Shown here in pieces: positions 1 through 64,000 of a stretch of DNA of 64,000 bases. The DNA is from Candidatus Eiseniibacteriota bacterium (GTDB lineage Bacteria > Eisenbacteria > RBG-16-71-46 > CAZAMP01): the NCBI GenBank assembly GCA_965224245.1, contig OZ245046.1, positions 3,648,001-3,712,000 on the forward strand. Direction: 5' to 3'. The position numbers and the translations under genes were made by a program. The notes under the pieces were generated by a model. The model saw only the letters and a program-made list of their open reading frames with translations, did no database searches and had not been told where the DNA came from. The stretch's first letter is position 1. Each line of letters begins with the position of its first letter.

Positions 1-1
1 G

Positions 2-1810
2 CTCACCTATCGAGTGGCGCGGCTCCTGGAGACCGGCACCGCGGCCGATCGTATCGTGCTGCTGACGTTCACGCGGCGTGCCGCGCAGGAGATGATCGGT
101 CGCGTGGGTCGGCTCCTGGGCGGCGACTGTCACGACATCGTCGGTGGCACGTACCACGGCTTCGCCAGCCGGATGCTGCGCCGACATCCCCCCGAGGGCT
201 TCACGAACCGGTTCTCGATCCTCGATCGCAGCGACGCCGAGGACACGATCCAGCTCGTACGCGGCGAGCGCGGACTCGGCCCGCGCGAGCGTCGCTTTCC
301 CAAGCGACGCACCCTGGCCGAGATGTTCTCGAAGTCGGTGAACCTGGGCCGACGCCTCGACGAGCTGATCGCCGACGAGTACGAGCAGTTCGCCGGGTAC
401 ACCGAGATCATCCTGGAGATCCAGCGGGCCTACGACGCGTTCAAGGCCCGCCACGCGCTGATGGACTACGACGATCTCCTGATCTTCCTGGCGCACCAGC
501 TCCGCGAGGACTCGCGCGCACATCGCGACATGTGCTCGTGGTTCCGCTACGTGATGGTCGACGAGTACCAGGACACGAACCGCCTCCAGGCCGAGATCAC
601 CGATCTCCTGGTCGAGGAGCACGGCAACCTGATGGTCGTCGGCGACGACTCCCAGTCGATCTACGCGTTTCGCGGGGCGGACTACCGGAACATCGTGGCG
701 TTCCCGGATCGCTACGAGGACGCGCGTGTGATCAAGCTCGAGCGGAACTACCGCTCGACCCAGGAGATCCTCGACGTGACCAACGCGATCATCGCGGCCG
801 CGGAGGTCGGGTTCCCCAAGCGCCTGTACACCGAGCGCACCGGCGGCGACCTGCCGCGAGTGGTGATGACCCGGAGCGGTGAAGACGAGGCCGCGTTCGT
901 CGCGCAGCGCGTGCTGGAGCTCCGCGAGGAGGGCGTGCCGTTGACGGACATCGCCGTGCTGTTCCGGAGCTCGTTTCACTCGTACGAGCTGGAGCTGGAG
1001 CTGGGGCGGCGCGACGTGCCGTTCGTGAAGTACGGCGGCTTTCGCTTCCTCGAGGCCGCGCACGTCAAGGACGTCCTGGCCCACGTGCGCGTCGTCGCCA
1101 ACCCGGACGACGCGGTGTCCTGGAACCGGCTCCTGTGCCTGCTGCCCGGCGTCGGCCCGAAGCGTGCGGCCGACATCCAGAGGATCGTCGCCGAGCGTGG
1201 CAATCGATTTGATTTCAAAGAGTTACCGTATCGAGGGGGAGCTCGCCGCGCCCTCGATGGGTTGACCGACCTCTTCACCGCGATGAGGGCGTCCGACATC
1301 CTGCCGGTCGACATGATCGGCCTCGTCCTCGCCTACTACGAGCCCTACCTGAGGGACCGCTTCGACGATCACCCGCGCCGGCTGACCGACCTCGAGCACT
1401 TCCAGGTGCTGACCGAGGGCTACGGCTCACTCGACACGATGCTGTCGGACATGTCGCTGGATCCACCGGACCGCTCCGTCGACAACCAGCTCGCCAGCCC
1501 GCTGGACGAGGGCGAGAAGCTAACACTGTCAACGATACATTCCGCAAAAGGGATGGAGTGGAAAGCGGTCTTTCTCGTCGGTGCCGTCGATGGTCAGTTC
1601 CCATCGCTGTGGAGCGCACGCGAGGTCGACACGTTGGAGGAAGAGCGACGGCTGATGTACGTGGCGACCACGCGCGCGAAGGACGAGCTGTACGTGGTGT
1701 ACCCGGTGGGCATCTTCCACGCATCGTCCGGCCAGGTGCTGACGCAGCCGACGCGGTTTCTCGCCGACGTCCCCGACCACGCGGTGGAGCGATGGGCCGT
1801 CACCCCGTGA
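2..1810 (+). CDS. UvrD/Rep/PcrA-family SF1A DNA helicase, 5'-truncated by the window edge
   Basis: Motifs LLTFTRRAA, MVDEYQDTN, VGDDSQSIYAFRGA, LERNYRST, LSTIHSAKGMEW, EERRLMYVATTRAK; frame is open from base 2 and Walker A lies upstream of the window. Confidence 0.95.
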   Translation, partial: LTYRVARLLETGTAADRIVLLTFTRRAAQEMIGRVGRLLGGDCHDIVGGTYHGFASRMLRRHPPEGFTNRFSILDRSDAEDTIQLVRGERGLGPRERRFPKRRTLAEMFSKSVNLGRRLDELIADEYEQFAGYTEIILEIQRAYDAFKARHALMDYDDLLIFLAHQLREDSRAHRDMCSWFRYVMVDEYQDTNRLQAEITDLLVEEHGNLMVVGDDSQSIYAFRGADYRNIVAFPDRYEDARVIKLERNYRSTQEILDVTNAIIAAAEVGFPKRLYTERTGGDLPRVVMTRSGEDEAAFVAQRVLELREEGVPLTDIAVLFRSSFHSYELELELGRRDVPFVKYGGFRFLEAAHVKDVLAHVRVVANPDDAVSWNRLLCLLPGVGPKRAADIQRIVAERGNRFDFKELPYRGGARRALDGLTDLFTAMRASDILPVDMIGLVLAYYEPYLRDRFDDHPRRLTDLEHFQVLTEGYGSLDTMLSDMSLDPPDRSVDNQLASPLDEGEKLTLSTIHSAKGMEWKAVFLVGAVDGQFPSLWSAREVDTLEEERRLMYVATTRAKDELYVVYPVGIFHASSGQVLTQPTRFLADVPDHAVERWAVTP

Positions 1811-2121
1811 CTCGCGCCTCGGTCGTCGCGAACACACGACCCTAGCAAAACACGCGACAAACGCCGCAAGTTCAAAAAAAGAACCGATTCGGCATTGACC
1901 TCGTGCGTAACATCGTTTTTTCTACGTTGCCGAATCAGGAGAGAGTTCGAACGATCGACCCCTGCCACGTTGTTGGGAGAGCGGCGGGTGGCAAGCTGCC
2001 TGTGATTCGGCGATCGGGCACGCTCATCGGTCTCTCACGAGGAGGCGAATGGCAAAGTAGTTTCTAGTCACACGATGTTGACTTGCAAACGAACAGGTCA
2101 TGAACCACAGGAGGAGCCCCT

Positions 2122-3333
2122 TTGAAGCGTCTCTGGATTTCGGGTCTGGCGTGCCTCGCCATCGCGGCGCCGGTCTCGGCCGATGAGTCCACCGTCGATT
2201 CGATGGGCGGAATCGGACTCTACATCAAGGATGATACGAACCAGTTCCTGTTCCCGACCACGCTCGCCGACTACGCGGGCAACGCGTACCTCGAGCTGAA
2301 GGGTCCGGGAACCACGAACGCGTCACGGACGGCGGGCGCGACCTTCACCGTCCCGAAGTTCGAGGACACGACGTTCGGTGTGTACCTCAACCGTCCGACC
2401 CCGCCCGGGCTCCTCGTGGACGACTACGACGGTGCGCTCCACATCGATCGCTACCACGCGATCATGGCCCAGCGGGGCAGCGTGGCCATCGGGCTGGGCT
2501 TCGGCGGCGATTCCGTCGAGGACACGACGCTCGAGGACACCGGCGGCGGCCGCGACGAGAAGGCCAACCTCTACCAGCTGCTCCTCGGCGCCGAGGGCAA
2601 CTGGTTCGGCAGCGCCATGTCGCAGCTGGGCGTCCAGGTCGCGCTCGGCTCGGGCGAGATCCAGTCGGAGGACGCCGAGGACAGCTTCGAGACCGACTCC
2701 GAGGAGTCCTCGCTCGCCATCGCCGCCGGGCTCCGCAACTGGTACTCGCGCGGCTCCAAGGGCGACCTGGTCGCGCAGGCCGGCGTCACGTTCATGAACG
2801 GCGAGGTCGATCCGGCCGACGACGACGGCGATCCCGACGTCAAGAACAAGCGGAACGCGCTGGCCGCCGGCACCGGCCTCGGCTGGCACGCGCCGGTCTC
2901 CGGCAGCGCCAAGGTCGTCATGGTCTGCGAGCCGTTCGGCATCTCCATCGCGAAGTCCAAGCAGGAGAACCCGGCCGGCGACGACACCGAGCGGGAGGTC
3001 ACGGTCACCACGATGCAGCTGCCGTCGTTCTTCTTCGGCATGCAGGCGGCGGTCAACAAGTGGCTGACCGGTCGCGTGGGCGTCGCGCAGGTCTTCACGA
3101 CCACGACCATCAAGGACGAGGCGACCGGTGGCGGCGAGACCGTGTCGGTCGAGACCGAGAACTGGGACTCCAACTTCGACATCTCGTTCGGGCTCGGGGC
3201 CAAGATCGGCAAGAACTGGATGGTCAACGGCGTGTTCAACGACCAGCACTTCTTCGGCGGTCCGGACTTCCTGACGGGCGCCGGCGCCGGCCCGCTGCTC
3301 GCGAAGGTCTCGGTCAACGGAACGTGGAACTAG
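2122..3333 (+). CDS. Outer-membrane beta-barrel / porin-like protein
   Basis: SD AGGAGG before TTG; signal peptide; alternating beta-strand pattern; C-terminal VSVNGTWN; strongly biased codon usage. Confidence 0.7.
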   Translation: MKRLWISGLACLAIAAPVSADESTVDSMGGIGLYIKDDTNQFLFPTTLADYAGNAYLELKGPGTTNASRTAGATFTVPKFEDTTFGVYLNRPTPPGLLVDDYDGALHIDRYHAIMAQRGSVAIGLGFGGDSVEDTTLEDTGGGRDEKANLYQLLLGAEGNWFGSAMSQLGVQVALGSGEIQSEDAEDSFETDSEESSLAIAAGLRNWYSRGSKGDLVAQAGVTFMNGEVDPADDDGDPDVKNKRNALAAGTGLGWHAPVSGSAKVVMVCEPFGISIAKSKQENPAGDDTEREVTVTTMQLPSFFFGMQAAVNKWLTGRVGVAQVFTTTTIKDEATGGGETVSVETENWDSNFDISFGLGAKIGKNWMVNGVFNDQHFFGGPDFLTGAGAGPLLAKVSVNGTWN

Positions 3334-3398
3334 GCGTGACTTCTAGTCTCGTCTCGGGCCGGACCGGCACCTCGGTCTCCGAGACGCGGGAGGAATAG

Positions 3399-4217
3399 AT
3401 GCGGACTCATTGGAAGTATGGCGCGCTTCTGACCATCGGAACCGCGCTGGCGTTCGGTGGCGGCTGCAGCTGCCCCGGCAGCGTTCTGGTCAGCGACGGC
3501 TACGGCAACTTCTACCCGGGAAGCCTCTACGCGGGCCCGGGGGTTCTGACGAGCTGGACGATCGGCGGGTACCAGGCCGCCGACGCCGTGGGCAACGGCC
3601 CCGACGACTTCGACTTCGACGGCGACATCGGCTGGGATCCGGACGACTACAAGTTCGGGCCCTGCTGCACGCGTGATGGATGCATCAGCGTCAGCGACAT
3701 GGAGTGCATCCTGCGGTTCATGGGACGTCCGGTCTACAGCTGCGGCTTCTGCAGCAGCTTCGGCCGCGTCGACGCCACGATGACGATCGACGGTCTCTTC
3801 GAGAACGACACCTACGACATCGCGTTCACCGAGAGCGATGCCAAGGCCGCGTTCCTGACCGACGCCGGCTACACGACGATCGCGCTCCGCGCGTTCGACG
3901 GTCTGGCCGTCGTGCAGCTGATCGTCCCGGGCACGCTGACCGACACGCACGACATCTACGGCACCGACGGCAAGCGCATCGAGGCCAGCGCCGTGTTCGT
4001 GCTCGGCACCGACGTGTACAGCACGGTCGCCGACGAGCGCATCGAGCTCGGCACGATCACACTCGAGGGTGAGTATCCCGAGGTCGGGGGCACGCTGGCG
4101 GGCACGTTCTCGACCAAGGTCTTCGGACCGAACGGCGAAGAGGTGCAGCTCTCGGGTGACTTCCGCGTTCCGTTCGTGAACTCGATCGAGGACGTGGAGA
4201 TCACGCCGTACAACTAG
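3399..4217 (+). CDS. Cys-rich putative lipoprotein, function unknown
   Basis: SD GGAGGA; signal ending AFGGGC; GPCC-x4-C-x7-C motif; biased codon usage. Confidence 0.7.
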   Translation: MRTHWKYGALLTIGTALAFGGGCSCPGSVLVSDGYGNFYPGSLYAGPGVLTSWTIGGYQAADAVGNGPDDFDFDGDIGWDPDDYKFGPCCTRDGCISVSDMECILRFMGRPVYSCGFCSSFGRVDATMTIDGLFENDTYDIAFTESDAKAAFLTDAGYTTIALRAFDGLAVVQLIVPGTLTDTHDIYGTDGKRIEASAVFVLGTDVYSTVADERIELGTITLEGEYPEVGGTLAGTFSTKVFGPNGEEVQLSGDFRVPFVNSIEDVEITPYN

Positions 4218-4268
4218 CATCGCCGAGGCTCACGCGCGCGGGTGCGTGAGCGGGCACGCGACCGATCG

Positions 4269-4305
4269 CGCCTCCGGGCCTCCGGCCCGGAGGCGTTTCG
4301 CGTTT
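4269..4305 (+). terminator. Intrinsic terminator
   Basis: 12-bp stem CGCCTCCGGGCC/GGCCCGGAGGCG, TCC loop, then TTTCGCGTTT; lies between convergent genes. Confidence 0.7.
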
Positions 4306-4327
4306 CCGGAAGACGGTCGATCACCGG

Positions 4328-5299
4328 CTACCAGGGTGCGGGCGCATCGCCGCCGTCGGGCGGACGCGACGCCAGGACCTCGTCGGCCAGTCCGCCCAGG
4401 CACACCCGCTGGAAGCTGCAGCGGCGGCAGACCCGGAGCTCCTCGACCCTCGAGAAGTCGGCCTCGTCGGCCTCGTTCGCGGCCACGTCGGTGAGCCGCT
4501 CCCGCATCACGCTCGCGCGGCGCCAGACGTGCCGCGCCGCTTCGTCGAGGTCCGACTCGTCAACCGTGCGCTCGGTCACCTCGTCGCGGACGAGGTTCAC
4601 CTCGGCGGTGCGGATGCGACCGAGCGTGATCCCCCAGCGCTCGCGGGCGTACAGCGCGTAGCAGGCGAGCTGCGTGGTGTTGGCGCGCGACGGACGTGCC
4701 CCGGTCTTCCAGTCCACGATGCGGAGGTCGGCGGCGTCCATGTACGCGAAGTCCATCTTCACGCTCACCGGAACGTCGTCGAGCACGAACGACGAGAGCT
4801 CTTCGAGTGCCATCCATCGCTCGGGCGGAACGCTCATGATCGCGGCGGTCACGTCGGAGGCGACGAAGCTCCGGATCGCCGAGATGCCACGCGCGTGGAG
4901 CGTCTTCCACTCCCGATCGGGCACGTCGGATGGGAACTCGTGCTCGAACAAGCGGGTCGTCTTGGCACCCCCCGTCCGGAACGCGTCGTCTCGCGAGTCG
5001 CGGAACCCGTCGCGCATCGTCGTGTCGAAGCGCGTGATCAGATCGTCCACCGGGGGGAGCGCTCGCTGCTGCCTCGCGAACGTGAGTGCGAACGCGACCA
5101 CCTCGTGCACCAGCGCGCCGATCCACATGTGACGGCTCTGGACGTTCTTCAGCACGTAGAGCTCTCGCACCGCGGGCGGCGCGTCCTCGCGCCAGCCGCC
5201 CCACGAGCCGTAGTAGCGGTAGAAGTACTGCCGGTGACACTCCTCGAAGACCCGATCGCGGCTCTGTGACCACGCGAACGTGTTCGTGAGCTCGCTCAT
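4328..5299 (-). CDS. PD-(D/E)XK nuclease family protein (RecB/AddB/Cas4-like)
   Basis: N-terminal WSQS...EECHRQY; KMD...IVDWKTG; QLACYALY; C-terminal CRRCSFQRVC. Confidence 0.85.
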   Translation of the reverse strand: MSELTNTFAWSQSRDRVFEECHRQYFYRYYGSWGGWREDAPPAVRELYVLKNVQSRHMWIGALVHEVVAFALTFARQQRALPPVDDLITRFDTTMRDGFRDSRDDAFRTGGAKTTRLFEHEFPSDVPDREWKTLHARGISAIRSFVASDVTAAIMSVPPERWMALEELSSFVLDDVPVSVKMDFAYMDAADLRIVDWKTGARPSRANTTQLACYALYARERWGITLGRIRTAEVNLVRDEVTERTVDESDLDEAARHVWRRASVMRERLTDVAANEADEADFSRVEELRVCRRCSFQRVCLGGLADEVLASRPPDGGDAPAPW

Positions 5300-5348
5300 C
5301 GTCGGTCCGAGCGAGGTGAGCTGCGCGCTCGAGGGAGCCGGGTCGCGG

Positions 5349-6260
5349 TCACGCGTCGTATCCCATCTCGCGCAGCCGCCGCGGATCCTGCCGCCAGTCG
5401 GGGACGACCTTGACGAAGAGCTTCAGCACGACGGGCCGGTCCAGGAACTCCTCGATGGCCCGTCGCGACTGGATCCCCAGCTCCTTGACGGCCGAGCCGT
5501 GCGCGCCGACCAGGATGCGTTTCTGGCTCGGCCGTTCGACGCAGACCGTCGCGTGGATCTCGTCGCGCCGTGTGCCATCGCCCTCGGTGAAGGCGTCGAT
5601 CTCGACCTGAACCGCGTACGGAACCTCGTCGCGGAACTGGGCGAGCACGTTCTCCCGGATGATCTCCGAGACGAAGAACCGCTCGGGATGCTCGGTCAGC
5701 GTGTCCTCCGGATACAGAGGCGGCCCGGGCGGCAGCGCATCGCCCACGACACTCAGGAGCCGGTCGAGGTTCTCCCCTTCGAGCGCCGAGATCGGCACGA
5801 CCTCGAGGTCGGGCGCGTCGGTGGTGACCGCGTCGATCATGGGCAGGACGTCGTGGCGCGCGATCCGGTCCACCTTGTTCAGGGCTACCATGAGCCGTCC
5901 ACGTCCTCGACGCGCCTCGGTCATCGACTCGACGAGGTGCGCCATGGGCGTGGTCACGTCGTGGAGCACGAGGATGACGTCGGCCTCCATGAGCGCGCGA
6001 CGGGCCGCGGCGAGCATCGCGCGCTGCAGGCGGTAGCGCGGCGTCAGGAGTCCGGGCGTGTCCAGGAAGATCATCTGGTGGCCCGCGTCGCTCACCACGC
6101 CCATCACGCGGTGCCGCGTGGTCTGGGGCTTCGGCGAAACGATGGCGAGCTTCTGGCCGAGTAACGCGTTGAGAAGTGTCGACTTACCGACGTTGGGGCG
6201 CCCCACCAGCGCGACGTATCCCGATCGATGAGGTGACTTCTCGTCCAGTCGTGCGTCCAT
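5349..6260 (-). CDS. era: GTPase Era
   Basis: GRPNVGKSTLLN, KPQTTR, DTPG, NKVD, ISA, and a KH domain (EVPY...SQKRILVG). Confidence 0.97.
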   Translation of the reverse strand: MDARLDEKSPHRSGYVALVGRPNVGKSTLLNALLGQKLAIVSPKPQTTRHRVMGVVSDAGHQMIFLDTPGLLTPRYRLQRAMLAAARRALMEADVILVLHDVTTPMAHLVESMTEARRGRGRLMVALNKVDRIARHDVLPMIDAVTTDAPDLEVVPISALEGENLDRLLSVVGDALPPGPPLYPEDTLTEHPERFFVSEIIRENVLAQFRDEVPYAVQVEIDAFTEGDGTRRDEIHATVCVERPSQKRILVGAHGSAVKELGIQSRRAIEEFLDRPVVLKLFVKVVPDWRQDPRRLREMGYDA

Positions 6261-6267
6261 GAGGCGG

Positions 6268-6297
6268 ATTGTAGGGAGCGGGGCGTCCGGAAGACAA
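6268..6297 (-). promoter_or_regulatory. Sigma70 promoter of era, probably a leaderless mRNA
   Basis: TTGTCT-N18-TACAAT ending 7 nt before the ATG; no SD. Confidence 0.6.
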
Positions 6298-6478
6298 CGG
6301 CCGAAAAAGCTCGCGATGAGACCTTGTCATCCCGCGCCGGCCGTGATTCGATCGGCCTCTGGGGCCGTCCCGCACGCTCGCCGCACGTGAGCGCGCGGCG
6401 TGACCGGCCGCCGCAGCGCCCGATCACCGTGCGCGAGACGGATGCTCGCGCCGACGATACCTTTCGACCAAGGAGAAC

Positions 6479-7096
6479 GTGAACATGCATGCTTCGAGCA
6501 GCGGATCGGTCCGGACGATTCTGAGCGGGTTGACGATCGGCCTGGTCGCGCTCGCGATGGGCTGCGGCGGCTCCGACGACGGGTCCGCCGCGGACGACGC
6601 CGGGTCGACGGCCCGCGAGGTGGCCGACAAGACCGGTGACGCAATGCGCGACGCCGCCGAGAAGACCGGTGACGCGATGCACGACGCCGCCGAGCGGACC
6701 GGCGAGGCCGTGCGCGATGCCGCGGACGAGGCGGGCGAGGCCGTGCACGATGCCGCGGCCGAGGCCGGTGACGCCATGCGCGACGCGGCCGACGAGGCGG
6801 GTGACGCGCTGGAAGGCGCCACCGGCGCGATGATGAAGACCGACGACGCCGAGATGCCCGCCGACGCGGTCACGCTGGTGGGCACCACCGGCTGCGGTCA
6901 CTGCTCGTTCGGCATCGGCAAGGCCTGCGCGGCGGCGATGAAGACAGCGGATGGGACCATCTACGTTCTCGACGGCGTGGACGCGGAGTCCGACCTGTTC
7001 CAGCACCGCATGGACGGGAAGAGTCTCACGGTCGTCGGCGTCGTCACCGAAGGCGATCCCGAGCACGTGGACGTGAAGTCCTACCGGATCATGTAG
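6479..7096 (+). CDS. Lipoprotein with 11-aa LEA-like repeats and a C-terminal CGHC/Cys domain (DUF6370-like)
   Basis: SD AAGGAG; lipobox AMGC; repeats A-[DE]-[KRE]-[TA]-G-[DE]-A-[MV]-[RH]-D-A; GCGHCSF...ACAAAMK...YVLDG. Confidence 0.75.
   Translation: MNMHASSSGSVRTILSGLTIGLVALAMGCGGSDDGSAADDAGSTAREVADKTGDAMRDAAEKTGDAMHDAAERTGEAVRDAADEAGEAVHDAAAEAGDAMRDAADEAGDALEGATGAMMKTDDAEMPADAVTLVGTTGCGHCSFGIGKACAAAMKTADGTIYVLDGVDAESDLFQHRMDGKSLTVVGVVTEGDPEHVDVKSYRIM
6623..6820 (+). repeat. Six 33-bp coding tandem repeats
   Basis: Unit similar to GCCGACAAGACCGGTGACGCAATGCGCGACGCC, six diverged copies. Confidence 0.9.
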
Positions 7097-7322
7097 GGCT
7101 CACCGGACGCCGCCGGCAGCCGTCGCGCCGACCGCGAGCCGCGGCGTTCGGGCCAGCCGACGTTCAGAATGAGCCGGCGCCCCCGGTTTCGGGGGCCCGA
7201 CTCGATTGCTGTCGCGAGCATGGTCGTACGCACGATGGTCGCGACGCGCGCGCCGTGTCGACCGTCGGATTCCGGGCCGCGACGATGCGGTCGGAATGGG
7301 ACGAACGGCCTGCGCGGGTGCC

Positions 7323-8075
7323 TCACCCTCCGGAGCCGCCGGACGGGCCCTCGGGTCGCGTCCGCGGCGCAGGTGCAGGCGTCGGGTGCAGCGGACCGTT
7401 GGTGGTCCAGTTCCACGACCAGTCGGTCGGGACCGGGACGGACCGTTGCGCCCAGGGCGACGTCCACCAGAACGCGCCCCACATCGGATGCCAGATCGGC
7501 CACGGCCAGGGCATGGCCGCGGTCATCGGCGGCGGCAGCCGCATCTCGCCACCCGGCGGTACGGCACCCGGCCACCCGCCGGGCCACGTTCCCGGTCCCG
7601 GAGAGGCGCCCCAGGGCGGCGTCGACATGCCCGGCTCCGCGGACCGGTCGGCAGCCGCACCCCCGGTACCCGAACCGGTCGGCCCTTCGGCGCTCGACTC
7701 GCCGGGTGACGCATCGAACGGCGAGTCGTCGGGCGTGTCCGGCGACTCGTCCGCGAGATCCTCGCCGTCTTCCGGACCGGACGACCGTTCCCTCTCGATC
7801 GGCCAGGTCGGCGTCGTCCAGTCCGTGGGCGCCGCGGATCCGGCCATGGCCCCCGCGTCACCGGGCGCGGTCGTGCCGGCTGCGCCGGGCATTCCCGGTG
7901 TCGCGGGGGGCTCCACCCAGGGCCCTTCCGATGGCGTAAACGCCTCTTCTGCAGCATCTTCCGCGCCTCCCCGTGACGTCAGCTCACTCTCCAGCTCCGA
8001 GAGCGTCTGGACGGCGGTCCGCAGCGCGTCGGCGATGTGATGAAACTTGGCGTGAATGTCTCGATAATCGGCCAT
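7323..8075 (-). CDS. Hypothetical low-complexity Pro/Gly/Trp-rich protein (250 aa)
   Basis: ATG at 8075 with SD AAGGAG 6 nt upstream; N-terminal amphipathic helix; fills the gap between two + strand genes. Confidence 0.6.
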   Translation of the reverse strand: MADYRDIHAKFHHIADALRTAVQTLSELESELTSRGGAEDAAEEAFTPSEGPWVEPPATPGMPGAAGTTAPGDAGAMAGSAAPTDWTTPTWPIERERSSGPEDGEDLADESPDTPDDSPFDASPGESSAEGPTGSGTGGAAADRSAEPGMSTPPWGASPGPGTWPGGWPGAVPPGGEMRLPPPMTAAMPWPWPIWHPMWGAFWWTSPWAQRSVPVPTDWSWNWTTNGPLHPTPAPAPRTRPEGPSGGSGG

Positions 8076-8183
8076 CGCGTGCTCCTTCGGAGGGGGCGTC
8101 GGCAACGGGTGAAACGTCGGCCGATCCGATCGAGAACTTGATCGACGGCATCGGTGACGATCGAACGACCGCGAGGAGGCATC

Positions 8184-9215
8184 GTGGGGATCCGCGTCGC
8201 GATCGTGGGAACCGGCTTCGGGGTGAGCACCCAGCTGCCCGGCTTCCGGCTCGCCGGGGGATACGACGTCGTCAGCCTGACCGGACGCGACGCGGCCAAG
8301 ACGGCCCGGCTCGCGGACCAGCACGACGTCCCGCACGCCCTCACCGACTTCCGGGACGCGCTCCGGGTCGGGTCGCCCGATCTGATGTGCGTCACGACCC
8401 CACCGGTCCACCACCGCGAGATGGCCCTGGCGGCGCTCGAGGCGGGCTGTCACTGCCTGCTGGAGAAGCCGATGGCCATGTCGGCGGCCGAGGCCGAGGA
8501 GCTGACCCGGGCGGCGGCGGCGGTCCCGTACCTGGCGATCGTGGATCACGAGCTCCGGGCGCTTCCGGCGCGGCAGGCGCTCAAGGCCCGACTCGATGCC
8601 GGGGGCATCGGACGCCCGCTCATGGCCCGGGTGGTGTTCGGGTCGCATGGACGCGCGCGCCCGGGTACACGGTGGAGCTGGTGGGCGCGCGCGGACGCCG
8701 GCGGTGGGCTCTGGGGCGCGATCGGCTCGCACGTGATCGATTCGCTGCGCTGGTTTCTCGGCGAGGTGTCCGAGGTGACCGCCCGGCTCAGCACGTCGAT
8801 TCCGTCCCTGCCCGACGAGGCCGGCGTCCATCACGCCGTCGAGACCGACGATGGCGCCGACGCGTTCCTGACGTTCGCGTCGGGCGCGGTGGGCACGATC
8901 TCGTTGACGTCGGTCGCGCACCGGTACGACGGATTCGGCTGGGAGATACACGGCACCGAGGGATCGCAGTGGCTGGACGACCGGGGGCGCCTCTTCGCCG
9001 CCGCGCGCAGCCGGGACACGCGCGAGGACGTGAGCCCCGTCGATCCGCTCGAGGAGGCGGGACCGATCGACGGATCGCTGTGGGCGCGCGGATTCGTCTA
9101 CCTGGCGCGTGACCTCCGCACGGCGATCGAGTCCGGCGGTCCGGCCCCGACCTACGCGGCCACGTTCGCCGACGGCCTGGCCGTGCAGCGGGTGCTCGAC
9201 GCCGGCCGACGCTGA
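8184..9215 (+). CDS. Gfo/Idh/MocA family oxidoreductase
   Basis: SD GAGGAGG before GTG; IVGTGFG, LLEKPMA, GSHVID. Confidence 0.92.
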   Translation: MGIRVAIVGTGFGVSTQLPGFRLAGGYDVVSLTGRDAAKTARLADQHDVPHALTDFRDALRVGSPDLMCVTTPPVHHREMALAALEAGCHCLLEKPMAMSAAEAEELTRAAAAVPYLAIVDHELRALPARQALKARLDAGGIGRPLMARVVFGSHGRARPGTRWSWWARADAGGGLWGAIGSHVIDSLRWFLGEVSEVTARLSTSIPSLPDEAGVHHAVETDDGADAFLTFASGAVGTISLTSVAHRYDGFGWEIHGTEGSQWLDDRGRLFAAARSRDTREDVSPVDPLEEAGPIDGSLWARGFVYLARDLRTAIESGGPAPTYAATFADGLAVQRVLDAGRR

Positions 9216-9230
9216 CGCGCCCGGATCGGT

Positions 9231-10430
9231 TCAGTCCGCGAGCGCGTCTCGCATGCGATCCAGCGCGTCGTCGACGTGCGCGCGCTCCAGCACCAACGGG
9301 GGCGTGATCCGGACGACGTCGTCGCAGTGGAGCGTCCATCCGAGCAGGAGCCCGCGCTCGAGCGATCGTTCGACGAAGCGCCGCGTTCGCGCGGCGTCGT
9401 CGAACTCGAGCGCCAGCAAGAGCCCGATGCCGCGCGCGGCGCGTACACCACCGCTCCCCACGAGGCCCTCGAGCCCGGTCAGGAACACGCGCCCGGTCAC
9501 GGCGGCGCGCTCGGACAGATTCTCCTCGCGCAAGAGGCGAAGCCCGGCCAGGCCCGCGGCGCAGGAGACCGGATGTCCCCCGAACGTCGTCACGTGACTG
9601 AGCGGCGGATCGTGCGAGATCGTCCGCATGACCTCACGCGCGCCGGCGATGCCGCCGAGGGGAAGTCCGCCGCCCATCGCCTTGGCCAGGCACACGAGAT
9701 CGGGAACGACGCTCCAGTGCTGCATGGCGAAGTCGCGGCCGGTGCGCCCGAAGCCCGTGATCACCTCGTCGAACACGAGGAGCGCGCCCATCGCGTCGCA
9801 CCGGGCCCGCAGCGCCGGCAGGAACCCCGCCGCCGGGACGCGGATCCCGCCCTCGCCCTGCACCGGCTCGACGATCACGGCCGCGCAGTCGGTCGTGATC
9901 GCATCCAGCGCATCGACGGCGTCGAACGGAAGGAACGTCACGTCCTCCAGAAGCGGAGCGAATGGGCGCCGATAGCGCTCGCTTCCCTGGATCGAGAGCG
10001 CCCCCATCGTGTCCCCGTGATAGCTCCGCTCGAACGCGACCAGCGCCCGTCGCCCGGTGTGCTTGCGCGCGATCTTGATCGCTCCCTCGATCGCCTCGGT
10101 GCCGGTGCAGCACGGGAACACCTGCTCGATCGGCTCGGGCAGGAGATCGACCAGGGCGGCCGCGAACGCGGTCTGGGCCTCCTGCTCGTACTCGCCGTAG
10201 ACCATCACGTGCGTGTGGCGCGCGAGCTGGCGAGCAACCGCCTCGGCGATCTCGGGACGTCCGTGCCCGAGGTTGGCCACCCCGATCCCGGCCGTCAGAT
10301 CCAGGTAGCGGCGGCGATCGCGCGTGTGCACGTACACGCCCTCGGCGGACGCGATCGACAGACCAATCGGCTCGGGCGACGTCGGAGCCAGCACCGCGCG
10401 CATCCGTTCCAGTCGAGAGGCGTCGGTCAT
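9231..10430 (-). CDS. Class III PLP-dependent aminotransferase (ArgD/ornithine aminotransferase-like)
   Basis: YLDLTAGIGV, TGTEAIEGA, SYHG, EPVQGEGG, FDEVITGFGRTG, AKAMGGG, TTFGGHP; SD GGAAGGA. Confidence 0.92.
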   Translation of the reverse strand: MTDASRLERMRAVLAPTSPEPIGLSIASAEGVYVHTRDRRRYLDLTAGIGVANLGHGRPEIAEAVARQLARHTHVMVYGEYEQEAQTAFAAALVDLLPEPIEQVFPCCTGTEAIEGAIKIARKHTGRRALVAFERSYHGDTMGALSIQGSERYRRPFAPLLEDVTFLPFDAVDALDAITTDCAAVIVEPVQGEGGIRVPAAGFLPALRARCDAMGALLVFDEVITGFGRTGRDFAMQHWSVVPDLVCLAKAMGGGLPLGGIAGAREVMRTISHDPPLSHVTTFGGHPVSCAAGLAGLRLLREENLSERAAVTGRVFLTGLEGLVGSGGVRAARGIGLLLALEFDDAARTRRFVERSLERGLLLGWTLHCDDVVRITPPLVLERAHVDDALDRMRDALAD

Positions 10431-10547
10431 GAGTCCTTCCAGGATCTGGGGGGACGGCCACCGGCGTCGCCGGGTCCCGACGATGCGCGGCGAGCGTACC
10501 ATGCGCCTCACCGGCGGTCGTCGTCCGGCCGGTGGCGTGGGCACGCG

Positions 10548-11927
10548 TCAATCGGTCGGAGGACCGTCGATCCGGGCTCCGATTCGCGTGACGACCTCGC
10601 GCCAGCGGCCGTCGGTCTCGTGCTCCACCTGAACGCCCACCGCGCTCGCACGGACCTCCTCGCCGAACCAGCCGGGGCCGGGCTCCTGCATGCGCCCGAT
10701 CGCGCAGAGGCGGGTCGCACCCAGGCACTCGAGTCCGTGCACGAGCGAGAGACACGCGCCGGGATCATCGCCCACGCCGAGCGATTGCAGCCGCCCCGAC
10801 CAGGCCTCCAGCGACTCCCAGAGCGCGGTCGGCGAGTCCACCTGCCGCACGACCACCGCGCGGCCGAGAGGTGACGGGATCAACGGTCCGCGTTCGACCA
10901 GCACCGCGCCGCCGCCGTCCACCGGCCACACGGCGCGCTCGCCCGTCCCCAGCGCCGCGGTCTCCGCCCGCGAGATCCGATGCCGGATCGCGGCCCGGGT
11001 CGCCAGTGGCGTCACGCCGCGGGGCAGCTCGGTGGCCAGCCGTCCGAGCCGGTCGGCCAGCCGCTCGGCGAACGCGCGGGCGTCGAGCGCTCGGTCCACG
11101 AAGACGACGTGCGGCGATAGGCACCCTTCCTGGTCCCAGATCGCCACGTCGACCGCGAGCCGCCAGGCGCTCTCGTCGAGGTCGAAGCCGTCGCGGGGCA
11201 GGTACGCCGCCGAGACCCGGTGTCCCATCGGCGAGATGCGAACCCCGGTGTGCGCCCACCGGTCGACGAGCGCACGGACGGTGGCGTCCGTGCCCGAGAC
11301 CAGCGCGTAGCTCGCCCAGGTGAACACGGGCCGCTCGAGGTCGGGATCACCGCCGGGCCAGCTCGCCAGCAGCATCGGGCGCGTGCCGTCCGCGACACCG
11401 AGCGCGCGCGTGATCGCGATCGCCAGCATCGTGGCCGTGACCGGCTCGCGCGACGGGAGCTTCACGAAGACCGGGTCGCCCGCCACGAGCGACAGGACGA
11501 GATCCAGCGCGGCCAGACCCGGAACGTTGCCGGCGGCCATGACGGCGGCCGGCCGCGGGTGATCACCGACGAAGCGCGGATGCGCGCTCGAGATCGCCTG
11601 TGCGATCGCCGGCGGCGACCAGCGCGCCGCCTGGCAGCGGATGCCCTCGGCCACGACCCCCGGACTGAACCCGGTCCACTCGGGCAGGAGCCGTCGCGCG
11701 AGAGTCTGCGACACGCCGTCCGGATCCGACCACTCGGTCAAGGCGTCCGAGAGCCGCTCCAGACGACCGTGCGGTGTGCCCGGGATCGCGGTCAGGCGGG
11801 ACAGGCCGCGGGCGAGCTCCGCGGGGCTCCGCCCACGGAGGGACCGGAGCTCCAGCCCGGCGCATCCCGAGAGCTCGGGGACCTCGGCCAGAGCGGCCCA
11901 GAGCGCCTCACCCGGGTCGTCGCTCAC
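10548..11927 (-). CDS. luxC: LuxC-family acyl-CoA / acyl-protein reductase
   Basis: AGNVPGLA, VKLPSRE, SGTDATV, catalytic-Cys motif DQEGCLSPH, GRMQEP; GTG overlaps the upstream TGA (GTGA). Confidence 0.85.
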   Translation of the reverse strand: MSDDPGEALWAALAEVPELSGCAGLELRSLRGRSPAELARGLSRLTAIPGTPHGRLERLSDALTEWSDPDGVSQTLARRLLPEWTGFSPGVVAEGIRCQAARWSPPAIAQAISSAHPRFVGDHPRPAAVMAAGNVPGLAALDLVLSLVAGDPVFVKLPSREPVTATMLAIAITRALGVADGTRPMLLASWPGGDPDLERPVFTWASYALVSGTDATVRALVDRWAHTGVRISPMGHRVSAAYLPRDGFDLDESAWRLAVDVAIWDQEGCLSPHVVFVDRALDARAFAERLADRLGRLATELPRGVTPLATRAAIRHRISRAETAALGTGERAVWPVDGGGAVLVERGPLIPSPLGRAVVVRQVDSPTALWESLEAWSGRLQSLGVGDDPGACLSLVHGLECLGATRLCAIGRMQEPGPGWFGEEVRASAVGVQVEHETDGRWREVVTRIGARIDGPPTD

Positions 11928-12622
11928 GGCGCGGGGAACAGCGCCAGGATCGTCTCCCGATCGCCGCGCGAGAGCGTGATCCACGTGTTGTCGAGGTTGT
12001 GTCCGTACATGACGTCGTTGGGATTGGGGCTGTGACCCGGAGGACCCACCTCGTCCGATCCGGGCGCACTCTGGGAGATCCCGAGGGCGTGCCCGAACTC
12101 GTGGATCGAGAGCGCGAGGAGCTCGCGCCGCGTGAGGGCGCGGTCCACCGACAACGAGCCGAGCGAGATCTCCACCTCGACGTGCGTGTCGTGGTACGTC
12201 GTTCGCCCGAGCCAGTTGAGGCCACGGGCGACGAACCGGACGTCGACGCGACGCTCGGGCTCGGGCTCGCTCGTGGAGGACCAGATGACCGGCAGGCGCA
12301 CGGGGCGCCCGTCCGACTCCAGCGGGTCCAGCCACGTCTCGACCGCGGCCACGACGACCTCGCGCACCGCATCCGCGTCGACGTCGGAGGGAAACGCATC
12401 GTCCCGAACGAAGATCGGGACGACCACGGTGGGATCGTCCGGACCTCGCGTCTCGGTCCAGAACGACGGGACCCGAAACGCCACCTCGGTGTAGGCCGGC
12501 GTGTCGGTGTCTCGCGAGGGCACCTCGACGATGGACCCGCAGGAGACGGTCGTGGCGGCGAGGACGACGACCGACGCGGCACGGATGCGGGCGGTGCGAG
12601 ATCTCGTGGCGGGCGTCGGCAT
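11924..12622 (-). CDS. Matrixin (M10)-family zinc metalloprotease, putative lipoprotein
   Basis: Signal ending TVSC; HEFGHALG; HS..DVMY Met-turn; LSRGD; ATG overlaps the upstream TGA. Confidence 0.82.
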   Translation of the reverse strand: MPTPATRSRTARIRAASVVVLAATTVSCGSIVEVPSRDTDTPAYTEVAFRVPSFWTETRGPDDPTVVVPIFVRDDAFPSDVDADAVREVVVAAVETWLDPLESDGRPVRLPVIWSSTSEPEPERRVDVRFVARGLNWLGRTTYHDTHVEVEISLGSLSVDRALTRRELLALSIHEFGHALGISQSAPGSDEVGPPGHSPNPNDVMYGHNLDNTWITLSRGDRETILALFPAP

Positions 12623-13236
12623 CAGTCGGCTCCTCTTCGGAGCTCGATGCCGACCTGGAACGCGTGCATCACGAACGTCTCGTCGGAGACAATCTCGTCG
12701 TCGAGGGCCTCCAGCGTCGACAGGAGCGACCCCGGGAGCATCAGGCGCGCGCGGTACCCGACGCGAAACCCCAGTGCACCACGAACACCGAACGTCTGTC
12801 CGAGACCGACGTCCAGATGCAGTCGATCCACGGTCGAGGAGCCCTGCCCGTTCAGACGCTCGAACAGCGGCTCGGTCTCGTCGACCGGGATCGTGTAGCC
12901 CATTCCGGCGTGGAGCCGCCATTCGCGCCGGCTACTCACCGACAGGTCCCTGTGCCACGCGGCGCCGACGACGACGAAGTCGGGTCGAGCCTGCACCTCG
13001 ATCCCCACGCGGGTTCGCCGTCCCGCGGACAGGAGGACGCCGACGTCGATCGTCTCGGCGAAGACGGCGGCGTCACCGACGTGTTGCTCGAGCTGGGGCC
13101 AGATCGAGACACCCACGTCGAGCGCCGGGTCGGCGTCCCAGCCGGCTCGTGCCGCCGGTGCGGCCACGAGACCCAGCGTCGCCGACAGACCGGTCACGAG
13201 CAGCGCCGTCGCGCACCTCGGACGACGCGAGGTCAC
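12622..13236 (-). CDS. Small outer-membrane beta-barrel-like protein
   Basis: Signal peptide ending ARA; amphipathic strands; C-terminal HAFQVGIEL; GTGA overlap with the luxE stop. Confidence 0.6.
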   Translation of the reverse strand: MTSRRPRCATALLVTGLSATLGLVAAPAARAGWDADPALDVGVSIWPQLEQHVGDAAVFAETIDVGVLLSAGRRTRVGIEVQARPDFVVVGAAWHRDLSVSSRREWRLHAGMGYTIPVDETEPLFERLNGQGSSTVDRLHLDVGLGQTFGVRGALGFRVGYRARLMLPGSLLSTLEALDDEIVSDETFVMHAFQVGIELRRGAD

Positions 13237-14330
13237 TGGAGCCACTCGTCCATCGAGATCGAGCATCCCCTGGCCGCGGCGCCCGGACGGCGCCCGGTGA
13301 GCCGGAACGCGTCGCCTCGGCGCTCTCCGACGTCGTCGGTCAGAACCGCCATCACGGAGTGGCAGTTGGCGAGGTCGTAGTGGCAGACGATGCCGGCGTC
13401 GGCATCCGCGAGCGTCTCGGGGTCGACGACGCGCGAGCGCATCCAGTGCGGGCCGTGCTTCACCCGACGTCGCACCGGGGTCGTGAGCGCATCGGAGGAC
13501 CAGTCGTGACGGGCGAGCGCGCGGAGGTCGTCGTTGTACATCTGGGAGAAGAGCTCCGTCATGCCGTACTCGTTGACGCAGGCGCCCGGATGCAGTCCGA
13601 ACACGTCCCGGTAGCGCGAGACGAGGCGCTCCTCGTCGAACTCGCGTCCGAGCCCCTTGGTTCCGCCGGTGTCCATCAGACGGCTCCGTGGCGGCAGCAT
13701 GCACCGGATGCCGGCCTCGGAGGCCGCCTCGAGCACCGGAATGAACGCCAGAGTCGTCCCCATCAGGAGAACCGGCTCGCCCTCGGAGCTGGCCCGTGCG
13801 AGCGCAGCGAAGAACGCGCCGAGCAGCGCGCGGCGGTCGCGCACGTACGTTCCGCTGCCGGGGCCACCGAACCTGGCCAGCACCACGTCGGTCATGTAGC
13901 TGAGCGAGGAGTCGGGCTGCTCGTCCAGCGTGGGTATCAGCGAGAGAATCCGAAGTCGCTCCCGATCGGGCAGCAAGAAGTGGCGAAAGGTCTCGGTGAC
14001 CGACAGCTCGTAGAGCGACGCATCGACGACGCCGTGAATGCCCCGCTCGCTTCCGCCCCGGGTCGTGCCGCTCGTCCGGAACAGGATCGCCGGGCTCGCG
14101 CAGGTGAGCGCCAGCTGAGCGAAGGCGTCGGCGGGAACCGGAGGAATGCGCATCCAGTCGGTCACGGTCTCGGGAGCGATGCCCCGTCCCTCACAGAGCG
14201 ATCGATACGCGGGATTGGTCTCGTGCTGGTAGCGGAAGACCTCCAGGGCCAGCACGTCGAAGTCGTCGGCGGCCGGGTCCCGGATGAACGCACGTACCCG
14301 CTCCCCGATTCGGCCGGCTCGCTCGTCCAT
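13233..14330 (-). CDS. luxE: LuxE-family acyl-protein synthetase (long-chain fatty acid ligase)
   Basis: FRYQ...NPAYR, FRTSGTT, SSLSYM, TGGTKG, NEYGMTELFSQ, DLAN, C-terminal RGCS; SD GGAGG. Confidence 0.88.
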   Translation of the reverse strand: MDERAGRIGERVRAFIRDPAADDFDVLALEVFRYQHETNPAYRSLCEGRGIAPETVTDWMRIPPVPADAFAQLALTCASPAILFRTSGTTRGGSERGIHGVVDASLYELSVTETFRHFLLPDRERLRILSLIPTLDEQPDSSLSYMTDVVLARFGGPGSGTYVRDRRALLGAFFAALARASSEGEPVLLMGTTLAFIPVLEAASEAGIRCMLPPRSRLMDTGGTKGLGREFDEERLVSRYRDVFGLHPGACVNEYGMTELFSQMYNDDLRALARHDWSSDALTTPVRRRVKHGPHWMRSRVVDPETLADADAGIVCHYDLANCHSVMAVLTDDVGERRGDAFRLTGRRPGAAARGCSISMDEWLQ

Positions 14331-14366
14331 GGATCCTCCGCGACACGTTTCACCGCCATTCATCGC

Positions 14367-14395
14367 ATTCTACGAGCCGCCCGACGTTTGCTCAA
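14367..14395 (-). promoter_or_regulatory. Sigma70 promoter of the luxE operon
   Basis: TTGAGC-N17-TAGAAT. Confidence 0.7.
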
Positions 14396-14580
14396 GTCGC
14401 CGGGCGGTGGCCCGGCGGGCGGCGCGGATGCTGGCGCGCGGGCGGCATCGCACTCGGTTTGGCGATCGCCGGTCGAGTCGATATGCTCCCGCGAACGCGC
14501 ACCGGCTCGGGACGGATCGGTCGCGGGACGACACGCGGCGCGGCTCGCGCGATCGCGCATCTCGAACCTTCGGGGGAACC

Positions 14581-16683
14581 TTGGCCTCTTCACGGAGCCG
14601 GCTGGGCATCGCGCTCGCGCTCGCCGTCGTGATCGCGGGAGTGATGCTGCTCACCACCGGCGGCCGCTTCGCGTTCCCCCTGGACGACCCGTACATCTAC
14701 CTCCAGTACGCCGAGCAGAACGCGCAGGGGCAGCTCTTCCGCTACAACGACGGCGATCCCACGACGACCGGCGCGACCAGCGCGCTGTACGCGCTCGTCC
14801 TCACCCCGCTGGCGCTGGTGCTGTCCGGAACGGGCCTGGCGATCGGCGGCTACGTGCTGGCGACCGTTCTTCTCGCGCTGTCGCTGGATGCGCTCCACGC
14901 GCTCGCGACGCGATGGCTCGGTCCCGGGTCGGCGAGGATCGCGCTGGCGTTGACCCTGCTCTCGGGACCCTTCATCTGGGGAACGTTCAGTGGCATGGAG
15001 ACGCCGCTCGTCACGTTCCTGGCGCTCCGCATGTTTCTCGCGTTCGATCGGCTGCGTGACGATCCACCGGCCACGCGCGCGTTCACGGTGTTCGCATCGC
15101 TGTTCGCGTGCGCGCGTCCCGAGTGCGGGCCTCTGACCTGGCTCGTCCTCGGCGCTCACGTGCTCGCGGCTCGGGGCCCCGGCGTGCTGGGCATGGGCCG
15201 CCTGGCGATCGTGGCCGGCGCGTCGTGCCTTCCGTTTGTTCTGAACCTGATCCTGACCGGGACCCCGAGCTCGACCACGCTGGCCAGCAAGGGCGCGCTC
15301 TTCCTTCCCGGCACCACCCTCGTGACGTGGCTCATGACGACGGCCCAGTTCGCGTCGCACGCGATCAAGGGCCTGTTCGGATCGGGAGCCGTCGGCGGGA
15401 CCGGCTGGCCGAGCGCCTACACGACGCTGGTCACGTTCGCGGCACCGCTCACGCTCCTCTTCGCCGTGCTGGGTGCGGGGCCCGCGGTCGCGCGCGAGTG
15501 GCGAGAGCGGCAGCCCGGGCTCGCGAGCGGCGGCACGATCGTCCTCTGCGGAGTGCTCGCGTCGTGGGCGGCGCTCGTGCCGATCACGCTGCACTGGAGT
15601 CGGTACCTCCTGCCGTACCTCCCGCTCCTGAGCCTGTTCACGGTGGCCGGCATCGAATCGGTCGCCCGCGGGCTCGCCGCGAGAGACCCCGGCCCGACGG
15701 ACGTCATCCCTGCGCTCCCCCCTCGGCCGGACGCGGGCGACGTTCGCCGCGGGCTGGTCGTGTTCTTCGTCCTCGCGTCGCTGCCCACGACCGCGTTCTT
15801 CGTCGCGGCCTACGCGTGGAACGCCCGCGAGATCGATCGACAGCACGTCGCCATGGCCCGGTGGATCGACGCGCGCACGCCCCCCGGGACCCACGTGGCA
15901 ACCAACGACGTCGGGGCGATTCGCTACTACGGGCACCGTCCCGTACTGGACCTCCACGGGCTCACGTCGCGGGATCTGGCCGCGTGCAAACAGGTCGGCT
16001 CGGGCGCGGTCTACGAGTTCCTGGAGGCGCTGGATCCCGGCCAGCGTCCCGATCTCCTCGTGGTGATCCCCGGATGGTTCGGCTCGGACTTCCTCTCGAT
16101 GCACGCGCCGGTGCGCTCGCAGACGTTGCGCAAGGCGATGATCGCCGGCAGCCCGCTGGTCGCCTACCGGACCGACTGGCGGCTGGCCGGCTCGGGCAAC
16201 GTGCCGAGCCCGGCCACCGGTGCCGAGCTGAACGCCCGCGGCACCGGGCGCCTCATGGATCGTCTGGACGTCGCGGACCTCGCGAGCGAGCACGAGCACG
16301 GATACGCACTCCACCTCGAGCCCGGAGAGAGCGCATCACCGGTGAAGACCCTGACCGGGCCCGATGGCGCCGGCCGGTCGACCGACGGCGGGAGGCTCGT
16401 CACCGGAAGCGAGTCGTTCTCGCTGCGCGCGGTCCCCAACGCACCGGCCGTGCTCGTGCTCAGAGCCTACGGTCACGTTCGGGCGAGCGTGCAGGCGGGC
16501 GCCGCCGAGCCGGTTGCGCTCGACGTGCGCGCATCGGATCCCGACCGGACCTGGACGGAGACGTTCGTCCCCATCCCCGCATCGGCGATCCCGACCGACG
16601 CCCTTTCGGTCACGATCCACGCCGTCGACGGCGCGCTCGTCGAGGGCGGATACCTGAGCTTTCACTACTGGCTCTACCAGTAG
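14581..16683 (+). CDS. Polytopic GT-C-type glycosyltransferase-like membrane protein (start uncertain)
   Basis: LDDPYIYLQYA, GATS, SGMETPL, ARPE, DVGAIRYY...LDLHGLT; many TM helices. Confidence 0.75.
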   Translation: MASSRSRLGIALALAVVIAGVMLLTTGGRFAFPLDDPYIYLQYAEQNAQGQLFRYNDGDPTTTGATSALYALVLTPLALVLSGTGLAIGGYVLATVLLALSLDALHALATRWLGPGSARIALALTLLSGPFIWGTFSGMETPLVTFLALRMFLAFDRLRDDPPATRAFTVFASLFACARPECGPLTWLVLGAHVLAARGPGVLGMGRLAIVAGASCLPFVLNLILTGTPSSTTLASKGALFLPGTTLVTWLMTTAQFASHAIKGLFGSGAVGGTGWPSAYTTLVTFAAPLTLLFAVLGAGPAVAREWRERQPGLASGGTIVLCGVLASWAALVPITLHWSRYLLPYLPLLSLFTVAGIESVARGLAARDPGPTDVIPALPPRPDAGDVRRGLVVFFVLASLPTTAFFVAAYAWNAREIDRQHVAMARWIDARTPPGTHVATNDVGAIRYYGHRPVLDLHGLTSRDLAACKQVGSGAVYEFLEALDPGQRPDLLVVIPGWFGSDFLSMHAPVRSQTLRKAMIAGSPLVAYRTDWRLAGSGNVPSPATGAELNARGTGRLMDRLDVADLASEHEHGYALHLEPGESASPVKTLTGPDGAGRSTDGGRLVTGSESFSLRAVPNAPAVLVLRAYGHVRASVQAGAAEPVALDVRASDPDRTWTETFVPIPASAIPTDALSVTIHAVDGALVEGGYLSFHYWLYQ

Positions 16684-16976
16684 TCCACGAGCACCGGTCA
16701 CGGACACATCGCACGTCGTGCGAAAGCACGTTCGTCCTCGGCGCCCTCCGAGATCGGATCGGCCCGGGACGGTCACGCGCGTGGGCGGAACGCCCCACCC
16801 GGTCCGGCCTCGCACGCCCGCGTGGTATTCTGTGCACGCTCGTTGCCACTCCGGTGAATCCGGGGGATGCCCTCGGGGCGATGCGGCTGCCGCCACACGA
16901 CGTCGCCCACGGGGCAAGGCATCATCGCGTTGCATGCTCGACGGCAACCACGGCCGCATGGAAGGGGTACCCCCGC

Positions 16977-19946
16977 ATGAGAGAGCTTTGGAGGACCTTG
17001 CTCGCGGCGGCCGGCATCGCGCTGTCGGCGACCGGGCCGGCCAGCGGCTTCGTCTCGCCGGAGCCCGACCGGATGATCGACGTCCCGCTGCCGGCCGCGC
17101 ACAGTCCGTACGTGCATCCACGCGCGCTCACCGAGACGGTCGCGCTGGAGATCGAGGCCGCCTTCGCTCGCGTCAACGGCGGACGCTGGCAGGCATTCGG
17201 CGTCGACGCGCACACGTGGACGCCGTCGTACCTCGTGGGTAGCGGCGTGGAGACGGGCCTGCCCCTCGCGAACGACCGGGACGCCGAGTCCTCCGCGCGC
17301 TCGATCATCGCGGCCCATCCGGAAGTCTTCGGAGCCGAGGCGGCGGAGCTGACGCTCCGCGACGTCCGCCGCGCGCTGGGCGCCGTGGCCGTGCACGTCG
17401 TCCAGACCCACCACGGCATCCCGGTGTGGGGCGCGTCCGCGCATCTCACGTTCACCGAATCCGGCCGCCTCTTCGCCATGGGCTCGCGGATCTACGACGA
17501 CGTCGACGTCAGCGTGGACCCGTGGCTGTCGGCCCCCGAGGCGGAGCGCGTGGCGCGAGACGCGCTGCCGTTCGATCCCTCCACCGACGTCGTCGAGCGC
17601 GGCACGACCCTCGGGATCCTGCCGGTGCCGGCCGGCCCGAGCGACGTCGACCATCACCTCGTGTGGCGGTCGCGGATCCACACCGCCGACCCGCGCGGCA
17701 TCTGGGTCACGCACGTCGACGCACACTCGGGCGAGATCGTCTGGTGCTTCAACGACGTTCACTTTCTCGAGTTCTCCGGGTCCGCGGAGAGCGACGTCGC
17801 GGACGTCACGTACTGCGACGGCTCGACTCCGCAGGCTTCGGCGTATCTCGATCTGAACGTCGCCGGCATCGGCACCGTCACCACCGACGGCGAGGGGCTG
17901 TGGAACGCCGGCGAGGGCGGCGAGGACACGCGACCGGTGACGTCGCACCTCTCGGGTCCGTACGGGGCCGTATACAACGCCGGCGGTCCCGATGCGGTGT
18001 TCAGCGGCAGCGCCACCGCGGGGACCCCCTTCGCGGTCGTGTGGGACGACACGAACTCACAGCCCGACGAGCGGGACGTCTTCGACGCCATCAACGACGT
18101 CCACGACTTCTTCGAGACGTTCGACCCGGGCTACGTCTACTCCAACGACCCGATCGACGCGTACGTCAGCATCGACAACACGTGCAACGCGTTCTGGGAC
18201 GGCAGCATCAACTTCTATCTGGCCGGTGATGGCTGCGCCAACACCGGCGAGATTCAGGGCGTCGTGCAGCACGAGTTCGGTCACGGCGTCCAGAACAACC
18301 TCCTCGGCGAGCAGGGAAACGAGGGACTCGGCGAGGGCAACTCCGACGTGCTCGCGAACCTGATGACGCAGGAGTCCATCGTCGGCCGGGGGTTCTTCGA
18401 GGGGGACTGCGCCGGCGGACTCCGGAACTCCAACAACACGCTTCAGTACCCGGACGACGTCGTGGGGCAGAACGATCACGACGCCGGCCGGGTCATCGCG
18501 GGCTTCTCGTGGGACATGATGGTCGGCTTCCAGGCCCTCCACGGCGTCGAGCAGGGCGCACTGGAGACCGCTCGGCGCTGGCACTTCGCGCGCAAGCTGG
18601 AGACACCGACGTTTCAGCCGGCCCAGGTCATCGCCACGTTCATCGCCGACGATCTCCCGGCCAACGGCGGCGACGGCAACCTGGACAACGGCACGCCGCA
18701 CTTCGATGCGATCTGTGCCGCGGCGACCAACCACGGCTTCACGTGTCCGGAGATCTCGGCCGGCGTGTTCATCTCTCACGCGCCGGTGGTCTCGCGCGAC
18801 GTCGAGAGCGACGTGGCGTTCGTGGCCACGGTGGTCTCGACCGAGGGCCCGATCGATCCCGAGACGGTCCAGCTGACGTACCGGCGAAACGATGGCCCCC
18901 CGATCGACGTCGGGCTGCTCCCCACCGGAAACCCGGACGAGTACGCGGTCACGATTCCCGGAGAGGAGCTGCCGATCCCCTCGGAGGTCCGGTACTCGTT
19001 CACCGCCGAGGACGTGACCGGCACCCGGGGAACGCTTCCCCGGACGTCGGAGGCCGCGTTGGAGTTCGACGTGGCCGCCGTGTGGGAGCCCTTCGAGTCC
19101 GGCGACGGTGAGTGGATCGTGAATGCCGACGGCGCCGACGACGCCACCACGGGGCTCTGGGAGTACGGCGACCCCAACGAGACGATGCTCGACGGCGTCG
19201 TGCAGCCCGGTGACGATCACTCCGAGCCGGGATCGTTCTGCTGGGTCACGGGCAACGCCGCCGGATCGGCGGGTGCCGACGACGTCGACGGGGGCCGGAC
19301 CACGCTCCAGACGCCGGGCTACGACGTCTCGGGCTCGTCGCTGATCCTGATCAAGTACTGGCGGTACTACACGAACAGCCTCGGCGCCGAGCCGAACAAC
19401 GACGAGTGGGTCGTTCAGGTCCGAAACGACGGCGGTCCCTGGGTCGACGTCGAGCGGACTCAGGACGACCAGAACCGGTGGTATCAGCACGTGTTCGACG
19501 CCTTCGCGGTCTTCGGCGCAGCCGCCGGGAACCTCGAGGTGCGGTTCGTGGCGTCAGACGAGCAAGGCGCCTCGCTCGTCGAGGCCCTCGTGGACGACTT
19601 CGCCATCCTGGCCGACCTCGGCACGATCGTGAACGTGGAGATCGGGCCCGCGCCGGGCGGCGTCCCGGGCGCGGCGTATCTGGGCGGGGCGAGCCCGAAC
19701 CCGTTCAACCCGCGAACCACGATCCGCTATGGCCTGAGCACCTCCTCCGCGGTGCGCCTCGAGGTCTTCGACGCGACCGGCCGATCGATCCGGACGCTCG
19801 TCAACACGACGCAGACCGCGGGCCATCACGCGATCGTGTGGGACGGTCGCGACGATGTGGGACGGAACGTGGCCTCTGGACGGTACTACGGACGCCTGAC
19901 CACCGGCGACGAGACGAGATCGACGACGCTGACGCTCCTCAGGTGA
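16977..19946 (+). CDS. Secreted M4/M36-like zinc metallopeptidase (FTP/PepSY propeptide) with FlgD-Ig C-terminal domain
   Basis: Signal peptide; QTHHGIPVWG; VDAHSGEI; CNAFWDG; HEFGH; GLGEGNSD; C-terminal PNPFNP...WDGRDD. Confidence 0.85.
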   Translation: MRELWRTLLAAAGIALSATGPASGFVSPEPDRMIDVPLPAAHSPYVHPRALTETVALEIEAAFARVNGGRWQAFGVDAHTWTPSYLVGSGVETGLPLANDRDAESSARSIIAAHPEVFGAEAAELTLRDVRRALGAVAVHVVQTHHGIPVWGASAHLTFTESGRLFAMGSRIYDDVDVSVDPWLSAPEAERVARDALPFDPSTDVVERGTTLGILPVPAGPSDVDHHLVWRSRIHTADPRGIWVTHVDAHSGEIVWCFNDVHFLEFSGSAESDVADVTYCDGSTPQASAYLDLNVAGIGTVTTDGEGLWNAGEGGEDTRPVTSHLSGPYGAVYNAGGPDAVFSGSATAGTPFAVVWDDTNSQPDERDVFDAINDVHDFFETFDPGYVYSNDPIDAYVSIDNTCNAFWDGSINFYLAGDGCANTGEIQGVVQHEFGHGVQNNLLGEQGNEGLGEGNSDVLANLMTQESIVGRGFFEGDCAGGLRNSNNTLQYPDDVVGQNDHDAGRVIAGFSWDMMVGFQALHGVEQGALETARRWHFARKLETPTFQPAQVIATFIADDLPANGGDGNLDNGTPHFDAICAAATNHGFTCPEISAGVFISHAPVVSRDVESDVAFVATVVSTEGPIDPETVQLTYRRNDGPPIDVGLLPTGNPDEYAVTIPGEELPIPSEVRYSFTAEDVTGTRGTLPRTSEAALEFDVAAVWEPFESGDGEWIVNADGADDATTGLWEYGDPNETMLDGVVQPGDDHSEPGSFCWVTGNAAGSAGADDVDGGRTTLQTPGYDVSGSSLILIKYWRYYTNSLGAEPNNDEWVVQVRNDGGPWVDVERTQDDQNRWYQHVFDAFAVFGAAAGNLEVRFVASDEQGASLVEALVDDFAILADLGTIVNVEIGPAPGGVPGAAYLGGASPNPFNPRTTIRYGLSTSSAVRLEVFDATGRSIRTLVNTTQTAGHHAIVWDGRDDVGRNVASGRYYGRLTTGDETRSTTLTLLR

Positions 19947-19970
19947 GCGCCGCCTCGGCGGGCGGGAACG

Positions 19971-20729
19971 TCACGGCCGTCGCGCCTCGACGAGGATCCG
20001 GTGATCGTGCACGACCAGCCCGCCGTGCTCGAGGATGTGAGCGTGGATCTCGGCGAGCAGCTCGCGCGATCCCTCCACGTCGTACCCCGGGAACTCCCAC
20101 GAGATCGCCTTCATGTACCAGGCGACCGCCCCCACGTCGCGGAACGTCTTGGGCAGTAGCTCCTCCCGGTCGTCGATCACGTGGAAGCCGGCGGCACGCA
20201 GCTGGCCGGCGTAGTCCGCGGAGCGACGGCCCTCTCCCGCTTCGTAGCGCTCGCGCAGCTCGCGGTCGTCCTCGGCCCCCACCTGCTGCGTCAGGAACGT
20301 CCCGCCGGGACGGAGCACGCGAAACACCTCGGTGGGTGAGAACGCCTCGTGGCGGTTCGTGATCAGACGAAACGTCTGATCCCGGAACGGAAGACGTCCG
20401 CCGCGCCCGCTCCAGAGGTCGTTGTCGGGCGCGGGCTCGACCTGGACGACGTGCGCACCCCGCGCGCGGAGCCGCCGGGCGGCGACCGACACGTTAGGCG
20501 GCCAGGCCTCGGTCGCCAGCGTCATGCCGCCGAACGGCGCGAACGTGGACAGGAACTCGCCTCCACCAGTCCCCATGTCGAGGAGCGGTGACGCCATCCG
20601 GGCCCGGATGCGCGCCGAGAGACTCCAGGAGGGTGCAGTCTCCTCCAGACGTCCGGCGAGATACGAGAAGTCCCAGCCTTCGAACGGTGCGTCCCGTGCC
20701 TCGGCGATCAGCTCGTCGAAGGGTCTCAT
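19971..20729 (-). CDS. Class I SAM-dependent methyltransferase
   Basis: FEGWDFSYL, LLDMGTGGGE, LPF, VLRPGGTFLTQQVG. Confidence 0.9.
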   Translation of the reverse strand: MRPFDELIAEARDAPFEGWDFSYLAGRLEETAPSWSLSARIRARMASPLLDMGTGGGEFLSTFAPFGGMTLATEAWPPNVSVAARRLRARGAHVVQVEPAPDNDLWSGRGGRLPFRDQTFRLITNRHEAFSPTEVFRVLRPGGTFLTQQVGAEDDRELRERYEAGEGRRSADYAGQLRAAGFHVIDDREELLPKTFRDVGAVAWYMKAISWEFPGYDVEGSRELLAEIHAHILEHGGLVVHDHRILVEARRP

Positions 20730-20745
20730 ACCGCCTCGGCCCGGG

Positions 20746-23313
20746 TCACCTGACCAGCGTCATCGTCCGGGTCGCCGTCGCCCGCCCCATGCGGAGCTCC
20801 GCCACGTACGTGCCCGACTCCAGCAACGTGCCCCTGTCGTCGGTGCCGGCCCATCGTACGACGTACGCGCCCGACGCGAGCGGCCGTGTGATCAGCTCGG
20901 CCACCCGGCGGCCCCGGACGTCGTAGACACGCAACGTCACCTCGCGCGGTCCCGCGTTCGCCACCCGGAACGCGATCACCGTCGATCCGTTGAAGGGGTT
21001 CGGACGGTTCGGCGCCATCACCAGCGGTGTCGGCGACGGCGTGCTCCCCGGCGGCGGCGCGTCCGGCGGGAGCGTCGGCGTCACCTCGTCGACGAGCTGC
21101 GGCCCGTCCCTCTCGTCACCGTTCACGTCCGCGAGGTACGCAAACGTCCAGTCGGGCCGGGTCGGCGCCCCGGACTCGTAGAGGTCCGCCCACTCCTCGT
21201 CGGTCAGACGCTCGAAGCCGAGCGTGACGTACTCGTGAAACGAGGAAGTCGGTCCCACGAACGCGGTCAGCGGCTGTCCCGGCGGTGCCGCCACGTACAC
21301 ACCGAGCTCGGGATACCCCGTCCCTCCGTGCAGGATCTTGCCGATCGGACTCCCCCACTCGTCCGTGGGCTGGGTGTGCACGTCCGCGACCAGGAGGTCC
21401 TCGTCGCTCACCGGCCGGCCGAGACCCCACGGGTCACTGAAGTAGAGATCGCGATACCAGCCCTGCTCGGTCTGCCCGTCACATCCCCCGATGAAGTACG
21501 AGCACCCCAGGAACAGGAGCTCGGACTCCGTGAGCAGCGTGCCGGACAGCTCCTTCTCGGCGATCGTGGCCAGCGTGGTCAGGATCTCCTCCACCCCCTC
21601 GAAGAACGTGTCGACGTACGCCGCCGCGCCGTAGCCGCCGATCTGCGAGAACGTCACCGCGGCGTCGGCGGCGAGCTCGGCGAGCGCGTGGTAGAAGTCC
21701 GGGACCGGCTCGACGTACGTGCGCGGATACGAGCAGAACGCACCACCGGTGTACGACTGCTTCGCGTAGAGGAGGTTGTCGTGCCGCAGCTCGGTCCAGG
21801 ACGCGAGCTGCGTGTTCATCTTCTGCTGCTCCCAGGCGCCCGTCTTCATGAAGTCCGGCACACCGGGCTGTCGACCGGTGCTCGACAGCGTGCGAATGGC
21901 CTGCAGCCACGACGTGTACAGGCTGCGATGCCACATGTCGGGCTCGTAGCCGTCGATCAGGTAGCGGAGCGCGCTCAGGTTCGACGCGTAGTGGTACGCG
22001 TCCAGCTCGTCCTGGAGGAGCAGGATCACGCTGTCGTTCCCGAGCGGGAAGAGAACGTCGAGAGGCTTCGGAAGACCACGGAACACCCGATGTCCGTGGA
22101 AGAGGATCCGGTCGAAGACCACGTTTCCGCTGATGAACGAGTCGAGGATGAAGCGCTGCCCCATCGTCAGAAACGCGTACGGCGGCGTGATGGGGGTCGT
22201 GCTCATCGGGTCGGCCATCAGGATCTGGGAGTTGATGGCCTGTGCCGTGTACGCCCCGGTCGCGAGCTCGTCCTCGAACGCGGTCATGACGTCCGGATCG
22301 ACGAGGTCGGCCGGGCTCCCCAGCCCGATCGCCGCCGCCAGTCGATCCAGCTCGACCAGGGTGACGTTGTCGGGATCGCCGACGAGCTGACGTACGAGGG
22401 AGTCGATCTCGTCGAGACCGTCCCCGCCGGGGCCCAGCATCATCTCGCGGAGGAGAAACGCCCCCATGATCTCGCGACTCACGTCCGGCACCGGCGGATC
22501 CACCCCTTCGGGCGGGGTGAGCCGGAACTCGGTGCGCCCGAGCCACATCATGGCCCGGAAGTAGCTACTCAGCGCCGCGGACTCCGTGTAGTGACCCCGC
22601 GGCTTCAGCTGGCTGAAGTCGTAGGTTCGCGGGACGTCGTTGAAGAGCGGGTAGTCCGCCGGCGCCTCGGCGGCACAGAACGCGAGGAGCTCCTCCACCA
22701 CCAGCTGGTTGTCGCCGCGGGATCCGAGCGTCGTCTCGTCGAGGAGGCTCCGGGCCACCGTCAGATACACGTCGACGTCGTCGAGCGAGGCACGCAGCTC
22801 GGGAACGCCGCCGTACGCGGCGTCGGCCGCGTCCCACCGGTCGTGAATGGCCTCGAGCGCCTCGTGCAGCACGCTGCGGAGGTGATCTCGTTCCACGATC
22901 CCCAGGATCTCGACGTACGATCGGTGGATGGCGTGCAGGATCGCGTCGGTGGACACGAAGAGCGGAAGATCGGCGTGCCAGATCGAATCCAGGGCGGTCC
23001 CGTATGCCGGGAACCTCAGGCGTTCGGAGACCATGAAGCCGTTGCGCCCCAGGAGTGCGAGCTCGCCCTCGGTCAGGTGGAAGCGATCGTCGATGGCGTC
23101 CAGGTACTCGGCGGATAGCGGATCGCCTGGGACCTGGGATGTGAACGGGCCGAACGGGGCGTGGGCGTCGATCAGCTCGCCCGTCGTCTGGTCACGGACG
23201 GACTCGAGAAACTCATGGTATGCGTCGGCGTCGAACTCGGCGCGTGTCGGCGAGACGACCACGGACAGACCGATCGCCAGGCACGAGACGATACCGGGGT
23301 GAAGGCGTGACAT
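20746..23313 (-). CDS. DUF3160-domain secreted protein with FlgD-Ig C-terminal domain
   Basis: PLFVSTDAILH, DFSQLKPRGHY, YFRAMMWLGR, LASWTELRHDNLLYAKQSY, YVEP; C-terminal PNPFN; SD GGGAGG. Confidence 0.85.
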   Translation of the reverse strand: MSRLHPGIVSCLAIGLSVVVSPTRAEFDADAYHEFLESVRDQTTGELIDAHAPFGPFTSQVPGDPLSAEYLDAIDDRFHLTEGELALLGRNGFMVSERLRFPAYGTALDSIWHADLPLFVSTDAILHAIHRSYVEILGIVERDHLRSVLHEALEAIHDRWDAADAAYGGVPELRASLDDVDVYLTVARSLLDETTLGSRGDNQLVVEELLAFCAAEAPADYPLFNDVPRTYDFSQLKPRGHYTESAALSSYFRAMMWLGRTEFRLTPPEGVDPPVPDVSREIMGAFLLREMMLGPGGDGLDEIDSLVRQLVGDPDNVTLVELDRLAAAIGLGSPADLVDPDVMTAFEDELATGAYTAQAINSQILMADPMSTTPITPPYAFLTMGQRFILDSFISGNVVFDRILFHGHRVFRGLPKPLDVLFPLGNDSVILLLQDELDAYHYASNLSALRYLIDGYEPDMWHRSLYTSWLQAIRTLSSTGRQPGVPDFMKTGAWEQQKMNTQLASWTELRHDNLLYAKQSYTGGAFCSYPRTYVEPVPDFYHALAELAADAAVTFSQIGGYGAAAYVDTFFEGVEEILTTLATIAEKELSGTLLTESELLFLGCSYFIGGCDGQTEQGWYRDLYFSDPWGLGRPVSDEDLLVADVHTQPTDEWGSPIGKILHGGTGYPELGVYVAAPPGQPLTAFVGPTSSFHEYVTLGFERLTDEEWADLYESGAPTRPDWTFAYLADVNGDERDGPQLVDEVTPTLPPDAPPPGSTPSPTPLVMAPNRPNPFNGSTVIAFRVANAGPREVTLRVYDVRGRRVAELITRPLASGAYVVRWAGTDDRGTLLESGTYVAELRMGRATATRTMTLVR

Positions 23314-23478
23314 CGGTCCCTCCCGTCGTCGTGCGGATGTGTGACGGACGGCGAGGGAATCGTCGCACTCCAATCCGGACGGCGCAAGTCGCGACGCCAC
23401 GGATCTGGCAGCGTCCCCGGACGGCGCCGGGCCGCCACGCCCGGCAGTGGCGTCGTCTCCGGCACCGCGGGTAGCCGA

Positions 23479-24033
23479 TCAGTCCGTGGCGGGCACGAAC
23501 GGCCGGCCGTCCTCAACGGCGAAGAGCTCCGGGATCCAGCCGCTCTCCCCGTCGGCGCGGAGCATCCCGTAGGTGACGGGCAACGAGAAGCGCTGCGGCC
23601 CACACGAGCCCGGGTTGAACAGCACGAGCCCCGACGGCTCGGTGCGCACCTCGGGCCGGTGCGTGTGGCCGTAGACGAGGACATCGATCCCGTTGGCGTC
23701 GACCCACTCGGCCACCGAGTCGAGGAGTCCGCCGGGGCCGAGCGCCACGTGCGTCATCCCCACGCGCGTCGGGCCGACCCGGAACACGCGCCAGCGGGGG
23801 TGCTCGCTGGCCGAGAACCCGTCCACGTTGCCGGCCACGGCGTAGAACGGCGCGATCGGCAAGAGCTCGATCGCGATCGTGTCGCGGCCGAGGTCGCCCG
23901 CGTGGAGGATGGCATCCACGCCCGCGAGACGCTCGTAGAGCTCGGGGCGGATCTCTCCGTGCGTGTCCGAGATCACGCCGACCCGGGTCGCGCCGGTCAA
24001 GTCGATCGGCTCCTGCACACCCTCACTCTGCAT
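23479..24033 (-). CDS. YfcE/MJ0936-family metallophosphoesterase
   Basis: ISDTH, HAGD, AGNVD, GHTH, NPGS. Confidence 0.92.
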   Translation of the reverse strand: MQSEGVQEPIDLTGATRVGVISDTHGEIRPELYERLAGVDAILHAGDLGRDTIAIELLPIAPFYAVAGNVDGFSASEHPRWRVFRVGPTRVGMTHVALGPGGLLDSVAEWVDANGIDVLVYGHTHRPEVRTEPSGLVLFNPGSCGPQRFSLPVTYGMLRADGESGWIPELFAVEDGRPFVPATD

Positions 24034-24325
24034 CGTAGCGCTCCTCGAATCCGACCGGCCGGTGGCAGTTGTGGCACACCTGCCGCGTGGTCTTCAGCGT
24101 GCCGTCCTCCTCGAAGTGCGACCGATGCATCGGCGGCGACGTCGGACGGTGATGACAGTCGAAGCACGTGCGCGGCTCGGTCGCCGACAGGTGATCGGCG
24201 TCGGCCGGGTACTCGGGCGGCCTGGCGCAGCCGGGCAAGCCGGCGAGCACCAGCGCCAGTGCCACGATCCCGCGCGTGGGGAGGCACCCCGGCACCGGCG
24301 AGACCGGTCGCCCCGCGCGCGTCAC
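24023..24325 (-). CDS. Small diheme c-type cytochrome, putative lipoprotein (start uncertain)
   Basis: Lipobox LPGC; two CxxCH motifs (CFDCH, CHNCH); extra His residues. Confidence 0.7.
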   Translation of the reverse strand: MTRAGRPVSPVPGCLPTRGIVALALVLAGLPGCARPPEYPADADHLSATEPRTCFDCHHRPTSPPMHRSHFEEDGTLKTTRQVCHNCHRPVGFEERYDAE

Positions 24326-24359
24326 CGGCGGCCCGTGTCCGCCGTCGCGCCCGCGAGCA

Positions 24360-25310
24360 CTACTCCGCGAGCCCCTTGGCCACGAGCCAGCGCTCGGCGT
24401 CGATCGCGGCCATGCAGCCCGAGCCGGCCGCCGTCACCGCCTGCCGGTACACGTGATCCTGGGCGTCGCCGGACGCGAACACGCCGTCGACGCTCGTGTA
24501 CGTGCTGCCGGGCTTCGTGACGATGTACCCGTTCGGATCCATCTCGAGCTGATCGACGAAGAGATCGGTGTTCGGACGGTGGCCGATCGCGATGAACACG
24601 CCCTGACACGGGAACTCGCGCTTGTCGCCAGTGCGCGTGTCCTCGAGCGTCACCGCGTGCACGCCGGCGGGGCCGGGCTCGCCGTGGATCTCGGCGACGG
24701 TCGAGTTCCAGGCCCACTCGATCTTGGGGTTGGCGAACGCCCGCTCCTGCATGATCTTCGAGGCTCGGAGCTCGTCGCGGCGGTGGACGACCGTCACCTT
24801 GCTGGCGAACTTCGTCAGGAACGTCGCCTCTTCCATCGCGGTGTCGCCGCCGCCCACGATGATGATCTCCTTGCCCTTGAAGAAGAACCCGTCGCAGGTG
24901 GCACAGGCCGAGACGCCATAGCCCATCAGCCGCTCCTCGCTCTCGATGCCCAGGAGCTTCGCCGACGCGCCGGTGGAGATGATGATCGCGTTCGACCGGT
25001 AGTGCTCCTCGCCGGCCCAGAGCTCGAACGGATGGGAGCCGAGGTCGACCCGGGTGATCGTCTTCAGCTCGATGGCGGTCTCGAAGCGCTTGGCCTGCTT
25101 GAAGAAGAGCTCCATCATCTCGGGGCCCATGACGCCTTCGGGAAACCCGGGGTAGTTCTCGACGTCGGTCGTGATCGTGAGCTGCCCCCCCGGCTGCTGG
25201 CCCTGGAACATGACCGGTGCGAGATTCGCCCGTGCGGCGTAGATGGCCGCCGTGTAGCCGGCCGGGCCCGACCCGATGATGACGACGTTGTGGACGTTGT
25301 TTGCGGACAT
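24360..25310 (-). CDS. trxB: Thioredoxin-disulfide reductase
   Basis: GSGPAG, GGQL...[27 protein letters not shown]...YRQAVTAAG. Confidence 0.97.
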
Positions 25311-25449
25311 GGCGCTCAATCCCTTCATGCGCGTCAGGAACGGCGGGCGCGGCGCCCGGCGTATCACGTCTCGACTCGCGATCGCGCGGAACGGTTCCCT
25401 GGGCCCTCGGCCGCTCTCGCGCCCGCCCCTGTCGGACTCGGAGCGGGGG

Positions 25450-25479
25450 AATCTATCACCGGCGCCGAATCGGCGTCAA
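25450..25479 (-). promoter_or_regulatory. Sigma70 promoter of trxB
   Basis: TTGACG-N18-TAGATT with TG extension. Confidence 0.6.
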
Positions 25480-25604
25480 ACCTCGGCCGGCCCCTGCCCT
25501 CCGGGATTCTGGACAGCCCCAGCCGGGCCTCCCCGGCCGGGGCCGCGCGCCCCAGGTCGGCCGGCGGACGCGCCCGTCCGTCGCTTTCGGGCAGGCGAGC
25601 CCCC

Positions 25605-25613
25605 TGCTATACT
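25605..25613 (+). promoter_or_regulatory. Extended -10 promoter of the ABC exporter operon
   Basis: TGcTATACT about 20 nt upstream of SD GGGAGG. Confidence 0.55.
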
Positions 25614-25645
25614 CGCCGATCCTCGTTTGCACGCGGGAGGCAGTC

Positions 25646-27382
25646 ATCGAGCAGCTACGCGCCCTCCGCCCGTATCTCGGGCGCTATCGGACGCCGATCG
25701 TGGCCGGCATCGGGTCGATGCTGCTCGCGATCGGATTCTCGCGGCTGACCCCGTGGTTCATGAAGCTGGCCATCGATGCGCTGGGCCGGCACGAGCCCCT
25801 GTCGGTGGTCCTGCGGTTCGTCGCCGCGATGGTCGGTGCGGCGCTTCTGGGCGGACTCTTCCTGTACCTCCAGCGGTGGCTCCTGATCGGGACGTCGCGA
25901 CGGATCGAGTACGACCTCCGCACCGACCTCTACGCCCACGTCCAGCGGCTGGACCTGGACTTCTTCAGCCGCCGCCAGACCGGCAACCTGATGGCGCACT
26001 TCACGAACGACCTCAATGCGGTGCGCGACGTTTGCGGTCCGGGCATCATGTACTTCACCCAGATGACGACGCTCCTGATCGCGTCCATCACGCTGATGCT
26101 GATCCTGGACGTGCGCCTGACGCTGGTGGCCTTCCTGCCGTTCCCGCTGATCTCGCTGTTCACGTACTACTACGGCAAGCGCATGTACACCTTCTCGCGG
26201 GCGGTCCAGGATCAGTTCGGCGTGATCTCCTCGCGCGCCCAGGAGGATCTCGGCGGCATGCGGGTCATCCGGGCCTACGCGCAGGAGGAGCCGTCGCAGC
26301 GCCGCTTCCACGACCTCGGGTTCGACTATCTGACCGCCAACATGCGCGTCGCGAAGCTCCGCGGCAGCTTCTTCGCGGTCACGACGGCGCTGACCGGTCT
26401 CGGCCTGGCGATCGCGTTGTGGATCGGCGGGCGTCAGGTCATCGACGGGACGCTGACGCTGGGCTCGCTGGTGGCGTTCACCGCCTATCTGGCCGAGATG
26501 ACCTGGCCCGTGATCGCGGTCGGATGGGTCATCGGCATGTTCCAGCGCGGGGCCAGCGCGATGTCGCGTCTGTCCGAGGTGCTGTCGGCGACCCCGAGCA
26601 TCGTGTCGGGGCCGGACACGTCCGCCCCCCGCCCCAGGATCGCGTTCGAGGACGTCACGTTCCGCTACCCCGGCGCCGACACGCCGGCGCTGTCCGGTGT
26701 GTCGTTCCGCCTGGAGGCCGGCCAGACGCTGGGGGTCGTCGGCCGCACGGGATCGGGCAAGAGCACGCTCCTGAAGCTCGTCCTGCGCTTCTACGATCCC
26801 GACGGTGGCCGGGTCGTCCTCGACGACGTGGACCTCCGCGAACGCGACCTCGAGAGCGTCCGGCGCACGATCGGCTATGCGCCTCAGGACTCGTTCCTGT
26901 TCTCGCGCTCACTGGCCGGGAACATCGCGTACGGCGACCCCGACTCGGAGCCCGACCGGATCCGCGACGCATCCGCGCGCGCGCGCTTCCACACCGACGT
27001 GACCGGCTTCCCTGACGGCTACGACACGCTCGTCGGTGAGCGGGGCGTCACCCTCTCGGGGGGGCAGCGCCAGCGCGCATCACTGGCCCGGGCGCTGATC
27101 CTGGATCCCGAGATCCTCCTCCTCGACGACACGCTCTCCAGCGTCGACGCCGAGACCGAGGAGGAGATCCTCGTCGAGCTCCGGGCGATCATGTCCCAGC
27201 GCACGTCGATCATCGTGTCGCACCGGATCTCCGCCGTGGAGGACGCCGACTGGATCCTCGTACTCGACGACGGACGTGTGATCGAGGAGGGACGTCACGG
27301 GGATCTCGTCGGGGCGGGCGGGCTCTACGCCCGGCTCCACGAGCGGCAGCAGCTGGCCGCCGAGATCGAGAGGCGCGCGTGA
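25646..27382 (+). CDS. ABC exporter ATP-binding/permease subunit 1 (MdlA/YheI-like, degenerate Walker B); probable ATC start
   Basis: TM domain; GRTGSGKST; LSGGQRQR; LLLDD; SD GGGAGG 5 nt before ATC. Confidence 0.9.
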   Translation: MEQLRALRPYLGRYRTPIVAGIGSMLLAIGFSRLTPWFMKLAIDALGRHEPLSVVLRFVAAMVGAALLGGLFLYLQRWLLIGTSRRIEYDLRTDLYAHVQRLDLDFFSRRQTGNLMAHFTNDLNAVRDVCGPGIMYFTQMTTLLIASITLMLILDVRLTLVAFLPFPLISLFTYYYGKRMYTFSRAVQDQFGVISSRAQEDLGGMRVIRAYAQEEPSQRRFHDLGFDYLTANMRVAKLRGSFFAVTTALTGLGLAIALWIGGRQVIDGTLTLGSLVAFTAYLAEMTWPVIAVGWVIGMFQRGASAMSRLSEVLSATPSIVSGPDTSAPRPRIAFEDVTFRYPGADTPALSGVSFRLEAGQTLGVVGRTGSGKSTLLKLVLRFYDPDGGRVVLDDVDLRERDLESVRRTIGYAPQDSFLFSRSLAGNIAYGDPDSEPDRIRDASARARFHTDVTGFPDGYDTLVGERGVTLSGGQRQRASLARALILDPEILLLDDTLSSVDAETEEEILVELRAIMSQRTSIIVSHRISAVEDADWILVLDDGRVIEEGRHGDLVGAGGLYARLHERQQLAAEIERRA

Positions 27383-29175
27383 GCGCCCGCCACGAGTTCG
27401 AGGAGCAATCGCTCGGCAAGGCCTACGACCACCGTCTGATGACGCGACTGTTGAGCTACCTGCGTCCATCGATCGTGCTGATCGTGTTCGCGATGCTGTT
27501 CCTGATCCTGTCCTCGCTGGCCCAGCTCGCCGGCCCCTGGCTGACCCAGCGCGCGATCGACGACCACATCGCCGTCGGCGACGCGACCGGCCTCCTGCGC
27601 ATCGCCGCGCTCTGGGTCGGGTTGATCGCGGTCGGCGCGATCCTCCAGTACGTGCAGCTCGTCATGATGAACCTCATCGGACAGCGGGCGATGCTCGCGA
27701 TGCGCGACGAGATCTACGCGCATCTGGGACGCCTTCCGATGCGGTTCTTCGACCACAACCCGGTGGGACGCCTGATGACCCGGCTCACGAACGACGTCGA
27801 GGTCCTGAACCAGATGTTCACGCAGGGCGTCGTGGCCATCTTCGGCGACGTGTTCACGCTGCTCGGCATCATGGTGGTCATGACGGTCATGGACTGGCGG
27901 CTCGCCCTGGTGACGTTCTCCTCGCTGCCGCTCCTGGTCCTGGTGACGATCCAGTTCCGCCGGCGCATCCGGGGCGCCTACCGCGACGTCCGGATCGCCC
28001 TGGCGCGGATCAATGCCTACCTCCAGGAGAGCCTCGGCGGCATTCCCGTCATCAAGTCCCTGCGCCGGGAGGACCGCAACGATCAGGAGTTCGCCGATCT
28101 CGCGGACGATCACAAGGACGCGTTCCTCCGGTCGGTGCGCGCGTTCTCGGTCTACTATCCGATGGTGGAGATCATCGAGGCGCTGGCGATCGCCCTCGTG
28201 CTCTGGTACGGCGGCGGCGAGATTCTCCGGGACACCGTCACGTTCGGCGCGCTCGTGGCGTTCATCCAGTACGCGGGACGGTTCTTCCGTCCGATCCGTG
28301 ATCTGAGCGAGAAGTACAACATCCTCCAGGACGCGATGGCGTCGTCGGAGCGGATCTTCTCGCTTCTGGACACGCCGCCGGAGCCGGACGCGGCGACCGT
28401 CCCCGAGTTCGACGCGCGCGGTGACATCCGCTTCGAGAACGTGCACTTCTCCTACGACGGCAAGACCCCGGTGACGCGCGGCGTCGCCTTCGAGATTCCC
28501 GCGGGCAAGACCACGGCGATCGTCGGCTCGACCGGCGCGGGCAAGACCACGCTCGTCGGGCTGTTGACCCGGTTCTACGATCCCGAGGAGGGTCGCATCA
28601 CGATCGGCGGCGTGGACATTCGCGACATCCCGCGCCGCGAGCTGCGCCGCACGATGGCCATCGTTCAGCAGGACGTCTACCTGTTCTCGGGAGACATCGA
28701 GGAGAACATCCGCCTCGGCGAGACCGATCTCTCGCCGGAGCGGCTGGCGAAGGCCCTGGAGCTGAGCCACGCCGACAAGGTCGTCGCCCGATTGCCGGGC
28801 GGCCTGTCCAGCCCGGTCGGCGAGCGAGGCGGGAGCCTCTCGACCGGAGAGCGCCAGCTGATCGCGTTCGCGCGCGCGCTCGCATTCGACCCGGACATCC
28901 TGATTCTCGACGAGGCCACCGCGAGCATCGACAGCGAGACCGAGGCGCTCATCCAGGACGCGCTGAACGCGCTCCTGACCAACCGCACCGCGATCGTCAT
29001 CGCCCATCGCCTGTCGACGATTCGCAACGCGGATCAGATCCTCGTCCTGCACCACGGTCGGGTGTGCGAGAAGGGAACGCACGACGAGCTGCTCGCCGCG
29101 GACGGGCTGTACTCGCAGCTCTACCGGCTCCAGTTTCAGCTGGGACGTACCGAGGCAGCCGAATCGACGCCGTAG
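27379..29175 (+). CDS. ABC exporter ATP-binding/permease subunit 2 (MdlB/YheH-like)
   Basis: GSTGAGKTT; LSTGERQ; LILDEATA; AHRLSTI; GTGA overlap with subunit 1. Confidence 0.95.
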   Translation: MSARHEFEEQSLGKAYDHRLMTRLLSYLRPSIVLIVFAMLFLILSSLAQLAGPWLTQRAIDDHIAVGDATGLLRIAALWVGLIAVGAILQYVQLVMMNLIGQRAMLAMRDEIYAHLGRLPMRFFDHNPVGRLMTRLTNDVEVLNQMFTQGVVAIFGDVFTLLGIMVVMTVMDWRLALVTFSSLPLLVLVTIQFRRRIRGAYRDVRIALARINAYLQESLGGIPVIKSLRREDRNDQEFADLADDHKDAFLRSVRAFSVYYPMVEIIEALAIALVLWYGGGEILRDTVTFGALVAFIQYAGRFFRPIRDLSEKYNILQDAMASSERIFSLLDTPPEPDAATVPEFDARGDIRFENVHFSYDGKTPVTRGVAFEIPAGKTTAIVGSTGAGKTTLVGLLTRFYDPEEGRITIGGVDIRDIPRRELRRTMAIVQQDVYLFSGDIEENIRLGETDLSPERLAKALELSHADKVVARLPGGLSSPVGERGGSLSTGERQLIAFARALAFDPDILILDEATASIDSETEALIQDALNALLTNRTAIVIAHRLSTIRNADQILVLHHGRVCEKGTHDELLAADGLYSQLYRLQFQLGRTEAAESTP

Positions 29176-29184
29176 TCCGGAATG

Positions 29185-30021
29185 TCAGCGGAGCCGTCGG
29201 ACCAGGGCCGCGAAGTCGGCGGGAGTCAGCTCCTCGGCCCGCGCACGGGCGTGTCCGGCGACCCCGGTCAGGGCGTCGGCCACCCGCTCCGGATCGAGCC
29301 CGAGCTCCGAGACGAGGTTCGTCCGCATCATCTTTCGCCGGTGCGAGAACGCCGCACGCACGACGCGCTCGAGGAACGCGGCGTCCACGTCGTCGGGAGG
29401 GTCCCGGAACTCCAGTGAAAGGACCGCCGAGCCCACGTCCGGGGCGGGAAAGAACGCGCCCTTCGGCACGTTGAAGCGGCCGCGACGCACCAGATGAAAC
29501 GCCGCGAACACGCTCAGCGATCCGTACGCCTTCGTGCGGGGTGACGCGAAGAGCCGATCGGCGTACTCACGCTGCACCATGACCACCGCACCCCGGAGAA
29601 GCCGTCGCTGGCGAATCAGCCACATCACCAGGTCGGTCGTGATCGCGTAGGGGAGGTTTCCGAACACGCCCATCGGCGCGCTGCGCACCAGTGCGAGGTC
29701 CACCGTTCGCGCGTCGGCCTCCATGACCGTCACCCGCTCGGCCCTGTAGCGATCGCGGAGGTGGCCGACGAGCGTGCGATCCACGTCGATCACCAGCACG
29801 TCGTCGAAGCGCCCGAGGATCGCGTCGGTGAGAACACCGGTTCCTCCCCCGACCTCGACGATGGGCGTGGCGGCCGGCCACGAGACGCTCGTCGCGATGC
29901 GCGCGGCCACCGCGGGCTGACACAGGAAGTTCTGGCTGAGGCTCTTGCGAGCCGCGATGCCCAGACGATCGAGGACGTGCCGGGGATGCTCGAACGACCG
30001 ACCCGTCTCGTGGTCGTTCAT
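29185..30021 (-). CDS. rsmA: 16S rRNA adenine dimethyltransferase RsmA/KsgA
   Basis: KSLSQNFL, VEVGGGTG, GNLPY, MVQRE, YGSLSV, FFPAPDV, RRK, RAEEL; ATGA overlap with tatD. Confidence 0.93.
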   Translation of the reverse strand: MNDHETGRSFEHPRHVLDRLGIAARKSLSQNFLCQPAVAARIATSVSWPAATPIVEVGGGTGVLTDAILGRFDDVLVIDVDRTLVGHLRDRYRAERVTVMEADARTVDLALVRSAPMGVFGNLPYAITTDLVMWLIRQRRLLRGAVVMVQREYADRLFASPRTKAYGSLSVFAAFHLVRRGRFNVPKGAFFPAPDVGSAVLSLEFRDPPDDVDAAFLERVVRAAFSHRRKMMRTNLVSELGLDPERVADALTGVAGHARARAEELTPADFAALVRRLR

Positions 30022-30824
30022 GGGTCGCGTCGAGCGTCGGGGGGCGCCTCGGCCTCCACGCGTGCGTCCAGACCGAACAGCGCGTTCGCATTCTCGTCGG
30101 TGATCGCCTCCAGGCGCGCCGGATTCATCTCCAGCAGGTCGGCCATCACCGGGATGACCTCCGCGATGAACGCCGGCTCGTTCCGACGCGAGGTCCCGGG
30201 CGCGGGCGCGAGCCACGGACAGTCGGTCTCGAGGAGCAGCCGATCGTGGGGCACGCGGGGAAGGATCTTCCGGTAGCGCCCCTTGCTGCGGGTGACGGCG
30301 CCACCGAACCCGAGGTGGAAGCCCGCGCCGACGATGCGGGGCACGAGCTCGGGTGGCCCGCCGTAGCAGTGCAGCACGCCGCCGACCCGACCGGCGTCCA
30401 TGGCCTCGAGCATCTCGACCACCGCCTCCTCGGCCCCGCGCGAGTGAACGATCAGCGGGAGATCGTGGGCGAGCGCCAGCTCCAGGTGGCACGCGAACAG
30501 CGCGCGCTGGGCGTCGTGGGGCGCGTAGTCACGATGGAAGTCGAGCCCGGTCTCCCCCACGGCGACGACGTCGCGATCGGTCAGGAGGGACTCGAGCGCG
30601 TCCAGGTCTCCCGGAACGTGCCGGGCCGACTCGTGCGGATGGATGCCCAGGGCGGCGTGCACGCGCCGGTTGGCGCGCGCGAGCTCGAGGGCGCGACGAC
30701 TGGATGCGACCTCGATCCCGACCTCGACGACGTGGCGGCACCCGGCCGCGAACGCGCGGGCGAGCGTGGCCTCGCGGTCCCCGTCGAATGGACTCGTCCC
30801 GAGATGGGCGTGCGTGTCGATCAT
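30018..30824 (-). CDS. tatD: TatD-family hydrolase
   Basis: IDTHAH, GIHPH, GETGLD, IVHSR, LHCY, ETDCP, NEP. Confidence 0.95.
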   Translation of the reverse strand: MIDTHAHLGTSPFDGDREATLARAFAAGCRHVVEVGIEVASSRRALELARANRRVHAALGIHPHESARHVPGDLDALESLLTDRDVVAVGETGLDFHRDYAPHDAQRALFACHLELALAHDLPLIVHSRGAEEAVVEMLEAMDAGRVGGVLHCYGGPPELVPRIVGAGFHLGFGGAVTRSKGRYRKILPRVPHDRLLLETDCPWLAPAPGTSRRNEPAFIAEVIPVMADLLEMNPARLEAITDENANALFGLDARVEAEAPPDARRDP

Positions 30825-32350
30825 GGCCGCGAGCGCGTGTCCGGCTGGCTCGCGTTGCCACCCCGGCGGCGCCGGGACCGGCGCCGGCGTCGCCGGGGAG
30901 GGTCGCCGGGCGCGTCGGAGCGATCGGGCCCCTCGCGATCGGGCGCCGATCGGGCGCCTGCCGGCGACGCGGGCCGCTCCCGGTCGGCATCGCCGTCGCG
31001 GGGTCCGGCCCCGCCGGGGCCGGTCACTCCGGCGCGGGCCTCGGCCGACCGTGCGTCACCCCGCCGGCGACGGCGACGGGATCGGCGGCGACGGGGCTCG
31101 CCGTCACGATCGTCGTCCCGGCGAGCGCGTTCCGCCGAACGACCGGCGTCCTCGGCATCGGCGAACGCGACGAGCTCGGCATCGCTCCGGTCGCTGCCCG
31201 ATCGACCGCTCCCGATGTCGCCCGCGTCGGCACGGCGCCTCGCCTCGGCCTCGAGCCGGACCATCTCGACCGGCGAGGGCGTCTCGTCGCCTGACGGGGG
31301 ATCGGACGGGCCGCGCCGGCCCCGTCCCTTGGCCAGGAGCGGCGCCCCTTCGAAGTCGCGCGTCCTGGTGATCGGAATGCGTCCCGAGCGGCGCCCGGGA
31401 TCGGAGCGCTCGGCCGGCGCGTCGTCGTTCTCCCGGCGACCTCGCGCGTTCTTCATGCCGGTGGGCCTGGGATCGGGCTTGTGGCATCCGCTACCGGCGC
31501 CGCCGCGCCCGGGTGCCCCGCGCGGGCGCACCGCGCCGCCGCGCCACTGGCTCCGCGGCACCGGAAAGTCCTCGATCGCGTACTCGGTGACGACGCCCTC
31601 GGCGTTTCGCGTCCTCACGACCTGGCGAAAGTAGTCGTTGCCCGAGACCACGACCAGCTCCCCGCCGATCTCGAACTTGGCGCCCTGCTTCGGGTAGAGC
31701 TTCACGACTTCCTTGTAGAACGGATCCTCGTACATCAGGCAGCACATCAGCCGCCCGCAGCCGCCTGAGATCTTGGTCGGGGCAAGCGCCAGCCCCTGGT
31801 TCTTGGCCATCTTCAGCGTGACCGGCGAGAAGTCCTTGAGCCACGTCGAGCAGCAGTACTCGCGACCGCAGGGCCCGATTCCGCCGATCCGCTTGGCGGC
31901 GTCCCTGGCCCCGATCTGTCGCAGCTCGATGCGGGTCTTGAAGATGGAGGCCAGCTCCTTGACCAGCTCCCGGAAGTCGACCCGCTGCTCGGCGGTGAAG
32001 AAGAACGTGATGAGGTTGCCGTCGTGCTGGCTCTCGGCGTCGATGAGCTTCATGTCGAGGCGAAGCCGCTTGACGCGCTCGCGGCAGATGCGAACCGCCT
32101 CGGCCTCCTCGGCACGGAGGCGGGTCTGGGTCTTCAGGTCGCGAGATGTCGCGCGACGCAGGATCGATCGGAAGCGCCCCAGCTTCTCGTTGGGCTGTCG
32201 GGCCACGGCGATGTGGCGGACCTCGCCGAGATCGACGCCGCGCTCGGCCTCGACGAGCACCTTGTCGCCGGACGCGATCGCGACACGATCGGGATTCACG
32301 AAGTAGTCGAGCCGTTGGCCCTTGAACTCGACCTCGATGGCGTCCGCCAT
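30821..32350 (-). CDS. ricT: PSP1-domain protein RicT/YaaT with a long Arg-rich disordered tail
   Basis: RVDFRELVKEL, RIELRQIG, GPCGREYCC, KISGGCGRLMCCL; SD GAAGGA. Confidence 0.9.
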   Translation of the reverse strand: MADAIEVEFKGQRLDYFVNPDRVAIASGDKVLVEAERGVDLGEVRHIAVARQPNEKLGRFRSILRRATSRDLKTQTRLRAEEAEAVRICRERVKRLRLDMKLIDAESQHDGNLITFFFTAEQRVDFRELVKELASIFKTRIELRQIGARDAAKRIGGIGPCGREYCCSTWLKDFSPVTLKMAKNQGLALAPTKISGGCGRLMCCLMYEDPFYKEVVKLYPKQGAKFEIGGELVVVSGNDYFRQVVRTRNAEGVVTEYAIEDFPVPRSQWRGGAVRPRGAPGRGGAGSGCHKPDPRPTGMKNARGRRENDDAPAERSDPGRRSGRIPITRTRDFEGAPLLAKGRGRRGPSDPPSGDETPSPVEMVRLEAEARRRADAGDIGSGRSGSDRSDAELVAFADAEDAGRSAERARRDDDRDGEPRRRRSRRRRRRGDARSAEARAGVTGPGGAGPRDGDADRERPASPAGARSAPDREGPDRSDAPGDPPRRRRRRSRRRRGGNASQPDTRSRP

Positions 32351-32372
32351 GCGGGCATGTCCTTCGAAAACA

Positions 32373-33518
32373 TCATGCCGGGGACGGAGCGTCCTCGGCG
32401 ATGACATCGGTGAGCGTCGTAAAGAGCGCGAGGGATGGCGTGACGGAGCCTTCGACGGCTCCGACGAGCTCCTCGAGCGCACGCACGCGCCGGGCGATTC
32501 CGGGCACGTCCAGCGTCTCCGATGCGGCGCGAAGCCCGACCAGTGCGTCGTGATTGACGACACCGGACTCCGACACGCCGCACTTCAGACGTAATACGTC
32601 ACGATACCACGTGAGCAGCACCTCGGCCACGTGGCGCACCCGCGGGGCGTCCCAGGCCCGGGAATCGCCCAGCACATCGGTCGACAGGCGCGCCACGAGG
32701 TCGTCCGGGGAGAGCCCGAGGAGTCCCAGAACCCACGCGCGGGTCTCCAGGACCCCGGCGCCTCCGAGGACGAGGGCGCGCGCGACGCTCCCGCCGGCGA
32801 GCGCCGCCACGGGTCCGGCGTCCTTCTCGGGGATCCCGGCTCCGGTCACGAGGAGGTCCCGGATGTCGTCGGCGGGTACGTCCCCGAAGCCGACGCGCTG
32901 GCAGCGCGAGCGAATGGTCGGGAGCACGCGGTGCAGCCGACTGGTCGTCAGCACGAAGACGGTGCGGGGACCGGGCTCCTCGAGCATCTTCAGCATGCGA
33001 TTGGACGCCTCGACGCCGGTGGAGTCCACGCCCGCGAGAACGATGACCTTGCTCCGGCCCTCGAACGTCTTGCGCGAGGCCTCCTGCTTCACCTCCAGAA
33101 CCCACTCGGTGGCGATCGACGGCCGCTTGCTCCAGCTGTACACGTGCAGCGGATCGGCGGCCCACTCGGCGTACAGCCGGCAGAGCGCCCCCTGTGCGGC
33201 GTCGTCGCCCCGTTTGGCGGCCTCTTCCTTCCACAGCGCCGCCGGAAACACCGGCATGACCAGATGGACGTCGGGATGATTGAACGAGGCCGTCTTCCGG
33301 CACGACAGACACGTCCCGCAGGGCCGCCGGGGGGTGTCCGCCTCGCAGTTCAGCGCGGCGGCCAGGGCCAGGGCCGCGGTCGTCTTGCCGACGCCCCACG
33401 GGCCGTGGAACAGATACGCCTGCGAGACCCGATCGAGCCGGACGGCGTCGCGGAGCGCGCCGATCGCGCGGGACTGCCCCCGGACGCGATCGAAGACGAA
33501 CGGCGCGGGACTGGTCAT
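32373..33518 (-). CDS. holB: DNA polymerase III subunit delta'
   Basis: AYLFHGPWGVGK, PCGTCLSC, HPD, NRMLKMLEEP, LPTIRSRCQ. Confidence 0.92.
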   Translation of the reverse strand: MTSPAPFVFDRVRGQSRAIGALRDAVRLDRVSQAYLFHGPWGVGKTTAALALAAALNCEADTPRRPCGTCLSCRKTASFNHPDVHLVMPVFPAALWKEEAAKRGDDAAQGALCRLYAEWAADPLHVYSWSKRPSIATEWVLEVKQEASRKTFEGRSKVIVLAGVDSTGVEASNRMLKMLEEPGPRTVFVLTTSRLHRVLPTIRSRCQRVGFGDVPADDIRDLLVTGAGIPEKDAGPVAALAGGSVARALVLGGAGVLETRAWVLGLLGLSPDDLVARLSTDVLGDSRAWDAPRVRHVAEVLLTWYRDVLRLKCGVSESGVVNHDALVGLRAASETLDVPGIARRVRALEELVGAVEGSVTPSLALFTTLTDVIAEDAPSPA

Positions 33519-34069
33519 GGGGATTCCGACGGCGACGAGGATTGCGCCCGGAGCCACGACAGCGGGTCGAGCGCCTCCGAGCCGCGCCTAGGCTCGAAGT
33601 GCACGCACGAGCCGACCAGAGAGTCGGTCGCGCCCGCGAGCGCGATCGCCGACCCGGCCTCGACCTGGTCGCCCGGCGCCACCAGGATCCTCGATGCGTG
33701 CGCGTAGAGCGTATAGTAGTCGTCCCCGTGGGCCAAGATCACGGTCTTGCCGTAGCCGCGCACCCAGTCGACGTACTCCACGCGGCCCGAGGCCACCGCG
33801 CGGACCGGCTCCCCGGCGGGCGCGCGAATGTCGATCCCGGAGCTCCAGGTCGACGTTCCGTGCAGGGGTGGAGAGCACGGCCGAAGCCGCGCAGGATCTC
33901 GCCGGGATGCGGCCACGCGAGCGTGCGCTTTCCGGCGCCGCTGGGACCGGTCACGATCAGGAACTCGCCCTTGGCGATCTCGAGGTCGACCTCGTGGGAG
34001 CACGTCGAGCTTCGATCCGCCGGGGTACCGCTTGGACACGCCACGAAGCGAGACGATCGCGTCGCTCAC
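33515..34069 (-). pseudogene. Chimeric ftsE'-'envC remnant (ABC ATPase N-terminus fused to an EnvC-type M23 domain) with two compensating frameshifts
   Basis: VSKRY...VL / HEVDLEIAKGEFLIVTGPSGAGK joined directly to RTLAWPHPGEILRGFG / GIDIRA...GYGKTVIL.H...TLYAH...HFE...DP..WL. Confidence 0.8.
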
Positions 34070-34338
34070 GGCGCGCTCTCGCCGGGCGGCAGCACGTCGA
34101 TCCGGCAGTACCGGTCGCGGTCCTTCTTGCTGACGTTACCCGCAGGCACCTCCAGCACCGTCACGCGCCGGCGGACCGTGGGCTCGACCAGCGTGATGCA
34201 ATCACCGGCTCGGACGACGTGGCTGGCCCGGGCGGGCCGATCGTCGACGAGCACGCGGTCGGATCGGATGGCCTTGGACGCCGCCGACCGCGTCTTGAAC
34301 ACGCAGACGGCGTCGAGGAACTTGTCGAGTCTCACCAT
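34066..34338 (-). CDS. S4-domain RNA-binding protein (Hsp15/YabO-like)
   Basis: VRLDKFL...FKTRS.A...ASHVVRAGD. Confidence 0.9.
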   Translation of the reverse strand: MVRLDKFLDAVCVFKTRSAASKAIRSDRVLVDDRPARASHVVRAGDCITLVEPTVRRRVTVLEVPAGNVSKKDRDRYCRIDVLPPGESAP

Positions 34339-34404
34339 GTCCTGCCGTTCGACGCGGGCGTGCGGCTCGACCCGGCTCGCGCTCCGGAACGTCGCCCCTC
34401 GGAC

Positions 34405-35718
34405 CTAGCCGCGCTCGCCGATGCCGGGCTTTCGGATGTCGACGTAGGATCGTTCGCGAAGCTGGTCGACCCACTCGTTGTAGCGCGTGGCGATCGCCTC
34501 GCGCCGGAGCGCGTCGCGGATGTCCGGCGCCACCTCGTCCAGCGTGTAGGGCTGGGCCGCCTTGCGGTCCAGGAGCTGGAAGACGTGAAAGCCCACGTCG
34601 TCCTCGACGACCTCCGAGTACGCGCCGATCATCAACGGCTCGATGGCCTCGCGGAACGCCGGATAGAGCTGGTCGAGCGGGAAGTAGCCGACGTCGCCGT
34701 CACCGGTGGGATCGTCGGAGTACGCGCGGACGACCTCAACGAAGTCCACGCCCTCCTCGAGCCGGCGGCGCGCGGTCTCGACCAGCGCTCGGGCGCGCGC
34801 ACGATCCGCGTCGGTCAGGACGTTGGGGATGACGATGTGACGGAAGTGCGCCGACGTGCCGCGCGTGCCCAGTCTCTGAATGATGTGATAGCCGTAACGG
34901 CTGCGCACGATGTCGCTGATCGCCGAGTCGGGCAGCGCGAACGCGGCGGACGAGAAGAGGTCGTCGGCCAGATCACCCGGCGCGATCCAGCCCAGATCGC
35001 CGCCGCGAGAGGCCGTCGGATCCTGGGAGACGTCGGCGGCCACGGCGGCGAACTCCTCGCCGGCGTCGAGCCGGCGCCGGGCCGCCCGGAGCGTCTCCAG
35101 AATCGCCGCCTCGGTCTCGGCCTCGGGCTTGGGCCGGACGACGAGGTGCCGGAGGCGCACGCTGGCCGGCTTCGCCGGCAGTGCGTCACGGTTGGCCTCG
35201 AAGTAAGCGACCACCTGAGCGTCGTCGATCTCGATCTCGGTGTCGAGCTCGGCCCCGACCAGCCGGCGCGACAGGAGCTGACGCCGGATGTCCTCGCGGT
35301 ACACCGCCCGCATCTGCTTCAGCGTGAGGCCCTCGCGCTCGAGCTGGGAGAGGAACGCGTCGGTGCCGCCGAAGCGCTCGACCTGATCCTCGATCTGCTG
35401 ATCGAGATACGCCTCGAGCTCGGTCGCGGGCACCTCGATCCCGCGGCGCTCGGCCTCCTTGACCACCAGGATCTGGTCGATGAGCTGCGTGAGCACCTCG
35501 GTCTGGAGGCTGTCGGCCAGCGCCGGCGTGGCCCGATCGGGCGGCACCTGCATCTCGATCATCAGAAGCTGCGTCTGCTCGACGACGTCCGACACCGTGA
35601 TGATCTCGTTCTCGACCACGGCGACGATCTCGTCGACGACCTCGTACTCCGCGCGGGCGGCCGTCGCCGTCAGCACGGCCGCGACCAGGATCGCGATCCA
35701 CTGTCCTGTTCGGTTCAC
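34405..35718 (-). CDS. surA: SurA-like periplasmic chaperone / parvulin PPIase
   Basis: DEIVAVVENEIIT; two rotamase domains (FAAVAADVSQD...GGDLGW; GYHII; YSDD...GDVGYF; GFHVFQ). Confidence 0.88.
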   Translation of the reverse strand: MNRTGQWIAILVAAVLTATAARAEYEVVDEIVAVVENEIITVSDVVEQTQLLMIEMQVPPDRATPALADSLQTEVLTQLIDQILVVKEAERRGIEVPATELEAYLDQQIEDQVERFGGTDAFLSQLEREGLTLKQMRAVYREDIRRQLLSRRLVGAELDTEIEIDDAQVVAYFEANRDALPAKPASVRLRHLVVRPKPEAETEAAILETLRAARRRLDAGEEFAAVAADVSQDPTASRGGDLGWIAPGDLADDLFSSAAFALPDSAISDIVRSRYGYHIIQRLGTRGTSAHFRHIVIPNVLTDADRARARALVETARRRLEEGVDFVEVVRAYSDDPTGDGDVGYFPLDQLYPAFREAIEPLMIGAYSEVVEDDVGFHVFQLLDRKAAQPYTLDEVAPDIRDALRREAIATRYNEWVDQLRERSYVDIRKPGIGERG

Positions 35719-35793
35719 GCCTCGAGTTCCCTCCGTCGTCGCTCCGCCGGACGCAGCCCCCATCGGGCGGGGCGCTCCGCATGCGCGGCCGCG

Positions 35794-35823
35794 ACGCTAG
35801 CACACGCGTCGAAAGCCGATCAA
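35794..35823 (-). promoter_or_regulatory. Sigma70 promoter upstream of the surA operon
   Basis: TTGATC-N18-TAGCGT with TG extension. Confidence 0.5.
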
Positions 35824-35883
35824 ACCCGCCTCGCGGCGGACGGGCGGGCCGATCCGGTGAACCCCGGCGACCCGGGCCCGGTT

Positions 35884-36510
35884 TCAGGTTCCGGGCTGGC
35901 GATCGGCGCCGAGGTGCCGAACGTCCGGCGCGGACGTCAGATACCACCGCGAAGCGTGCCGCTCCATGCGGTGGATGCTCCCCAGCTCGACCGGAAGCGG
36001 GCGCAGCTCGCGCACCGGGAACGACAGGAGGAGCCGGTAGCACTGGCGGATGATGCCCTTGTGCGCCACCACGAGCGTCGCGGCCGCCGAGTCGCGGAGC
36101 TGCTCCAGGATCGCGCGATCGACGCGGTCGCGGAAGCGTTCGCGGGGCTCGGCCCCGGGGAAGTCGAACGTCTCGGGCGACCCGCGCCAGCGCGCGTAGT
36201 CCTCGGGCGCCCGATCGCGGATCTCGTCGAGTGTCCAGCCCTCCCAGTGTCCGAAGTCGACCTCCGAGAACCGGGGCTCCACGACCGGCTCGACCCCCGG
36301 CGGCGCCATCAGCTCGGCCGCCGTTCGGGCCCGCGTCAGGGGGCTGGTCACCACGCGCTCGAACCGCTCGGTCGCGAGCGCGGCCTTCGCGCGCTCCATC
36401 TGGCGGCGGCCCTGGTCGGAGAGCGGCAGATCGGTCCGTCCGTAGAAGCGTGTCGCGGAGCCGCCGGTGGTGTCGCCGTGTCGGACCAGGACGAGGCGGA
36501 TCGGGCTCAC
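35884..36510 (-). CDS. Histidine phosphatase (phosphoglycerate mutase/CobC-like)
   Basis: LVRHGDT, SPLTRA, EVDFGHWEG, VVAHKG. Confidence 0.92.
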   Translation of the reverse strand: MSPIRLVLVRHGDTTGGSATRFYGRTDLPLSDQGRRQMERAKAALATERFERVVTSPLTRARTAAELMAPPGVEPVVEPRFSEVDFGHWEGWTLDEIRDRAPEDYARWRGSPETFDFPGAEPRERFRDRVDRAILEQLRDSAAATLVVAHKGIIRQCYRLLLSFPVRELRPLPVELGSIHRMERHASRWYLTSAPDVRHLGADRQPGT

Positions 36511-38687
36511 GTCCGACTCCCGATCGGCTCGGGCGTCGAGTCCTGCATGTGGCCCTCACGGGCCCCGTCCTCGGGTGTTCCGGGCAGAGCCAGCCGCTTC
36601 AGCACGATCATCGTGACGTCGTCGACCTCCGGGGCATCACCCTGAAACGCCCGGAGCGCGCCCGAGAGCGCCTCGACCATCCGGGACGGCGTCTGCCGGA
36701 TGACCGGCCGGAGCGCGGCCTTGACGCGCTCGATCGCGAACGGCTCGTCCTTCGGGTTGACGGTGTCCACGAGCCCGTCCGAGTACGCCACGACCACGTC
36801 GCCGGGCGCCAGCGCGATCTCGCGATCCTCGAGGCTCACGCCGGGCAGCGCGCCGAGCATCACGCCGGACGCCTCGAGCTCGGCGGTGACCTCGCCGCGG
36901 GAGTTGAACACGATGGGCCAGTCGTGACCGGCGTTCGCGTACCGGAGGCAGCCGGTGTGCATGTCGTACTCGGCGTAGAACATCGTCACGAAGCAGTCGG
37001 GCGCCGTCGATCGGTGCAGGACCGCGTTCAGTCGTTCGAGGAGTCGGGCCGGGCTCGACGGCTCGTCGAGGGTCACGAAGCTCCGCACCGCCGAGACGGC
37101 GTTGGACATCACGAGCGCGGCCGACACCCCCTTGCCGCTGACGTCGCCGATCAGGATCCCCACGCGACCGGGCCCGATCGGGATGAAGTCGTAGAGATCG
37201 CCACCGACGTGCTTGGCCATGATGCACGCGGCCGCGCCCTCGAGCCCCGGCACGGAGGGAAACGCCTTCGGCAGCATCGTGCGCTGGACGTCGGCCGCGA
37301 TGGACATCTCGTTCTCGAGCGCCTGGCGCTCGGTTCGCTCCTCGAGGAGGTTGGTCACCGAATCGGTCATCTCGTTGAACGACTGGGCCAGGGCCCCGAG
37401 CTGATCCCGGGACTTCACGTGGATGCGGTGATCGAGGTCCCCGGCCGCGATGCGGCGCGTACCGCGATGCAGCGCGTTGATCGCCCGCGTCACCGATGCG
37501 GTCAGCGTGACACCGATGACCACGGCGATGATCATGAGCCCCAGGAGCAACGCGGCGGTCAGGATGATGGCGATGCGCACGACGTCGGCGTTCTCTCCGC
37601 CGAGGAACCGGTCGCGCAGGAACTCGATCCCCTCCACGTGCAGGCGCAGAACCGGGATCTGCTGCACCGCGCCCCCATCCAGGATCGCGCCCCCGGAACG
37701 GAAGTCGACGATGTTCACGAACATCGCCGAGTTGAACAGCGACCAGTCCTCGACGGTCTCCGCGACGTCGGATTCCGGGTCTTGCTCGTCCTCGGAGAGC
37801 CGCCGCACCGAGACGCCGACGTCCCGGTCCCTGCCGATGTCGACCGTGAGCTCGCGCTCCTCGTCTCCGGTCCGCCGCACGAGGTCGTAGCCGCCCAGCC
37901 AGATCGAGGCCCGGGCGCCGGTCGCGTCGGCCACCTCGCGGGCCACGGAGTCGTCGAACGGACGCATCACGAGCGACAGATACGCCCGTCCATCGTTGAG
38001 GCGACCCGGACGGGAGCCGATCATCACCAGCGAGTCCGCGACCGCACACAACCCCTGGAACGGCGTGTCCAGAAGCCAGCCGGGCGGACGACCGTCGCGC
38101 GGTCCGCCCAGAAACACGACGGGTGCCCACTCGATCGCGGCCTCGGTTCCGGGAACGGGAGGACCGTCGGGTCCGCCGACCCAGACCAGCCGATGGAGCG
38201 ACGAGCCCGCATCGCCGGGCAGCTGGATCCACCCGGACGCCGAGGACGCCCCGATCGGAAGCTCCTCGGCGATCAGCTCGCGCGAACGTGCGGCCTCGTC
38301 ACCGAGGTCGTCCAGGATCCGGGCGAACGCGTGCTGGGCCTCGAAGTTCACGAGACTCGCGAGCCCGAGCGCGGCCACGATGAGCACCAGCAGTGTCAGA
38401 CACACGAACGGGAACACGCCCAGAAAGAAGTAGGCGACCCCGAGCCGCCGGCTCACCGCGAACAGGTACCGCCGGACGAGCCACCGGATGAGGGCGAGCG
38501 CACCGACGACGAGCACGATCGTGGACAGCACCGAGAGCGTCTCGCCGATGCCCCCCAGGCGGCCCAGTGGCCCGAGCGGGGTCAGATCCCACACCCGGAT
38601 CAGAATCGCGGCCACCACCAGGAGCTTGGCGTTGCGGCCGATCCAGCGTCGCGTGCGAACGCGCATTCGGGGCTGAGACGGATTCAC
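36507..38687 (-). CDS. Membrane HAMP + SpoIIE/PP2C phosphatase (RsbU-like)
   Basis: TM helices; HAMP (DQLGALAQSFNEM); VGGDLYDF, GDVSGKG, NAGH, YSDGL, DDVT; start uncertain. Confidence 0.9.
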   Translation of the reverse strand: MNPSQPRMRVRTRRWIGRNAKLLVVAAILIRVWDLTPLGPLGRLGGIGETLSVLSTIVLVVGALALIRWLVRRYLFAVSRRLGVAYFFLGVFPFVCLTLLVLIVAALGLASLVNFEAQHAFARILDDLGDEAARSRELIAEELPIGASSASGWIQLPGDAGSSLHRLVWVGGPDGPPVPGTEAAIEWAPVVFLGGPRDGRPPGWLLDTPFQGLCAVADSLVMIGSRPGRLNDGRAYLSLVMRPFDDSVAREVADATGARASIWLGGYDLVRRTGDEERELTVDIGRDRDVGVSVRRLSEDEQDPESDVAETVEDWSLFNSAMFVNIVDFRSGGAILDGGAVQQIPVLRLHVEGIEFLRDRFLGGENADVVRIAIILTAALLLGLMIIAVVIGVTLTASVTRAINALHRGTRRIAAGDLDHRIHVKSRDQLGALAQSFNEMTDSVTNLLEERTERQALENEMSIAADVQRTMLPKAFPSVPGLEGAAACIMAKHVGGDLYDFIPIGPGRVGILIGDVSGKGVSAALVMSNAVSAVRSFVTLDEPSSPARLLERLNAVLHRSTAPDCFVTMFYAEYDMHTGCLRYANAGHDWPIVFNSRGEVTAELEASGVMLGALPGVSLEDREIALAPGDVVVAYSDGLVDTVNPKDEPFAIERVKAALRPVIRQTPSRMVEALSGALRAFQGDAPEVDDVTMIVLKRLALPGTPEDGAREGHMQDSTPEPIGSRT

Positions 38688-38916
38688 GAGGTCTCCCGCT
38701 CTCACGTCGAGGGCCTGCACCGCCGGCGTCTGGAACGCTCCCGGGGGGTGGCTCGGCCCGGCCGGCGCCGGGAATCGAGCGCACGGGTCCCAATCGTGAG
38801 GGCTCGGCGCCCAGAACTCAACGCTTCCGAGCGCTCGATCGTTGCCCACGGGACCCTCGGAACCGCACCGGCCTCCCCCGGGTGAACTCCGACACATCAC
38901 CGTGGAGACGACGCAC

Positions 38917-39525
38917 GTGTCCGACATCCCGTTCGATCTGACCCCGACCTCCGACGACGACGAGCTCTGCGCGCGCAGCCGCTCGGGCGACCCCGCCGCG
39001 CTCGCCATCCTCTACCGGCGACACGCCCCGGTTCTTCGACGCCACCTCCGGCATCTCGCCGGCGATGCCGCCGACGATCTCGTCCACGAGACGTTCATCC
39101 GGCTGTTCGAGGGACGCGGTCGCTATCGAGGACGCGGACGGTTCAGGGCCTGGCTGTTCACGATCGCCTCCCGCCTGGCCCGCGACCAGGGCCGCCAGCA
39201 CGCGCGGCGGCGCGATCTGACCACCGAACACGCGGCCGATCTCGCTCCCGCGGACGCCATCGACGCCGAGGCCTCGGTCGACGCCGACGCGCTGGCCCGG
39301 CACGTCGAGTCACTGCTCGACGACCTTCCCCCCGCGTACGCCGAGGCATTCCGCCAGCGCGTGGGTCGTGATCTCTCCTATCGCGAGATGAGCGCTCTGA
39401 CCGGCGAGCCCGAGGGAACGCTCCGTTCGCGCGTCCACCACGCGCTCAAGCGCATACGACGGGCGATGGTCGAGGAGGCGGGCCCCGCGGCGCGGCATGC
39501 ACCGTCCACGGAGGAGACGTCATGA
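38917..39525 (+). CDS. ECF sigma-70 factor
   Basis: ADDLVHETFIRL, FRAWLFTIA, LSYREMS...EGTLRSRVHHA. Confidence 0.92.
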   Translation: MSDIPFDLTPTSDDDELCARSRSGDPAALAILYRRHAPVLRRHLRHLAGDAADDLVHETFIRLFEGRGRYRGRGRFRAWLFTIASRLARDQGRQHARRRDLTTEHAADLAPADAIDAEASVDADALARHVESLLDDLPPAYAEAFRQRVGRDLSYREMSALTGEPEGTLRSRVHHALKRIRRAMVEEAGPAARHAPSTEETS

Positions 39526-40058
39526 GCCCCTCGGTGACCGAGGATGCGATCATCCGCTACGTGCTCGGCGACCTGGACCCGACCGCACGGGACGACGTGT
39601 CCGCCGCGCTCGCGGATCCCGACGTGCGGCGGGAGGTTCGCGAGTACCGTCGGATCGTCGCCGCGGCCCGATCCCGACGCGAGGCGGCCCGCTCGTGCGG
39701 GGACACCGATCCGGGAAACGCACGCACGGAGCGCGACGCGAGCCCGCGATCGACACCGCGGCGGGCCCGGCGGCGCCTCGCCGTCCTGACCGCCGGGCTC
39801 GTGATGTTCACGCTCGGGCGGGCGTCGCTGGAGGTGGCCGGCCGGGAGGACATCCTCGGCGCGCGCACGCTCTCCGACACGCTGAGCGTGGCCGCCGCCG
39901 AGGTGCTGCACGACGTCCCCGAGCGCATCGATCCCGCCGACACGATCCGCACACCTGGGGTCGCCCGGACGCCGGCTACCCGGGGCACGAGCGGAGCCCC
40001 GGGCGCTCGGGCATCGTGGGATCTCGGCGTCGACACGGTCGCCGTCGCCTCGCGATAG
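39522..40058 (+). CDS. Putative anti-sigma factor (single TM)
   Basis: ATGA overlap with the sigma factor; IIRYVLGDL N-terminus; one TM segment. Confidence 0.6.
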   Translation: MSPSVTEDAIIRYVLGDLDPTARDDVSAALADPDVRREVREYRRIVAAARSRREAARSCGDTDPGNARTERDASPRSTPRRARRRLAVLTAGLVMFTLGRASLEVAGREDILGARTLSDTLSVAAAEVLHDVPERIDPADTIRTPGVARTPATRGTSGAPGARASWDLGVDTVAVASR

Positions 40059-40144
40059 CCGCCTGCGCGCAGCGCCAGCGGCGCCCGCGCCAGCGGCGCC
40101 TGCCGCGAGCGACCTCCCCACCGGGCGAGACACGGGCGCTGCGA

Positions 40145-41261
40145 TCAGGGCACGAGCACCCACCGGGTCGGAATCGAGCGACCGGACTCGTGGAGCATCG
40201 AGACGACGTACACCCCCGGAGGCAGACCCGGGCCGACGTCCCAGCGTGCGATGCCCCCTTTCCCGATCACGACCGTCCCGGCTCGGCACAGGCGGCCGGT
40301 GACGTCGTGGAGAGTGAGCGTCATCGGCTCCGCGGACCCGGCGCCGCGGACGTCGACGTGCAGCACCGGCGTCCCCGCACGCGCCGGGTTCGGCCACGCG
40401 CGGGGCGTCGCCGGGACCGACGGTCCGGGATCGCTCGTCGCGAGGAGCGGTCGATCGGTACCCAGCGCCACGGTGTAGAGCTGACCGGTGGCGCCCACGA
40501 CGTTCCAGGACGCCCCGTCGTCGTCCGAGGCGTAGACCTCGCCGGTCGAGCCGCACGCCAGCAGCGTCCCGCCGCTCGCGACCTCGAGGTCCGTCATGCC
40601 CACCTGGGAGATCGTACCGACGGCCGGCCACGTCGCGCCGGCGTCGTCGCTCCCGTGGATCGTGCCCGACGACGTGAGCGCGTGCAGGGTCCCGGTGTCG
40701 TCCCCGGCCAGCGCGACCAGATCGAACGCGGTGATCGAGCCGATCGGGATCCAGGTGACCCCGGCGTCGCCGCTCTCCACGAGGAGACCGGTTCGCGTGA
40801 GCGCGAGGAGTCCCGACCCGGAGCCCGCCCGGTTCAGCGCCACGTGATCCGCCGCGATCGAGGCGCCGACGAGAGAGAACGTCGCGCCACCATCGAGCGA
40901 CGCGAACACGCTCCCCGACCGGGTGAGCGCGACCGGTCCGGACGGCGTGTGGACGAGGTCCACGCAGTCCGATGCGGTCACCGCTCCGAATCGGGCTCCA
41001 GCTGAGCCCGCCGTCGTCCGACCGATACACCGACCCGGACCCGGTCAGCACCAGCAGCTCGCTCGCGGACGCGGCCGCCGTGAGCGCGACCGCGTCGTGT
41101 ACGGGCAGTGTTCCGACCGCACTCCAGGTGACACCGTCGTCGACGGAGCCGAAGACCTCGCCGGTGTCGACCAGCGCGAACAGGGTCTCGGCGGGAGCGA
41201 CCATCGGGGCGAGCGTCCCCACGACGACGAGCGTCGACACGAGGCGCGTCCGGCGTCTCAT
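40145..41261 (-). pseudogene. Secreted BNR/Asp-box repeat beta-propeller protein with C-terminal sorting domain, interrupted by a +1 frameshift near 40989
   Basis: SD GAGGAG, signal peptide; S-x-D-x-G-x-[TS]-W repeats continue across two frames (ATT C GGA GCG GTG); WPNP...DVTGR C-terminus. Confidence 0.8.
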
Positions 41262-41309
41262 CGGCTCCTCCTCCCGGTCGGCGTGACGGCGTCCACGTGG
41301 CTCGCGCAC

Positions 41310-44300
41310 CTACCGAATCGGGACCTTCAGCGTCCGAACGCCGTCGGTGCGCGTCAATCGAAGCACGTAGACACCCGCCGCGACGCGCCGGCCGCGATCG
41401 TCCCGCCCATCCCACACGACCTCGTGATCACCCGCACCGAACGTGCCGTGCGCGAGCGACGCGAGTCGCCGGCCGCGGACGTCGTAGAGCCCCAGATCCA
41501 CGAGCTCTCCACCGGCGTCGAGCCCGAACGCGGCGAACCGCACGCGCAGCGTTCCGGCGGTGAGCGGCAGCGGCGATGCACCGAGCAGGACGCGCGGGCG
41601 CGGCGTCTCGGCCGCGAGCACGTACGGCTCGTCGAGCCCGTTGACCGCGGTGAGCCGGTATCCCGCACCCGCCGATCCGTCCGGGTCGAGGTACGTGCTC
41701 TCGCGGAGATCGCCGGTGATCGGCTGCCACGCATCGCCCCCGCTGTCGCGGCGCTCGAGGCGATAGCGGATGCCCGCGTCGGGGCCGGGGCGCGTCTCCC
41801 ACGCCAGGTGAACGCCGTCGGCCTCGTGGCTGGTGCGGAAGTAGAGCAGCGAGATGTTCGTCTCGACCGTGAAGAGCCCGTCCGTGATCACCTCGCCCGA
41901 GACGTCGGGGTTCGACGGCGAGAGCCTGAGGCGGGCGAACCGCGTGGGCCGGTGCGGCACCTGGATCTCGGTCGCGTTCAGCGGGGAGCCGCCCGCGTCG
42001 GCCAGGAGTGGCTCCCACGAGGAGCCGCCGTCGACCGACAGCGAGACGTCGACGGGCTCGGATCCGCTCCAGCTCAGGACCGCGCTCGTTCCGACCGTCC
42101 ACGTCTGCCCATCCAGCGGATCGACGTGGTAGCGTGCCGCGTCGATGACCGGGACCAACCCCACCGCCGCGTCGGGAGCGCCGCCGACCACCGCCGCAAA
42201 CGCGTCGGCACCGCGGTCGAGCCCGCCCACGCTGCTCCCGAACGCCGAGCCCGGATCGCCCGGGACGAGCACGTCCGGGCGCGCATCGAGGAGCGGCCCC
42301 CCGAAGTAGATCCCGACGAGCCCCGCGCCGGCCCCGGCGCCCGGGGACCCGATCGCGACGTCGTCGAAGCCGTCGCCGTTGACGTCGGGAACGAACGCGA
42401 GGGCGCTCCCCAGCCGATCCCCGGCGGCGGCACCGGTGATGATGAGGTCGGCCGTGTCGTCGAAGGCTCGCCCCCCGAAGAACACGTGAACCCGCCCTGC
42501 GTCCGCGCCCGCGTGATCATCGGCGGGCGCGCCGACGGCGAAGTCGACGAGGCCGTCCCCGTTGACGTCACGCACCGACGCGATCGCGGTGCCGAAGTCG
42601 CTGTCGGCCACGCCGCGGAGCGTGGGGCTGGAGTGGTAGTAGCCGCTGGTCTCGATCACGCGCAGGGAGACCTCGTCGCGTCCGGCATCGCCGATGGCAT
42701 AGCCGGCACCGTCGATGCCGAGGAGATCCCCGATGGGGCCGCCGCACGATGACCCCTCGAGGCCAGAGTCGTCGGGCTCCCCGCTCATCGGGTCCCCGCC
42801 GGGGAAGATGTAGATGCCCTCGGCACCCGGGTTGGTCACCCCGACGTCGTCATACGCATCACCGTTGATGTTCCCCAGCGAGACGACCAGCTCGCCGAAG
42901 CGGGTCAGGTAGGACCCGTCGACCATCAGGGTGACGTCGGGTGTGGCGTCGACGGCCGGACCGCCGAAGTACACGTACGCGACGCCTTCGCCGTTCCCCG
43001 GCGCGCCGGCGGCGAAGTCGGCGTGGCCGTCCCCGTTCACGTCGCCCACGGCGCAGACCGAGAAGCCGAGCTCGTCGCCGGTCGCGCCGAAGATGCTCAG
43101 GTCGGGGGCCGCGTCCATCGCCGGCCCCCCGAAGAACACGTGGGCGGCGCCGGCGCTCGCGCCGCCGGTGGCGTCGTCGGGCGCGCCGGCGAGCACGTCC
43201 TCGTGGCCGTCGGCGTTCACGTCGCCGAGGATCACCAGACGGGCGCCGAGTCGATCACCGGCGACGCCCGCGGTCAGATCGAGTGCGCGCCGTGTGCTGA
43301 TCGACGGCGGATCTCCCTCGGGCAGGATCGTGAAGAGCTCGCTGACCACCGAGGTTCCGGGGGTCGGCGTGTAGCCACGATAGGTCAGCCGGACCTGTGC
43401 GTTCGCGGTCGGGATCCCCGGGACCGCGATCGTCAGGGAGTTCCGGAGATCCCCGCCGACGTCGGTCGCGACGCGGCTCCAGCTCGCCCCCCCGTCGAAC
43501 GAGAGGTCCACGTCGGCGTGGTCGCGGCCCCGCCAGGACACGGTGGCCGGACGGCCGGCGATCCAGTGCGTGCCGGCCCGCGGTCCCTCGATCTTGTACG
43601 TGTAGTACGTGTAGATGGCGCCGCGCGGCAGCTCCGGGCACACGAACTCGACGAACCCGTCGCCGTTCATGTCCCCCACGCCGAACACGTCATACCGGCT
43701 CGGAGAAAGATCGGACGTCGAGCTCAGATAGGATCCGCCGAAGCGGATTCCCCCCTCCACACAGACATCCGGAGACCCATCGCGGTTGACGTCGCCCGCA
43801 TGGCGAAAGTAGTCGGGGTAGAACGATCCGTACTCGGTGAGGATCTGCGGATTGCTCCACGCACCCGAGAAGATCGACCCGCCGCGATAGAAGAAGAGCG
43901 CGCCGTTGATGGAGTCGTAGCTTCTCGCACCGACGAGGAGATCGTCGATGCCGTCGCCGTCCAGGTCGCCGGGACAGTAGAGCGGATCGCCGAACTCGTC
44001 GCCGTACTCGTACGTCGAGAGACCGAGCACGTGCTCGAAGTTCCCCGCGGGCCGCCCCATGAAGAACTGGACGAACGAGTCGCCGTAGACCTGGGTCTCG
44101 CTGGCGGCGATGTCGCGAAAGCCGTCGCCGTCGAAGTCGCCGGTGGTGAGGCGGGCCCCCACGTGGGACGCGGTGGTGGCGAGGGTGAGATCCGCATTGC
44201 CGTCGGCGTTGTGCCCACCGCGAAAGACGAGAAGCGCCTGGCTGGTCGCATCCCTCGCGATCAGGTCGTCGTCGCCGTCCCCGTCGAGGTCGCCGGCGGC

Positions 44301-44774
44301 CTCGACGTTGTTGATCCCGACGCCGGAGCCACCGAGGACGATGTCGGCCGTGGCATCGAAGCCGGGCCCACCCAGGTAGACGTAGGCCTGCTCGCTGGTG
44401 TAGCTCGTGGCCACGATGTCGCCGTAGCCGTCGTCGTCGTAGTCGAGCGTGGCGAGGTCGAATCCGAGGCTCTCGTTCGCCACCGATCCGTAGATCACCC
44501 GCTGGGGGCTGTTCCGGAGCGTGGATCCCCCGAAGTAGATGTAGATCGCCCCGCGGTACGCGAGCGCCCCCGCCCCGTAGAGCGGGTTGCCGGCAACCAT
44601 GTCCAGGTAGCCGTCCCCGTCGATGTCGACGGGATCGCCCACGTCGCCGGAGAACTCCGAGTAGCCCTGCAGGAGCGTCGCGATGCGCTCCTTGGTGAGC
44701 GCCGGGGCGTCACCCGCCAGCGCCGCCGCGAGAACGACGGGCACCACGAGGACGGCGCAGTGTCGGATCGTCAT
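41310..44774 (-). CDS. FG-GAP (integrin-alpha-like) repeat protein with FlgD-Ig C-terminal domain
   Basis: Many GD-x-[DN]-GDG-x-x-D-x-x-x-GAP repeats; signal peptide; YDVRGRR...WDGRDD; SD AGGAGG. Confidence 0.92.
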   Translation of the reverse strand: MTIRHCAVLVVPVVLAAALAGDAPALTKERIATLLQGYSEFSGDVGDPVDIDGDGYLDMVAGNPLYGAGALAYRGAIYIYFGGSTLRNSPQRVIYGSVANESLGFDLATLDYDDDGYGDIVATSYTSEQAYVYLGGPGFDATADIVLGGSGVGINNVEAAGDLDGDGDDDLIARDATSQALLVFRGGHNADGNADLTLATTASHVGARLTTGDFDGDGFRDIAASETQVYGDSFVQFFMGRPAGNFEHVLGLSTYEYGDEFGDPLYCPGDLDGDGIDDLLVGARSYDSINGALFFYRGGSIFSGAWSNPQILTEYGSFYPDYFRHAGDVNRDGSPDVCVEGGIRFGGSYLSSTSDLSPSRYDVFGVGDMNGDGFVEFVCPELPRGAIYTYYTYKIEGPRAGTHWIAGRPATVSWRGRDHADVDLSFDGGASWSRVATDVGGDLRNSLTIAVPGIPTANAQVRLTYRGYTPTPGTSVVSELFTILPEGDPPSISTRRALDLTAGVAGDRLGARLVILGDVNADGHEDVLAGAPDDATGGASAGAAHVFFGGPAMDAAPDLSIFGATGDELGFSVCAVGDVNGDGHADFAAGAPGNGEGVAYVYFGGPAVDATPDVTLMVDGSYLTRFGELVVSLGNINGDAYDDVGVTNPGAEGIYIFPGGDPMSGEPDDSGLEGSSCGGPIGDLLGIDGAGYAIGDAGRDEVSLRVIETSGYYHSSPTLRGVADSDFGTAIASVRDVNGDGLVDFAVGAPADDHAGADAGRVHVFFGGRAFDDTADLIITGAAAGDRLGSALAFVPDVNGDGFDDVAIGSPGAGAGAGLVGIYFGGPLLDARPDVLVPGDPGSAFGSSVGGLDRGADAFAAVVGGAPDAAVGLVPVIDAARYHVDPLDGQTWTVGTSAVLSWSGSEPVDVSLSVDGGSSWEPLLADAGGSPLNATEIQVPHRPTRFARLRLSPSNPDVSGEVITDGLFTVETNISLLYFRTSHEADGVHLAWETRPGPDAGIRYRLERRDSGGDAWQPITGDLRESTYLDPDGSAGAGYRLTAVNGLDEPYVLAAETPRPRVLLGASPLPLTAGTLRVRFAAFGLDAGGELVDLGLYDVRGRRLASLAHGTFGAGDHEVVWDGRDDRGRRVAAGVYVLRLTRTDGVRTLKVPIR

Positions 44775-44973
44775 GTCGTTGGGCCTCCTGGTTGTGCTGC
44801 CGCGTGGGTATCCGACAGAGAGACACCGACGCCGGGCCAGATCGCACGCGGCCTCGCCGCCTGCGCCGCGAGCGAGTCGACGCGCGGCCCGACCCGGACG
44901 AGAGGCGGGCGTCCCGCCCTCGCCGACCATTCGAACGACGGCCGAACGCCGGGCTCCTCGTCGCCGTAAGTCG

Positions 44974-45002
44974 TTGTCCCGACACATGGAGATCGCTATC
45001 CT
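44974..45002 (+). promoter_or_regulatory. Sigma70 promoter of the Fe-S oxidoreductase
   Basis: TTGTCC-N17-TATCCT. Confidence 0.6.
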
Positions 45003-45091
45003 AGGGGGCTCGTGAAACCGACCATGAGCCTCCACCGGCCGCGCTCGCGCCATCCCGTGGAGCCGACTCGGAACGTCCGGCGGAGGAAGAC

Positions 45092-46957
45092 ATGGAGAGA
45101 ATCGTTCTGGCGGTGCTCGTGATCGCGTCGGCTGTCGCGTTCTTGGTTCCGACCTTCCGTCGCTACCAGCTCGTCGCCGTCGGCAAGGGGCCGTGGACGA
45201 TCGATCGCGCCGGCGACCGAATCAGCCGGTTCGTCTCCGAGGTGCTCTTCCAGTCCAAGATCATCCGCGAGCGGCCCGCGGCGGGCCTCATGCATGCGTT
45301 CGTCTTCTGGGGCTTCCTCGCGTTCGCCGTCGAGACGCTCGATCACTTCGTCTCGGGCTTCGGGGGCACCGTGCTCGGGCACGGCGCGGTCGACCAGGTG
45401 GTGTCGATCGTGCTCGTGCCGTTCTCACTCCTCGTCCTCGTGGGAACCGTCTCGCTCGCCTACCGCCGCGCGGTTATCCGCCCGGCGGCGCTGGGCAAGT
45501 TCTCGATGGAATCGATGGTCGTGGCCACGTTCATCTCGATCCTGATGATCACGTATCTGCTGCCGCAGCTCGGTCTCGTGGACGAGGCATCCGCGGCCGG
45601 GCGCATCAACTGGTGGACGCACGCGCTGGTGATCCTCGTGTTTCTCCCCCTGATCGTGCACAGCAAGCATCTGCACCTCGTGCTCTCCCCGGTCACGACC
45701 TTCCTGAAGGACTTCGAGCTGGCGCGCATCCGTCCCCTCGACTTCGAGAACGAGGAGTTCGGCGCCGAGAAGCTCGGCGACCTCTCCAGACACACGCTTC
45801 TCGGCGCGTTCACGTGCGTCGAGTGCGGCCGCTGTCAGGACCACTGCCCGGCCTTCAACACCGGGAAGGTGCTGAACCCCAAGCGCATCATGCTGGATCT
45901 GGAGGACGGCCTTCTGGCCGCATCGGACCCGGCGTCCGCCCGCGAACGCGAGGTGGTCGCCGAGGGCATCCTGTCGGCCGACGCGCTGTGGCAGTGCACG
46001 ACGTGCGGCGCGTGCACCGACCAGTGCCCGGTCGGAATCGATCAGGTGGTGCCGATCCTCGATCTGCGCCGCGGCCTGGTGGCGAACGGCGCGTTCCCGA
46101 GCACGTTCACGACGTTCTTCAAGAACATGGAGACGGCCGGCAACCCATGGGCGTATCCGGCCCACTCGGCGGAGGAGTACCTGGAGAGCGAGAAGCACCC
46201 CGCGTTCGACGCCGAGGAGGTCGAGGTCCTCTACTGGATGGGATGCATGGCGCGGTACGACGACACGTACCGCAAGATCTCCAGGGACTTCACGCGTGTC
46301 CTGGACGCGGCGGGCGTGAAGTGGGGCGTGCTGGAGAGCGAGTGCTGTACCGGTGACGCCGCACGGCGGGCGGGCAACGAGTTCATCTTCTCGGCGCAGG
46401 CCGAGCAGAACATCGAGCTTCTGAACACGGCAAAGCCGAGGCACATCGTCTCGACGTGCCCGCACTGCATTCGCAGCATCGACGAGTACCGCGACTTCGG
46501 GCTGGACGCATCGATCCGGATCAGCCATCACACCGAGCTGATCGCCGACCTGATGGCGGCCGGGCGCATCCCGCAGAAGGAGTCCGCGGAGCGGCAGAAA
46601 ACCGCCTACCACGACCCGTGCTACCTGAGCCGGTACCGCAAGCCCGAGGGCGTCTCGGCCCCGCGTCGGGTGCTCCGCGAGAGCGGCGCCGAGCTGCAGG
46701 AGCCCGAACGCACCGGGACGCGCTCGTTCTGCTGCGGCGCGGGCGGTGCGATGCTCTTCGCCGAGGAGACCGAGGGCAAGCGCATCAACCACGAGCGGGT
46801 CGACGAGCTGCTCGGCACCGGCGCCTCGTCGGTCGCCGTGGGGTGTCCGTTCTGCCGCATCATGCTGGCCGACGGGCTGGCGGATCGTGGTCGAGACGAC
46901 GTGGCCGTCGAGGACGTGGCCCAGGTCGTCGCCTCACGCCTTCCGGACGCGTCGTGA
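45092..46957 (+). CDS. Membrane-bound Fe-S oxidoreductase (FadF/HdrD/GlpC-like)
   Basis: N-terminal TM domain; two CxxCxxCxxxCP; two CCG domains (ECCTG, TCPHC, YHDPC, FCCGAGG, GCPFC). Confidence 0.92.
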   Translation: MERIVLAVLVIASAVAFLVPTFRRYQLVAVGKGPWTIDRAGDRISRFVSEVLFQSKIIRERPAAGLMHAFVFWGFLAFAVETLDHFVSGFGGTVLGHGAVDQVVSIVLVPFSLLVLVGTVSLAYRRAVIRPAALGKFSMESMVVATFISILMITYLLPQLGLVDEASAAGRINWWTHALVILVFLPLIVHSKHLHLVLSPVTTFLKDFELARIRPLDFENEEFGAEKLGDLSRHTLLGAFTCVECGRCQDHCPAFNTGKVLNPKRIMLDLEDGLLAASDPASAREREVVAEGILSADALWQCTTCGACTDQCPVGIDQVVPILDLRRGLVANGAFPSTFTTFFKNMETAGNPWAYPAHSAEEYLESEKHPAFDAEEVEVLYWMGCMARYDDTYRKISRDFTRVLDAAGVKWGVLESECCTGDAARRAGNEFIFSAQAEQNIELLNTAKPRHIVSTCPHCIRSIDEYRDFGLDASIRISHHTELIADLMAAGRIPQKESAERQKTAYHDPCYLSRYRKPEGVSAPRRVLRESGAELQEPERTGTRSFCCGAGGAMLFAEETEGKRINHERVDELLGTGASSVAVGCPFCRIMLADGLADRGRDDVAVEDVAQVVASRLPDAS

Positions 46958-46997
46958 GGATCCGCCGACCAGTCGACCGCCGGCGCGGTGCACGACG

Positions 46998-48128
46998 ATG
47001 CTGAGCGTGCCGCGTCCCGGGGCGCGCACGGGCGCCGAGCTCGGGGGACCGGGGCACCTCGCGGCCACGTGCCTGCTCCTCGTGAGCCTGGCCGTCGTTC
47101 CGGCGGTCCACGCCGAGGTCGGTCATCCCGAGCGGAGCATCGTGGGCGTTCCCCAGTTCCGGCACTCGTCGGAGACGGGCTACGGGATCGGCGTGAAGGT
47201 GCTGGCCCTGTTCCGGAGCGCGAACGCCGCGCCGCGGGCGCACACGTCGAGCCTGGGTGGATCGATCGTGGTCACCCAGGAGGATCAGGTGTCGGGCTCG
47301 CTGGTGACCGACGTGACGACGCCGGACGGCCGCCTCTCGGTGAAGACACGCTTCGGATATCGCAACATGCCGCAGCGCTTCTACGGGATCGGCCCCGAGA
47401 CGCCCGGCGAGGCCGAGGAGATCTACACTCCGGACCAGACGCGCTTCTACGTCGAGGTCTTTCGCCGCCTGACGCCTCAGTTCGAGGCGGGGCTCCGATA
47501 CGAGTTCGAGAACGTCGACATCTCAGAGATCGAGCCCGGTGGGCAGCTCGCGGCCGGGTCCGTTCGCGGAAGCGACGGCATGACGGTCTCGGGCGTGGGC
47601 TTCCTGACCACCTGGGACACTCGTGACCAGAGCTACGCGCCCTCGACGGGCACCTACGTCGAGACGCACGCGTACGCGTTCCACGACGCGCTGGGCAGCG
47701 AGTACGACTTCCAGAACTTCATCGTGGACGTCCGGCGCTTCTGGTCGCTCTCGGAGCGGAACGTGCTGGGCGCGCAGGTCTTCTGGTACCACGTGTCGAA
47801 GTATGCGCCCTTCGAACGGCTCGCCTCGCTCGGCGGTCGCTCGCACTCGCGCGGCTACCGGCGCGATCGGTACCTCGATCGATCGCTCCTCGCCATGCAG
47901 GCCGAGCTCCGTTTCGCCTGGCGGCCGCGATTCGGTCTGGTCGCGTTCGGCGGCGTCGCCGCGGTGGGACGGAACTTCGGGTACTTCCAGCTCGAACAGC
48001 TACGCCCGATGGTGGGGGTCGGCGCACGCGTGGGGGTGATCCGGCTCGAGCGGGTGAACCTGCGCTTCGACGCCGCGATGGGGCTCGAGACGCCCCGGTT
48101 CTACCTGTCGTTGAGCGAGGCGTTCTGA
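46998..48128 (+). CDS. BamA/TamA (Omp85)-family barrel-only outer-membrane protein
   Basis: FYGIG, WDTRD...P..G, LGG...RGY...RY.D, C-terminal LSEAF. Confidence 0.8.
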   Translation: MLSVPRPGARTGAELGGPGHLAATCLLLVSLAVVPAVHAEVGHPERSIVGVPQFRHSSETGYGIGVKVLALFRSANAAPRAHTSSLGGSIVVTQEDQVSGSLVTDVTTPDGRLSVKTRFGYRNMPQRFYGIGPETPGEAEEIYTPDQTRFYVEVFRRLTPQFEAGLRYEFENVDISEIEPGGQLAAGSVRGSDGMTVSGVGFLTTWDTRDQSYAPSTGTYVETHAYAFHDALGSEYDFQNFIVDVRRFWSLSERNVLGAQVFWYHVSKYAPFERLASLGGRSHSRGYRRDRYLDRSLLAMQAELRFAWRPRFGLVAFGGVAAVGRNFGYFQLEQLRPMVGVGARVGVIRLERVNLRFDAAMGLETPRFYLSLSEAF

Positions 48129-48147
48129 GGCCGTGTTCGCGGTGCGA

Positions 48148-48930
48148 TCAGTCGCGCCGCGCGAACAGCAGCCCCGACCACGTCGCGTCGATGGCCGCGA
48201 TCTTGTAGTCCACGAATCCGGCGTCCAACCCGAAGCGACGCACGTCGGCCTGGGTCACGTCGGTCGGCACGCCGGACGCGCGCTTCGGCCACGCGATCCA
48301 GATGCCGCCGCCGTCGGCCATCGCGCGCGCGGCGGCCGGAAACCGCTCCACGAGATCGGCCAGCGACCTCGCGAACAGGATGACGCGCTCGGCCCGGCCA
48401 CGGGCCTGGCGCCGGACGGTGACGCCCTCGGGCAGCTCGCCGAGCGTCGCCTCGAAGTCGGAGGGTGCGCCGAGAAGGGTGAGCACCGTGCCCGGCCGGA
48501 TGCCGAGCTTCTTCACGAGCGGCGTCTTCCCCTCGAAGTGCGGAGAGGCCGGCACCACGGGGTCGGCGGGGGGTCCCGATGCGATCGCACGGCGGAGGGC
48601 GCCGCGAATGCGTGGCCACGACGTGTAGGTGGCATCGGGAAGCCGTTCCCGCACCCGCGTGACCTTCTCCTCGGCTCCATCCACGAAGATCAGGGGCACG
48701 TGCCGGGTCCCCCGCTGCTGGCGGAACCAGATGCCGCACTCGCGGCCGTGAGACGGAAGCCGGCCGAGGTCGATCACGATGGCGGCCGGTGGCGCGTCCC
48801 GGTGCGCCCGGAGCCCCTCCCCACCCTGGGCGTGATGGATCACCACGACATACCCGGCGTCTCGCAAGCGCGTCGCGCGCTCGCGGGCCTCGGCCCGGTT
48901 CCAGTGGACCAGGAGAACGCGTGACGCCAT
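48148..48930 (-). CDS. Receiver-like domain + DUF3052-like protein
   Basis: KTPLVKKLGI, GGIWIAWPK, VDYKIAAIDATWSGL. Confidence 0.75.
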   Translation of the reverse strand: MASRVLLVHWNRAEARERATRLRDAGYVVVIHHAQGGEGLRAHRDAPPAAIVIDLGRLPSHGRECGIWFRQQRGTRHVPLIFVDGAEEKVTRVRERLPDATYTSWPRIRGALRRAIASGPPADPVVPASPHFEGKTPLVKKLGIRPGTVLTLLGAPSDFEATLGELPEGVTVRRQARGRAERVILFARSLADLVERFPAAARAMADGGGIWIAWPKRASGVPTDVTQADVRRFGLDAGFVDYKIAAIDATWSGLLFARRD

Positions 48931-48990
48931 GCTCGTCTCCTTTCCGCTCAGACGACTCTCTGGGGGAGGTGGCTGGCGGCAGCGGGCTCG

Positions 48991-51867
48991 TCAGTCGCGC
49001 TCCCGCACGCAGGTGACCCAGTGACGGGACTCGACGCCGACCCCGTCGGCGATCTGATGGCGGCAGCTGAAGCCCGGGGCGACGACCACGGCTCCCGGCG
49101 CGCGCTCGCGGAGCGCGGGGAAGAGCCGATCCTCACCGATCCGCATCGAGATGTCGACGTGATCGTAGCCGAACGCACCCGCCATGCCGCAACAGCCGGC
49201 GTCCAGATCCCGAACGCGCACGGGGCCCTCACCCGACGCCGCCGACACGCTCGCGAAGAACCGCACCAGGTCGCCGGTCCCGTACAGCGCCTTCTGATGA
49301 CAGTGCCCGTGCAGCAGGATCTCGTCGGCATCGGTCACGAATCCGCGCGGCGCCGAGGCCACGTAATCGGCGGCGATGGACTCGATCGGACGCACACGGT
49401 CAGCGAGTCGGCGCGCGAGCCCCACGTCGTCCATCAGGTCGGGCAGATCGTCGACGAGCGCCGAGAGACAGCTCGGCTCGCAGACCGCGATCATGGTCCC
49501 GTCGGAGTCGAGCGCCGCCTCCATCGCGCTCAGCGTCGCTCGCCCCCTGGCGGCGGCGTCGCGAAGGAGCCCGTTCGAGATCCGGGGACGCTGGCAGCAG
49601 TGTCCGGCCAGAAGATCCACCGCGAAGCCGAGCGCTTCGAGAAGGTGCACGGCCTCGCGCCCCACGTGCGGCTCGTGGTAGTTGATCGTGCAGTCGCCGA
49701 ACAGGGTGATCCGCCGTGGCGACAGGAAGCCGGGTCCGCGTCGCGCGACCCAGCGTTCCAGGGTCTCCGATGCATAGCGCGGGAGCGGGCGGCGCGGATC
49801 CACACCGGCCAGCCAGGTCGCCATGCGTCGCCCGACGGGGTTGGCCATGGCCGCGTTGGCGATCGACGCGAACGGCCCGGACAGCATCCGGGCCACGTCC
49901 ATCGACGCCCCCACGGCGCGTACCTGTCGCGGCACGCCGCGTGCGTCGTAGCGGGCCTGAAGCGCCTCGCTCTTCAGTCGAGCCATGTCCACCCGGCTGG
50001 GACACTCGCTCTTGCACGCCTTGCAGGACAGGCACAGGTCCAGTGCCGCGTCGAGGCTCGGGTCGCCGAGCCCGGCCATGCCGAGCCGTCCCACCATCGC
50101 CCGCCGGAGCGCGTTCGCGCGGCCGCGGGTCGAGTCGATCTCGTTCCGGGTCGCGATGTAGCTCGGACACATTGTCCCCGGGCCGACCTTGCGGCAGGCA
50201 CCGACCCCGGTGCAGAGCTCGACCGCGGCGCGCACGCCGCCGCCGTCACGAAACCGGAAGTGCGTCGCGATCTCGCCGCGCGGATAGTCCGCGCCGTACC
50301 GGAGATGCCGGTCCATGGGTTCGGCGTCGACGATCTTGCCCGGGTTCATCTTGCCGTCGGGATCGAACAGACGCTTCACGTCGCGAAGGAGGCCGTAGAC
50401 GCGGGGCCCGAAGAACGCCTCCAGCCGTGGGCTGCGTACGAGACCGTCGCCGTGCTCTCCGCTCCAGGCGCCGCCGTACTTCATCACCAGCGCCAGTGTC
50501 TCCTCGGAGATCGTCACCATGCGCTGGATGTCGGCCGGCTCCTTCAGGTCCAGGATCGGTCGCACGTGGATCACGCCCACGCTCGCATGTGCGTACATGG
50601 CCACGTCCACGCCCAGCCGGCGGCACAGCGCGACCACCTCGTCTACGTACGCGGCCAGGTGGTCGACCGGCACCGCGGAGTCCTCGATGAACGCGATGGG
50701 CTTCCGCTCGCCCTCGTAGGTGAGCATGATGCCGAGCCCGTCCTTGCGGACCGACCAGACCTCGGCCTGACCAGCGGCGTCGGTGATGGGGATCAGACGC
50801 CGGCAATGCATCCTCTCGCCGATGGCCGACGCGAAGTCGTGTGCCCTGGCCTCGGCCTCGGCCGTCGAGTCCGCGTAGAACTCGACGATCAGCACGGCAT
50901 CGGGCGAGCCCTCGAGAAACGCGCACCGCGGCGCGATCGTCGGGTGCGAGAGCGCGAGACCGACGAAGTGTGAATCCAGGATCTCCACCGCGGACGGCCC
51001 GTGCGTCAGGAACTCCGGCACGGCACCGATCGCATCCCCGCGCGAGTCGAAGTGCGCGATCACGAGCGACTTCGCGGCCGGGACGGGATCCAGGTTCACG
51101 GTCGCCTCGAGCAGCACGCCGAGCGTCCCCTCGCTGCCGGTGAAGAGCCGGGCCAGGTTCCACTCGTCGGTGTCGACGAACGCGTCCAGCGGGTACCCGG
51201 CCACCCGGCGCATGACCTTGGGGTAGCGCGAACGGATCTCATCGGCGTTCGCGGTCACCAGCGCATGGAACGCGCCGCGGATCTCGGCCTCGCGACCGGC
51301 TCCGTCCGGCGCGCGAAACGCGTCGGACGGCTCGGGCCCCAGCGTCATCTCCGTGCCGTCGTAGAGGAGCACGCGCGCGCCCAGCACGTGGTCGATCATC
51401 TTCCCGTGGACGAGGCTCCGCGTTCCCGACGAGTTGTTCCCGATCATCCCCCCGACGTTGGCCCGGTTCCCGGTGGCGGGGTCCGGCGAGAGGTGGAGCC
51501 CGGTCGGGGCCAGCGCCGCGTTCAGTCGATCGCGCACCACTCCGGGCTGGACCCGCGCGCGGCGCGCCCCGACGTCGATCTCCAGGATGCCGTCCATGTG
51601 TGCGGAGAAGTCGATGACCAGGGCGTGACCGACGCTCTGGCCGCCGAGACTCGTTCCGCCGCCCCGCGGCAGGATGGCCGCCCCGTGGCGGCGGGCCGCG
51701 CCGACGGCGGCCCGCACGTCGTCGTCGTCCAGCGGGGTCACGACGCCGATCGGCTCGATCTCGTAGATGCTCGCGTCGGTCGCGTACGCGGTCCGCGTGA
51801 GGGCGTCGAAGCGGACACCTCCGCGCACCACCGCGTGAAGATCGCGTTCGAGAGATGTGACGTCCAC
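48991..51867 (-). CDS. FAD-linked and Fe-S-binding oxidoreductase (YdiJ/GlcD-GlcF fusion-like)
   Basis: PRGGGTSLGGQ, GGMIGNNSSG, GSEGTLG, SGEHGDG, CTGVGAC, CLSCKACKSECP, HGHCHQ, GCCGMAG. Confidence 0.92.
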   Translation of the reverse strand: MDVTSLERDLHAVVRGGVRFDALTRTAYATDASIYEIEPIGVVTPLDDDDVRAAVGAARRHGAAILPRGGGTSLGGQSVGHALVIDFSAHMDGILEIDVGARRARVQPGVVRDRLNAALAPTGLHLSPDPATGNRANVGGMIGNNSSGTRSLVHGKMIDHVLGARVLLYDGTEMTLGPEPSDAFRAPDGAGREAEIRGAFHALVTANADEIRSRYPKVMRRVAGYPLDAFVDTDEWNLARLFTGSEGTLGVLLEATVNLDPVPAAKSLVIAHFDSRGDAIGAVPEFLTHGPSAVEILDSHFVGLALSHPTIAPRCAFLEGSPDAVLIVEFYADSTAEAEARAHDFASAIGERMHCRRLIPITDAAGQAEVWSVRKDGLGIMLTYEGERKPIAFIEDSAVPVDHLAAYVDEVVALCRRLGVDVAMYAHASVGVIHVRPILDLKEPADIQRMVTISEETLALVMKYGGAWSGEHGDGLVRSPRLEAFFGPRVYGLLRDVKRLFDPDGKMNPGKIVDAEPMDRHLRYGADYPRGEIATHFRFRDGGGVRAAVELCTGVGACRKVGPGTMCPSYIATRNEIDSTRGRANALRRAMVGRLGMAGLGDPSLDAALDLCLSCKACKSECPSRVDMARLKSEALQARYDARGVPRQVRAVGASMDVARMLSGPFASIANAAMANPVGRRMATWLAGVDPRRPLPRYASETLERWVARRGPGFLSPRRITLFGDCTINYHEPHVGREAVHLLEALGFAVDLLAGHCCQRPRISNGLLRDAAARGRATLSAMEAALDSDGTMIAVCEPSCLSALVDDLPDLMDDVGLARRLADRVRPIESIAADYVASAPRGFVTDADEILLHGHCHQKALYGTGDLVRFFASVSAASGEGPVRVRDLDAGCCGMAGAFGYDHVDISMRIGEDRLFPALRERAPGAVVVAPGFSCRHQIADGVGVESRHWVTCVRERD

Positions 51868-52101
51868 GCCCTGCTCCGGGTGGTCCCGCTCGGTCCGGTC
51901 GCCGTAACTCACTCGGCCACGGCCCACTATAGCGGCCCTGCCTCCGCGTGTGCAGAACCAAACGGTATACATCATGACCGCGGGAGGAAACGCAACCCAC
52001 GTTCAACTACACCAGTAGATGACGCCGACCCGTCCCCCTCGCACGGCGCTCCCGCGGATCGCAGGAGACCAGCGGACATGACGACAAGGAGCCTATTCGA
52101 C

Positions 52102-54753
52102 ATGCGCCCGACGCGTCTCGACCCCAGAACCTCGCCGCGGGCGCGTACGCTCGCCATCGGGATCGCCATCGCGCTACCCGTGTCTCTCGCCTCGGTCGTC
52201 CCCGCTCTGGCGGGGTATGCATCGTTCGCGCGCCCCGACGGTGGAGGTGGGATTCCCACCCACGCCAACGGGCAGGCCAGCACCCCGCCATCGGTGAAGG
52301 CCTATCGGCTCTCCGGCGGCGAGACCATCCAGATCGACGGCGCGCTGGACGACGCGGCCTGGGCACGCGCCGAGACCGGCGGCGGCTTCCGGACCTGGGA
52401 TCCCGATCGCGGTCAGCCCGAGAAGGAGCGGACCGCGTTCAAGGTCGCCTACGACGAGCACGCGGTCTACTTCGCCATCGCGTGCTACGAGCACGACCCG
52501 AACCAGATCGCCAGCACGCTCTCGCGGCGCGACCGGTTCTCGAACTCCGACTACGTCAGCGTCCACATCGATCCCTACCACGACAAGACCACCGGCTTCA
52601 GCTTCCGCGTGAACCCGCGCGGCGTGCAGCAGGACGCGTACTACTACAACGACGGCGACACGGACTTCGACTGGGACGCGGTCTGGGAAGCCAGGACCAC
52701 TCGGGATCGGGACGGCTGGTACGCGGAGATCCGGATCCCGCTGGCCTCGATCCGGTACCGGACGACGGTGGACGCCTGGGGTCTCCAGGTTCAGCGGTTC
52801 ATGCAGTCGCGCGGCGAGTCCACGGCCTGGACGGTGTGGGATCGGGACGTCCCGGGATACGTGAGCCAGTTCGGCACCGTGACCGGCATCCGCGACATTC
52901 CGAATCCGCGCCAGCTGGAGGTGATGCCGTACACGGTGCTGCGCAGCACGGACTACGCGGCTCCCGGGTCGGACGAGATGGACGACTTCGAGAACCTGGG
53001 GCTCGACATGAAGTACGGCGTGACGTCGGATCTGACGCTGAACGCCACCTTCCAGCCCGACTTCGGTCAGGTCGAGGCCGATCCGGCGACGTTGAACCTG
53101 TCCCCGTTCGAGACGTTCTACTCCGAGAAGCGCCCGTTCTTCATCGAGGGCTCCCGGTACTTCGAGCATCCCGACTTCAATCTGTTCTACTCGCGCCGCA
53201 TCGGCACCGGCAGCGAGAGCGCACGCATTCGCTACGCGGGCAAGCTCACGGGAAAGACCGCCGGCGACGTGTCTCTGGCCGCGCTCTTCGCATCCACCGA
53301 CGTGACACAGAAGGGGCAGGCCCACAACTTCATCAAGGGCGGCGAGCAGCAATCGAACTACTTCGTGGGGCGCATGGCCAAGGAGTTCGACTCGGGACGT
53401 CACCGCGTCGGCCTCACCCAGACGGCGGTTGCGAACTCGGCATCGCGCGAGGACGTCGGAGACTTCGGCTCGCGCGAGGCGTACACGACCGGCGTCGACT
53501 TCATGTCGCACTTCTCGGGCCGCACGTACCGGCTGGAGGGATCGTTCGTGGGATCGGTGATCGACCCCGAGAAGCTCGCGTCCGCCGAGGACGCACCGTC
53601 CAAGCGATACGGGACGGGCGGCGAGATCGGCCTCCGTCGGCGCGGCAATCTCTCGGCGGGCACCTGGTTCCGATGGGAGTCCGATCGTCTCGATCTCAAT
53701 GACATGGGCTTCCTGAGCGCGCCCGACGAGATGAACTCGGGAGCATGGGTCTCGTACGGCATCAATCCCGACGGCGAGAGCTCGTGGCTCAACCGGGGAA
53801 ACCTGAACGTCAACCTGTACAAGAGCTGGATCTACGGCGACCGGACCGGCTACGACATCCGAACCGGCGAGCAGACGTGGCGGTACTCGAAGGGTCATCG
53901 CGGGTTCGCGAGTGGAAACGTGAACGGCTGGATGCAGTTCACGAACTACATGGAGGCCTGGTGGGGCTTCGACGCGATCGCCGAGGGCACGCAGCGATAC
54001 GAGACGCGTTCCTGGGTCGAGCGCAGCGACGGTAGCTTCGAGTCGATCCCCGGTGGTGGACCGCTCATGACCGAGCCGACCACGTACGGGTTCTGGGCCG
54101 GCTACAACACCGACACGCGCAAGGACCTCGAGGCCTCGATCGAGATCAGCGACTACTGGGACGTGGCGTCCAACTACAGTGCGCGGATCGGACTCGGCGT
54201 GGGCTGGACGCAGTCCGCGGCCATGAACCACGAGGCCCACGTCTCGTACCGGAAACGGATCGACGACACGCAGCACGTCGGCAACTTCGAGTCGACCGAC
54301 GGCGGCGGCATCGGCGGCGTCGACCACGTCTTCGGCAAGATCGACCAGCGCACCGTGGATCTGACGCTCCGGACGAACCTGCTGTTCACGCGAAACCAGT
54401 CGCTCGAGCTGTACGCTCAGCCCTTCATCACGGTCGGCGACTACACCCAGCCGAGGCGTCTGGCCCAGGCCGACACGTACGATCTGGAGGCCTACGAGGC
54501 CGATGGGTTCGACGTCGCCGACAACGACTTCTCGTTCTCGGCGGTCAACGTGAACGCGGTCTACCGCTGGGAGTACCGTCCGGGCAGCACGCTGTTCCTC
54601 GTCTGGGCACACAGCCGGTCGTCGTACGACCAGGCGGCCTTCCACGACGGGTCGCCGGGGGCATTCGACAACGCACTCACCGGCGACGCGCTGTTCTCGA
54701 ACGAGCCGGAGAACACGTTCCTGGTGAAGCTGACGTACTGGCTTCCGATCTAG
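52102..54753 (+). CDS. DUF5916-domain outer-membrane protein with a CBM9-like N-terminal domain (alternative start 52078)
   Basis: IDGALDD..W, W.AEIRIP, PDFGQVEAD, EKRPFFIEG, LFYSRRIG, YRWEYRPGS, KLTYW. Confidence 0.88.
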   Translation: MRPTRLDPRTSPRARTLAIGIAIALPVSLASVVPALAGYASFARPDGGGGIPTHANGQASTPPSVKAYRLSGGETIQIDGALDDAAWARAETGGGFRTWDPDRGQPEKERTAFKVAYDEHAVYFAIACYEHDPNQIASTLSRRDRFSNSDYVSVHIDPYHDKTTGFSFRVNPRGVQQDAYYYNDGDTDFDWDAVWEARTTRDRDGWYAEIRIPLASIRYRTTVDAWGLQVQRFMQSRGESTAWTVWDRDVPGYVSQFGTVTGIRDIPNPRQLEVMPYTVLRSTDYAAPGSDEMDDFENLGLDMKYGVTSDLTLNATFQPDFGQVEADPATLNLSPFETFYSEKRPFFIEGSRYFEHPDFNLFYSRRIGTGSESARIRYAGKLTGKTAGDVSLAALFASTDVTQKGQAHNFIKGGEQQSNYFVGRMAKEFDSGRHRVGLTQTAVANSASREDVGDFGSREAYTTGVDFMSHFSGRTYRLEGSFVGSVIDPEKLASAEDAPSKRYGTGGEIGLRRRGNLSAGTWFRWESDRLDLNDMGFLSAPDEMNSGAWVSYGINPDGESSWLNRGNLNVNLYKSWIYGDRTGYDIRTGEQTWRYSKGHRGFASGNVNGWMQFTNYMEAWWGFDAIAEGTQRYETRSWVERSDGSFESIPGGGPLMTEPTTYGFWAGYNTDTRKDLEASIEISDYWDVASNYSARIGLGVGWTQSAAMNHEAHVSYRKRIDDTQHVGNFESTDGGGIGGVDHVFGKIDQRTVDLTLRTNLLFTRNQSLELYAQPFITVGDYTQPRRLAQADTYDLEAYEADGFDVADNDFSFSAVNVNAVYRWEYRPGSTLFLVWAHSRSSYDQAAFHDGSPGAFDNALTGDALFSNEPENTFLVKLTYWLPI

Positions 54754-55057
54754 CTCCGTGTGAGCGGCGCTCGCCACTCGCGAGCGATGCTCGCCAAACG
54801 CAAACGATGTTCGTGCCTCCTGTCCGCGAGCCGGGGTGGGGGCATGAACCCCTCTGCTCAAACAGTCCTCGCGCGGCCGGGCCCCTCGAAGGGCCGGCCT
54901 GATTCCCTGCGGAACTCGCCGGGGTCCATGCCCCCACCCCGACTCGCTACGTCGGTGGAACGTCACCCGGACATTAGGTCTCGTGCGTGAACGGCGACAC
55001 GTGCGATCGAAGCGAGCACGGCGCCGTGATGGAACCATCGACGCGAGCCGTACCTGA

Positions 55058-55761
55058 TGTCTCGACCTCCTTGCTCTGACGGGCGGGGAGCCGGTGCAGC
55101 TGACGACCGACGGAGGGCGTTGCGCAACGTGGTCTACGGACGGGAGTCGGATCGCGTACCGGTCGACGTCCGTTTGTAGCGGCATTCACGTGATTCCGGC
55201 CGGCGGCGGCATCCCTACGTGCCTGGTGGAGGATGCCGGGGACCGGACTGGTCCGCCGACGGAACCCAGATCGCGGTCTCGTGCTGCAACGAATCGCAGG
55301 TTGCGATCACGCTCGTCCAGCGGTCCGACCCCGGCGTGTGGCAGACCGTCACCGATCCGCCGTCGGGCTACGACATTCAGCCCTCGTGGATGCCCGACGG
55401 GCAGCGGATCGCGTTCACCTCGACCCGATCGGGAAGCTTCGACCTCTGGATGATCGACCTCACCACGGTGGGCGCGCCGCCGGACGCGAGTCCGGGACGG
55501 CCCGGGCTCATGGTGGCACCGAACCCGGCCGACGGCTGGGTGACGATCCGCTTCGCGGCGTCGGCGCTCGAGGCGGGACGCGTGGACATCCACGACGTCG
55601 CCGGGCGGCTCGTGCGCCGCATGACGCTGGATGGCGCCGCGCGCGGCACGATCACGTGGGACCGGCAGGACTCGGGCGGGCGCCGGATCGCGGCCGGCAC
55701 GTACCTGGTCCGTCTGACCACGGACGACGGGCACACGACGCGCCGCGTCGTCGTGCGGTAG
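55058..55761 (+). pseudogene. Truncated TolB/PD40-repeat protein with FlgD-like C-terminal domain, frameshift near 55243
   Basis: WSTDGSRIAY, PDWSADGTQIA, PSWMPDGQRIAFTSTRSG in two frames; in-frame TGA at 55055 and no signal peptide. Confidence 0.65.
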
Positions 55762-55824
55762 ACGCCTCGTCGCTCGCGCCCGGCCCGCATCGGCTCCCTC
55801 CATGGGCCGAGGTCCGGGTGCTCG

Positions 55825-57255
55825 TCAGCGCGCTTTCAGGACGATCAGCTTCTCCTCGGTCATGTCGTGGATGCCGTTCTCGACGCCGCCCATGGCCAGG
55901 CCCGCGTTGCCCCGACCGCCGAACGGCATCCAGTCCACGCGAAACGCGGTCAGATCGTTGATCATGTAGGCGGCCGCCCGCACCTCGCGGGCCGCGTGGA
56001 ACGCGCGGTCGACGTCCTGGGTGAAGATCGACGACTGGAACGGATTCTCCGACGCGTTGACCTTCGCGATCGCCTCGTCGAGCGTGTCGACCGGCTGGAC
56101 GACCACGACGGGTCCGAAGATCTCGTGGGTGATCACGCGGGCGTCCTCGGGAACGCCCCGGAGGATCGTCGTCGGATAGAGCGTCTCGGACGACAGCGCG
56201 CCCCCGAGCAAGATCTCGGCGCCGGCGCTCTTCGCCTCGCCGACCCACTCGTCGACCCGGGTCACCTCGGCCTTCTCGATCAGCGCGCCGACATCGGTGT
56301 CCGCGTCGCGCGCGTCACCGCACACGAGCTCCGACGCGGCCGCGCGGAGGCGCTCGGTGAACGCCGGCTCGATGGACCGCTCCACGTAGAGCCGCTGGGT
56401 CGACACGCACACCTGCCCCGCGTGATAGTACGATCCGCGAGCGATCAGCGGCATCGCGTGATCCAGATCGGCGTCCGCGAGCACGATGCTGGCCGCGTTG
56501 CCACCGTGCTCGGCGGCCATGCGCGTGCCGTCCGCCGCCTCGCGACGGATGCGCCAGCCCATCTCGGCCGAGCCGATGAACGTGATGAAGTTCACGAGCG
56601 GGCTCGACACCAGCGCACCGGCGCGACGACCGGGCACCGGCAGGACCTGCAAGACCCCCTCGGGCAAGCCCGCCTCGCGCATCATCTCGCCGAGCTCGAG
56701 CGAGCACATCGGCGTGGACGAGGCCGGCTTCAGGATGCACGTGTTCCCCGCCGCGATCGCGGTTCCCGCCTGGTGACAGGCCAGGTTCAGCGGATGGTTG
56801 AACGCGCAGATCGCCAGCACGACCCCGATCGGCTCGGGAACCGTGAACGCGATGCGGTTCTCGGTGCCGGGGGCGCGCTGCATGCTCCACTGGCGGCCCT
56901 CGAGTCGTTCGGCCACCGCCGCGCACTCGTCCAGGGTCACGGCCGCCCGTGTCACCTCGACCTTCGCGTCCTTCAGAGGCTTGCCGCCCTCGGCGGCGAT
57001 CAGCGCGGAGAGCGCGTCGTGACGCTCGCGGATGAGCACCGCGGTCCGCCGAAGGATCGCGGCACGCTCCCAGGCCGGCACCTTGCGCCAGCTCGCGTCC
57101 TGGATCCGTCTTGCGGTCTCCAGCGCCACCGGCAGCGCGGCGAGTGGCGCGAGCTCGACCTCGCCCACGACCTCACGTGTGAACGGCGTCTCCACGGGCA
57201 GCATCTCGGGCTCGGTGGACTCGTAGTCCGGGATGCTCAGTCGGTAGCTCTTCAT
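55825..57255 (-). CDS. Aldehyde dehydrogenase (possibly succinate-semialdehyde dehydrogenase)
   Basis: AFNHPLN, LKPAS, FIGS, EHGGNA, AGQVCVS, EIFGPV, MPFGG. Confidence 0.93.
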   Translation of the reverse strand: MKSYRLSIPDYESTEPEMLPVETPFTREVVGEVELAPLAALPVALETARRIQDASWRKVPAWERAAILRRTAVLIRERHDALSALIAAEGGKPLKDAKVEVTRAAVTLDECAAVAERLEGRQWSMQRAPGTENRIAFTVPEPIGVVLAICAFNHPLNLACHQAGTAIAAGNTCILKPASSTPMCSLELGEMMREAGLPEGVLQVLPVPGRRAGALVSSPLVNFITFIGSAEMGWRIRREAADGTRMAAEHGGNAASIVLADADLDHAMPLIARGSYYHAGQVCVSTQRLYVERSIEPAFTERLRAAASELVCGDARDADTDVGALIEKAEVTRVDEWVGEAKSAGAEILLGGALSSETLYPTTILRGVPEDARVITHEIFGPVVVVQPVDTLDEAIAKVNASENPFQSSIFTQDVDRAFHAAREVRAAAYMINDLTAFRVDWMPFGGRGNAGLAMGGVENGIHDMTEEKLIVLKAR

Positions 57256-57272
57256 GTTTCGACTCCAGACAC

Positions 57273-58979
57273 TCAGTGGGCGATGAGCCGCCCGAGACGG
57301 TGTGTGAGCTTCAGGTTCTCGGAGTAATCGACGGGCACCACGACCACCGACGGACGTGAGGTCTCGCGCGCCGCGGCCTCCATCGCCGCGGTGAATCCGT
57401 CGGCGCTCTCCACGCGCGTTGCGAACGCACCGAACGAACGGGCCAGCGCCACGAGATCCGGGTTCCGGAACGACGTGTGAGACGTCGTTCCGAACTGGGC
57501 CTCCTGCTTCCAGGCGATCAGACCGTACCCGTCGTCCTCCCAGACGAGGGTGATGCTGGGCACCTCGTACTGGACGGCGGTGGCCAGCTCCTGGACGTTC
57601 ATCAGGAAGCCGCCGTCCCCGCACAGGCCGACGGCGCGCCGCTCCGGATGGACCAGCTTTGCCGCGACGGCGCCGGGAAGCGCAATGCCCATCGAGCAGA
57701 ACCCGTTGGAGATGATCACGGTACCGGGCACGAACGCGGGATAGTAGCGGGCGATCCACATCTTGTGGGCGCCGACGTCCGAGATCAGGATGTCGTCGTC
57801 GTCCATGAACGCGCGCAGGTCGCGGAGGATGCGCTGCGGCTTCATCGGAAACGAATCGCTCAGCGCGGTCTCGCGCGCCTCCCGGAACGCGGGGTTCTCG
57901 CCCTGGATCTCGTCGGCCGCGAGGCTCGCCCATCCCAGCTCGTGGATCATGTGCTGCCGCACGTGCCGGAACTCGGGCACGTCGAAGCGAACGTCGTCGC
58001 CGAGCTTCTCGTTGATCTCCCAGAGTGCCGACGCCACGTCGCTGACGACCTCCACCTCGGTCCGGTAGTGGTTGTCCACCTCCGCCGGCGCGAAGTCGAT
58101 GTGGATGATCTTCTTGTCCTGATCGGGATTCCACCGATCGGGGTGCCACTCGATCATGTCGTACCCGATCGCGAGCACGACGTCGGCCTTTGCGAAGGCC
58201 TCGTTGATGTGGTCCTTCGAGCCCAGCCCCGCCACGAAGAGCGAATGCGGATCTCGATCCGAGATCACCCCCTTGCCCATGAACGTGTGAACCACCATCA
58301 CGCCCGTGCGATCGACGAGGCGCTGGAGCTGCTTCGTCGCCCGCTTGCGAACGCAGCCGTTGCCCGCGATGACCAGCGGCCGCTCGGCCGAGCGCAACAG
58401 GTCCACGGCCTGCCGCACGGCCTTGTGGTCGGGCGCCGCGCGCCGGAACTTGTGTCCCCGAACGGGGATCGGCGTCTCGGTGGTGTCGTCCTTCGCCACG
58501 TCCTCGGGCAGCTCCACGTGGGTCGCGCCCGGCTTCTCGAGCTGCGCGAGGCGGCTCGCCTTGCGGACGACCTCGGGGATGTTGTCGGCGCGATGGACCG
58601 AGGTCGCCCACTTCGTGATCGGTCTGAACATCTCGACGACGTTCATGTTCTGGTGCGACTCCTTGTGGAGACGCGTGAGGGCGCCCTGACCGGTGATCGC
58701 CATCACGGGCGATCGATCGAGGTGGGCGTTCGCGACACCGGTCACGAGGTTCGTCGCGCCGGGTCCGAGCGTGGCCAGGCACGTACCGGGCTTCCCGGTG
58801 AGGCGGCCGTAGACGTCGGCCATGAAGGCGGCGCCCTGCTCGTGGCGGCAGATCACGAACCGAATCGGGGAGTCGAGCAGCGACATCATCAGGTCGGCGT
58901 TCTCCTCGCCGGGAACGCCGAAGATGTACTCGACCCCCTCCTCTTCCAGGCACCGAAGGAACAGATCGGACGCTTTCAT
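57273..58979 (-). CDS. ThDP-dependent acetolactate-synthase-like enzyme; candidate 2-oxoglutarate decarboxylase
   Basis: FGVPGEEN, RHEQGAAFMADVYGRLTG, HKESHQ, GAHKMWIAR, ISNGF, GDGGFLMN, YGLI.WKQ. Confidence 0.9.
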   Translation of the reverse strand: MKASDLFLRCLEEEGVEYIFGVPGEENADLMMSLLDSPIRFVICRHEQGAAFMADVYGRLTGKPGTCLATLGPGATNLVTGVANAHLDRSPVMAITGQGALTRLHKESHQNMNVVEMFRPITKWATSVHRADNIPEVVRKASRLAQLEKPGATHVELPEDVAKDDTTETPIPVRGHKFRRAAPDHKAVRQAVDLLRSAERPLVIAGNGCVRKRATKQLQRLVDRTGVMVVHTFMGKGVISDRDPHSLFVAGLGSKDHINEAFAKADVVLAIGYDMIEWHPDRWNPDQDKKIIHIDFAPAEVDNHYRTEVEVVSDVASALWEINEKLGDDVRFDVPEFRHVRQHMIHELGWASLAADEIQGENPAFREARETALSDSFPMKPQRILRDLRAFMDDDDILISDVGAHKMWIARYYPAFVPGTVIISNGFCSMGIALPGAVAAKLVHPERRAVGLCGDGGFLMNVQELATAVQYEVPSITLVWEDDGYGLIAWKQEAQFGTTSHTSFRNPDLVALARSFGAFATRVESADGFTAAMEAAARETSRPSVVVVPVDYSENLKLTHRLGRLIAH

Positions 58980-59141
58980 GGCGTGCACTCCGTCACGACG
59001 GATGGGGTTGCGGAGAGGATCCCGGCCGTTCCCCGGCATGACGAGACACTAGAGCATCATCGGGCCCGGAATCCACCGGACGACACCGCCGGAGATCGTC
59101 TCCGGCCGGTACGCGCGAACTGAAGTGGTCGAGACGACCAC

Positions 59142-59174
59142 AAAAAAACGCCGGCCCCGCGGAGGAGCCGGCGT
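59142..59174 (-). terminator. Intrinsic terminator
   Basis: On the - strand: ACGCCGGCTCC-loop-GGGGCCGGCG followed by T7, about 20 nt after the stop at 59196. Confidence 0.85.
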
Positions 59175-59195
59175 CGGAACCGAACGGAGCCGACG

Positions 59196-60026
59196 CTACG
59201 CGTCGGTGCTCGCGATGGCGCGAATGCGGGCCTGCATGACGGCCAGGTTGGCCATGACCGGATCGTCGAACTTCTGGTCGGCGAGGGTCATCGTGCACGT
59301 ACCGTGCGACTTCGTGTAGCCCACGGCGCACCCGTCGACGGTCTCGCCCTTGTCCGTGGCGAGCTTGATGGCCTCGACGCGCTCGGTGACCTTGGTGAGG
59401 AACGCCTGGGCCTCGGCCTCGGTCTTGAACGTGCGGTTGGCGACCTTGTAGCGCATCTTCGACGTGCAGCCGGCGTCGGCGGCCTTCGCGCTGGCGGTGG
59501 CGGCACAGTGGAGCGTCTCGTCGCTGCCCTCGACGCCGTAGGCGACCGTGAGCATCTCCTGCATGTCGGCGCGGAGCCCCTGGACCAGGGCGCTGGCGGC
59601 CTCGTGCTCGTCGGAGTAGGTCGTTCCGCGGGCGATGTAGGAGACGTTCGACCAGCTCGCGGCCTCGTCGCGGCTCATCGTGTACGTCGGCTGGCCGTCG
59701 ACCTTCGCCATGTAGACGAGCGTGGTCTTGCTGCAGTCCACGCCCTTCTCCAGGCAGGCCTCGTACGAGCAGTCGGACGCGTTCTTCGTGGCGCAAGCGG
59801 CCGCCATCGTGGCCGAGCATCCGGACATCTGGGCCGAGGCCGTCGTGACCTTGGACGCGCAGTGGTCGGACGCGCTGGCCGCCTTGGCGGCGCAGGAGGA
59901 GCTGGTGAGGCCAGCCGTCTTCGTCTCGGCCTTGGAGCCGCAGCCGGGCCCGGCGTCGGCAGTGAAGGCCACGATGCTGACGGCCGCGGCGGTCATCGCG
60001 AGGGTGCGGAAGAGCTTCATGTGCAT
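59196..60026 (-). CDS. Secreted Cys/Ala-rich hypothetical protein
   Basis: SD AGGAG; signal peptide; 12 Cys; biased codon usage; own terminator. Confidence 0.8.
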   Translation of the reverse strand: MHMKLFRTLAMTAAAVSIVAFTADAGPGCGSKAETKTAGLTSSSCAAKAASASDHCASKVTTASAQMSGCSATMAAACATKNASDCSYEACLEKGVDCSKTTLVYMAKVDGQPTYTMSRDEAASWSNVSYIARGTTYSDEHEAASALVQGLRADMQEMLTVAYGVEGSDETLHCAATASAKAADAGCTSKMRYKVANRTFKTEAEAQAFLTKVTERVEAIKLATDKGETVDGCAVGYTKSHGTCTMTLADQKFDDPVMANLAVMQARIRAIASTDA

Positions 60027-60276
60027 TCAACTCCTGTGACGAAGGGAACTTACCCAGCCCGTAGTACGACGAAGCCCGGCGGACCGGGCGACACCGATTA
60101 GAGTCGTCGAAGGCGGCGCCGGTTCCACAAATCCCGGCCCGGGAGCGGACACGGCCCCGACAGCCCGTATTGTCGGCGATCGAACGCCGTTCTTCAACCG
60201 CCTCGACCCTCGGAGCCGACAGCACACCGATTTGTCCAGGTTTCCACCCGGGCGCGACGGTGATCCGGGGCTCTGC

Positions 60277-60314
60277 TTGACGCGTTTCGACCGATAATGT
60301 AACCTACTTGTTAC
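60277..60314 (+). promoter_or_regulatory. Sigma70 promoter with overlapping inverted-repeat operator
   Basis: TTGACG-N17-TAACCT; GTAAC-N6-GTTAC at 60299-60314. Confidence 0.75.
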
Positions 60315-60316
60315 CT

Positions 60317-60664
60317 ATGAACGACCACACGACCGATCTCGTCTTCTCCGCGCTGGCCCATCCCGCGCGCCGGCGGATCCTCGACCTCCTGGTGAGCTCG
60401 CCGGGCTCGAGCGTGAAGGACATCGCATCGCACTTCGAGTTCACCCGGATCGCCACCATGAAGCACCTGGCGACGCTCGAGTCCGCCGACCTGGTCATCA
60501 GCGAGAAGACGGGACGCGTACGGCGTCACTACTTCAACGCCATTCCGATCCAGCTCATCTACGACCGGTGGACCAGCGACTACGCCGCGTTCTGGGCCGG
60601 CCGGATGGCCGACGTTCGAGACCGCGTCGAAGCGCGCCAGAAGGAGACGACGAAGCGTGCCTGA
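60317..60664 (+). CDS. ArsR/SmtB-family transcriptional regulator
   Basis: VFSALAHPARRRILDLL...MKHLATLESADLV...GRVR. Confidence 0.92.
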   Translation: MNDHTTDLVFSALAHPARRRILDLLVSSPGSSVKDIASHFEFTRIATMKHLATLESADLVISEKTGRVRRHYFNAIPIQLIYDRWTSDYAAFWAGRMADVRDRVEARQKETTKRA

Positions 60665-61181
60665 ACCATCCAAGTTCCGGGTCTTCATCCGGGGGACGAT
60701 CGAAGACGTCTGGCAGGAGATCACGCGTACCGACGCCCCGATCGCGGCGTTCTTCAACTCCCGGATGGACGTGGGCCGGCTCGCCCCGGGGTCGAAGCTC
60801 GCGATGCGGTCCCCCAGCGGCAAGTACACGGGTGTCGTCGGGGAGATCACCGACTACGACCCTCCGACGCGGTTCGGTCACACGTTTCGGTTCACGAACC
60901 TCGACGATCCCCCGTGCCGCGTCGTCTACGACCTCGAGGCCGTCGAGGGAGGCGTCCGGTTCACGCTCACGATCCACGACCTGCCCCTCGGAACGAAGAC
61001 CGCCAAGCAGATGGTGCGCGGCGGCACGATGATCGTGAACACGCTCAAGAGCGTCATCGAGACCGGCCGCCCGAGCTTCGGCACGCGGTTGCTCTTCGTT
61101 CTGTTCAGGCTTCTCGAGCCCACCACGCCCAGGCGGTGCCTGAGCGTCGAGTGGCCCGTGCGCGAAGGAGGTGATGCGTGA
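60657..61181 (+). CDS. SRPBCC (AHSA1-like) domain protein
   Basis: VFIRGTIEDVWQEIT...DPP.R....F...LKSVIETG; overlaps the ArsR gene. Confidence 0.85.
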   Translation: MPEPSKFRVFIRGTIEDVWQEITRTDAPIAAFFNSRMDVGRLAPGSKLAMRSPSGKYTGVVGEITDYDPPTRFGHTFRFTNLDDPPCRVVYDLEAVEGGVRFTLTIHDLPLGTKTAKQMVRGGTMIVNTLKSVIETGRPSFGTRLLFVLFRLLEPTTPRRCLSVEWPVREGGDA

Positions 61182-61334
61182 CCCGGGTCGTGGGCTCGAT
61201 CGTGCTCGGCGGAAGCGCCGTCTTCTTCGGGGAGGCTCGCGCTCGTCCCGCCGGTCGTCCAGCTGCGGGGCGACTCGCGGCCCGGATGGCCCGAGCGGGT
61301 CGGCACGTGGCGTCGCGTTCAGCCGGTCGCCCGG

Positions 61335-62024
61335 TCACCTCTCGGGACGTGCATGCGGAGACGTCCCGCTGGGTCCCGGCGACGCGTCACCGATCCGGGA
61401 TGGCGAATCCACGACGATCCGGGATCGAACCTGTGTCGGGTTGACGATGCTGGCGAAGCCCGGGGATCGCGAGGTCACGGACTGGAAGGCCGCCCGGACG
61501 GCGGCCGGAGGCGCGGGCGAGGACACCCGAACGGTGACCGAGAGCGTCTCGTAACCCGCGCGAGCCCGCGGATCGAGCCCGAGCACGGTTCGCGGATCGA
61601 TCGATCCCTCGGTGCCGATCTCGAGGGAGTCGATCTCGATGCCTCTCGCCGTGCACGCCATCACGAACGTCGCCACGAGACAGCTGTTGAGGCCGGACAG
61701 GAGGAGCTCCAGTGGATCGGGCGCGCTCGCGTTCACGCCGGACTCCGCGCCCATGTCGCTCTCGATGGAGATGGACGTTCCGGCATCGCTTCCACCGCCC
61801 TGCGCGAGCCGGCTCCGCGAGCGTAGGCCGCCGAGCCAGCGGGTCACGACCGCGCTGCGGGCCCGCTCCCCGTTGCGTTCCGGCAACCGGGCGGAGGTCG
61901 CCCCGAGCACCTCCGGGTCGAGTCCGTTGAGTCGGGTCGCATTCCGCGGTCCGCACCCCGAGGGGTTCGTATTATGCTCCCCGCAGCTCGTACCGTCGGG
62001 GTCGGCGGCCTCAATTCGCGTCAT
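61335..62024 (-). CDS. OsmC-family protein
   Basis: GVNASAPDPLELLLSGLNSC...GIEIDSLEI...SP; SD GGAGGA. Confidence 0.85.
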   Translation of the reverse strand: MTRIEAADPDGTSCGEHNTNPSGCGPRNATRLNGLDPEVLGATSARLPERNGERARSAVVTRWLGGLRSRSRLAQGGGSDAGTSISIESDMGAESGVNASAPDPLELLLSGLNSCLVATFVMACTARGIEIDSLEIGTEGSIDPRTVLGLDPRARAGYETLSVTVRVSSPAPPAAVRAAFQSVTSRSPGFASIVNPTQVRSRIVVDSPSRIGDASPGPSGTSPHARPER

Positions 62025-62163
62025 GGGTGGTTCCTCCGATGCTCAGTTCGAAATCCCATCGCGGAACCTGCAACGCCGAATGCACGATCCGATCCATCCA
62101 GCCGAGGTCGACCTCACCGGTGGCCCGTGATCCGGCGGTGCCCCAGCCCGCTGCCCATCCGCC

Positions 62164-64000
62164 ATGCCCACATCCAACGACGTAGAGCGCCTGTTTCAGG
62201 AGGCGCTCGGTCTCGACGAGACCGCCCGCGAGGCGTTCCTCCATGCGCTGGAGCCGTCCGTCCGGCGAGAGGTCGAGGAGCTGCTCGTGCACCTCGTGGC
62301 CGCGGAGACCGGCTTTCTCGAGACCCCGCCCGCGGACGTGGCCGCCTCGCTCGACGCGCCCGAGCCGGAGATCGTGGGGCGGTATCGGGTGATCCGGAAG
62401 CTCGGCGAGGGGGGCATGGGTCTGGTGTACGAGGCCGAGCAGCCCGAGCCGCTCCGGCGCGTCGCGCTCAAGATCATGAAGCCGCTCCTGCCGTCGTCCC
62501 AGCTCCGGCGCTTTCAGGTCGAGAGCGAGATCCTGGCCCAGCTCCGTCATCCCTCGATCGCGCACATCTACGAGGCCGGCGTCGAGACCGTCCACTACGC
62601 CGGAGGGCTCTCGACGCAGCAGCCGTTCCTGGCCATGGAGCTCGTGGACGGGCTGCCGCTGGACGATCACGCCCGCCGGTCGGGGCTGGGGCTTCGCGAG
62701 CGGCTCGAGCTCGTGGCCCGCGTGGCCGACGCCGTCCAGTCCGCCCACCAGCACGGCGTCATCCACCGCGACCTGAAGCCGGCCAACATCCTCGTCGACT
62801 CGACGGGGCTCCCCAAGGTCCTCGACTTCGGCGTGGCCCGCATCTGCCGATCCGAGGCCGTGGACGAGACCCTGCGCACGAACGCGGGCGAGCTCATCGG
62901 GACTCTGCCCTACATGAGCCCCGAGCAGCTGCGCAGTGAGGACGTCGACACCCGGAGCGACGTGTACGCGCTCGGGGTCATGCTGTACGAGCTCCTGACA
63001 GGACGCCGTCCCTTCGAGTTCCCGCGGGGTGTGATCACCGAGGTCACCGCGCGGCTCGCCGACGACCGCTACCCCAGCCCCGGCCAGCTCGACAGACGTC
63101 TCAGGGGCGACATCGAGGTCATCATCGCCACCGCGCTCGAGCGAGACCCCGACCGCCGGTACGCGTCCGCGGCCGCCCTCGCGCTCGACATCCGGAGGTT
63201 CCTGGCCGGGCATCCCATCGAGGCGCGGGCCGACAGCGGGTTCTACGTGCTGCGCAAGCAGCTCCGCCGCCATCTGGGCCCCGTGATCACGGGTGCGGCC
63301 TTCGTGGCGGCGCTGATCGCGTTCGCGGCGATCGCGTTCTCCCTGTACCGATCCGCTGAGGAGGCCCGGGCGATCGCGGATCGACAGAGAGCCGAGGCCA
63401 CGGACCGGCTGTTCTCCTCGTATGTGGCGTCGGCCAGGCTCGGGCGCTCGGCGCCCTTGCCCGGACGCCGCACCGAGAGCCTCGCGGCGCTCGCACGGGC
63501 GGCCGAGATCCGCATCGAGCCCGTCCTGCGGGACGAGGCGGTCGCCTCGCTCGCGCTGTCGGACCTGGTCGTCGTGCGCGAGATCGAGGCGCCCGGACAG
63601 ACCCTGAGCTCCGACGGACTGGCACACGTCGATCGGGTGGCCTGGACCCGGAACGACACCAGCGTGGTCACGCGCCTGGAGGACCTCGTGGAGCTGGCGC
63701 GGCTCCCGACGACGGGTCCGGTCCTCGCCCACGTCTTCTCGCCCGGGGGGCGGTACCTGCTCGTGCGCGAGCACACACCGGAGGGGCAGCACGGTCGTGT
63801 GTGGGATCTGACGACGTCCGAGCTTCTGTTCGACGCCGATCCGGTCACGTTCTACTCCGCGCGGGGCACGTTCCATCCCCGCGAGGAGCGGGTCGCGTTC
63901 GCCGCGCGGGATTCGAGCGTCCATCTGATCCCGCTGGATCGGGCTCCATCGCGTCGTCTGCCGGTCGGAATGCCGGCCACTCACCTCGCGTTCGACGCCG
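62164..64000 (+). CDS. Hanks-type Ser/Thr protein kinase with TM segment and probable WD40-like C-terminus, runs off the window (absent from the ORF track)
   Basis: Translated by hand from ATG 62164: LGEGGMGLVY, VALK, HRDLKPANIL, DFG, GTLPYMSPEQ, DVYALG. Confidence 0.93.
   Translation, partial: MPTSNDVERLFQEALGLDETAREAFLHALEPSVRREVEELLVHLVAAETGFLETPPADVAASLDAPEPEIVGRYRVIRKLGEGGMGLVYEAEQPEPLRRVALKIMKPLLPSSQLRRFQVESEILAQLRHPSIAHIYEAGVETVHYAGGLSTQQPFLAMELVDGLPLDDHARRSGLGLRERLELVARVADAVQSAHQHGVIHRDLKPANILVDSTGLPKVLDFGVARICRSEAVDETLRTNAGELIGTLPYMSPEQLRSEDVDTRSDVYALGVMLYELLTGRRPFEFPRGVITEVTARLADDRYPSPGQLDRRLRGDIEVIIATALERDPDRRYASAAALALDIRRFLAGHPIEARADSGFYVLRKQLRRHLGPVITGAAFVAALIAFAAIAFSLYRSAEEARAIADRQRAEATDRLFSSYVASARLGRSAPLPGRRTESLAALARAAEIRIEPVLRDEAVASLALSDLVVVREIEAPGQTLSSDGLAHVDRVAWTRNDTSVVTRLEDLVELARLPTTGPVLAHVFSPGGRYLLVREHTPEGQHGRVWDLTTSELLFDADPVTFYSARGTFHPREERVAFAARDSSVHLIPLDRAPSRRLPVGMPATHLAFDA

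Follow-up and report, generated by a model that had tools for sequence, protein, structure and literature searches.

Between a gene for an S4-domain protein and holB, the analysed stretch of DNA (64,000 nucleotides from a Candidatus Eiseniibacteriota genome, here called the window) carries a single open reading frame (ORF) of 184 codons with GTG start and TGA stop (33515-34069, minus strand; ORF table). The locus raises the question whether this ORF is what is left of ftsE-ftsX-envC, an operon for cell separation, and whether the loss happened in the organism or in the assembly. As a whole, the best explanation, to which we assign a probability of about 80%, is a single in-frame deletion followed by two cancelling indels, which would have left a fossil ORF and a bacterium without FtsEX-EnvC.

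Anatomy of the remnant ORF

The reading frames were assigned by tblastn with the FtsE and EnvC proteins of the nearest relative, a member of the same family (G001). The resulting features are listed in Table 1.

Table 1. Features of the remnant ORF and its two neighbours in the window
Feature	Position	Strand	Evidence
S4-domain gene (90 aa, Hsp15-like RNA-binding), upstream neighbour of the remnant	34066..34338	-	Pfam S4, 1.1e-08
Putative FtsE codons 1-24 (MSDAIVSLRGVSKRYPGGSKLDVL), frame of the present ORF	33998..34069	-	tblastn with FtsE residues 1-20 of the nearest relative, 45% identity, colinear with the next piece; GC3 0.88
C run with one extra base (+1 relative to the ancestral FtsE frame)	33996..33998	-	tblastn, one unpaired base
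Putative FtsE residues ~25-46 with the Walker A motif (HEVDLEIAKGEFLIVTGPSGAG-K), in the second frame and not read in frame by the ORF	33931..33996	-	tblastn
Candidate deletion junction interval K-R-T-L, Walker A Lys of FtsE on one side and L-x-W-P of EnvC on the other	33919..33930	-	Comparison with FtsE and EnvC of relatives
EnvC stretch leading up to and into the LytM domain (AWPHPGEILRGFGRALHPC), in the second frame and not read in frame by the ORF	33862..33918	-	tblastn with EnvC residues 303-324 of the nearest relative
One missing base (-1), reading returns to the first frame	33857..33861	-	HP-to-GIDI spacing compared with relatives
Degenerate LytM (M23) domain of EnvC with short Ser/Pro tail, frame of the present ORF	33518..33859	-	Pfam, tblastn
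TGA stop of the remnant, overlapping the holB ATG	33515..33517	-	Sequence, ORF table
holB (DNA polymerase III delta'), intact, downstream neighbour	32373..33518	-	Pfam DNA_pol3_delta2, 3.1e-43; 58% identity to holB of the nearest relative

Both ends of the remnant overlap the neighbouring genes by four bases, GTGA at the S4 stop and ATGA at the holB start, as had been predicted. With the NCBIfam Hsp15 family the S4 gene gave a weak score of 21.3 bits, far below the cut-off of 148 bits.

FtsE residues 1-20 of the nearest relative aligned in the frame of the ORF and residues 21-46 in a second frame (combined Expect 3e-08). Exactly one extra base, at 33997 within the C run, separates the two pieces; the extra C that the original prediction placed here was found as the one unpaired base of the alignment. 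EnvC residues 303-324 also aligned in the second frame, and the same position was matched in the loci of three further relatives (L038, L041 and L043). Residues 324-430 aligned back in the first frame with 62% identity (E 5e-48). Between HP and GIDI, 26 nt are present in the window against nine codons (27 nt) in relatives. Thus, one base is missing, as predicted, and the count in relatives moves its site by a few bases from the proposed position of about 33865 to about 33857-33861.

The GC content by codon position supports these frame assignments. Read in the frame of the ORF, the two outer segments have a GC3 of 0.88 and 0.92, similar to the 0.88-0.91 of the neighbouring genes. For the middle segment, GC is highest at codon position 1 of that frame (0.89), which corresponds to position 3 of the second frame. 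The segment has kept the codon-position signature of its old frame, hence the events appear to be recent. The two indels cancel each other, and the frame runs unbroken from the S4 stop to the holB start without an internal stop.

In the second frame the region 33868-33999 reads SHEVDLEIAKGEFLIVTGPSGAGKRTLAWPHPGEILRGFGRALH, a Walker A region of an ABC ATPase passing straight into L-x-W-P..G.i...FG, a stretch of the kind found ahead of M23 domains. One frame runs from the FtsE part into the EnvC part across K-R-T-L, and this continuity shows that the deletion was in frame. For the junction, FtsE from nine of ten relatives' loci (K-[ST]-[TS]-[LIM]) and ten EnvC proteins ([KR]-G-x-L-x-W-P) were compared. 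K-x-T-L agrees with the FtsE consensus after Walker A in five of the nine relatives and L-x-W-P with EnvC. The breakpoint accordingly lies within these four codons (33930-33919), the shared Leu codon being the limit of placement. Microhomology at this site, as proposed in the original prediction, may have mediated the deletion.

The upstream piece was recognized by Pfam ABC_tran with a value of 0.0025. FtsE is its top NCBIfam family with 25.9 bits, compared with 25.4 bits for other ABC families; the FtsE proteins of the best three relatives gave 27.8-36.7 bits, the paralogues of the genome itself at most 29.6. These scores hardly separate FtsE from other ABC ATPases, and the assignment to FtsE is suggested mainly by position. 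The piece starts directly after the S4 gene, as ftsE does in the nearest relative, and is colinear with FtsE residues 1-46. Profile positions are present only up to about 44 of 214. Nothing of the complete ABC ATPase domain (about 220 aa with Q-loop, LSGGQ, Walker B and H-loop) follows Walker A.

ORF residues 76-169 matched Pfam Peptidase_M23 (E 9.7e-29, profile positions 3-96 of 96). The best five matches among solved structures are the metallopeptidase chain of an FtsEX complex (8i6o_E) and the EnvC-named chains 4bh5, 8c0j, 6tpi and 8hd0; the top NCBIfam families are the amidase activators ActS, EnvC and NlpD. An ABC ATPase N-terminus of FtsE type joined to an M23 domain of EnvC type, the core of the original prediction, was therefore confirmed by tblastn and Pfam.

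Active M23 peptidases carry the motifs HxxxD and HxH, whose residues include the zinc ligands. In the remnant they read SSGID and CVH: the His of HxxxD is replaced by Ser and the first His of HxH by Cys, Asp and the second His being kept. The loss of zinc His ligands described in the original prediction thus concerns only these two His residues. The same pattern was detected in the EnvC of all ten relatives, none of which has a His in HxxxD and all of which have Cys or Ala for the first His of HxH. The LytM part does not look decayed: with nine outgroup EnvC domains it shares 54.7% identity on average, and the intact domain of the nearest relative 52.1%.

The present product consists of 24 FtsE residues, 45 Arg-rich out-of-frame residues and the LytM core without its first strand. 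This strand (LAWP..G.ILRGFG) is missing because the ORF reads 45 codons out of frame; LAWP..GFG..HP is encoded in another frame than the rest, and no single frame holds the whole LytM domain. The in-frame part begins at residue 43 of the 142-residue LytM construct crystallised in 4bh5. By eye, no hydrophobic stretch was found in the N-terminal 70 residues, which are FtsE-derived or Arg-rich and give no export signal; EnvC of the nearest relative has a hydrophobic N-terminus. Residues 1 to about 302 of the latter, and with them the coiled coil and the restraining arm, have no counterpart in the window.

The sections of PMC7668044 drawn on here describe for E. coli that the N-terminal coiled coil of EnvC, which is antiparallel, binds two FtsX periplasmic domains, and that a restraining arm blocks and gates the groove of the LytM domain. 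The residues that hydrolysis requires are absent from the LytM domain. In its free form this domain binds amidases and activates them, and its export to the periplasm is toxic (PMC7668044). FtsX, signal peptide, coiled coil and arm are all missing from the remnant, hence the mechanism, as set out in these sections, cannot operate. Without signal peptide, coiled coil and arm, and with the first LytM strand out of frame, the product cannot act as EnvC. Judged from its sequence, it is probably a fossil that would neither reach the periplasm nor be controlled by FtsEX nor work as EnvC.

The locus in related genomes

The nearest relative has the order surA, S4 gene, ftsE (228 aa), ftsX (295 aa), envC (432 aa), holB, PSP1-domain gene and tatD, and the window shows the same order except for the middle. 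Its best NCBIfam scores are 245 bits for FtsE (cut-off 264.85), 179 for FtsX_Gneg (255) and 126 for EnvC (270), all below the curated cut-offs. The order S4-ftsE-ftsX-envC-holB, for which relatives were to be compared, is thus complete in this genome. Among the ten fetched loci of relatives, ftsX and envC are contiguous in all, and ftsE-ftsX-envC in nine. The S4 gene lies upstream of ftsE in seven of them; holB follows directly in five and lies 2.6 kb off in a sixth.

In 34 of 40 relatives an FtsX_ECD match was detected 1.6-1.9 kb from the best EnvC match on the same contig. Four others have FtsX_ECD on a different contig from the best EnvC-type match (G002, G004, G026, G031), and two are without any FtsX_ECD match (G024, G025).

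Between the end of the S4 match and the start of the holB match, 2.8-3.1 kb were found in four relatives and 4.0 kb in a fifth, compared with 0.55 kb in the window; the whole span S4-ftsE-ftsX-envC-holB covers 2.9 kb in the nearest relative. By comparison of these distances, about 2.3 kb is missing from the locus. The predicted in-frame deletion of the rest of ftsE, all of ftsX and the coiled coil of EnvC agrees with this synteny and with the join in one frame.

The wider gene order is not universal. One locus (L038, G003:C214:4000-14000) has ftsX-envC, no ftsE match upstream and no holB downstream within 10 kb. In two others (L044 and L045, of G037 and G007) an additional 1.2-2.5 kb separates the S4 gene from ftsE, and L045 has a further 2.6 kb or so between envC and holB.

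No sign of the fused form was seen elsewhere. Among proteins of similar length, nothing came closer to the 184-aa ORF than 61% identity over 59% of the query. In the collections searched, no relative closer than G001 (58-62%) was detected. By holB, the best genome contig is that of G001 (58%), and the best metagenome contig reaches 60% and is 1.5 kb long. Among named genomes, those nearest by holB (37-41% identity) come from metagenomes and bear the label Candidatus Eisenbacteria.

The intact frame could also be due to selection. Ribosomes that start at the GTG would have to stop at the TGA overlapping the holB ATG for holB to be translated by coupling, and the second indel would have been fixed as a repair. 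Translational coupling to holB is possible, as judged from the four-base overlaps at both ends, and the deletion is in frame. Either indel by itself would bring reading to a stop at 33739 or 33588, leaving 70-220 nt to the start of holB. A scan of the minus strand between surA and holB revealed no terminator- or promoter-like site. The undecayed LytM part with no excess divergence, the lack of an internal stop and the exactly restored frame speak against a fossil and would also fit continued selection on the ORF. However, when stretches of 45 codons from neighbouring genes were read in a wrong frame, 57% of the trials met no stop (2806 of 4904), and a second indel was fairly likely to cancel the first; the open frame is hence not surprising. 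Furthermore, envC and holB of the nearest relative are separated by a gap of nine bases and do not overlap, thus coupling is not a conserved requirement. Selection for coupling is in our opinion rather unlikely, and a recent deletion with a neutral fossil is the most likely status of the ORF.

Sequencing runs and the rest of the genome

Four public runs of one study (X1-X4) were examined. Contigs were built from each run alone and compared with positions 33200-34400 of the window. X1 and X2 each gave one 16-kb contig over the whole region with no differences, no gaps and a depth of about 11, bridging the junction with more than 6 kb on either side. X3 extends over 33679-34400 and takes in both indels as well as the junction; X4, which derives from a second sample, spans 33938-34243 with the first indel. 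Again, neither shows a difference. In X4 the contigs leave a gap in cover over 33435-33937. The runs probably include the source of the assembly itself and hence test the assembler and not the biology; at the level of contigs, a minor intact variant may be present in the population.

No contig of the four runs agrees with the window on one side of the junction and diverges on the other. Loose contig ends proved to be matches of 20-30 bases to ABC genes of other organisms. An apparent joint of 33398 to 33976 was discarded, since it was supported by no more than 22-letter matches to a foreign contig. Around the locus, only short chance matches were found as repeats, and ftsE and envC share no repeat that could collapse. 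The agreement of the contigs excludes an artefact of the assembler and makes it unlikely that the indels are consensus errors.

If the indels were such errors, the true gene would be an intact in-frame fusion of FtsE residues 1-46 with the whole LytM domain. Both indels lie in short homopolymer runs (CCC and GG), which are typical sites of sequencing errors, and the main contig of 6.45 Mb suggests long reads. But the k-mer contigs of X1, X2 and X3 carry both indels and that of X4 the first, all without a difference, and even the intact fusion would be without a signal peptide. Consensus errors are accordingly considered very improbable as the origin of the frameshifts.

The genome that contains the window has 6.94 Mb in 27 contigs, the largest of 6.45 Mb, and is 97.4% complete and not closed. 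The periplasmic domain of FtsX (FtsX_ECD, PF18075) gave no match on any of the 27 contigs. It is present in 38 of the 40 relatives and in 120 of 124 further phylum members with at least 90% completeness, a count that includes one unpublished genome (G067). The four genomes without a match (G042, G025, G078 and G121) are 91-92% complete. For G025 the EnvC match lies 658 bases from a contig end, so at least this absence looks like an assembly gap.

With FtsX of the nearest relative, tblastn of the whole genome gave no match. Matches of its FtsE did not exceed 41% identity, and EnvC found only the remnant and two weak matches in M23 regions. Neither ftsX nor the 5' part of envC is on any of the 27 contigs. 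The top matches of the FtsE model score higher as MacB or LolD, so the genome has no FtsE orthologue among them; they adjoin permeases of MacB or LolC type or uvrA. FtsX_Gneg (TIGR00439) reached 43.8 bits at best (cut-off 255), in a Lol-type permease. The search for other copies of ftsE, ftsX and envC suggested in the original prediction thus found none by PF18075, tblastn and family scoring.

FtsZ, two Amidase_3 genes and several M23 peptidases, predicted from their motifs to be active, are kept. Eight M23 domains besides the remnant were inspected (G000:C1:2391073-2392719, 1376588-1378258 and six more). Six have His-x-G-[VI]-D, seven an HxH-type motif and none the Ser/Cys pattern of the remnant, so the genome seems to be without any degenerate LytM amidase activator.

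A function of FtsEX might persist in a form too divergent to be recognized or in the missing 2.6% of the genome. Many transporters of MacB and LolCDE type belong to the same superfamily, and completeness is 97.4%. Against this, the same searches find FtsX_ECD in nearly all other genomes of the phylum and the deletion is visible at the syntenic locus itself, which leaves a hidden FtsEX a barely probable explanation. That the operon is intact in the organism and was collapsed or chimerically joined in this draft of 27 contigs, an option raised in the original prediction, is scarcely credible, since the separately built contigs of X1, X2 and X3 cross the junction without a difference, ftsE and envC offer no repeat for it and the lost parts are on no other contig.

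History of the locus and its meaning

According to the preferred reading, an ancestor had the complete operon S4-ftsE-ftsX-envC-holB. One deletion of about 2.3 kb would then have taken out ftsE from just behind the Walker A Lys, the whole of ftsX, and envC as far as the beginning of the LytM domain, leaving the two ends fused in one reading frame. Two subsequent single-base changes in short homopolymer runs, +1 and -1, would have put 45 codons out of frame and cancelled each other, and the organism would now divide without FtsEX-EnvC. We infer the single event, the order of the steps and the loss of function from what was observed: the anatomy of the locus, its synteny, the lack of further copies and the agreement of separately built contigs. 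The predicted loss of FtsEX-EnvC at this locus thus stands, neither FtsX nor an FtsE orthologue nor another EnvC having been found in a genome of 97.4% completeness; it is real and probably recent.

Structures of the FtsEX-EnvC system of E. coli, P. aeruginosa and V. cholerae, which activates amidases, are 6tpi, 8i6o, 8hd0 and 8tzk. The remnant resembles this system in its LytM part, which is nearest to EnvC among solved structures and has the degenerate site of the relatives' EnvC, and in the order ftsE-ftsX-envC kept by relatives. In contrast to it, the remnant retains no more than the LytM core and FtsE residues 1 to about 46, and FtsX, signal peptide, coiled coil and restraining arm are absent. 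About the same part of the protein as in the isolated LytM domain of E. coli EnvC (residues 278-419, 4bh5) is retained, but without an export signal, and in frame only from residue 43 of that construct.

Like ordinary deletion pseudogenes of bacteria, the remnant combines an internal deletion with subsequent small indels and lies as a fragment between intact neighbours. Unlike these, its deletion runs in frame across three genes and its two later indels cancel. At the level of titles and abstracts, no report of a comparable natural collapse of ftsE-ftsX-envC was found in the literature. The remnant is a well-supported gene loss of a known kind and involves no new mechanism.

Since almost every sampled member of the phylum keeps FtsEX-EnvC, the clean natural loss seen here means that cells of this lineage can do without the system, and the lineage is a place to look for other control of septal amidases. 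A wider interpretation, which we regard as improbable, is that of a natural knockout of FtsEX-EnvC in a free-living bacterium with a large genome and no other recognisable degenerate LytM activator. Daughter cells might then separate in an unregulated way or by a different route, or the bacterium might grow as chains or filaments, and the fossil of three genes, kept open by the compensating frameshift, might have no role left but to carry translation over from the S4 gene to the essential holB.

For annotation, the cancelling indels have the effect that the ORF will be called an intact 'M23 family peptidase' of 184 aa, and the loss of ftsEX could pass for incompleteness of the genome. The remnant is also a compact example of an in-frame deletion over several genes that leaves an ORF open between overlapping neighbours.

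Downstream of holB, the PSP1-domain gene (30821-32563, minus strand) has a long C-terminal tail of low complexity, rich in Arg, Asp and Gly, which gave dozens of spurious tblastn matches in relatives. With 6.9 Mb, the genome is the largest among the searched members of the phylum, the others having 2.0-6.4 Mb (rounded).
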